From Candidatus Brocadia sp. (GTDB lineage Bacteria > Planctomycetota > Brocadiia > Brocadiales > Brocadiaceae), in the NCBI GenBank assembly GCA_021650915.1, contig CP091279.1, positions 960,001 through 992,000 on the forward strand: 32,000 nt of DNA. Direction: 5' to 3'. Below, one piece after another: positions 1-32,000 of this stretch. The position numbers were made by a program, and so were the translations under genes. Position 1 is the stretch's first letter. The number at the start of each line of letters is the position of its first letter. A model generated the notes under the pieces. The model was given only the letters and a program-made list of their open reading frames with translations, searched no databases and was not told where the DNA came from.

Positions 1-507
1 CTGTTTGTCCACAGATGTCATAATCAGATCAAAAGTAGAGCCATGGGTAATAAACTTTCTTATATCAATTTTTCCCTCACGTGTCGTCTTAACATAATTG
101 ATATAAGCCAGATACTGATAACCATTCAGTGGATAATTTTTGCCCTCTACCTTTGAACACTGATAATTTGCCCAGCAGGTATTGCGCCATTCCTTTATCT
201 CTATCTTTGGATTTTCAATTCTTATTTTTATCTTTGAAGCAACGTCTGTGCTTCCGAATATCTCGTCTTCTGATCTCTTTAATAGTTCAAGATTATCCCC
301 GCCGAAAATAGCTCTGAACCACCACCGTAATACCCCTTTCAGAGAAGGAACCCGCAATTCAGCGGTTTTTAACTTTTCTTGCCAATTTATTGTTGTCTTT
401 CCTTGTTTATTTTTACGAGTTTCAGAGAATTTTTTACCATCCGCAATTTCCCCATTACTCATCATCAAGGGTGTTATTACCTCTAATTTGAAATTGGCTT
501 TATACAT
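1..507 (-). CDS. cmr1: Type III-B CRISPR RAMP protein Cmr1, N-terminal 169 codons (gene continues beyond left edge)
   Basis: Absent from the ORF track because it runs off the window. The reverse complement of 1-507 is open from ATG (507-505) with RBS GAGAGGAG upstream. It translates to MYKANFKLEVITPLMMSNGE...KTAELRVPSLKGVLRWWFRAIFGGDNLELLKRSEDEIFGSTDVASKIKIRIE. The LRxPSxKGxLRWWFRA and E.FGST motifs match the Cmr1 N-terminal RAMP signature (compare P. furiosus Cmr1 EVRSPSIKGAMRWWFRA...QVFGST). Confidence 0.75.
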   Translation of the reverse strand, partial: MYKANFKLEVITPLMMSNGEIADGKKFSETRKNKQGKTTINWQEKLKTAELRVPSLKGVLRWWFRAIFGGDNLELLKRSEDEIFGSTDVASKIKIRIENPKIEIKEWRNTCWANYQCSKVEGKNYPLNGYQYLAYINYVKTTREGKIDIRKFITHGSTFDLIMTSVDKQ

Positions 508-953
508 AGATAAACTCCTCTCGGCCTATTTTAATACCTGTTCTTATAATTTATGGTTTTGTTTCATAAAGAAAAGAATACCTTTTAAATATTACCGCCA
601 TTAAATGAGGGTGGATTAAGGCGATCTCTAATATCACCGTATCCACCACTCATTCCAGATTTTTATGCTGTCGCTTGTTGGTGGATGCGCTCCGTTTCAT
701 CCACCCTACATAAACGAAGCGAATGTGTGCACAGAATGGAAGGATATCTCTTTCCCGCCCCTGCCGATCCGTAATTCGGCAATGGGTTTGTGCCGATGAA
801 CAGAACCAGATCCGTGACGGAGTGCATGGATGGCCTCCTTGTGTCAAAGTGACAAAATAAAGGCAGCCGTTGATTTCCGGAAAAACTTTCAGCATTCTAT
901 AAACTATTTTCAAAAAAAGGAAACAAAAAATCGACCGCTTCTTTTTTTAATCT

Positions 954-1119
954 CATAGCGCAGCAAGGCCGCAACCAATTCTCCGTTGTGAAAGCGGGGA
1001 GATTGCTTCGGACAAGACCCTCGCAATGACACTGGCTATGTCTTTGATGACATACGGTACGTTGTCATTGCGAGCAAAGCAATCCTTCTCTTATAAACAA
1101 ACGGTACCTTCTGATAAGG
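954..1119 (+). repeat. About 170-bp hairpin-forming dispersed repeat, copy A
   Basis: About 85% identical to the reverse complement of 17761-17935, and the first 59 nt (CATAGCGCAGCAAGGCCGCAACC...GATTGCTTCGGA) are identical. It contains nested inverted repeats GATTGCTT/AAGCAATC and CTCGCAATGACA/TGTCATTGCGAG. Confidence 0.8.
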
Positions 1120-1444
1120 GGTAAATAGGGTTGCAAAAAAAGAAAAATTTTATACGGTAATGTTATAGATATTCCATTTTATTGCACTGGAAGTCTCATT
1201 AACAGATTACGTTTGACATCCCATTCAGACATGTGATACCTTTAATGCTTCTTATTTAAAAACAGCCGGGTATTTATTCTGCGGGAAGAGTTGTGGACGT
1301 TAGTATAAAACATCTGCTGGCGACAAACACATTCAATGCCGTTTTTACGCCTTGTTCCCGAGTATGATGGACATTCATTCCTGTTAATCAAATGCCGGCG
1401 GCTACCAGTGCACTGTTTAATAATCAAGGTTGTTCGCTATACTT

Positions 1445-4213
1445 ATGACAGAGACCAAGATTGACACACCCTGGCATACGTTGCAGATTGATGAGGTAAC
1501 AAAGAATCTTGACACGGATGCAAACGCCGGGCTTAGCCATGACAAGATAGAAGACCGGTTAAAAAAATACGGATATAACCAGCTAGCGGAAAAAGAAGGA
1601 ATATCCCCCCTCCTGCTCTTTTTGGGACAGTTTAATAACTTTATCGTCTGGATACTGATAGCAGCAGCCCTGGTCTCCGGATTTTTAGACGAACGGATCG
1701 ATGCCCTGGCCATTATTGCCATCGTGATAATAAATGCTGTCATCGGCTTTGTCCAGGAATACCGGGCGGAAAAATCGCTTGAAGCCTTGCAAAAAATGGC
1801 GACGCCCTTTTCAAAGGTACTGCGTAACGGCGAAATGCATTCCATCTCTTCCCGAAATATTGTGCCGGGGGATGTAGTATTGCTGGAGGCCGGAGATTAT
1901 GTCCCTGCCGACGGCAGGCTCTGTTCCTCGTTTAGCCTGAGGACACAGGAGGCATCGCTTACGGGAGAATCAACGCCCGTGGACAAATCGACGGAACCAC
2001 TTCACAATGCCTCGCTACCGCTTGGGGACAGAGATAATATGGTATTTATGGGCACTTCGGTAACGGGTGGAAAAGGCACGTGCGTTATCGTAACTACCGG
2101 CATGCACACGGAACTGGGAAAGATTGCGGGGCTTATTCAGGAGGCGGGAAAAGAAGAGACCCCCCTTCAGCGCAAGCTCGAATCGTTTGGGAAAAAACTG
2201 GTCTATCTGTGTCTGGGCATCGTGGCGGTCGTCTTTCTGCTGGAGTTATGGCGGAAAGATCCCCTGCTGGAGGCATTCCTTACCTCGGTAAGTCTCGCCG
2301 TTGCCGCCATTCCGGAAGGGCTGCCGGCCATAGTAACGATCGCCCTGGCGTTAGGGGTGCAGCGCATGGTAAAACGAAACGTGCTGATCAGAAAGCTGCC
2401 GTCAGTGGAAACCCTTGGATGCGCCACGGTCATTTGCTCAGACAAAACCGGCACGTTGACCCAGAATGAGATGACCGTAAAAAAGATATTTGCAAACGGC
2501 AAAACCATCGACGTGTCAGGGACTGGTTACACGCCGGAGGGAGATTTCACGATCAACGGCACACATCTTTCAGAAACTGATCAGCAATTCGCAAAGTTTG
2601 TTTTGGGCATAGGGGTATTATGCAATAACGCCCACCTGAAAAAAGATCATCATGCCTGGACGGTGATTGGCGATCCTACCGAAGGCGCGATTTTGAGCGC
2701 CGCGGCGAAGACGGGTCTCTGGAAGGAAGATTTGCAGAATAATTTTTCCCTTGCTTCAGAAATCCCCTTTGATTCCGACCGGAAGAAAATGTCCACCATC
2801 AGGAATACGCCTCACGCCGTCCTGATGGTTTGCGAAAAAGGCGCAGCGGATGTCATTGTAAAAGATTGCACAAAATTTTACACCGAAGGAGAACTGAGAG
2901 ACCTGACGGAAAATGATGTGCACACGATATTAAACGAAAACAACAAGATGGCCGGCGCTGCCCTGCGCGTGCTCGGAATCGCATTCAAACCTATTGACCC
3001 GGAATCCTTCAGGCAGTCCCCCGATAGCATAGAAAAGGGAATGATTTTTCTGGGCTTGCTGGCCATGATTGACCCTCCCAGACCGGAGGCTAAAGACGCT
3101 GTTGCTACCTGCCATAAGGCAGGGATAACGACCGTTATGATTACCGGAGATCATAAAAATACCGCCAGGGCAATCGGAGATGAACTGGGCTTTCTCGGGA
3201 ATACGAGAAAGGCGATTGACGGTGTGGAACTCGATACAATCTCCGATGAGCTTTTAGAAAAGGAGGCGCCACGAATAGCCGTATATGCCAGGGTCTCCGC
3301 CGAGCACAAGCTCAGGATCGTGAAGGCGTGGAAAAAACAGGGGGCGGTAGTTGCCATGACCGGAGACGGTGTAAACGATGCTCCCGCTGTGAAAGAAGCG
3401 AATATTGGCGTGTCGATGGGCATTACGGGCACCGACGTCACAAAAGAGGCATCCGACATGATCATAACGGACGATAATTTTGCTTCTATTGTAGCGGCCA
3501 TTGAAGAGGGAAGAGGTATCTACGATAATATTAAGAAATCCATTCATTATCTGCTTTCCTGTAACGCAGGAGAGATCATGACAATGCTCTTTGCCTCAAT
3601 ATTTAATCTCCCCCTGCCATTATTCCCGATACAAATCCTGTGGATAAACATTGCTACCGATGGATTACCGGCATTAGCCCTTGGCGTTGACACGGTTGAC
3701 CCGGATATCATGAAACGACCGGCCAGAAGATCCTCGGATCAAATTATTGACAAAGGGCTCGGTTCCCTGGTACTGTTTCAGGGTTTTCTTATTGCCGCCA
3801 GCACCCTTTTTGCTTATTTGTATGTCTTGTTCTCCACAAGTACTGCGAACCCAGGTTATTTATATTATTGGTTTACAAACGAAGTAATGCCGTGTGCGTT
3901 AACGGGCGATATTGACCGGGCAAGGACGGTTGCCTTTTGTGTGATGGTGATCGCCCAGCTCTTCCATTCTTTTAATTGCCGGAATGCAAGGCGTTCTCTA
4001 TTTAAAATTGGCGTATTTACCAATAAAAAACTGCTACTGGCAACGGGGATTTCTCTGGCCATGCAGATCACCATTATCTCTATTCCGCACGCGAAAGACG
4101 TCTTTAAGGTAACACCCCTTGGATTGCAGGACTGGTTCATCATCTTTGGATTTTCAGTCATCACATTTGTTGTCATGGAAATAATAAAATGGTGTAAGGA
4201 GAGGCGGTCATGA
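1445..4213 (+). CDS. P-type ATPase, P2A (SERCA/PacL-like Ca2+/cation-transporting)
   Basis: The protein carries DKTGTLTQNEM (phosphorylation site), AAIPEGLPAIVTIALALG, MITGDHKNTA and TGDGVNDAPAVKEANIGVSMG, plus multiple TM segments. The ORF track starts at TTG 1430; the first ATG is at 1445 (MTETKID...), so the start is uncertain by 15 nt. Confidence 0.93.
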   Translation: MTETKIDTPWHTLQIDEVTKNLDTDANAGLSHDKIEDRLKKYGYNQLAEKEGISPLLLFLGQFNNFIVWILIAAALVSGFLDERIDALAIIAIVIINAVIGFVQEYRAEKSLEALQKMATPFSKVLRNGEMHSISSRNIVPGDVVLLEAGDYVPADGRLCSSFSLRTQEASLTGESTPVDKSTEPLHNASLPLGDRDNMVFMGTSVTGGKGTCVIVTTGMHTELGKIAGLIQEAGKEETPLQRKLESFGKKLVYLCLGIVAVVFLLELWRKDPLLEAFLTSVSLAVAAIPEGLPAIVTIALALGVQRMVKRNVLIRKLPSVETLGCATVICSDKTGTLTQNEMTVKKIFANGKTIDVSGTGYTPEGDFTINGTHLSETDQQFAKFVLGIGVLCNNAHLKKDHHAWTVIGDPTEGAILSAAAKTGLWKEDLQNNFSLASEIPFDSDRKKMSTIRNTPHAVLMVCEKGAADVIVKDCTKFYTEGELRDLTENDVHTILNENNKMAGAALRVLGIAFKPIDPESFRQSPDSIEKGMIFLGLLAMIDPPRPEAKDAVATCHKAGITTVMITGDHKNTARAIGDELGFLGNTRKAIDGVELDTISDELLEKEAPRIAVYARVSAEHKLRIVKAWKKQGAVVAMTGDGVNDAPAVKEANIGVSMGITGTDVTKEASDMIITDDNFASIVAAIEEGRGIYDNIKKSIHYLLSCNAGEIMTMLFASIFNLPLPLFPIQILWINIATDGLPALALGVDTVDPDIMKRPARRSSDQIIDKGLGSLVLFQGFLIAASTLFAYLYVLFSTSTANPGYLYYWFTNEVMPCALTGDIDRARTVAFCVMVIAQLFHSFNCRNARRSLFKIGVFTNKKLLLATGISLAMQITIISIPHAKDVFKVTPLGLQDWFIIFGFSVITFVVMEIIKWCKERRS

Positions 4214-5886
4214 TGAAGCAACAGCTCATATGCGTAATGTTTTTCATTTCCTTGTTTCTGTATTTCAAGGCAACGTTAGCTGATCCGGAAAGGCCGGGGC
4301 GCCTGCCTTCCGTTTTTCACGAACCTTCTCACAAAAATTTATTGTGTTCAAATGACTCTCCACCAGGGACGCTTAAGGATTGGCTCGTCAGCAGAAACGC
4401 GAAAATGAGTTCTGCAACGGCTTTCACCCTGCCGGTACTGGACAAGCAGGTTTCAGGAGATGCCGTTCCGGAAACGGTGCCTCCCATCCTGAGTGAACAA
4501 TCCCAGGTATGCATTTTGTGTCACAGAAATATCACTCCTGGCATCGTAGAAGACTGGCTTACCAGCAGGCATGCAAAAACAACCCCTGCGATGGCTCTCA
4601 CAAAACCCGTGCTGGAGCGGCGGGTTTCAAGCGATACTATTCCGGAAAACTTCAGGTCTGTGGTAGTTGGCTGCTTTGAATGCCACGGACAGAATGCTTC
4701 AGCCCATAAGGATAACTTTGAGCACTTTGGATTCCGGATCAATGTGATTGTTTCACCCAATGACTGCCGGACCTGCCACGTAGTGGAGGCTAATCAATTT
4801 GCCATGAGCAAAAAGGCCCATGCACTGGATAATCTTCAAAAGAATCCCCTGTATCACACCATGGTTGAAACAGGCCTCAGTGCAAAAGGAAGCAGCGACG
4901 GCGCCGTCATTTCCATTACGGCATCAGAAAATTCCAAGGCGGAAAGTTGTTACGGCTGTCATGGCACTGAGGTTACGGTAAAGGGCATGAAGACGATATC
5001 GACCAGCCTTGGAGATATAGATGTTCCAGACCTTGCCAACTGGCCGAATCAGGGGGTAGGAAGGATAAATCCCGACGGGAGTTCCGGGGCGTGCACGGCG
5101 TGTCATCCACGGCATAGTTTTTCCATTGAGATAGCGAGAAAACCATTTACCTGTTCCCAGTGCCATCTCGAACCGGACACGCCGGCATTTGAAGTTTACG
5201 AAGAGAGCAAGCACGGCAATATTTTTAATTCGAAACAGCATGAATGGAACTGGAACAACGTCCCGTGGAGGATCGGAAAGGATTTTCAAGCCCCCACCTG
5301 CGCCACGTGTCACAATAGTCTCATTACCACTTCTGACGGCAGGGTTGTTGCCCAAAGAACCCATGATTTCGGCTCAAGAATGTGGGTGAGGTTGTTTGGG
5401 CTTCCGTACTCCCATCCGCAGCCAAAGAGCGGTCGTACCTATGAAGTCAAGAACAAGGACGGCCTGCCTCTCCCGGTGACATTGAACGGCGAAATAGCTT
5501 CCGAATATCTTATCAGCAACGAGGAACAGACGCGGCGTCAAAATGAAATGAAAACGATATGCCGCAGTTGCCATAATACCGACTGGATCAACGGGCATTT
5601 TGCGAAAATGGACATCACCATTGCGGAAACAGACAAGGCGGTCCTGGCGGCTACACAACTGCTGCAAAAGGCGTGGGGCACAGGATTGGCAGATCCGTCG
5701 AATCCCTTTGATGAGATGATTGAACACGACTGGATAAAACAGTGGCTTTACTATGCCAACTCGGTGCGGTTTGGTTCTGCTATGGGCGGACATGACTACA
5801 CCACCTTTAAAAATGGCTGGCTGGAGTTGACAGAAAATTTGGGTAAGATGCAGGATTTCATGAAAACCCATACCATATCAAAGTAA
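4210..5886 (+). CDS. Octaheme cytochrome c, hydroxylamine oxidoreductase (HAO)-like, secreted
   Basis: It has eight CxxCH motifs (CILCH, CFECH, CRTCH, CYGCH, CTACH, CSQCH, CATCH, CRSCH) and an N-terminal signal peptide (MMKQQLICVMFFISLFLYFKATLA). CTACHPRHSFSIEIARKPFTCSQCHLEPDTPAFEVYEESKHG resembles the HAO-family core. The start ATG overlaps the ATPase stop (ATGA) and has an AAGGAGAGG RBS. Confidence 0.88.
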   Translation: MMKQQLICVMFFISLFLYFKATLADPERPGRLPSVFHEPSHKNLLCSNDSPPGTLKDWLVSRNAKMSSATAFTLPVLDKQVSGDAVPETVPPILSEQSQVCILCHRNITPGIVEDWLTSRHAKTTPAMALTKPVLERRVSSDTIPENFRSVVVGCFECHGQNASAHKDNFEHFGFRINVIVSPNDCRTCHVVEANQFAMSKKAHALDNLQKNPLYHTMVETGLSAKGSSDGAVISITASENSKAESCYGCHGTEVTVKGMKTISTSLGDIDVPDLANWPNQGVGRINPDGSSGACTACHPRHSFSIEIARKPFTCSQCHLEPDTPAFEVYEESKHGNIFNSKQHEWNWNNVPWRIGKDFQAPTCATCHNSLITTSDGRVVAQRTHDFGSRMWVRLFGLPYSHPQPKSGRTYEVKNKDGLPLPVTLNGEIASEYLISNEEQTRRQNEMKTICRSCHNTDWINGHFAKMDITIAETDKAVLAATQLLQKAWGTGLADPSNPFDEMIEHDWIKQWLYYANSVRFGSAMGGHDYTTFKNGWLELTENLGKMQDFMKTHTISK

Positions 5887-5917
5887 GTATTGTTAAATAC
5901 TTTATAAAATAAAACTA

Positions 5918-5946
5918 TTGACAGTTTTTATGAAAATATTTACAAT
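5918..5946 (+). promoter_or_regulatory. Sigma70-like promoter for the Cys-rich protein gene
   Basis: TTGACA (5918-5923), a 17-nt spacer and TACAAT (5941-5946) sit in an AT-rich intergenic region about 45 nt upstream of ATG 5992 (RBS GAGAGGAG). Confidence 0.45.
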
Positions 5947-5991
5947 GCGTAAAATTTATTTTCTTAATTTTTTTAAGAAAGAGAGGAGCGC

Positions 5992-6537
5992 ATGTTGAAC
6001 AAGAAGATCTTTGGGATGATTGCATCAGGAGTTTTGTATGTTAGTATCATGACAATCGCAGTTAATTCGGTATACGCTGAGGATGCAACACACAAGCATA
6101 GTGAAAGCGCAATAGCGCCTGCACATCCGACCGTTGAGGAGTTTGTTTGCCCTTCCTGTAAAGAAGTCCGCGTGAGTCCTGTGAAAGGAAAGACCCTTGC
6201 AACAAAATCAATGGTTTGTCCGGATTGTAAAAACGAGGTAGGAGAGTTCTCCGTCCACAATTGTGACAAGTGTGGGAATGATGTGCTGGTATGCGGGATG
6301 TGCGAGAAGGCTGCCGCTGAATTAAAAACGGCTACGATGGAAGGTAAATGCCCAAAATGCAAACTGGTAAGAAGAAGACCCGTAAAAGGAAGGGCGTTGT
6401 TGGCAGGATGGGAAATGAAATGCCCGGATTGTAAGAAGAAGACGCCGGAGATGCTCATTCAACATTGTGATGAATGCGGCGCGGAATTCCTGACATGTCC
6501 CATTTGCCTGAAAGAACAAGGGAAGGCAAAAAAATAA
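5992..6537 (+). CDS. Secreted cysteine-rich protein, two tandem modules of four CxxC pairs each (zinc-ribbon/rubredoxin-like), function unknown
   Basis: A signal peptide ends in VYA|ED. Module 1 is CPSCK..VSPVKGK..CPDCK..HNCDKCG..LVCGMC and module 2 is CPKCK..RRPVKGR..CPDCK..QHCDECG..LTCPIC. It has a strong RBS and its own promoter. Confidence 0.7.
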   Translation: MLNKKIFGMIASGVLYVSIMTIAVNSVYAEDATHKHSESAIAPAHPTVEEFVCPSCKEVRVSPVKGKTLATKSMVCPDCKNEVGEFSVHNCDKCGNDVLVCGMCEKAAAELKTATMEGKCPKCKLVRRRPVKGRALLAGWEMKCPDCKKKTPEMLIQHCDECGAEFLTCPICLKEQGKAKK

Positions 6538-6570
6538 GGCGAATAATCGCTCTTGATCAAACATTCGTTG

Positions 6571-6606
6571 GGTAGGGTGGATTAAACAAAGATAATCCGC
6601 CCTACC
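6571..6606. terminator. Hairpin between convergent genes (possible bidirectional terminator)
   Basis: GGTAGGGTGGATTA-aacaaaga-TAATCCGCCCTACC forms a 14-bp stem with one G.U pair. It lies between the stop at 6537 (+) and the stop at 6667 (-). The flanks are only modestly U-rich. Confidence 0.5.
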
Positions 6607-6666
6607 TGCGTTCGTTTTAACGAATCATCATATCCCTGTTCATCGCGCTGACTCGTTTCATCTCTT

Positions 6667-7401
6667 TTAGTGGGGGGAAGCCCCATGCGCGGAAGGCATG
6701 TTTTTACTTGCCTCGTATTTTTTGAACTCGTTGAATTGCTCTTCTGCCTCGGCGCTCATGCCTTTTAAGAGATAGACGACGCCTAAATAATTGTGGGCCG
6801 TGCCCAGCTTGGGATCCAGTTCCAGGGCCGTCTTGTGTGCAGCAATGGCCTCGTCTAATTTTTTCTGTTTACCATAGGTTAATCCAAGCTCGTTATAAGC
6901 GGTGGCAAGGTTTGGATTAAGCTCCAGGGCCTTTTTCTGCATCTTAACGGCGTCTTCAAATTGTTCATTCATGCGATAAACAACTCCCAGACTATAATAG
7001 ATCATGGGATCATCGGGTTTTAACTCAAGTTGTTTCCGGTATATCTCACCGGCCTTATCAAACCTCCCCTGAGTATAATATGCCTTGCCGAGCTTTTCAT
7101 AGGCACTCATCATGGTTGGGTCGAGTTCCAAAACCTTTTGCCATGCTGCAATCGCTTCATCAAAACCGCCTTTTTTGATACTTTCCAATCCATAATTATA
7201 ATACTCTGTTGCCGTCATTTTTTCTGGCAAAACGACTTCTCTCCTGACTTCATTTGTATCAGCGCCCTCTTCGCTTATAGCCTCCTTATGCATGACTTCA
7301 CCGGTTTCTGTCGCGTCTTTTTTGCCGCACCCGGAGATAGATAGCCCCACAACAATGCCGGCAACTGCTAACAGTGGCACATTCTTTCCTTTTATTCCCA
7401 T
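6667..7401 (-). CDS. TPR-repeat lipoprotein
   Basis: The lipobox LSISGC follows a hydrophobic N-terminus. About five TPR units are visible (e.g. AIAAWQKVLELDP, AVKMQKKALELNP, AIAAHKTALELDP). Confidence 0.85.
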   Translation of the reverse strand: MGIKGKNVPLLAVAGIVVGLSISGCGKKDATETGEVMHKEAISEEGADTNEVRREVVLPEKMTATEYYNYGLESIKKGGFDEAIAAWQKVLELDPTMMSAYEKLGKAYYTQGRFDKAGEIYRKQLELKPDDPMIYYSLGVVYRMNEQFEDAVKMQKKALELNPNLATAYNELGLTYGKQKKLDEAIAAHKTALELDPKLGTAHNYLGVVYLLKGMSAEAEEQFNEFKKYEASKNMPSAHGASPH

Positions 7402-7551
7402 CTTCTTTTATTCTCCCGACAAAATCCTCTTAAATTCACTCCTATTCATACCTGCCTCAACATTTCATACATCGGTCATGATCGCCCTGTTCGGCAATAT
7501 CCTGCGCCATGCCTCTTGCGTCCCGGAACGCGCGTATACAAAGGTGAGCTT

Positions 7552-8565
7552 CTACGACATCCGCTGTGCCATGAAAGACGCGATCTCTTTAAATATCGTT
7601 TTGTTTTCCACCGGAATTTCATCAATTGTCTTATACGCCTGTTGTACTAAATTCTCCGCAAAGTCCTGCGCATGCTGTATTGCGCCATACTTACGATATA
7701 CATCCAGCACCCATTGTATATCGGCATCCGTGGTTTCATCCCTGGGTTTTAGCATAATGTGCCGCAACTGTTTCTTATCGTCCGCGCCAGCGATCTGCAG
7801 TGCATACGAATATAAGAAGCTTGCCTTGCCTTCCTTCACATCAGAACCGATTACCCCCCCGCGTCCCTTACCATGGGTGAGATCAATGAGATCGTCGCGG
7901 ATCTGAAATGCCGGTCCCATGGTTTTCCCCAGCGTCCATATCTTGTCCACCACCTGTTCCGATACGCCGGATACGATAGCCCCCCCCACCATGCCGCACG
8001 CCAGATAGTAACCGGTCTTGAGCTCTACCATTTTCATATACTTATCGACCGAAAAATCTTCCGCTGCCCGCGCATTAATATCCAGCGCCTGCCCTTCCAC
8101 AGTTTTTTCATAAGTTGAGGTAAGCGCCTGTAACAGGCCTATTTTTTTCCCCACCGATATGGGACTTGCCAAAGTCGTTTTGTAAGCGCACGCAAGCAGG
8201 TAGTCACCGGCATTAATCGCATTGGCAATGCCATACTCCACCCATACCGTAGGCTGATCGCGCCGTACGGTGTCACCATCCTCAATATCGTCGTGGATGA
8301 GGAACATATTGTGCATGGCCTCTATCGCCAGGGCAAAATGGATTGCATCGTGCGGGTTGCCGCCCAACGCCTCACAGGTAATGAGACAGAGCGCCGGTCT
8401 CACCCGTTTTCCCCCGGTTCGCATATGGTGCCAGATGGGTGCACTCAAATAATCGTTACGATGCGGCGGGATGAGCTCTTTTAATAACTCGTCTATCTTT
8501 GCACCATAAATCCTGATGGATTCCTCTATCCGCATATCCAGCCCTAGTCCTTTATACAACTCCAT
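7552..8565 (-). CDS. Polyprenyl diphosphate synthase (short-chain, GGPP synthase-like)
   Basis: The first Asp-rich motif is LIHDDIEDGDTVRR and the second is FQIRDDLID, giving a trans-isoprenyl diphosphate synthase layout. Confidence 0.9.
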   Translation of the reverse strand: MELYKGLGLDMRIEESIRIYGAKIDELLKELIPPHRNDYLSAPIWHHMRTGGKRVRPALCLITCEALGGNPHDAIHFALAIEAMHNMFLIHDDIEDGDTVRRDQPTVWVEYGIANAINAGDYLLACAYKTTLASPISVGKKIGLLQALTSTYEKTVEGQALDINARAAEDFSVDKYMKMVELKTGYYLACGMVGGAIVSGVSEQVVDKIWTLGKTMGPAFQIRDDLIDLTHGKGRGGVIGSDVKEGKASFLYSYALQIAGADDKKQLRHIMLKPRDETTDADIQWVLDVYRKYGAIQHAQDFAENLVQQAYKTIDEIPVENKTIFKEIASFMAQRMS

Positions 8566-8595
8566 AGCATGACATAGTCACGACCAGAAAAGTAA

Positions 8596-8668
8596 TTAGC
8601 AGTAAGCAGTTGACAGTTGACAGTTGACAGTTGACAACGGAAATTTATCATCTTCTGCCTACTGCTAA
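8596..8668 (-). repeat. 14-bp inverted repeat enclosing four tandem heptamers
   Basis: TTAGCAGTAAGCAG (8596-8609) pairs with CTGCCTACTGCTAA (8655-8668), with one mismatch that becomes G.U on the minus-strand RNA. AGTTGAC x4 lies at 8608-8635. The element sits between the efp stop (8676) and the polyprenyl synthase start (8565). Confidence 0.6.
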
Positions 8669-8675
8669 CCGATAC

Positions 8676-9233
8676 CTATTCCCTCCCCAGGAATTCTCCA
8701 GTTCTCGTATCTACCTTAATTATTTCCCCGTTATTAATGAACAAAGGAACCTTTACCACCAGCCCGGTCTCTAATTTTGCAGGCTTGTAAACATTCACCA
8801 CGGTGTCACCTTTCATGCCCGGATCGGTTTCAACAATTTTTAACACAACCGACGTTGGTAATTCCACGGAAATCGCCTTACCTTCATAGAAGGCTATTTT
8901 TGCCTGGCTATTCAGGGTCATGTACGGCATGGCATCTTCAACCGCCTCTTTCGGCAGCAATATCTGCTCATAATTCTCCGTATCCATGAAGCAATAATTA
9001 TCCCCGTCCTTATACAGGTACTCCATTACCCGATGGTCAAGAAACACGTCCTCTATCTTGTCGGTAGACCGGAACCGCTTTTGGACAACGCTTCCCTGTT
9101 TCAGACTCTTCAGTTTCGCCTGCACCATACCTCGCCAGTTTCCCGGGGTAACGTGCTGGTAATCTACCACTAAATAGAGTTCACCATCCATTTTTATCAC
9201 CGTACCCCTTTTCATTTCCGTAGCGCTGAGCAA
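8676..9233 (-). CDS. efp: Translation elongation factor P
   Basis: The 185-aa protein aligns along its full length with EF-P (KMDGELYLVVDYQHV...GDTVVNVYKPAKLETGLVVKVPLFINNGEIIKVDTRTGEF). Confidence 0.93.
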   Translation of the reverse strand: MLSATEMKRGTVIKMDGELYLVVDYQHVTPGNWRGMVQAKLKSLKQGSVVQKRFRSTDKIEDVFLDHRVMEYLYKDGDNYCFMDTENYEQILLPKEAVEDAMPYMTLNSQAKIAFYEGKAISVELPTSVVLKIVETDPGMKGDTVVNVYKPAKLETGLVVKVPLFINNGEIIKVDTRTGEFLGRE

Positions 9234-9272
9234 TTTAATAACTCCCCAATAAAATGAACAATAAAATATTTC

Positions 9273-10430
9273 CTATAAAAACTCTGTCATTACCGTATCG
9301 GCAACAAACAAGCCTTTTTCGGTGAGTTTGAGCCGTTCGTCTTCAAACGCAACTAATCCATGCGCTCGCAGCCGGTTTATCTGATCGCCAAATTGATCTT
9401 CTAATGCGTAACCGAACCGTTTGTAAAAAACAGCATTTGAAATACCCTGACGCAGCCGCAGGGACATAATAACGGTCTCAGATGCTAACCGGTCTGGCGG
9501 TAAACACTCACCGAATAGTTTTATGCTGGTATTCTCCTGGATTCTCTGAATATACTTCAATACATCTTTTTCGTTGGCAGTTCGCATGCCATGAAGAAAT
9601 GAATGTGCACCAGTTCCGACTCCTACATACTCCCTGTTCTCCCAATAAACCCGGTTGTGGCAGCACTCGTATCCATCCCGTGCAAAATTTGAAATTTCGT
9701 AGTGGTGATAGCGGTTTCTTGTCAGATAGTCAATGGCCATCTTATACATTTCCAGTTCAACACATTCTTCCAGTTTATCGACAACCGCATTCTTCAAATC
9801 AACCGCAAGCGGCGTCCCCTCTTCATAGGTGAGGGAATACGCAGAGAGATGCTCCGGGTTCAGTTCAACAGCCGTTCTTAGGTCTCTTTCCCAGTCATCG
9901 GGCGTTTGTTCCGGACAACCAAAGATCAGATCAATATTCACATTCTGAAAACCGTTTTTTCTCAATAATGCGAAGGCGTCTCGTGCATCATCACCGGAAT
10001 GAATGCGCCCAAGGAGTTCTAATTGCTTATTCTGAAATGACTGGACGCCTAAGCTGATACGGTTCACTCTGTATCCCTTTAACAATTCAACTTTATTTTT
10101 TGTCAGGGTACCCGGGTTTACTTCAACGGTATATTCCCGAATTTCCGAAGCGGGAATGCACCGGATTATGCAGGAAAGTAATTTTTCCAACTGGGATTCC
10201 TTCAGTACGCTGGGTGTTCCACCGCCGATATAAACCGTTTGAAAAAGATATTCCCCTGGTAACAGAGCCAACTCTTTTTCAAGGGCGTGCAGATAACGGT
10301 CAATCATCCCCGTGTCCGATACCATGGAATGGAAATCGCAGTAATTGCACTTTCTTGCACAAAACGGGACGTGTATATAAAGGGCGTGAGGAGCTATATC
10401 GATTTTTTCTGTCATCCTGAAACTGTACAT
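9273..10430 (-). CDS. hemW: Radical SAM HemN-family protein, HemW-like heme chaperone / coproporphyrinogen III oxidase-like
   Basis: It has the CxxxCxxC radical SAM motif HVPFCARKCNYCDF, the motif GGGTPS, and a 385-aa length typical of HemW. Confidence 0.85.
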   Translation of the reverse strand: MYSFRMTEKIDIAPHALYIHVPFCARKCNYCDFHSMVSDTGMIDRYLHALEKELALLPGEYLFQTVYIGGGTPSVLKESQLEKLLSCIIRCIPASEIREYTVEVNPGTLTKNKVELLKGYRVNRISLGVQSFQNKQLELLGRIHSGDDARDAFALLRKNGFQNVNIDLIFGCPEQTPDDWERDLRTAVELNPEHLSAYSLTYEEGTPLAVDLKNAVVDKLEECVELEMYKMAIDYLTRNRYHHYEISNFARDGYECCHNRVYWENREYVGVGTGAHSFLHGMRTANEKDVLKYIQRIQENTSIKLFGECLPPDRLASETVIMSLRLRQGISNAVFYKRFGYALEDQFGDQINRLRAHGLVAFEDERLKLTEKGLFVADTVMTEFL

Positions 10431-10440
10431 CAGAAAAGTA

Positions 10441-11190
10441 TTAATGTCTCACCGTTTTCTGCGTTCTGCTTTCTCGTGCGTTATGATAGGCGGTCCCCGC
10501 GAGTTCCTTGCGAATGATGGTTTTGTAATACTGCATCCTTGTGTCCGGATTTTCTAAAATACCATGAAAGCGTTTTGTCGGATCTTTGTAAATAAGTTTA
10601 ACCGGTATTTCGCGTATGAGCAAACCCGCCTTCCAGGCCTGCATCCAGAGTTGCAACGGCATTCCGTAGCCATACTCAGTCAGATGCAGCAGCTTTATTT
10701 TTTCCACCTTATATGCCTTAAAACCGCAAAATGAATCGGTTAAATGAAAACCGGTTATGCGATTTAAGATGGCAGTGATTTTCCTGTTAATGATATATCG
10801 CTCCCTGGGCGCATCTTTGTCCGCCTCACGGGAAAAAAAATACCGCGAGCCCGACAGGATGTCAAAAGAATAAAAGGGAATTTCCTGTAAAAACCCCCGG
10901 ATCTCCATGGGGTCATGCTGCCCGTCTCCGTCGATCGTTAACAAATAATCGTAGTGGTTCCTGATGGCGTACTGGAATGCGTTTATGATCGCCTTGCCGT
11001 ATCCGAGATTCCTTGAATGCACAATCATGCGGATATTTTCAACCTTCGCTAATTCCCTTTGAAGGCGTCCGGTTGAACCGTCGTCAATCACCAACACGTC
11101 GAGATCAAAATACTTGACCTGTTGGACAATATGAAAGACGGCGCTTTCATTGAAGACCGGTATTGCAATAAGGATCTTCTTACGGTACAT
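10441..11190 (-). CDS. Family 2 glycosyltransferase (polyprenol-phosphate glycosyltransferase-like)
   Basis: KILIAIPVFNES...VLVIDDGSTG...LLTIDGDGQHDP are GT2 signatures. I prefer the internal ATG at 11190 (MYRKKILIAIP) over the ORF-track start at 11235. Confidence 0.85.
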   Translation of the reverse strand: MYRKKILIAIPVFNESAVFHIVQQVKYFDLDVLVIDDGSTGRLQRELAKVENIRMIVHSRNLGYGKAIINAFQYAIRNHYDYLLTIDGDGQHDPMEIRGFLQEIPFYSFDILSGSRYFFSREADKDAPRERYIINRKITAILNRITGFHLTDSFCGFKAYKVEKIKLLHLTEYGYGMPLQLWMQAWKAGLLIREIPVKLIYKDPTKRFHGILENPDTRMQYYKTIIRKELAGTAYHNARESRTQKTVRH

Positions 11191-11371
11191 CGGGTCTAAT
11201 AACGCATGGGATGAAATGAGCAAAAAAACCTCCAATACTCGCGGGAAAAAAGCATTTCATTGAGGAGACACGTTTTCTGGCATTTTTACTAAAGATGTTA
11301 TTATAAAAAAACGGATAATTATATAGCAAGGAAAAACCACTTTGCCCGCTTGTTTCTGAGACATTAAAACA

Positions 11372-11400
11372 TTGACATCCTTTATGATACCTGTTAAAAT
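11372..11400 (+). promoter_or_regulatory. Sigma70-like promoter upstream of ispH fusion gene
   Basis: TTGACA (11372-11377), a 17-nt spacer and TAAAAT (11395-11400) lie in the divergent intergenic region. Confidence 0.45.
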
Positions 11401-11443
11401 TGCCCAAATTTTATGAGGCTCAACATTCCTTTCGACAGAAGGA

Positions 11444-13288
11444 ATGAGGGACGCACACGGCAATACCGAGATTGTTTCTGGGGTTTTACACCGGGAACCC
11501 TTTTTCGTAAAAATATTTTCCAAATACCGTATTCGGGGTATTCTTTTGAGAGTAAAAGTCGCTAAAACTGCCGGATTTTGCATGGGTGTACGGAGGGCAA
11601 TGGACATCCTTCTTGACGCCGCAAATGAGAAAAATGATGACGGTAATGTCTTTACTGATGGGCCGCTGATTCATAATCCTCAGGTGCTTGAATATCTGGA
11701 AAAGCGGGGTATTCAGGTCGTTAAAGGGCAGACAGACCTTTCGAAAAGCACCGTCGTGATACGGGCGCATGGCGTTACCCCGACACGGAGAAAAGAGATC
11801 GAAAGCACGGGGGCAAAGGTGTGTGACGCTACGTGTCCCCATGTGATGAGGGTTCAGTCCATTATTAAAAAATATGCAGCCCAGGGATACTCAACGGTAA
11901 TTGTGGGTGACAAAGGGCACGCTGAGGTTATCGGCCTCCTGGGATATGCCGAAGGGAAAGGGTACGTGGTGCAGGAACTGGATGAGATCGAACACCTGCC
12001 TCCGATGGACAAGGTGTGTATCGTAGCACAAACGACCCAGGACAGACGTATGTTTAAGGAGGCGATAGAAAGGCTGAAAAAGCGCTATGCAAACTGTGAA
12101 TCATTTGAAACAATCTGCAGTTCCACGTACAAACGCCAGGACGAAATCATCAGTCTGAGCAAAACAGTCGACGCGATGATTGTCGTTGGCGGAAGAGGAA
12201 GCGCCAATACCACGCGGCTGGTGAAGATATGCGAGTCACAGGGAACGCCCACCTTCCTCGTCGAAACCGATGCAGAACTGGATCTTGAGAAGCTGAAAGA
12301 TTACGATACCGTCGGGGTAACGGCAGGAGCTTCCACCCCAAACTGGATGATCAAGCGGGTAGTTGAAAAAGTGCATTCCTTTAAACTCAGCCGGTACCGG
12401 CGGTTTTTATATGGCATGAGGGGTATTGCGAGTTATTTTATACGGAGCTGCACCTATGCGGGGCTCGGAGCGGCAAGTCTCAGTTATGCGAGCGCGGTAT
12501 TACTGGGCATTCGCCCTCGTATCAGTTTTTGCCTGATCGCTGCGTTATTCATCTTCTCTATGCAAGTCCTGAATCGTTTTTCCAATAAAGAGGCGATCGC
12601 ACTGAACGAACCTTCCGGTGCAAAATTTTACGAGAAGAAACAAGCCCTTTTTATCTGTCTTGGTATTGCCGGCGTGGTGGCGTCTTTTGCTCTTGGATTT
12701 GTGCTCAACAAATCGATCTTTTTCTGCACCTTTCTCGCCGGACTTATTGGTATTTTTTATCGGCTGGAAATTATCCCCAGGAGCTTATCGAGAATCATCC
12801 GGTACCGAAGCCTTGAACAAATCCCTGGTTCAAAAGAGATCTTTTACAGCCTCGCATGGGCGGTGAGCACGACGTTAATACCTTTTCTTGGAGCAAAACA
12901 GAGTTTTACGCCCTCGCTCGTTATTGCCTCGGCCTTTGCCTTTAGCCTTGCGTTTATCAGGGCAGTAGTCCTTAATATACGGGATATCCAGGGCGACCGT
13001 ATCCTGGGGAAGGAAACCATTCCTATCGCAATCGGCAAGGAACGCACCAAGACGATTCTCATTATCATCACGGCGCTTGTCGCTGTTTTAATGTCAGCAA
13101 GCCCGTGGCTTGGTTGGACAACGAGTCTGGGGTATTGTTTACTCCCCTGTGTGGCCTATGCCTCCGGCTATCAATATCTGTTTCAGAAACGAATTGTTTC
13201 TGAAGGACTCTTATCCGAAACGATTACCGATTTTAACTTTATCCTGGCCGGTATTATAGCCTTTGTATGGAAATCAAACCACTTTTAA
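11444..13288 (+). CDS. ispH: IspH (4-hydroxy-3-methylbut-2-enyl diphosphate reductase) fused to a C-terminal UbiA-like polytopic membrane domain
   Basis: The N-terminal ~310 aa match IspH/LytB (GFCMGVRRA, DATCPHV, CSSTYKRQ for the three cluster cysteines, plus VVGGRGSANTTRL). The C-terminal ~300 aa have about 8 hydrophobic helices and the UbiA-type motif NIRDIQGDRILGKETIPIAIG. The true start may be TTG 11546 (LRVKVAKTAGFC) because ATG 11444 has its GGA directly abutting the ATG. Confidence 0.85.
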   Translation: MRDAHGNTEIVSGVLHREPFFVKIFSKYRIRGILLRVKVAKTAGFCMGVRRAMDILLDAANEKNDDGNVFTDGPLIHNPQVLEYLEKRGIQVVKGQTDLSKSTVVIRAHGVTPTRRKEIESTGAKVCDATCPHVMRVQSIIKKYAAQGYSTVIVGDKGHAEVIGLLGYAEGKGYVVQELDEIEHLPPMDKVCIVAQTTQDRRMFKEAIERLKKRYANCESFETICSSTYKRQDEIISLSKTVDAMIVVGGRGSANTTRLVKICESQGTPTFLVETDAELDLEKLKDYDTVGVTAGASTPNWMIKRVVEKVHSFKLSRYRRFLYGMRGIASYFIRSCTYAGLGAASLSYASAVLLGIRPRISFCLIAALFIFSMQVLNRFSNKEAIALNEPSGAKFYEKKQALFICLGIAGVVASFALGFVLNKSIFFCTFLAGLIGIFYRLEIIPRSLSRIIRYRSLEQIPGSKEIFYSLAWAVSTTLIPFLGAKQSFTPSLVIASAFAFSLAFIRAVVLNIRDIQGDRILGKETIPIAIGKERTKTILIIITALVAVLMSASPWLGWTTSLGYCLLPCVAYASGYQYLFQKRIVSEGLLSETITDFNFILAGIIAFVWKSNHF

Positions 13289-13302
13289 ACCCTGAATGAT
13301 TT

Positions 13303-13992
13303 ATGAAAGAAAAAGAGCAAGGTGTATTCAGTCATTTTAGAAAAGACGTTAGAAAAAGAATGCTGACGGGGCTATTATTGATACTCCCCGTCTATGTAAC
13401 CTTTTTTGTTGTCAAATTCCTCTTTAGCTTTGTTGGTGGCACTCTTGCTCCCGTTGTCAAGCGAGTATTACAGTTTTTAGGCGTTGCCCTGCCCAAGACC
13501 TCTCTTGATGAGTTTATCATCACCTTTTTCGGCCTTATTCTCACGTTTATTGCGTTGTACTTTCTTGGTATCTTTGCCACGAACATTGTCGGTAAGTTCA
13601 TTATCCATTACTTTGAAAACCTTCTGACAAGGACGCCGGTTGTTCGGAATATCTATTCGTCGGCAAAACAAATCATCCACGCAGTCACTCTGCCCGGCAA
13701 GCAGGCATTCAAGCGGGTAGTTTTTATCGATTTTCCTAAGGAAGGAACCAAGTCTATCGGGTTTGTGACTGGCGCTACCCAGTACAATCAGGATCGTAAA
13801 TTTATCAGTGTGTTTATTCCAACTACGCCAAATCCAACAACAGGTTTTTTGATCTATACGACGGAAGATGCCGTTATTGACACGACTCTTACGGTAGAAG
13901 AGGCGTTTAAAACCCTCTTTTCAGGCGGTGTTCTGACCCCGAAGGATATTACAACGCCACTTACCGTGGAACGAACGCAAACTTCCCGTTAG
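13303..13992 (+). CDS. DUF502-family membrane protein
   Basis: The N-terminus RKRMLTGLLLILPVYVTFFVVKFLF and two TM helices, followed by a soluble C-terminal domain (FPKEGTKSIGFVTG...IPTTPNPTTGF), look like DUF502. This call is from memory of the family. Confidence 0.7.
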   Translation: MKEKEQGVFSHFRKDVRKRMLTGLLLILPVYVTFFVVKFLFSFVGGTLAPVVKRVLQFLGVALPKTSLDEFIITFFGLILTFIALYFLGIFATNIVGKFIIHYFENLLTRTPVVRNIYSSAKQIIHAVTLPGKQAFKRVVFIDFPKEGTKSIGFVTGATQYNQDRKFISVFIPTTPNPTTGFLIYTTEDAVIDTTLTVEEAFKTLFSGGVLTPKDITTPLTVERTQTSR

Positions 13993-14044
13993 AACAGGCG
14001 TTTGTTTCAGGCATTGCGTAGTCAATCCGGTAAAGAACAGTATT

Positions 14045-14141
14045 GGGAGTGCATGTCGGCTGGTGTCGGCGACGGACTTCAAATCCGGTCTGTCCCGCTT
14101 CTAGCGGGATAGGTGGGTTCGATTCCCACACGCTCCCGCCA
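14045..14141 (+). tRNA. selC: tRNA-Sec (selenocysteine, anticodon UCA)
   Basis: The sequence is GGGAGTGCATGTCGGCTGGTGTCGGCGACGGACTTCAAATCCGGTCTGTCCCGCTTCTAGCGGGATAGGTGGGTTCGATTCCCACACGCTCCCGCCA. The anticodon loop is CTTCAAA. The long variable arm is TCCCGC/GCGGGA. The T arm is GTGGG-TTCGATT-CCCAC (5 bp). The acceptor stem is extended (7 bp plus one C-A), the D stem is 6 bp with a 4-nt loop, and G73-CCA is encoded. Confidence 0.85.
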
Positions 14142-15034
14142 TGATGTGCATAGAAATGAAGCACTAATGACTTTTTAAACACAGGACAAGGCACCGTCTG
14201 CCAGATTAAACCTGGCAATGTGATGTAATGCGGGCATGTCATTATTGTCATAATCCGCTCCATGTCAAGATCGTTCCATCCATTTTGTTCGTTCCACATC
14301 GAATACATGTAGTCATCTTACATCAGAATCAAAGAATAGCCGATGGCTACCCTGCAGAGTTAACGCATAAGGGTGGCTTGAGGCGCTTGCCTGTTAGCGC
14401 CGAATCCACCAATCATATCCAAATCAAGGCTTGACATCAAACCCTAAGTTGGTTCAGTCCCTGAGCTGGTTCAGTCTTGCAGACTGAACCAGACGTTTCG
14501 CATGGCACACCTGGGCATGAACCCATGCAATGATGGGAAATCTTGCCAAACGTCTTGGTTCAATTGGGGACGATTGAACCAGCCAAGGCTAAATAGCCAA
14601 ACCGATAAAATTGGCAAATCCGGCGAAATCAGCGGTGTCTTTATCCCGCCACGAATGATTGCCACAGGCCTTAGTCTGCGCCGTAGCTGGTTGAAATTCA
14701 CTGTTCATCGGAAGGCTACGCAAGTTGAAGTCGGCGGATTCTCTTTCTTTTCTGCAAGTAAAGAAAGTCTCAATGCAAAAATGTCTTTTCAAAAATATCT
14801 TCAGCGGTAAGGGCATATTGCAATGCGCCCCTACAAAAGTCATCGTTCCTTTGCGTCCCCTGACAACTCCGGGTTTGCCCCTGGATGTTTTCTCTTGGCC
14901 GTGATTCTTGTGACGTTTAACCGAGCATCCTGGTAGGTGCGGTACAAATTGTTAAGAATAACCTCTTTTGTTTGCTATGAACGGCGGGATTTGAAGACAC
15001 GCGGAATAATTACTTTTTGCGACTCGTAAACAAT

Positions 15035-15430
15035 TTACAAAACCTTTTCATCCTCTTGTCGCCAGGCCGGTTCTACGATACACAGGAATTTCAAATCGTC
15101 CTGCCCGACGTTTCTGATACATTGTATTGCATGGGGCGGGATATAAATGGCCTGGCCCGGACGCACTTCCACAGACTCATGATCAATATACATGATTCCT
15201 TTGCCTTCCAGGATGTAATATACCTCTGCGTGCTTTAATGTATGACGGTGTGAAGTTTCGCCCTGTTTAACGACTGCATGCGCCAAACTGTAACGGAACT
15301 TCACCTCCTCCTTATCGGGATGCAGAAGTTCACGAAGGACGGCATTGTCGCCCGCTACAAACGCTTTACAGTTTTGCAAGTCTTTTATCAGCATTGTAAT
15401 AAGTGCTCGTAAATACCTTGTTGAGACCAC
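15035..15430 (-). CDS. Cupin-domain protein
   Basis: It has a cupin_2-like core (GETSHRHTLKHAEVYYILEGKGIMYIDHESVEVRPGQAIYIPPHAIQCIRN). The start may instead be the internal MLIKDL (15394). Confidence 0.75.
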   Translation of the reverse strand: MVSTRYLRALITMLIKDLQNCKAFVAGDNAVLRELLHPDKEEVKFRYSLAHAVVKQGETSHRHTLKHAEVYYILEGKGIMYIDHESVEVRPGQAIYIPPHAIQCIRNVGQDDLKFLCIVEPAWRQEDEKVL

Positions 15431-15505
15431 GGGGGTACAAAAGGACAGGGATAGACGGTATTCATTTGCAGTAGTAATTCTCTCTGTGTTTCAGCGTCTC
15501 CGTGG

Positions 15506-16513
15506 CTAACGACATCCTGCCATCCCAACGGCCATTTTTAGCGCCTCCATCATGGAATGAGGGTTGGCAATTCCCCTGCCTGCAATATCATAAGCGGTTC
15601 CGTGGTCAGGCGAAGTGCGGATGAACGGGATGCCCAGGGTAATGTTCACCCCGGTCTCAAAGGCGTGCAATTTCAGAGGAATCGCCCCCTGATCATGATA
15701 GATGGCCACAACCGCGTCACAAGCGCCCTTTAACGACTTATAATATATCGTATCGGCTGAAACCGGACCATCACAATCTATGCCCTTTTTCCTTGCCTTT
15801 TCAATTGCCGGCATGATAACCTTCCGCTCCTCATCGCCAAATATGCCTTCCTCGCCTGCATGAGGATTCAGGCCACAAACAGCAATCTTCGGTTCCTTTA
15901 TGCCAAAGTACTGTTTCAGGTGATGGTCGGTAATGGTGATGGTCTCCAGGATGCTTTCCGCGGTAATTGACTGCGGCACCTCCCTGAGGGCAATATGTGT
16001 CGTTGCAAAGGCGACTCTGAGTTTTCCGCCCACCATCAGCATAACGACCCGTTTGGCGCCTGAAAAAATCTGGAGCATCTCGGTATGCCCCGGATAACCA
16101 TATCCTCCGAGATGAATGGCCTCCTTGCAAATCGGCGCAGTGACAAGGGCATCAATGTGACCGCTCATGGCGAGATTAATTCCCCTGATGACGCACTGGA
16201 CGGACACGTCCCCCCCTTCTGCCGTCGGTTTCTTCTGTTTCATAATGCCCTGGTTTATTTCACCCATATTTAACAGCGAAACCGGGTGTGCCGAATCTCT
16301 GTCCGGCAACTGAGAAATCTCCCGGTATGATAGCGGCAAATCAAGCTCCCGGGCCGTGAGATCAAATACCCCCTGGTTGCCAATAATAACGTACTGAGCG
16401 CATTCCCGTATCGCTGGAGCATTCAGCGATTTCAAGATAATTTCAGGCCCGATTCCACAGGGATCACCCATCGTAATCCCGATCAACAATTTTGATTTTT
16501 TATTTATTTTCAT
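15506..16513 (-). CDS. pdxA: 4-hydroxythreonine-4-phosphate dehydrogenase
   Basis: GITMGDPCGIGPEI, GHTEML, NPHAGE and TSPDHGTA are PdxA signature segments. Confidence 0.92.
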   Translation of the reverse strand: MKINKKSKLLIGITMGDPCGIGPEIILKSLNAPAIRECAQYVIIGNQGVFDLTARELDLPLSYREISQLPDRDSAHPVSLLNMGEINQGIMKQKKPTAEGGDVSVQCVIRGINLAMSGHIDALVTAPICKEAIHLGGYGYPGHTEMLQIFSGAKRVVMLMVGGKLRVAFATTHIALREVPQSITAESILETITITDHHLKQYFGIKEPKIAVCGLNPHAGEEGIFGDEERKVIMPAIEKARKKGIDCDGPVSADTIYYKSLKGACDAVVAIYHDQGAIPLKLHAFETGVNITLGIPFIRTSPDHGTAYDIAGRGIANPHSMMEALKMAVGMAGCR

Positions 16514-16526
16514 TTTATTTTTCCGT

Positions 16527-16555
16527 GTAGGGGCAGGTTTGAAACCTGCCCCTAC
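16527..16555. repeat. Perfect palindromic hairpin GTAGGGGCAGGTTTGAAACCTGCCCCTAC (REP-like)
   Basis: The palindrome has 14-nt arms and sits 14 nt upstream of the pdxA ATG and 150 nt downstream of ribE. There is no U-tract, so I do not call it a canonical terminator. Confidence 0.7.
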
Positions 16556-16706
16556 AAGACTTCATCCACATTACATTTAAATCAGGCCTTCGGCGGCTTA
16601 CTCTCTCTGTTTCTCTCCGCAACCTAGGGGAACAAAAAAGTGTCTTCCCCCGTTTACGGGAGGATTATGGGGGGCGCTTGAAATTCCTACACATTACACA
16701 TTGAAC

Positions 16707-17351
16707 CTACAGAAACCCCTGTTCAATCAATTGTTCCCGGGTAATACCCCCCTTCTTTTCCTGTATATTTGCCAAATGCTTTTTAATCCACTTCCCCATC
16801 ATGTCGGTCTCGATATTCACCGGATCCCCAACCTTCTTGAATCCTAGCGTCGTTGCTGTCAGGGTGTAGGGAATCACTGCCACAGAAAAAAGGCCATCCG
16901 CAAGGTCTACCACCGTAAGGCTGATGCCGTCTATGGCAACGGAACCTTTTTCAATCATCATATCAGTAAGCCTTTTCTCCACTGAAAAGGACATGGTGCA
17001 CTGATCGGCAGACTGCTTCTTTCCTTGTATCATACCAATACCGTCCACATGACCGGTGACAAAATGCCCGCCCAGCCGATCACCCATTTTCAGTGATCGC
17101 TCAATATTCACCTTTTCAGCGTGTTGCAATTTCCCTAGCGCCGTTTTTTTCAAGGTTTCACCGGAAATATCAAAACTTACCATCCTGCCGGAAATCTCTT
17201 TCACGGTGAGGCACGCCCCATTAATCGCAATACTTTCTCCCAGCGTAAGGCCATCGTGAAAGCCGGAAAAATCAAGGAACAGTTCTCCCCCCCCTGCCCG
17301 CAGGGACAAATTTTTTACCGTTGCCAGGGATTCAATCATACCGGTAAACAT
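16707..17351 (-). CDS. ribE: Riboflavin synthase alpha subunit
   Basis: MFTGMIESLATV...INGACLTV...GHFVTGHVDG...IDGISLTV show the duplicated lumazine-binding fold. I chose the start at ATG 17351 rather than the ORF-track start 17429. Confidence 0.9.
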   Translation of the reverse strand: MFTGMIESLATVKNLSLRAGGGELFLDFSGFHDGLTLGESIAINGACLTVKEISGRMVSFDISGETLKKTALGKLQHAEKVNIERSLKMGDRLGGHFVTGHVDGIGMIQGKKQSADQCTMSFSVEKRLTDMMIEKGSVAIDGISLTVVDLADGLFSVAVIPYTLTATTLGFKKVGDPVNIETDMMGKWIKKHLANIQEKKGGITREQLIEQGFL

Positions 17352-17453
17352 CGTGCATTCTTTTTTAAGATTCTGGAGTCCATGATTTGGAAAACGGCAC
17401 AAGGTTACTGCGATAACACGAAAATTCACAAAACACTTTAGTTCTTTGAAAAA

Positions 17454-17738
17454 TTAACAAACGATTTTGCAAGCAAACCCGGAAGGCGTTTTCACCATAA
17501 GGGCATTTTTTGCGCTTGCCAGAAGATTTTCCACTGGATTGATTCTTTGTAATTCAGCAGAACGAAGCAGAGACATAAGGATGGCCTGTGTCTTAGCGCC
17601 ATCCTCAGAGCGGTTCTGCTGTGAGACCTTTCTGGTCAATACTGGCTTTCGCATCTGTTGCTCAGCATGGTTATTATAGGGACTCACGTCCTCATGTTCC
17701 AGGAACGTAAAGAGTTCCAAAACTTCTTTTTTTTGCAA
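17454..17738 (-). pseudogene. IS66-family transposase, C-terminal fragment only
   Basis: DVSPYNNHAEQQMRKPVLTRKVSQQNRSEDGAKTQAILMSLLRSAELQRINPVENLL matches the IS66 C-terminal pattern (NN.AER..R......RKN..F..S..GA......SL..TA...G.NP..YL). There is no DDE core upstream, and the fragment abuts repeat copy B. Confidence 0.7.
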
Positions 17739-17760
17739 GTTTTTGGCAACCCCATTTATC

Positions 17761-17935
17761 CCTTACCATAAGAAGGTACTGTTTATTTATAAGAGAAGGA
17801 TTGCTTCGCTTCACTCGCAATGACAACGTGCCGTGTGCCATCAAAGTGCATGGTCGCTGTCATTGCGAGGGCCTTTTCCGAAGCAATCTCCCCGCTTTCA
17901 CAACGGAGAATTGGTTGCGGCCTTGCTGCGCTATG
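17761..17935 (-). repeat. About 170-bp hairpin-forming dispersed repeat, copy B (inverted relative to copy A)
   Basis: This is the reverse complement of 954-1119. It ends at the psd stop codon (17931-17933). Confidence 0.8.
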
Positions 17936-18590
17936 TATTCTTTATCTTCCCAAGCACCGTTTTTCCCGCCGTTACCTTATCACCCACCTTAACCATTACC
18001 TCAAACGGCACCGCGTCAGGAACAAAGACCTCTACCCGTGAACCAAATTTGATCATGCCAAATCGCTGCCCCTGCCTTAAAACATCCCCTACCTTGCATG
18101 CGCATACAATGCGTCTGGCGATCCTGCCTGCAATCTGTTTTACCGCAATCCTGATATCGTTTTCCCTGAGGGACAAACCCATCAGATTGCTTTCATTACT
18201 CCGAAAACACTCATCATCCCTGGCATCAAGGAATTTTCCGTCCGTGTGCTTTATATATTCGACACACCCGTGCGCCGGCATCCGGTTTACGTGCACGTTC
18301 AGCACGGACATAAAAATGCTGACCTTCGTTGTATTACAGTGCAGGTAGTTGTCCTCAAAGACCGGCACAATATGAGATACCGTGCCGTCAGCAGGGGCAA
18401 TAATGAGGCCGTCACCGTGCGGGGCATCTCTGTCCGGATCGCGAAAAAAGTTAAGGAGAAAGGCCAGGACAAAGACAGGAAGAGGCGCTATCCACGGTAA
18501 AAATATAAGGGACAATACAAGCCCAGCCACACAGGGAACGCCAAAGAGAACCAGCTCTCGTCTGCCATATTTGGTCAGCGGGATTCGCAT
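17931..18590 (-). CDS. psd: Phosphatidylserine decarboxylase proenzyme (short form)
   Basis: The 219-aa protein has two N-terminal TM helices, FFRDPDR, and the GS self-cleavage region MIKFGSRVEVFVP near the C-terminus. Confidence 0.85.
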   Translation of the reverse strand: MRIPLTKYGRRELVLFGVPCVAGLVLSLIFLPWIAPLPVFVLAFLLNFFRDPDRDAPHGDGLIIAPADGTVSHIVPVFEDNYLHCNTTKVSIFMSVLNVHVNRMPAHGCVEYIKHTDGKFLDARDDECFRSNESNLMGLSLRENDIRIAVKQIAGRIARRIVCACKVGDVLRQGQRFGMIKFGSRVEVFVPDAVPFEVMVKVGDKVTAGKTVLGKIKNT

Positions 18591-18629
18591 AAAGATATCT
18601 TTCCTTTCAATTTCCTTGTCATACCACGC

Positions 18630-20021
18630 CTATAGTTGAATATGTTCCAGCATGTCAGGCACATAAGCGTCATAACGCAGCCGATCATGAATCGTCTTTG
18701 CAAAGTCCACGGCAGTATTTTCTTCACCGTGCATGACAAAGACACGCTGCGGCCGCTTTTTGAATTTACCAAGCCAGTCCAGGAGTTCATCGCGGTCTGC
18801 ATGGGCAGAAAGACCGCCAATCGTGTAAATGGATGCCTTTACGGCAATCTCCTCGCCAAAAATACTTACGATTTTAGCGCCCTCAACAATCCGGCGTCCC
18901 AAAGTGCCCGCCGCCTGGAATCCAACAAAGATGACACTGCATTCCGGACGCCATAGGTTATGTTTCAGGTGATGCCGGATGCGGCCTGCCTCACACATGC
19001 CGCTGGCTGAGATAATGATGGCGCTGCTTTTCAACTTGTTTATGCTCTTTGAATCTTCGGCTGACTCCGTAAAGGTTAGCTCGAGCGCACCCCTGGAAAA
19101 GCCGCCTCTCTTTACCAGCGCCAGGGTCTCCTCGTCCAGGCATTCAGGATGTTTTATCGTGATGCGAGTCGCCTGCAGGGCCATCGGGCTGTCCACGAAG
19201 ACCCGGAGTTGGTTTATTTTCCCCGCTCTGGCCATCTGATTCAGGAGATAAAGAACCTCCTGCGTCCGCCCTACGGCAAATGCCGGAATAATCACATTCC
19301 CGCCCCTCTTTACCGACTCTGCAATTACGCGGTTAAATTCTTCAACGGTCTCCTCTATTCCCTTGTGTCTCCGGTTACCATACGTTGATTCTATGAAAAC
19401 ATAATCCCCTTCTTCAATAAACGTCGGGTTTTTAACGAGGGGGACATTCTTTTGCCCCAGGTCTCCGGAGAAGACCAGTTTCTTTTCCATCGTATCGTCA
19501 CGCACCCACAGCTCCACTATGGCAGAGCCCAGGATATGGCCTGCATCACGAAATCTCACTTTAAACCCATCCCCCAGTTCCCGCGTCTCTCCATAGGAAA
19601 TCCCCTGGAAATAGGCGATACTGTCAGCGGCTTCCTGAACCGTATACAAGGGACTAACGAGAGGTCTTCCCGCCCTCATATGTCGCTCGTTTTCCCACTC
19701 CGCATCCCGTTCCTGGATATGGGCAGAATCCAGCAACACAACGCCGCACAAATCAACGGTGGCGTGAGTTGCGAGGATCTTGCCCCGAAAACCTTCTTTT
19801 ACCAGTTTGGGAATGAGACCCGAATGATCGAGATGCGCATGGGTCAGGAGGACGTACTGAATTTCTGACGGCCTGAAGGGAAACGGGCTGCTGTTTTTTT
19901 GCTCGTTATCCTTCGTTCCCTGAAAGAAACCGCAATCTACCAGGATATTTGTCGCATTTGCATGGATGCCGTAACAGGAGCCGGTAACCGTCTTTGCCGC
20001 ACCAAAAAAGGTGATCTTCAT
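18630..20021 (-). CDS. MBL-fold beta-CASP family RNA-metabolising hydrolase
   Basis: MKITFFGAAKTVTGSCY, LLTHAHLDHSG, ESTYG and GLSAHAD follow the metallo-beta-lactamase / beta-CASP motif order. I prefer the start at ATG 20021. Confidence 0.85.
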   Translation of the reverse strand: MKITFFGAAKTVTGSCYGIHANATNILVDCGFFQGTKDNEQKNSSPFPFRPSEIQYVLLTHAHLDHSGLIPKLVKEGFRGKILATHATVDLCGVVLLDSAHIQERDAEWENERHMRAGRPLVSPLYTVQEAADSIAYFQGISYGETRELGDGFKVRFRDAGHILGSAIVELWVRDDTMEKKLVFSGDLGQKNVPLVKNPTFIEEGDYVFIESTYGNRRHKGIEETVEEFNRVIAESVKRGGNVIIPAFAVGRTQEVLYLLNQMARAGKINQLRVFVDSPMALQATRITIKHPECLDEETLALVKRGGFSRGALELTFTESAEDSKSINKLKSSAIIISASGMCEAGRIRHHLKHNLWRPECSVIFVGFQAAGTLGRRIVEGAKIVSIFGEEIAVKASIYTIGGLSAHADRDELLDWLGKFKKRPQRVFVMHGEENTAVDFAKTIHDRLRYDAYVPDMLEHIQL

Positions 20022-20156
20022 GCTTATAATGTACAATGGAACGATGCGTGAGTAAAGGAGAAAAGTATTTCGTTGTATTTCACGCCAAAATCATGTAAAT
20101 ATGTAAATCTTTGACGTAAGACACGCCTCTTTAGGGATGAACGGGAATCGATACCC

Positions 20157-21008
20157 ATGGAAAGTAAAGGCCGTCAGGCAACCATTATTCTGGTCATTTG
20201 CAATATCTTTCTCTTTGCAATCAAGATCACCGCTGGCATCATGTCAAACAGCCTTGCCATCATTTCAGACGCCTTTAACTCCCTCACCGATATTATCTCT
20301 TCGGTAATCATCTTCTTTGCCGTAAAGGTATCCTCAAAGGCGGCGGATGACGGGCACCCCTTTGGTCACCATCGGGCGGAACCGATAGCGGGTTTGATTG
20401 TCGCAATTTTTGCCGGTATTTTAGGATTTGAAATCCTGCACACCGCTGTTTTCAAACTTCTGGATTCTTATGCCCCGAAGATCGGCATCCCTGCAATGAT
20501 AACCCTCCTCGTATCTATCGGCATGAAATTATTTATGTCCGGCTATCTGAAAAAGGTAAGCCATAAAATCAACAGTCCCGCCTTGCTGGCAAGCTCTATC
20601 GACAGCAGAAACGACGTCTGCATATCATCTGCCGCCCTTCTCGGGATTATTGGCGGTCTCCTCGGATATGTCAGGATAGATGGCATTGCAGCAATCTTTA
20701 TCAGCTTTTGGATTATTTATTCAGGATACAAGATCGGCGTGAATAATATTGATTACCTCATGGGCAAACAACCGGAAGACAGCATTATGGAGGAGATTAA
20801 AAAGAAGGCCGCTGCCGTTTCAGGCGTTATAGGTATTCACGACGTCCGCGCACATTACGTGGGACATTACATTCACGTTGAAATTCATATATCCGTAGAC
20901 CATGCCCTGACGCTGACTCAGGCGCACAACCTCGGGAAAAACGTGCAACGGACCGTGGAGTCCATTGAGAGTATTCATAAGGCATTTGTTCATATAGACC
21001 CGATCTGA
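20157..21008 (+). CDS. Cation diffusion facilitator (CDF) family metal efflux transporter
   Basis: SNSLAIISDAFNSLTDI...GHPFGHHRAEPIAGL and six TM helices plus a C-terminal cytoplasmic domain fit a CDF transporter. Confidence 0.9.
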   Translation: MESKGRQATIILVICNIFLFAIKITAGIMSNSLAIISDAFNSLTDIISSVIIFFAVKVSSKAADDGHPFGHHRAEPIAGLIVAIFAGILGFEILHTAVFKLLDSYAPKIGIPAMITLLVSIGMKLFMSGYLKKVSHKINSPALLASSIDSRNDVCISSAALLGIIGGLLGYVRIDGIAAIFISFWIIYSGYKIGVNNIDYLMGKQPEDSIMEEIKKKAAAVSGVIGIHDVRAHYVGHYIHVEIHISVDHALTLTQAHNLGKNVQRTVESIESIHKAFVHIDPI

Positions 21009-21112
21009 AGGGTACGGCGTACGACACCATTTCGTGGAGAGGCCGGGATTCTGATTTGATGTCAGAAAATTTCGGACGGGAAGACCTCATCGATAGAAAT
21101 TCCTCTATCAGC

Positions 21113-21178
21113 AGAGGTGAAGAGAAAGGAGAGGAGAGAAAGGAGAGGAGAGGAGAGGAGAGGAGAGGAGAGGAGAGG
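21113..21178. repeat. Purine tract with pentanucleotide microsatellite (AGGAG)n
   Basis: The perfect run AGGAG x7.6 lies at 21141-21178, with two further copies at 21127-21136. It sits in the convergent intergenic region between the CDF gene (+) and the zinc-ribbon gene (-). Confidence 0.9.
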
Positions 21179-21188
21179 TGTCTCATCC

Positions 21189-21473
21189 TCATGAATGAGA
21201 CACCATGGTAGACGTAGCGCCTTTTCGGGGTTTTTGCGATGTCTGGATATATTTTTTACCGGTAGTTACGGCATGATCGTAATCAAATCGTTGAAAACAC
21301 CGTGGACATTCAATATAGTTGTCGTCCTGCCTTAAACTGGGCAATGTGCCGCTTTCTTCAGTTCTTATGCCCAGTTCGGGTGATTGTTTGACAATCTGAA
21401 AATTGCTCGTAAAAATTTTAAATTCCTTATTGTTCCCACAATGAGGGCATACAAAAAATCTCTTCGTCGTCAT
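21189..21473 (-). CDS. Small zinc-ribbon protein (CPHC...CPRC), function unknown
   Basis: A strong RBS AAGGAGG lies 8 nt upstream of the ATG. The 94-aa protein has two CxxC pairs. Confidence 0.65.
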   Translation of the reverse strand: MTTKRFFVCPHCGNNKEFKIFTSNFQIVKQSPELGIRTEESGTLPSLRQDDNYIECPRCFQRFDYDHAVTTGKKYIQTSQKPRKGATSTMVSHS

Positions 21474-21566
21474 GCGTTCAGCCTCCTTACAGTATGAATC
21501 ACAAAATTATCGAAAATAAGCACATTGCAATAAACACGGCAGAAAATTATTTTGTTCCCAGGAACT

Positions 21567-22511
21567 ATGTCCTCTTATAAGTCAATCATTCAAAAAGCGT
21601 GGGCGCTCCGGAAGAAATACGTCAACCTCGCCGGCACAAATGCCTACCGGCTGATCAACTCTTACGGTGACGGGCTGCCCGCGGTAACAATAGACGTCTA
21701 TGACAAAAACATCCTTATCCAATATTTTAAGTCGTACGAACAACAGAGAAAGGAGGGTATTTACCATGCCCTGCATGAACTTCTGACACCTGAAACGATC
21801 ACGGAAAAGATACGACTCAAGGGTGAAGACGTCAAAACGGATCTGATTTGTGGACAAAAAATTCCGGAAAATTTCGTGGCGCTGGAAAACGACATTTCAT
21901 TCGCGATATCATTTCTGGAAGGAGGCGGAACAGGCCTCTTTTTAGATCAGCGTGACAACCGGAAGAAGGTGCAACTTCTCGCCAAAGACAGAGAAGTGCT
22001 GAACTGCTTTTGTTATACCTCTTCTTTCTCCGTGTATGCAAGCCTTGGGGGAGCAGCCAGAACGATCAACGTGGACTTATCAAAAAAGGCCATAGAATGG
22101 AGTAAGAGGAATTTCTTTCTGAACCACTTGGACGCAAACAATCATGAGTTCATTGTGGGAGATGTATGGGATTGGACGAAACTCTTTCAAAAAAAGGGGC
22201 GGACGTTTGATATGATCATTCTTGATCCACCCAGCTTCTCTACCAGCAAAACCGCCGTATTTGCGGTGGAGAAGGATTTTCCTCAATTGCTTGGGCGGGG
22301 GCTCAACCTCCTTCGCGAGGACGGCATCCTCATCTTTTCCACAAACCTGGCAAAAATGAACTTTTCAAAACTGTTTCAACTCTTACCGAAGATAAAAAAC
22401 TTCACTTCCAAACCATATAAGCTGATGGGCGTCTCGTCACAGGGTTTAGACTTTCCCATAGACGGAATACATCTTGAGGAGCCCTATTTGAAGTTCATCA
22501 TGCTGTCATAA
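21567..22511 (+). CDS. Class I SAM-dependent methyltransferase, RlmI-like (rRNA m5C methyltransferase family)
   Basis: GLFLDQRDNR, VLNCFCYTSSFSVYA, INVDLSKKAIEW and MIILDPPSFS match the family. The first ATG is at 21567 (the ORF track uses TTG 21552). Confidence 0.8.
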   Translation: MSSYKSIIQKAWALRKKYVNLAGTNAYRLINSYGDGLPAVTIDVYDKNILIQYFKSYEQQRKEGIYHALHELLTPETITEKIRLKGEDVKTDLICGQKIPENFVALENDISFAISFLEGGGTGLFLDQRDNRKKVQLLAKDREVLNCFCYTSSFSVYASLGGAARTINVDLSKKAIEWSKRNFFLNHLDANNHEFIVGDVWDWTKLFQKKGRTFDMIILDPPSFSTSKTAVFAVEKDFPQLLGRGLNLLREDGILIFSTNLAKMNFSKLFQLLPKIKNFTSKPYKLMGVSSQGLDFPIDGIHLEEPYLKFIMLS

Positions 22512-22577
22512 CGCATCCATTCTTTTCTCTATTGTACCTCCTCTTGGGCACATGTCGCACAAAGAGCATACCAACGC

Positions 22578-28692
<6,115 letters not shown>

Positions 28693-28875
28693 ACCGCGCT
28701 CGTAACCTACCAGCAACGGGCAACTTCCTTGCTGTTTTGCGCGGATACATCATTTTGCATCTAAAATAATCTTCGGTTATCAACGGTCATTTTGCTAACA
28801 CCTTTACACACAACATCTTTTCATCTCCGCGAACCATCCTGAGAAATTATGTAAGCTCAAGGTTCGCACCGGCGT
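28693..28875 (-). promoter_or_regulatory. CRISPR leader
   Basis: This 183-bp non-coding, relatively AT-rich segment lies between the cas2 stop (28876) and the first leader-proximal repeat (28661-28692). Confidence 0.6.
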
Positions 28876-29163
28876 TTAAACAATCAAAGGCCCGTCCTGT
28901 TCAACAGACGGTTTTGCGCCAACGTGCTCCACACGATGCTTATAGTTGGCGCCAAGGTAATAAAATCTCAGGCTGTCTTTCTCGGGGTCAATCTCTGAAA
29001 TCAATCTCGCCTTCAGCATTGTCCACTGAGCAGGATCAACAATGCACTCAAACACCGAATACTGCACCCGCTGTCCGTAATCCTTACATGCGCGGGCAAC
29101 CCTTCGCAGGCGGCGCTGTCCGGTATCATCAGATGCAACATCATAGCTTATAAGCACAAGCAT
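28876..29163 (-). CDS. cas2: CRISPR-associated endoribonuclease Cas2
   Basis: [42 protein letters not shown] is the canonical Cas2 N-terminus. The RBS AGGAGTGAAT precedes ATG 29163; the ORF-track start 29208 adds an implausible extension. Confidence 0.92.
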
Positions 29164-29186
29164 ATTCACTCCTAACTCAGGCAAAA

Positions 29187-29217
29187 AGATACAAAGGCTC
29201 AGAGGCACAAAGTTTAA
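29187..29217. repeat. Left arm of the inverted repeat bounding the four-helix-bundle gene
   Basis: AGATACAAAGGCTCAGAGGCACAAAGTTTAA matches the reverse complement of 29641-29670 (AGAGACAAAGGCACAAAGGCACAAAGTTAA) at about 25/28 positions plus a 1-nt indel. Confidence 0.75.
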
Positions 29218-29259
29218 TCAAATATACAAATCCATAAGCTCCTCATCTTCCATTTGTTA

Positions 29260-29625
29260 CTATGTACCTAAGCAATTTCCTACTTTTTTGATTAAACTAC
29301 TGAGCATTCTTTCTATCTCCCTACTCTGTTCATAAATCTTTTCAAAATGTTCTTTTGATAAATACCCTAAATTTAAACAAATCTCCAATTGAGTTTGCAA
29401 TTCATATAAAGAGCCAATTGCTATCTGTAAAAAACGAACATAATCATTTGTAGAATATCTGCCATATCCTTCTGCAATATTACTTGGTATTGATACCGCA
29501 CTTCTTCTTATTTGCGATACCAATCCATAGAGTTCTTCTTTCGGGAGCAATCTTGTTATTGAATAAACATTAGTTACCAACACCATTGATTTTTGCCATA
29601 CAACGAGATCCCTATAGTGTCTCAT
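29260..29625 (-). CDS. Four-helix-bundle protein (23S rRNA intervening-sequence protein / Avd-like family)
   Basis: YRDLVVWQKSMVLVTNVYSITRLLPKEELYGLVSQIRRSAVSIPSNIAEGYGRYSTNDYVRFLQIAIGSLYELQTQL is the textbook pattern of this family (PF05635/TIGR02436, recalled from memory). Confidence 0.85.
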   Translation of the reverse strand: MRHYRDLVVWQKSMVLVTNVYSITRLLPKEELYGLVSQIRRSAVSIPSNIAEGYGRYSTNDYVRFLQIAIGSLYELQTQLEICLNLGYLSKEHFEKIYEQSREIERMLSSLIKKVGNCLGT

Positions 29626-29640
29626 TTTGATTGTCCCTTC

Positions 29641-29670
29641 TTAACTTTGTGCCTTTGTGCCTTTGTCTCT
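29641..29670. repeat. Right arm of the inverted repeat bounding the four-helix-bundle gene
   Basis: TTAACTTTGTGCCTTTGTGCCTTTGTCTCT lies between the cas1 stop (29679) and the start of the four-helix-bundle gene. It contains the internal tandem TGCCTTTG x2. Confidence 0.75.
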
Positions 29671-29678
29671 ATTAATTA

Positions 29679-30710
29679 TCACTTCCATAGAAAAGGCGGG
29701 TAATTGTCCATATCTCCGCGTAAATAACGGGCCATGAGTAATGCCTGTATATGAAAGAGCAGCCCCACAGTTACTTTCTCATTCAAAAACGGATGCAGTA
29801 TCTCTTCCTGCTTTCTCTTCTGGTAGGCCACCAGGACGGCCTTTCTCGTGTCATCATCCATCCACACTGCGCCCGATTCCTTCTTCTGAAACCCTTTCGC
29901 CTGCACCTGGCCGAGATTGATCAGGGAGAGCGTCAATCGGTCTGCAATGAAAGGGCGAAATTCCTCCATCAGGTCAAGCGCCAGGCCATATCTGCCCGGG
30001 CGGTCTCGGTGCAAAAAGCCAACCGCAGGGTCAAGCCCTACGCCCTCAAGCGCGGAACGCACGTCATGCATCAGGAGGGTATACAAAAAAGAGAGCAGGC
30101 AGTTTACCGTATCCAACGGAGGCCTCCTGTTTCTTTCCCGAAAGCGAAAATCGTCTTTCTGTGAAGTAATCAATTGATTAAAGACACCAAAGTATGTGGA
30201 TGCGGACTCCCCTTCTATTCCGCGTGAAATATCCAGTGTCAATTCAGCATTTAGCCGCACGATGTAATGGGCAAGCCTCTGAGAAGCCTTTGAAACCGCA
30301 TCAGCGTCAATCTTATCCGAATGGTCTCGTAATGCGCGCGAAAGCACCGTGCGACAATTTGCTATTTTACCGGTCAATACGGCACGAGCTATTAATGCAG
30401 AGGATTTTGGGTCATCAGCCCTGCGGTACTGCTCGCGCCTCAAAAGCACGTTGCCCGACACCGGGCCCTGCACCTTTGCGAGAAAATCGCCGGTTTCCGT
30501 CAAAAAACTGATTGCCACCTCCTTCTCAGCGCAGAATCCCATTAAGTAAGGGCTGCACGAGACCTGGCCAAAACAGACAATCCCGCCGAGGGTATGAACC
30601 GGGATGGTCAGTTTCACCTCACCCTCAACCTTCACCACCACCGTCTCACCCTCCTTGGCAAGATACGCCCCCTGCGTTGTGACGAATAATGTGTTCAGGT
30701 GTCTTTTCAT
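29679..30710 (-). CDS. cas1: CRISPR-associated integrase Cas1 (type I-C-like)
   Basis: The 343-aa protein starts MKRHLNTLFVTTQGAYLAKEGETVVV and carries GIEGESASTYF...RNRRPPLDTVNCLLSFLYTLL...GFLHRDRPGRYGLALDLMEEFRP (Cas1 catalytic E/H/D region). Confidence 0.95.
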   Translation of the reverse strand: MKRHLNTLFVTTQGAYLAKEGETVVVKVEGEVKLTIPVHTLGGIVCFGQVSCSPYLMGFCAEKEVAISFLTETGDFLAKVQGPVSGNVLLRREQYRRADDPKSSALIARAVLTGKIANCRTVLSRALRDHSDKIDADAVSKASQRLAHYIVRLNAELTLDISRGIEGESASTYFGVFNQLITSQKDDFRFRERNRRPPLDTVNCLLSFLYTLLMHDVRSALEGVGLDPAVGFLHRDRPGRYGLALDLMEEFRPFIADRLTLSLINLGQVQAKGFQKKESGAVWMDDDTRKAVLVAYQKRKQEEILHPFLNEKVTVGLLFHIQALLMARYLRGDMDNYPPFLWK

Positions 30711-31282
30711 TCTTTTGTCCTATTCTTTCTTTTTTCAGATCGTGCCCGGTAGAGCCTTTCTGTGAACCCACCCTCTTTCAGAAAGGTCTTTTCCAATGCC
30801 CGCAACTGCTGGTCGAGCAGGTAGTTTGTCTGGTGAATCAGGCAGATCATGGTGTTTGCCGCCACTTCCGGAGGCGAAGCCTCCAGATAGGTCTTATAAG
30901 TCTCATAAGACCTATTTTTACTATGCGCAAGTTTGCGCACAGCAAGCGCCTGCTCATGCTCTTTTCCCCAGAGAGGCAGCTTGCGCTGCCTCAAATAATC
31001 CTGAAAGTCAAGAAGCAGTTCTTCAAGGCTTGCCCGTGCCACGCCGACAAGCTTTAGTTCGGTTTTTTTAGAAGTGCCTGAAGCCATACTCCCTTCGGCA
31101 ATATTCTGCTTGCCGCTACGCGCCGCCTGCACCATCTGATCGTGGGTGCGGGAACGGCGGTCGATGAATCGGTCGCAGAATACTATTGTAGCATCATAAA
31201 CAATCTCTGACATTTTGTAGGACTGCAGTTCCCGATACCCGCCGTGCGGCGGGATAAGCGGAGATTCTTTATTATCAGTCAT
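30707..31282 (-). CDS. Four-helix-bundle protein with C-terminal suffix domain (23S rRNA IVS / Avd-like family)
   Basis: YRELQSYKMSEIVYDATIVFCDRF...THDQMVQAARSGKQNIAEGSMASGTSKKTELKLVGVARASLEELLLDFQDYLRQ...LLDQQLRALEKTFLKEGGFTERL matches the four-helix-bundle-plus-suffix architecture. ATG 31282 lies inside AATGACTGA, overlapping the cas4 stop, and its stop overlaps the cas1 start (ATGA). The ORF-track start 31303 is also possible. Confidence 0.8.
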   Translation of the reverse strand: MTDNKESPLIPPHGGYRELQSYKMSEIVYDATIVFCDRFIDRRSRTHDQMVQAARSGKQNIAEGSMASGTSKKTELKLVGVARASLEELLLDFQDYLRQRKLPLWGKEHEQALAVRKLAHSKNRSYETYKTYLEASPPEVAANTMICLIHQTNYLLDQQLRALEKTFLKEGGFTERLYRARSEKRKNRTKE

Positions 31283-31958
31283 TTTGTGCCTCCTCTTTTG
31301 CATCAGATGCGGAATCCATCGCCCTCATCAGATAATTACTTACCCTGCTGCTCACCTTCGGCATGCACAGATTTAGCAATGAACAGAGTTTGCACTTCTT
31401 TGAATATTCCGCCTTCGGGGTAATACCGGATGCAATGAGTTCATGCACCTTCCTTGAGGCATTCTCTGTCTCAGTCCGCAATGCTTTATCAAAAACCACA
31501 TCCATACGGCGACGGGTTTTGCCATAAAAAATAGCGCCAGATGGAATATTTCCGCCCAACATTTCTTCAAGGCAAATTCCTTGAGCGCAAAGCTGAATTG
31601 CAAAGCTAAGTTCATGACGAAGATATCCTCTTTTATACTCAACAGGGAACGGCAACCATAAACCGGATACGCCTTCAAGTTTAACTCCGCCTGTTGCCGT
31701 CTTATGAAACTCCACCATATCAGCCTTGCCGATGAGTCCAAGAACGAGGGAACGCAGCCAGACACTACGAGCAATCCGCACACTTCCGCGCACCTCCGAA
31801 GCTGATTCATCATCCACTCGTTCATGAAGGATAGAACCCTCAGCGGTCATTACATTGTCTTCCCAGACGCGCTCAATGAAATGCAATGCTGCACGGCGTT
31901 CGCAAAAAGTGAAATCGGATAGCGCGGAGATGGGGATCAAGTCATCTTCTGAATACAT
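31275..31958 (-). CDS. cas4: CRISPR-associated exonuclease Cas4 (RecB-like, Fe-S)
   Basis: There is an N-terminal Cys (FTFCERRAAL), the RecB motif GKADMVE...EYK, and a C-terminal CKLCSLLNLC (C-x2-C-x5-C). Confidence 0.9.
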   Translation of the reverse strand: MYSEDDLIPISALSDFTFCERRAALHFIERVWEDNVMTAEGSILHERVDDESASEVRGSVRIARSVWLRSLVLGLIGKADMVEFHKTATGGVKLEGVSGLWLPFPVEYKRGYLRHELSFAIQLCAQGICLEEMLGGNIPSGAIFYGKTRRRMDVVFDKALRTETENASRKVHELIASGITPKAEYSKKCKLCSLLNLCMPKVSSRVSNYLMRAMDSASDAKEEAQND

Positions 31959-32000
31959 TACGATTTCTCAGGGATTTCCCATATTACTTTTTTGACTGTG
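31958..32000 (-). CDS. 3' end of the upstream cas gene (by I-C gene order probably cas7/csd2), only 14 codons visible
   Basis: The frame reads ...TVKKVIWEIPEKS* and its TAA overlaps the cas4 ATG (TAATG). It is too short to identify, and a second frame is also open. Confidence 0.3.
   Translation of the reverse strand, partial: TVKKVIWEIPEKS

Follow-up and report, generated by a model that had tools for sequence, protein, structure and literature searches.

Type I-C CRISPR loci usually carry cas4, cas1 and cas2 side by side, and the locus considered here, in a 32,000-nt stretch of DNA from Candidatus Brocadia sp. (the window), raises the question of why two genes coding for four-helix-bundle (4HB) proteins stand between them. 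Are these proteins helpers of spacer acquisition, or are their genes passengers of the operon? Both inserts are probably gene cassettes of the 23S rRNA intervening-sequence (IVS) protein type that ride in the operon and are not dedicated Cas proteins, and the two have different histories.

On the minus strand, the genes run in the order cas4 (31275..31958, 227 aa; PF01930 with E = 1.6e-17, TIGR00372), the gene for a 4HB protein with a suffix domain (4HBsfx; 30707..31282, 191 aa, pI 9.45), cas1c (29679..30710, 343 aa; TIGR03640 with 528.8 bits, cut-off 385), the short 4HB gene (29260..29625, 121 aa) and cas2 (28876..29163, 95 aa, with an ATG start; PF09827, TIGR01573). They are followed, on the same strand, by a type I-C array of ~90 repeats (22609..28625), whose 32-nt repeat reads GTCGCTCCCCGCGCGGGAGCGTGGATTGAAAC on the cas strand and ends in ATTGAAAC. 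ORF calls and profile scores bear out the order and coordinates that a sequence-only reading had given for the five genes. The assignment to type I-C is based on Cas1c, Cas4 and Cas2, on the I-C repeat and on the genes cas3-cas5c-cas8c(csd1)-cas7 seen in loci L001 and L002. Twenty public contigs with an identical Cas1 show the same gene order, with the 191-aa start of 4HBsfx called independently and cas3-cas5c-cas8c-cas7 upstream. That contiguous cas4-cas1-cas2 genes are the norm in type I-C is true in most cases: among 61 metagenomic, I-C-like loci gathered by Cas4 similarity, 4HBsfx adjoins cas4 in eight only. The junctions of the long gene are also as first described, namely an 8-nt overlap with cas4 within ATGACTGA (cas4 stop, 4HBsfx start), preceded by the Shine-Dalgarno sequence GAGGAGG, and a 4-nt overlap (ATGA) of its stop with the cas1 start. 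However, such overlapping codons are a poor argument for a role alongside the acquisition machinery, since relatives of 4HBsfx have 4-nt overlaps with hsdR and with further unrelated genes as well.

Membership of the IVS family is clear for the short protein (PF05635 with 146 bits, cut-off 33.8, E = 5e-43; TIGR02436 with 143 bits, cut-off 24; NF008911 with 155 bits), which also matches PDB entry 2GSC in phmmer (4e-26). The long protein likewise belongs to the 4HB/IVS family as proposed, passing TIGR02436 (29.3 bits) while falling below the gathering score of PF05635 (27.8 bits), and the predicted suffix domain is found at its C-terminus (TIGR04258 with 88.5 bits, cut-off 40; ~49 aa, residues 145-193 of the 198-aa ORF). 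Its AF2 monomer model (pLDDT 85) has 2GSC_B (TM 0.77 on target) and 2RLD as best Foldseek matches, with weak E-values of 0.04-0.2. Both proteins are thus related in fold to the four-helix bundles Xcc0516 (2GSC) and BT_0352 (2RLD), entries with five chains each, and both are basic. They also carry the family motif R..S...N..E (NIAEG) as given in PMC3936711, which appears in the translations as RRSAVSIPSNIAEG in the short protein and as ARSGKQNIAEG in the long one. The N-terminus of 4HBsfx has an invariant, disordered LIPPHGGY motif.

The superfamily includes Avd, and an analogy with diversity-generating retroelements (DGRs) had been drawn. In a rival reading along this line, both genes would code for Avd-like partners of a reverse transcriptase (RT) in a DGR-type process or in RT-assisted spacer acquisition. 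The proteins share the superfamily and basic character of Avd, the short one matches bAvd PF22296 (30.8 bits) and a PHROG family named 'Avd protein of DGR' (4e-12), and in the UAS-8 association IVP genes, at times accompanied by an RT, are linked with adaptation modules. Yet the scores stay below the Avd cut-offs (30.8 bits against 40 for PF22296, and 29.5 against 80 for NF033474), and the Cas1 here is an ordinary Cas1c. Neither the Pfam annotation of every gene called in L001 and L002 nor the ten largest ORFs in the remainder of the window (positions 1-22000, a scan that reached down to ORFs of ~230 aa) yielded an RT domain, and no DUF2325 or template/variable-repeat pair came to light among the annotated genes of the window and full locus; no sign of retro-homing was seen. 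With sub-cut-off scores and no RT among the annotated genes, an Avd/RT partnership is refuted for this locus, short of an RT encoded elsewhere in the genome that binds these proteins, and the reading as a whole is extremely improbable.

The alternative offered at the outset, in which a selfish cassette has invaded the operon, accounts well for the short gene. This gene is carried by an IVS-type cassette of ~490 nt (29184..29673, minus strand), delimited by an inverted repeat, by composition (31-33% GC against ~50% in the flanks) and by empty sites. The 5' arm (29643..29673, minus strand) consists of tandem GGCACARAG nonamers and is preceded, directly after the cas1 stop, by the stop codons TAATTAATAG; the 3' arm (29184..29214, minus strand), within which a GTG at 29208 is not the cas2 start, holds the nonamer complement, after which AGGAGTGAAT provides cas2 with a new Shine-Dalgarno sequence. 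The arms form a 31-nt inverted repeat that is 87% complementary. The terminal stem is present in both the MFE and the centroid folds (z = -2.8), is predicted in both contexts of the cassette (cas1/cas2 and yebC/ruvC) and is retained in a six-sequence consensus fold with little covariation. The short gene has kept an intact ORF, on which purifying selection acts. There is no gene for a mobilising enzyme, and no target-site duplication was recognised.

Comparison with related loci suggests how recent the insertion is. The cassette is missing from L011, L019 and the near-identical L099, the closest relative of this locus, where cas1 and cas2 (its Cas2 100% identical in amino acids) are uninterrupted, with flanks 95-98% identical in nucleotides and no co-converted tract. 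In L090, a copy 96.7% identical sits beside a cas1 that is only 78% identical (pS 0.05 for the cassette against 0.66 for cas1), and across locus pairs the short gene has a pS of 0.05-0.35, compared with 0.66-0.78 for the cas1 next to it in the same pairs. L096 has this ORF, again with these nonamer arms, between yebC and ruvC. Given the empty L099 site, the 97% identical L090 copy despite a 78% identical cas1, and the copy between yebC and ruvC, the short cassette appears to be a mobile element of the 23S rRNA IVS type that was gained not long ago. It would have arrived horizontally, entering directly after the cas1 stop codon; as it brings stop codons of its own and a substitute ribosome-binding site, cas2 would still be translatable. 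In the transcript, the inverted nonamer arms are expected to pair into a ~30-bp stem closing off the ORF, and this stem, by analogy with rRNA IVS elements, would be an RNase III substrate, so that a cut there would split the cas1 message from that of cas2.

The long gene has a different history. It is under strong purifying selection and not decaying, with a pN/pS of 0.20, lower than that of cas1 (0.25) and cas4 (0.32); its synonymous sites are saturated and its GC content tracks that of neighbour genes. Relatives at 83-93% identity number >8000, and those at 70-93% are spread over at least eight phyla; none was found in the viral contigs searched. The expected enrichment near cas4 and cas1 does exist, in that 29 of the 80 nearest genomic relatives lie in I-C or I-E cas loci, beside cas4 in type I-C and directly upstream of cas1 in type I-E and in the window. 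The CRISPR-linked copies constitute one broad clade in a neighbour-joining tree (drawn without support values), and both sides of cas4 are occupied by 4HBsfx in several divergent Cas4 lineages. The low pN/pS, the clade beside adaptation genes and the occupation of both cas4 sides fit a selected function in cas loci.

On such grounds, 4HBsfx could be a genuine adaptation accessory, that is, a nucleic-acid-binding oligomer that is co-translated with Cas4 and/or Cas1-Cas2 and works alongside them when prespacers are handled or integrated. The overlapping codons and strong Shine-Dalgarno sequence speak for tight coupling, the protein is basic, its LIPPHGGY motif resembles a docking peptide, and the eight I-C-like loci have it on either side of cas4 in Cas4 lineages 40-94% identical. 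PD-(D/E)XK-type nucleases or helicases (HsdR, UvrD-PDDEXK, ERCC4) are frequent among its other neighbours, and a co-occurrence with Cas4 and Cas6 was noted by Zhang et al. (PMC3936711). Against these points, equally conserved copies occur in type I restriction-modification (R-M) operons and housekeeping operons, and the neighbours of the non-CRISPR copies come from 92 and 173 different Pfam families, including hsdR/hsdS/hsdM, ERCC4, UvrD-PD-(D/E)XK, trpE and SufB. Adaptation modules 98-99% identical have upstream regions with or without 4HBsfx, the L011 copy is a pseudogene with an in-frame stop, and the gene is absent from most I-C loci and without a PADLOC match. 4HBsfx proteins are 74-87% identical where Cas4 is only 40-49% and Cas1 50-56% identical, and therefore do not co-vary with any Cas partner; the distance correlation with Cas1 is 0.54, against 0.83 between Cas1 and Cas2. 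A dedicated role in adaptation is consequently rather unlikely: the enrichment in cas loci stands in its favour, but the R-M and housekeeping copies, the near-identical modules that do without the gene and the uninterrupted cas1-cas2 of the closest relative do not. Of the two options originally proposed, then, the embedding of both genes in the operon holds and the selfish one suits the short gene, while the accessory one is unproven. If the preferred passenger reading holds for the long gene, it could influence spacer acquisition only indirectly, by way of RNA processing or the expression of the operon.

The tight coupling at this locus may have its own explanation. The Cas4 of the window is only 44-59% identical to that of loci whose Cas1 is 74-86% identical and shares 94% identity with the L099 Cas4; judged by these identities, the cas4 lineage here differs from that of most loci sharing this 4HBsfx/cas1/cas2 set. 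Between the window and L099, 4HBsfx has 86.5% nucleotide identity, against 94-95% in its flanks. The locus is a chimera, in which a foreign cas3-cas5-cas8c-cas7-cas4 block was joined to 4HBsfx-cas1-cas2, with loss of the usual downstream cas4 and of both repeat arrays flanking 4HBsfx, which the gene indeed lacks here. This loss would be the reason for its translational coupling on both sides. 4HBsfx is probably an old resident at the effector/adaptation recombination joint of a widely transferred I-C lineage.

A further peculiarity lies within the long ORF, where a palindromic triple nonamer (30887..30915, minus strand; AATAGGTCTTAT GAGACTTAT AAGACCTAT, inverted repeat I9) encodes NRSYETYKTY. 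Across 81 homologues, Tyr is encoded by TAT in 229 of 234 cases within the motif (263/503 elsewhere) and Arg by AGG in 73 of 78 (184/1275 elsewhere), and the variable codon is always nnG although it specifies 11 different amino acids. Codon usage of this kind indicates that the internal nonamers are under nucleotide-level selection, i.e. synonymous constraint. In 35 of the 81 loci these nonamers also stand on the flanks of the ORF, and they are enriched 195-fold within 100 nt of its ends. Extra copies are scattered in L068, L079 and L080. The 4HBsfx protein may bind these conserved GWCYTAT nonamers, both within its own ORF and around other copies, and such binding would account for protein and motif being nearly frozen across phyla. 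Each cassette would be a small basic-protein ORF bounded by short tandem-repeat arrays specific to its subfamily, able to settle in intergenic operon junctions and be transcribed as a passenger. Taken further, and only as a speculative extension that we consider doubtful, IVS-family 4HB proteins and their cognate arrays might form a widespread, undescribed class of operon-invading cassettes, whose oligomer recognises its own 9-nt arrays (for 4HBsfx including the copy in the ORF) and controls RNA processing or movement; the CRISPR-linked clade would have been domesticated at the I-C/I-E effector/adaptation joint, tuning cas4-cas1-cas2 expression or acting in acquisition.

Some genes housed in type I R-M operons are described as regulators or back-up effectors, and the company kept by the two genes could recall them. 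RhuM stands between cas4 and cas1 in L010, L090 and L092-L095 and is found fused to Fic in L023. In I-C and I-E loci Bro-N is the gene immediately upstream of 4HBsfx, and Fic, HsdM/S/R and 4HBsfx are found together in L033 and L070. Both genes could hence be generic passenger or guard genes of defence operons (like RhuM, Fic/DOC or Bro-N), serving as regulators or as back-up effectors when the host system is inhibited. However, roughly half of the relatives of 4HBsfx reside in non-defence operons, as does the short cassette of L096, PADLOC matches neither gene and neither protein has an enzymatic domain, which makes such a role quite improbable.

Several consequences emerge for passenger cassettes as the favoured interpretation. 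How IVS elements spread and what S23p/4HB proteins do has been a long-standing question since 1993, and in several phyla few uncharacterised families of small proteins are as abundant as this one. The pair of filled and empty sites with near-identical flanks shows that an IVS-type cassette was gained recently and precisely in the spacer of an mRNA, and the nonamer arrays, including the ~30-nt intra-ORF motif under nucleotide-level selection, are a candidate recognition element for the protein. For CRISPR neighbourhood mining there is a caution: enrichment near cas4/cas1, coupling and conservation are together still compatible with a promiscuous passenger. Should the suffix-domain protein nevertheless have a part in adaptation, roughly one in seven of the I-C loci in this sample would possess a new host factor.

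Cassettes of the IVS kind were first seen inside 23S rRNA genes. Ralph and McClelland reportedly described in 1993 a 23S rRNA IVS with an S23p ORF. The Coxiella IVS (PMC4990558, Warrier et al. 2016) is 428 nt long and low in GC; it contains an S23p ORF and tandem heptamers, at the first of which RNase III cuts. The short cassette shares with the Leptospira and Coxiella elements the PF05635 ORF family, a similar size (~490 nt), complementary ends forming a stem that encloses the ORF, short tandem repeats in the 5' arm (nonamers here, heptamers in Coxiella), a GC content below that of the host and signs of horizontal acquisition. It differs in an intact ORF under purifying selection where that of Coxiella is decaying, and in its place between protein-coding genes (cas1/cas2, or yebC/ruvC in L096) and not in a 23S rRNA helix, the window being devoid of rRNA; RNase III excision belongs to the rRNA elements and is considered here by analogy only.

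IVP genes inside cas loci are already known: Zhang, Doak and Ye (NAR 2014, PMC3936711) reported 23S_rRNA_IVP genes between cas genes and noted that they co-occur with Cas4 and Cas6. The phenomenon is the one seen here, but listed there for types I-B, I-E, II-A and III-B, not I-C, and that report neither separates the suffix-domain subfamily nor deals with cassette termini, mobility or an embedded motif. UAS-8, an association of a 23S rRNA IVP with DUF2325 and sometimes an RT, tied to adaptation modules (CRISPR-acquisition association score 18 / 22.0; example from the cyanobacterial GCF_002075285.3), was described by Altae-Tran et al. (Science 2023, PMC10910872). Both that system and the present locus link an IVP-family gene to CRISPR acquisition genes, but its DUF2325 and occasional RT have no counterpart among the genes called and annotated here. 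REP/MITE-like repeats are short palindromic units at gene boundaries. The nonamers resemble them in their palindromic units at such boundaries and in the scattered extra copies of some loci; in contrast, no transposase is linked to them, and they travel with a specific small non-enzymatic ORF and lie even inside its coding sequence.

The adaptation genes of the type I-C locus lie on the minus strand in the order cas4 (31958-31275; Cas4 by profile search), a gene for a 191-aa protein with a four-helix bundle and a suffix domain, called here 4HBsfx or the long gene (31282-30707; TIGR04258 88.5 bits, TIGR02436 29.3 bits), cas1c (30710-29679; TIGR03640 528.8 bits), a short four-helix-bundle (4HB) gene of 121 aa (29625-29260) and cas2 (29163-28876; Cas2 by profile search). 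On the same strand, cas2 is followed by a leader and a CRISPR array of ~90 repeats with the typical I-C 32-nt repeat. The sequence-only reading had described a cas4/cas1/cas2 operon interrupted by two 4HB genes, and this arrangement is real: the same layout is found on 20 public contigs with identical Cas1, with cas3-cas5c-cas8c-cas7 upstream, and reading of the sequence recovers both start/stop overlaps as described (ATGACTGA and ATGA). Its assignment of both proteins to the 23S rRNA intervening sequence (IVS) protein family stands in full for the short one (PF05635, 23S rRNA IVS/four-helix-bundle family, 146 bits); the long one is placed by TIGR04258 and TIGR02436, but its PF05635 score falls slightly below the Pfam cut-off. 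The link to Avd, the accessory protein of diversity-generating retroelements (DGRs), was given up because it did not pass its membership tests; the sole PHROGs match is that of the short protein, to an Avd family, and neither protein matched in PADLOC. Scanning the operon for promoters and terminators gave no signal exceeding shuffled expectation. Within the array, a perfect 300-nt duplication (26300-26599 and 26891-27190, ~4.5 repeat-spacer units) indicates recent internal rearrangement. Elsewhere the window carries a tRNA-Sec gene (14045-14137; Rfam RF01852, 67 bits) and a single ORF fusing LytB/IspH (PF02401) to a UbiA prenyltransferase domain (11444-13288).

The short gene is very probably a discrete, recently gained IVS-type cassette. 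An imperfect inverted repeat (31 nt, 87% complementary; 29184-29214 and 29643-29673) encloses it, with arms made of the tandem nonamer GGCACARAG (five matches at this spot versus 0.06 expected in the window), and the GC content of the unit is 31-33% against ~50% in its neighbours. The cassette is opened by TAATTAATAG immediately 3' of the cas1 stop, and its 3' end supplies a new Shine-Dalgarno sequence ahead of cas2; a GTG at 29208 was ruled out as the cas2 start because it lies inside a cassette arm. In RNA folding the arms pair into a stem closing the entire cassette (z = -2.8 in the window, z = -3.8 in L096, a locus with a short-type cassette), and this stem is retained in the consensus fold of six sequences, where covariation is too sparse to serve as proof. 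Neither the cassettes nor the nonamer arrays are covered by an Rfam family, and no target-site duplication was recognised at the insertion.

Empty sites with a cas1-cas2 gap of 9-13 nt occur in three related loci (L011, L019 and L099). The decisive case is L099, the closest relative, which is without the cassette and whose flanks match the window at 95% (cas1) and 97.6% (cas2) nucleotide identity, uniformly up to the junction. The cassette ORF is 96.7% identical to that of a diverged I-C locus (L090) while the cas1 genes of the same pair share only 78%, and at synonymous sites the cassette ORFs diverge by 0.05 and the cas1 genes by 0.66; the cassette therefore passed between I-C loci that had already diverged, and arrived at the same junction. 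The closest short-gene homologues looked up (at least 86% identity) are all found at the cas1-cas2 junction. In an unrelated operon (L096), a copy of 81% identity, again flanked by these nonamer arms, is located between yebC and ruvC, and thus the mobile unit comprises the ORF and its arms, without specificity for cas genes. In a Brocadia relative, a ~160-nt palindromic element (L010 ~9405-9562) is nested in the short 4HB ORF, which it splits, and is a cassette within a cassette.

The long gene has a wider and older distribution. A protein search gave more than 8000 relatives, the best 120 of which (83-93% identity) bear names from Planctomycetota, Nitrospirota and Deltaproteobacteria. A one-genome-per-species scan gave at least 554 loci, and the best 80 (68-87% identity) belong to Planctomycetota, Nitrospirota, Desulfobacterota, Acidobacteriota, Verrucomicrobiota, Chloroflexi, Clostridia, Ignavibacteriota and Chlorobi. 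The enrichment near cas4 and cas1 that the sequence-only reading proposed to test is borne out, with 29 cas loci among these 80. Most are I-C loci ordered cas7-4HBsfx-cas4-cas1-cas2; in three, of type I-E, the gene lies immediately upstream of cas1. The gene order of the window recurs only in L014, in which a 160-aa ORF without Pfam match (931-1413) separates 4HBsfx from cas1. Of 61 I-C-like loci sampled independently by Cas4 similarity, eight carry 4HBsfx (four before cas4, four after), and the Cas4 lineages of these carriers span 40 to 94% identity. The remaining 51 of the 80 loci are highly mixed and include type I restriction-modification (R-M) genes (hsdR, hsdS and hsdM, with a 4-nt overlap of hsdR and 4HBsfx), ERCC4-HhH nucleases, UvrD-PD-(D/E)XK and RecQ, as well as trpE, SufB, short-chain dehydrogenases, HlyD, two-component systems and TPR proteins; around non-cas copies, the 82 immediate neighbours carry 92 Pfam families and the 127 next neighbours 173. 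Copies linked to CRISPR group in a single broad clade of a neighbour-joining tree (no support values), and the I-E copies are nested inside it; those linked to R-M or to ERCC4 are placed elsewhere.

Synonymous sites of 4HBsfx are saturated (mean pS 0.73), its GC content follows that of the adjoining genes and its pN/pS (0.20) is below those of cas1 (0.25) and cas4 (0.32) at the same loci, so the gene is not a decaying recent insert. A true role in adaptation would agree with this strong purifying selection and with clade-level retention beside the adaptation genes, but it is unlikely given that the gene is dispensable, that equally conserved copies reside in unrelated operons and that 4HBsfx displays no clear co-variation with Cas proteins in a mirror-tree comparison limited by the narrow range of 4HBsfx distances. 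For the long gene, the passenger-cassette explanation is slightly favoured. An anti-CRISPR or phage origin was dropped because viral contigs yielded no relatives of the long protein, with either a single-sequence or an alignment query. The 4HBsfx of Ca. Brocadia sp. DTUAMX2 (L011 6001-6573) is interrupted in frame by a stop near codon 74 and is probably a pseudogene.

The window locus is chimeric, and its joint lies at 4HBsfx: in loci that match it at 74-93% identity in 4HBsfx, Cas1 and Cas2, the identity is only 21-46% for Cas3, Cas5, Cas8c and Cas7 and only 44-59% for Cas4. In the simplest reading, an ancestral cas7-4HBsfx-cas4-cas1-cas2 locus would have recombined with a different I-C locus, the source of cas3 through cas4, and the original cas4 downstream of 4HBsfx would then have been lost. 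Recombination at the effector/adaptation joint is common. Three adaptation modules (L093, L094 and L095) are 98-99% identical from the cas4 start onward and are preceded by 4HBsfx, another gene and cas7, respectively, so that near-identical modules differ in whether they have 4HBsfx. Between the window (30707-31282) and L099 (4677-5249), nucleotide identity is 86.5% in 4HBsfx and 94-95% in the flanking cas4 and cas1, as if alleles had been exchanged with other copies of the gene. Small passenger genes accumulate in the adaptation operon of this I-C lineage, which is a hot spot for them. Other genes observed in related loci include a RhuM-family gene between cas4 and cas1 (L010 7689-8084, L090 1852-2898 and L092-L095), a RhuM-Fic fusion (L023 6719-7699) and Bro-N genes immediately upstream of 4HBsfx (L020, L021, L029 and L038). 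One related locus has a Y1 (IS200/IS605-type) transposase gene closely downstream of cas2 (L093 4791-5159). A distant short-type 4HB gene (41% identity) between cas4 and cas1 of a divergent I-C locus (L146 4656-4979) shows a further independent arrangement.

The 4HBsfx ORF itself contains a near-perfect palindrome (30887-30915) built of three tandem nonamers, AGGTCYTAT / nnGACYTAT / ARGnCCTAT. Among 81 homologues, synonymous positions are nearly fixed in this motif and randomised elsewhere in the ORF: Tyr is encoded by TAT in 229/234 cases in the motif versus 263/503 elsewhere (Fisher p = 4e-43) and Arg by AGG in 73/78 versus 184/1275 (p = 2e-50), counts that are not phylogenetically independent, and one motif codon specifies 11 different amino acids with G as third base without exception. 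The contrast between this constraint and the saturated sites of the same genes is strong. Arrays of these nonamers are also present just beyond the ORF in 35 of the 81 loci, on both sides in 11, and are enriched 195-fold in the 100 nt next to the ORF ends; this wide occurrence emerged from a motif-based scan, the inverted-repeat search having seen flanking repeats in a single locus (L074). Like the short gene, the long one is thus a cassette bounded by repeats, with a nonamer of its own; the copy in the window has lost both flanking arrays. Further GWCYTAT arrays lie away from any 4HBsfx gene (L068 3069-3127, L079 5-232, L080 4558-4576 and 10926, L047 and L050), for example directly following an hsdS gene; they may be left-over solo arrays or repeat elements in their own right. 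We infer that each 4HB protein would recognise its own repeat; both proteins are basic (pI 9.45 for 4HBsfx, 8.9 for the short protein).

The AF2 model of 4HBsfx (pLDDT 85, pTM 0.78) is all-helical, with a C-terminal helix and with a helical hairpin that is inserted between bundle helices 3 and 4. Its top PDB matches, with weak E-values, are 2GSC and 2RLD, solved relatives that are uncharacterised proteins with five chains per entry. The invariant N-terminal peptide LIPPHGGY (residues 9-16, window 31258-31237) is predicted to be disordered (pLDDT 41-66) and could be a short linear docking motif for some partner.

Altogether, the operon is likely a chimeric I-C adaptation operon hosting two passenger cassettes of the IVS type that are independent of each other, one of them young and the other old. 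The literature search found no paper on the suffix-domain family (TIGR04258) or the cassette termini, and nothing relevant on 4HB proteins together with cas4/cas1. The short cassette shares the anatomy of rRNA IVS elements. The Coxiella IVS has 428 nt, an S23p ORF, a GC content below that of its host and tandem heptamers upstream of the ORF, with an RNase III cut at the first repeat (PMC4990558); RNase III might likewise process the short-cassette stem in this locus. Subfamily-specific repeats run in parallel, namely the 4HBsfx nonamer, GGCACARAG for the short gene and GACAGAT in Coxiella. In cas loci, Zhang, Doak and Ye (NAR 2014) reported 18 23S_rRNA_IVP genes, frequently co-occurring with Cas4 and/or Cas6, in types I-B, I-E, II-A and III-B (PMC3936711), and Altae-Tran et al. 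(Science 2023) described UAS-8, in which an IVP gene is accompanied by DUF2325 and, in some cases, a reverse transcriptase (RT), as linked to acquisition genes (PMC10910872). The 4HB genes in this cas operon are a real, new instance of this already reported phenomenon; what is new and worth following is the repeat-array architecture, together with an ORF-embedded motif under nucleotide-level selection.

What the first reader, a model, noticed from the sequence alone, without database searches (positions are those of the whole stretch)
29187..29670. Four-helix-bundle gene between cas1 and cas2 is bounded by about 30-bp inverted repeats, like an rRNA intervening sequence
The right arm TTAACTTTGTGCCTTTGTGCCTTTGTCTCT (29641-29670) and the left arm AGATACAAAGGCTCAGAGGCACAAAGTTTAA (29187-29217) are reverse complements at about 25/28 positions. 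On the minus-strand operon transcript they would form a roughly 28-bp stem enclosing exactly the 366-nt ORF. This gene family was first described as ORFs inside 23S rRNA intervening sequences, which are bounded by long stems cut by RNase III. Finding the same ORF-in-a-stem layout inside a cas operon suggests one of two things. It may be a mobile IVS-like cassette that inserted here, or an RNA-processing site that uncouples cas1 from cas2 expression. The cas2 RBS lies just outside the stem.
Basis: seen in the sequence. Interest (0 to 1): 0.65.

Follow-up and report, generated by a model that had tools for sequence, protein, structure and literature searches.

The report
Mobile stem-bounded gene cassette splitting cas1–cas2
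A small gene of the family first found inside ribosomal-RNA "intervening sequences" sits between cas1 and cas2 as a recently inserted cassette bounded by 31-base inverted repeats, and the same repeat-bounded layout surrounds most relatives of this gene across many bacterial phyla.

Summary
Window 29184-29214 and 29643-29673 are 27/31 complementary (no match in shuffles). They enclose an intact PF05635/TIGR02436 four-helix-bundle (4HB) ORF in the 515-nt cas1-cas2 spacer of a type I-C locus, probably from Brocadiaceae.

It is an insertion:
- A relative with 95% identical cas1 and 97% identical cas2 DNA has a 9-nt spacer.
- GC falls from about 0.53 to about 0.31.
- The cassette is 97-98% identical (dS 0.06-0.07) between loci whose cas1/cas2 are 76-89% identical (cas1 dS above 1.6).
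- Against the best-resolved locus, the high-identity block ends at the cas1 stop and the cas2 RBS.

The arms are a family hallmark:
- 64 of 89 4HB genes from many phyla have flanking inverted repeats stronger than every control.
- The arms are built from lineage-specific 7-8-nt tandem units, matched within but not between cassettes.
- 63 of 67 cassettes lying between co-directional genes share their orientation.
- XCC0516 (PDB 2GSC) is flanked by the published Xanthomonas GGGAATC heptamer repeats of unknown function.

It is unresolved whether the arms act as an RNase III stem, as in 23S intervening sequences (IVS), or as DNA foldback termini. Verdict: an IVS-like mobile cassette, a new variant of a known kind.

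The parts
29164..29678 (-). Whole inserted cassette, which is the entire cas1-cas2 spacer (515 nt). It is AT-rich and is the unit of recent exchange.
   Evidence: The empty-site relative L097 has 9 nt here. GC is 0.28-0.36 against 0.5-0.58 in the flanks. Identity to L110 is 0.93-1.0 inside the cassette and about 0.8 outside.
29643..29673 (-). 5' arm on the transcript: purine-rich tandem 8-nt units, (ACAAAGGC)n.
   Evidence: Inverted pair I1; pattern scan. It gains or loses units in relatives: +16 nt (two 8-nt units) in L001, +12 nt in L110.
29626..29642 (-). Leader inside the loop, carrying the 4HB ribosome-binding site AAGGGA (29634-29639).
   Evidence: Read from the sequence. It is conserved in L001 and L110.
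29260..29625 (-). Intact 121-aa four-helix-bundle ORF (23S_rRNA_IVP / TIGR02436).
   Evidence: PF05635 E=5.3e-43. TIGR02436 E=2.8e-42. PDB 2GSC XCC0516 E=4e-26. dN/dS is 0.15-0.44 against relatives.
29215..29259 (-). 3' trailer inside the loop. It contains degenerate sense-orientation units (GGTACATAG, AACAAATGG).
   Evidence: L001 carries a 16-nt insertion here, the length of two units. A competing local fold exists at -23.6 kcal/mol.
29184..29214 (-). 3' arm on the transcript: pyrimidine-rich and complementary to the 5' arm (27/31).
29164..29183 (-). Tail of the cassette with the cas2 ribosome-binding site (GGAG, 29169-29172). This tail (TTAGGAGT.AAT) is shared by the closest filled sites and differs from the spacers of empty sites.
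29679..30710 (-). cas1 (type I-C), the upstream flank. Its stop codon (29679-29681) abuts the cassette.
   Evidence: PF01867 E=1.5e-104. TIGR03640 E=5.6e-159.
28876..29163 (-). cas2, the downstream flank. The true start is the ATG at 29163.
   Evidence: PF09827 E=6.6e-27. Start codon read.

Best explanation
The 515-nt cas1-cas2 spacer is a selfish, horizontally mobile cassette of the same kind as the ORF-bearing 23S rRNA intervening sequences. It consists of an AT-rich four-helix-bundle (S23p/Avd-like) gene with its own RBS, enclosed by two inverted arrays of an 8-nt tandem unit.

Shown here:
- It inserted between the cas1 stop codon and the cas2 RBS.
- It has no promoter-like or terminator-like site of its own.
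- It lies in the orientation of the operon.
- It ends with an RBS for cas2.

Inferred: it is therefore transcribed as part of the cas4-cas1-cas2 mRNA.

Most likely mechanism (inferred, not shown): the two arms pair in that transcript into a stem of about 27 bp. As in the rRNA-borne relatives, this stem would be a substrate for RNase III. Cleavage would release the 4HB mRNA and separate the cas1 and cas2 messages, while the cassette's own tail keeps cas2 translatable.

The arms are the hallmark of the element rather than of this locus, and they evolve in concert by gain and loss of units. How the cassette moves is not known. It may move by recombination through its arms or flanks, or by a trans-acting enzyme.
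For: Inverted repeat:
- Arms are 27/31 complementary, with no chance matches.
- The duplex is -35.4 kcal/mol.
- The stem is kept in the spacer-only fold, where it is worth 26.9 kcal/mol.
- The stem is in the MFE fold of 7 of 8 cassettes at this site in relatives, folded with 150 nt of flank on each side.

Insertion:
- L097 has 95.0% identical cas1 and 96.9% identical cas2 DNA, and a 9-nt spacer.
- All Cas1 outgroups below 75% identity that have a readable junction lack a 4HB gene, and most have a spacer of 1-18 nt.
- GC drops across the insert.

Recent movement:
- dS of the 4HB gene is 0.07 against L110 and 0.056 against L001.
- dS of cas1 is 2.6 and 1.6 for the same pairs; dS of cas2 is 2.7 and 0.55.
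- Against L110, 93-100% DNA identity begins at the base after the cas1 stop and ends at the cas2 RBS.
- Presence is patchy on the Cas1 tree.
- Decayed copies exist: frameshifted, MITE-disrupted, and remnants.

Other contexts:
- yebC-4HB-ruvC.
- accB-4HB-accC in Xanthomonas.
- Two further contexts.

Family-wide arms:
- 77 of 98 ORFs exceed the 99th percentile of shuffles.
- 64 of 89 unique cassettes exceed all 264 control segments from the same loci.
- The arms of one cassette score a median of 33 against each other, versus 16 for arms taken from different cassettes.
- The unit period is 8 nt in 29 cassettes and 7 nt in 17.

Orientation and transcription:
- 63 of the 67 cassettes that lie between co-directional neighbours share their strand.
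- No promoter-like or terminator-like site lies inside the cassette.

Precedent: the Coxiella IVS is 428-444 nt, has a 28-bp stem and an S23p ORF, and is cut mid-stem by RNase III (PMC4990558).
Against: - There is no experimental or transcript evidence for pairing or cleavage.
- In this window the stem is absent from the MFE in two of the contexts tried, including the full 1835-nt RNA.
- Arm mismatches show no preference for G-U on the sense strand: 60 sense-wobble, 70 antisense-wobble, 150 transversions. RNA-level selection is therefore not demonstrated.
- No target-site duplication is visible.
- The 4HB protein has no known nuclease or recombinase motif.
- Each of three 4HB sequences looked up (P0011, P0036, P0079) was found in only one genomic context. 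Multi-copy transposition is therefore not shown for 4HB cassettes.
- The high identity could partly reflect gene conversion between resident cassettes rather than fresh insertion.
- Identity to L001 extends into cas2 (about 89%), so ordinary recombination also acts in this region.
Confidence: 0.72

Rival explanations
1. The arms are DNA-level termini of a foldback/MITE-like transposable element that carries the 4HB gene as cargo. They would be recognised or paired as DNA (hairpin or cruciform) by a host or trans-acting enzyme. Any RNA stem is incidental. This rival differs from the best explanation only in the level at which the arms act.
For: - Arm mismatches show no sense-strand G-U bias.
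- The arms change by whole 8-nt units in both arms, as in replication slippage.
- In the same host lineages a different cargo, a GxxExxY/PDDEXK_3 ORF, is bounded by arms built from CACAGAG/GGCACAGAG-type units like those of the 4HB arms. It also occupies the cas1-cas2 spacer (L157, L176).
- One GxxExxY element occurs with an identical protein in at least 6 different contexts and has sharp 12-bp outer terminal repeats, GTAATGTCAAAA and TTTTGACAATAC.
- ORF-less inverted heptamer pairs exist in Xanthomonas operon spacers, for example between groES and groEL.
- MITEs and REP-like hairpins occupy the same cas1-cas2 spacer in relatives.
Against: - No target duplication and no outer terminal repeats beyond the arms are seen for the 4HB cassette.
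- No transposase lies nearby.
- Each of the three 4HB sequences looked up was found in a single context.
- The strong co-orientation with the surrounding operon (63 of 67) and the strand asymmetry of the arms (5' arm 69% purine) suggest that transcription matters.
- rRNA-borne relatives are demonstrably processed as RNA.
Confidence: 0.3
2. The 4HB gene is a domesticated accessory of the CRISPR adaptation module. It would work with Cas4/Cas1/Cas2, and the inverted repeat would be a host regulatory structure that sets the Cas1:Cas2 ratio.
For: - The gene sits at the same place in several divergent type I-C loci.
- A second 4HB-type gene (TIGR04258) lies in the same operon.
- The ORF is under purifying selection, with dN/dS of 0.15-0.2 for the deeper pairs.
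- 23S_rRNA_IVP genes have been reported in cas loci of several types (PMC3936711).
Against: - The closest relative lacks it (L097), as do many other relatives with 74-87% identical Cas1.
- It is frameshifted, interrupted by MITEs, or reduced to a remnant in other relatives.
- The same subfamily with the same arms sits in yebC-ruvC and other unrelated operons.
- The same spacer holds unrelated selfish elements in other relatives: a RelB/YafQ-like pair (assigned by eye), REP-like hairpins, a MITE, and a GxxExxY cassette.
- The cassette is far younger than the cas genes around it.
Confidence: 0.07
3. The two arms are ordinary intergenic simple-sequence or REP-type repeats that flank the gene by chance.
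For: - Heptamer and octamer repeats are common in intergenic DNA of some genomes: 186 GGGAATC repeat sites in Xanthomonas campestris, most without an ORF between them (PMC4692102).
Against: - The unit occurs nowhere else in the 32-kb window.
- 64 of 89 family members have flank repeats beyond every one of 264 control segments from the same loci.
- The arms of a cassette match each other, not arms from other cassettes.
- The arms travel with the gene into different operons.
- Against L110, the block of recent identity ends just outside the arms.
Confidence: 0.02

Closest known systems
ORF-bearing 23S rRNA intervening sequences (Leptospira; Coxiella burnetii IVS with S23p)
   Same: - The ORF family is the same (PF05635).
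- The size is similar: 515 nt here against 428-444 nt.
- Both have a long terminal inverted repeat: 27/31 here, against a 28-bp stem with one mismatch and one bulge.
- Both have GC lower than the host.
- Both show sporadic distribution with signs of horizontal transfer, and ORF decay in some lineages (PMC4990558).
   Different: - This element sits in an mRNA spacer between two protein genes, not in helix 9, 25 or 45 of 23S rRNA.
- Its arms are arrays of an 8-nt tandem unit.
- It carries an RBS for the downstream host gene.
- RNase III cleavage is not shown here.
23S_rRNA_IVP genes reported inside cas loci (Zhang, Doak and Ye 2014, NAR; PMC3936711)
   Same: The same protein family is found between cas genes, for example between cmr3 and cmr2 in Pleurocapsa.
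   Different: That paper treated them as candidate CRISPR-associated functions. It reported types I-B, I-E, II-A and III-B. The passages read here mention no flanking repeats, empty sites or mobility.
GGGAATC heptamer repeats of Xanthomonas and GGGGA(C/T)T repeats of Nostoc (Rehm et al. 2015, PMC4692102); cyanobacterial STRR heptamers (recalled from memory)
   Same: - They are short tandem units of 7 nt in operon spacers, often as convergent pairs (70 pairs in X. campestris).
- Their repeat #15 is exactly the 5' arm of the XCC0516 4HB cassette.
   Different: - They were described as putative G-quadruplex repeats of unknown function, with no link to 4HB genes.
- At least some pairs, such as the one between groES and groEL, have no ORF between them.
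- The unit sequence differs from the one here.
MITEs and foldback-type transposons (Drosophila FB elements, whose inverted arms are arrays of short tandem repeats; recalled from memory)
   Same: Terminal inverted arms are built of tandem units of variable number. There is a small or absent coding core. The distribution is patchy and includes empty sites.
   Different: There is no target-site duplication and no identified transposase. Multiple copies are not shown for the 4HB cassette.
Homing-endonuclease genes, inteins and group I introns (the gain-decay-loss cycle)
   Same: A near-identical element occupies the same site in divergent hosts. Close relatives have empty alleles. Degenerate copies exist.
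   Different: The 4HB protein has no recognisable nuclease domain. No self-splicing RNA or intein is involved.
Avd, the accessory protein of diversity-generating retroelements
   Same: Both have a homologous four-helix-bundle fold. There are weak hits to bAvd (30.8 bits) and NF033474 (29.5 bits).
   Different: Both hits are below their cut-offs (40 and 80 bits). The gene's immediate neighbours are cas1 and cas2, not a reverse transcriptase or a template/variable repeat pair.

Membership tests
23S rRNA intervening sequence (IVS) with S23p ORF | Encodes a PF05635/TIGR02436 four-helix-bundle protein | tested here: met
   PF05635 E=5.3e-43 at 146 bits, cut-off 33.8. TIGR02436 at 143 bits, cut-off 24.
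23S rRNA intervening sequence (IVS) with S23p ORF | Element bounded by long complementary termini that can form a stem of about 20-30 bp | tested here: met
   31-nt arms, 27/31 complementary, duplex -35.4 kcal/mol.
23S rRNA intervening sequence (IVS) with S23p ORF | Located inside a 23S rRNA gene (helix 9, 25 or 45) | tested here: not met
   It lies between cas1 and cas2. Rfam finds no rRNA in the window. None of the first 96 related loci carries the sarcin-ricin motif.
23S rRNA intervening sequence (IVS) with S23p ORF | Excised from the precursor RNA by RNase III | not testable with these tools
   Only folding was possible. The stem is in the MFE of 7 of 8 cassettes at this site in relatives, folded with 150 nt of flank, but its presence in this window depends on context.
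Mobile insertion element (general) | An empty site exists in a close relative, and the element's boundaries coincide with the insertion | tested here: met
   L097 has cas1 95.0% and cas2 96.9% identical in DNA, and a 9-nt spacer. The identity block against L110 spans the stretch from the cas1 stop to the cas2 RBS.
Mobile insertion element (general) | The element is younger than, or phylogenetically incongruent with, its flanks | tested here: met
   dS is 0.056-0.07 in the 4HB gene, 1.6-2.6 in cas1 and 0.55-2.7 in cas2. Presence is patchy on the Cas1 tree.
MITE / TIR transposon | Target-site duplication | tested here: inconclusive
   No clear duplication appears when filled and empty junctions are compared. 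The cassette replaces the whole native spacer, so the original junction cannot be read.
MITE / TIR transposon | Many near-identical copies at different sites in a genome | tested here: not met
   There is one copy in the 32-kb window. Each of the 4HB proteins P0011, P0036 and P0079 was found in one context only. Whole genomes were not available. The related GxxExxY element does meet this feature.
Homing-endonuclease-type element | Encodes a site-specific nuclease | tested here: not met
   Only 23S_rRNA_IVP and weak bAvd matches were found, with no nuclease family.
CRISPR-associated (cas) accessory gene | Consistent presence with the cas module across related loci, and specific to cas neighbourhoods | tested here: not met
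   It is absent from the nearest relative and from many others. It is decayed in several. The same subfamily occurs in yebC-ruvC, accB-accC and other operons.
DGR accessory protein Avd | Scores above the family threshold and lies next to a reverse transcriptase with template/variable repeats | tested here: not met
   bAvd scores 30.8 bits against a cut-off of 40. NF033474 scores 29.5 against 80. The neighbours are cas1 and cas2.

The most novel reading that the evidence does not exclude
Four-helix-bundle cassettes, and GxxExxY cassettes that share the same arm units, may form one pan-bacterial class of foldback-type mobile elements. Their termini are lineage-specific 7-8-nt tandem repeats. They settle in the spacers of co-transcribed genes, and the classical ORF-bearing 23S rRNA intervening sequences would be only their rRNA-resident subset. 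Their arms and ORF-less derivatives would account for the unexplained excess of intergenic heptamer repeats in Xanthomonas and Nostoc. In mRNAs the arms would create RNase III sites that cut operons, here separating cas1 from cas2.
Probability: 0.4. Interest if true: 0.8.

Novelty: new variant of a known kind. Interest (0 to 1): 0.62.

Why it matters
Proteins of the 23S rRNA intervening-sequence family are among the commonest bacterial genes of unknown function. They have been read either as rRNA curiosities or, when found in cas loci, as candidate CRISPR accessories.

This locus gives a clean filled/empty pair, a 38-fold contrast in dS with cas1, and sharp boundaries. Together these show that the gene travels as a repeat-bounded cassette that lands inside operons.

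Three consequences follow:
- It warns against guilt-by-association annotation of such genes in defence islands.
- It offers a testable origin for the ORF-bearing rRNA intervening sequences and for the over-represented heptamer repeats of Xanthomonas and Nostoc.
- It identifies the cas1-cas2 spacer as a hotspot where selfish elements may alter the co-expression of the two adaptation proteins.

Tried and rejected
- **Rfam.** No family matched the cassette. The gathering scan found only tRNA-Sec elsewhere in the window. The E-value scan gave one chance-level hit.
- **Location inside 23S rRNA.** The sarcin-ricin motif is absent from the first 96 related loci. I could not fetch the Leptospira or Coxiella IVS DNA, so their arm units remain unchecked.
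- **Phage carriage.** tblastn found no match in 50,697 phage records. There were 37 plasmid hits, mostly cyanobacterial.
- **Own promoter or terminator.** None lies inside the cassette.
- **Sense-strand G-U bias as a sign of RNA-level selection.** None was found: 60 against 70.
- **Target-site duplication.** None was evident.
- **Arms around the second 4HB-type gene (30707-31303).** None were found; scores were 10-15, at background.
- **Identical 4HB proteins in several contexts.** Not found for P0011, P0036 or P0079.
- **Nostoc PCC 7120 gamma-plasmid copy (L174).** It showed no clear arms and lies beside IS elements.
- **Literature.** Seven searches of the held open-access library found no paper linking PF05635 genes outside rRNA to flanking inverted tandem repeats. 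Ralph and McClelland 1993 is not held, so prior description cannot be excluded.
Full report
**1. What is there**

On the minus strand the window carries, in order:
- cas4 (31275-31958);
- a 198-aa TIGR04258 '4-helix suffix' ORF (30707-31303);
- type I-C cas1 (29679-30710);
- a 121-aa ORF (29260-29625);
- cas2 (28876-29163);
- a leader;
- a 91-repeat CRISPR array.

The 121-aa ORF is a full-length member of PF05635/TIGR02436 (E=5.3e-43 and 2.8e-42). Its closest solved structure is the pentameric XCC0516, PDB 2GSC (E=4e-26).

**2. The observation**

The inverted repeat is real. The arms are 29184-29214 and 29643-29673, complementary at 27 of 31 positions, with 428 nt between them.
- The 22-nt core matches only the two arms in 32 kb, against zero matches in 100 shuffles.
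- The 9-mer unit GGCACAAAG occurs nowhere else in the window.
- The arms are about 2.5 to 3 copies of an 8-nt unit, ACAAAGGC.
- The arm-arm RNA duplex is -35.4 kcal/mol.

The spacer folded alone uses the stem, which is worth 26.9 kcal/mol. In wider contexts the stem probability in this window ranges from 0.01 to about 1.0, and the MFE of the whole 1835-nt cas1-cas2 RNA does not contain it. In 7 of 8 cassettes found at this site in relatives, the MFE with 150 nt of flank on each side keeps a stem of 17-35 pairs. This window is the exception.

The 4HB RBS lies inside the loop, and the cas2 RBS lies 11 nt outside the 3' arm.

**3. It is an insertion, and a recent one**

- GC falls to 0.28-0.36 across the spacer, against 0.5-0.58 in cas1 and cas2.
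- A metagenomic relative, L097, has cas1 95.0% and cas2 96.9% identical at the DNA level. It has only TGA-GGTGAAGAG-ATG between them.
- Many other relatives, with Cas1 49-87% identical, have spacers of 1-18 nt. All outgroups below 75% identity with a readable junction lack a 4HB gene.
- Loci whose cas1 is only 76% identical to the window's (L110, L118) carry a cassette that is 97.8% identical. Synonymous divergence is 0.07 in the 4HB gene, against 2.6 in cas1 and 2.7 in cas2.
- Against L001 the values are 0.056, 1.6 and 0.55.
- Along the alignment with L110, identity rises from about 0.8 to 0.93-1.0 at the first base after the cas1 stop. It falls again at the cas2 RBS. The non-coding leader, trailer and arms are as conserved as the ORF, so the low dS reflects recency rather than codon constraint.
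- Against L001 the elevated identity continues into cas2 (about 89%), so the right-hand boundary is less sharp there.
- The arms differ between these copies by unit-sized indels: +16 nt (two 8-nt units) in L001 and +12 nt in L110.
- On a Cas1 tree, filled, empty and otherwise-filled sites are interleaved.
- Other relatives carry a frameshifted 4HB (L132), 4HB genes split by MITE-like inserts (L035, L098, L151), or a remnant that keeps only the 3' arm (L100).

Gain, decay, loss and re-gain at one site is the life cycle of a selfish element.

**4. The site is a hotspot**

In other relatives the same spacer holds different elements:
- REP-like hairpins of 54-85 nt;
- a 115-nt palindromic MITE;
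- a pair of ORFs that I read by eye as a RelB/YafQ-like toxin-antitoxin pair;
- a GxxExxY (TIGR04256, PDDEXK_3) ORF bounded by inverted (CACAGAG)n arms (L157, and L176 in a Nitrospirae MAG).

L110 (filled) and L112 (a 71-nt element) have 98.2% identical cas1 DNA.

**5. The arms belong to the gene family, not to this locus**

Homologues that are 76-81% identical sit between yebC and ruvC in two assemblies, one of them a Nitrospiraceae MAG. They are flanked by arms built from the same unit family. Others lie beside an alcohol dehydrogenase or a PAS kinase.

I compared 110 nt upstream with the reverse complement of 110 nt downstream of each of 98 4HB ORFs. These came from Planctomycetota, Nitrospirota, Bacteroidota, Firmicutes, Acidobacteriota and others.
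- 77 ORFs exceed the 99th percentile of shuffles: median score 33, against a null of 15.4 +/- 2.8.
- 64 of 89 unique cassettes exceed all 264 control segments taken from the same loci.
- The arms are arrays of short units with period 8 (29 cassettes) or 7 (17 cassettes). The unit sequence differs by lineage: GGCACAAAG, AGGTTCAAAG, AGTTGCTGAGT, GGGACTA/GGGACTT, AGGCCATA, GTAGGCA, AGTGGTT and others.
- The arms of one cassette match each other (median 33) but not the arms of other cassettes (median 16).
- The median arm is 32 nt and the median cassette 477 nt. The 5' arm is 69% purine on the sense strand.
- Of the 67 cassettes between co-directional neighbours, 63 share their strand, and the arms usually abut the neighbouring ORFs.
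- No sigma-70-like promoter or intrinsic terminator is predicted inside the window's cassette.

**6. Link to published repeats**

XCC0516-type genes of Xanthomonas campestris lie between accB and accC. They are flanked by GGGAATCGGGAGTGGAGAATCGGGAATC upstream and by CCCATTCCCCATTCTCGACTCCCTATTCCC downstream.

The upstream array is repeat #15 in the supplement of Rehm et al. 2015. That paper described 186 GGGAATC repeat sites, 70 of them convergent pairs, as putative G-quadruplex elements of unknown function. The main-text term search found no mention of the 4HB gene family; XCC0516 appears in the supplement only as a 'conserved' neighbouring gene (PMC4692102). Their pair #16/#17, between groES and groEL, has no ORF, so arm-only versions exist.

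A Nostoc edaphicum plasmid copy is flanked by (GGGAACA)3 and (TGTTCCC)5.

**7. How it most likely works**

Shown:
- It is a discrete cassette running from arm to arm, plus a short tail with an RBS for cas2.
- It inserted into an operon spacer.
- It is oriented with the operon.
- It was exchanged recently between lineages.
- Its arms evolve in concert.

Inferred:
- It is read through from the cas promoter.
- The arms pair in that RNA.
- RNase III cuts the stem, as it does in the homologous Coxiella IVS. That element is 428-444 nt with a 28-bp stem and is cut mid-stem (PMC4990558).
- Cleavage frees the 4HB message and splits cas1 from cas2.

Against a purely RNA-level role, arm mismatches show no sense-strand G-U preference: 60 against 70, with 150 transversions. 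The unit-wise indels and the GxxExxY element also point to DNA-level foldback termini. That element has sharp 12-bp outer repeats and identical copies in at least 6 contexts. I hold both levels open. I put 0.72 on the cassette explanation as stated, and about 0.35-0.4 on actual RNase III processing.

The protein is under purifying selection, with dN/dS of 0.15-0.2 for the deeper pairs. Its activity is unknown. It shows only sub-threshold similarity to DGR Avd.

**8. Comparison with what is known, and novelty**

It works like an ORF-bearing 23S rRNA intervening sequence and meets that family's features except the defining location in 23S rRNA.

23S_rRNA_IVP genes in cas loci were reported by Zhang, Doak and Ye in 2014 as possible CRISPR-associated functions. 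The present data argue that they are passengers. ORFs of this family were also noted in rRNA insertions of CPR bacteria.

Seven searches of the held open-access library found no description of the following:
- repeat-bounded 4HB cassettes in mRNA operons;
- their tandem-unit arms;
- their link to the Xanthomonas and Nostoc heptamers.

The 1993 Leptospira paper is not held, so prior knowledge cannot be excluded. I rate the finding a new variant of a known kind, with interest 0.62.

**9. Limits**

- All evidence is comparative.
- The locus sets are samples capped at 80 per scan.
- Neighbour strands were inferred from the longest open frames.
- dS values above about 1.5 are saturated, so the ratios are lower bounds in spirit but imprecise.
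- The organism is inferred only from relatives: Ca. Wunengus and Ca. Brocadia, both in Brocadiaceae.

Noticed in passing
window 30707-31303 (-): A second four-helix-type gene (198 aa, TIGR04258 suffix domain) overlaps the end of cas4 by 29 nt and the start of cas1 by 4 nt. It has host-like GC and no flanking inverted repeats. In relatives it sits either between cas4 and cas1 or between cas7 and cas4, and a RhuM-family gene often occupies the cas4|cas1 slot instead. It is 83-86% identical where the adjacent Cas4 is only 55-59% identical in most loci.
   Followed up: partly
L157:467-982 and L176:1467-1998; L180-L187: GxxExxY (TIGR04256/PDDEXK_3) ORFs form analogous cassettes with inverted (CACAGAG)n arms, twice in the cas1-cas2 spacer. 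One element encodes an identical 138-aa protein in at least 6 different genomic contexts. It has sharp 12-bp outer terminal repeats (GTAATGTCAAAA and TTTTGACAATAC).
   Followed up: partly
L170:1420-1875 (Xanthomonas campestris accB-4HB-accC): The gene for XCC0516, the crystallised protein (PDB 2GSC), is flanked by the published GGGAATC heptamer repeats. The upstream arm is repeat #15 of Rehm et al. 2015. Their pair #16/#17, between groES and groEL, is an ORF-less inverted pair.
   Followed up: partly
L105, L109, L111, L112, L113, L120, L129 (cas1-cas2 spacers of relatives): The same spacer holds unrelated small elements in relatives: G/C-rich hairpins of 54-69 nt; a 71-85-nt element containing GTCATCCTGAGCCTGTCGAAGGA; a 115-nt palindromic MITE; and a two-ORF pair that I read by eye as RelB/YafQ-like.
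   Followed up: partly
L035:3230-3390, L151 and L098 (inside the 4HB ORF): In some relatives the 4HB gene is itself interrupted by MITE-like inserts of about 160-250 nt with their own terminal inverted repeats. L132 carries a frameshifted copy. L100 keeps only a gene fragment and the 3' arm.
   Followed up: partly
window 22609-28692: The CRISPR array has 91 repeats (GTTTCAATCCACGCTCCCGCGCGGGGAGCGAC) and 90 spacers. A block of five consecutive spacers is duplicated (26332-26625 and 26923-27216). One further spacer occurs twice (22707 and 23894). One 166-nt 'spacer' probably hides a degenerate repeat.
   Followed up: partly
window 14045-14137 (+): A selenocysteine tRNA gene (Rfam RF01852, 67.2 bits).
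   Followed up: no
A1 alignment; P0079, P0087, P0109, P0119: Many database ORF calls for this family carry spurious N-terminal extensions such as GTEAQRHKV. These are translations of the purine-rich 5' arm (GGCACAGAGGCACAAAGG...). Such peptides could serve as a quick marker of arm-bearing copies.
   Followed up: no
L004:4791-5159: A Y1 (IS200/IS605-type) transposase gene lies just downstream of cas2 in one relative that carries the cassette. No link to the cassette was tested.
   Followed up: no
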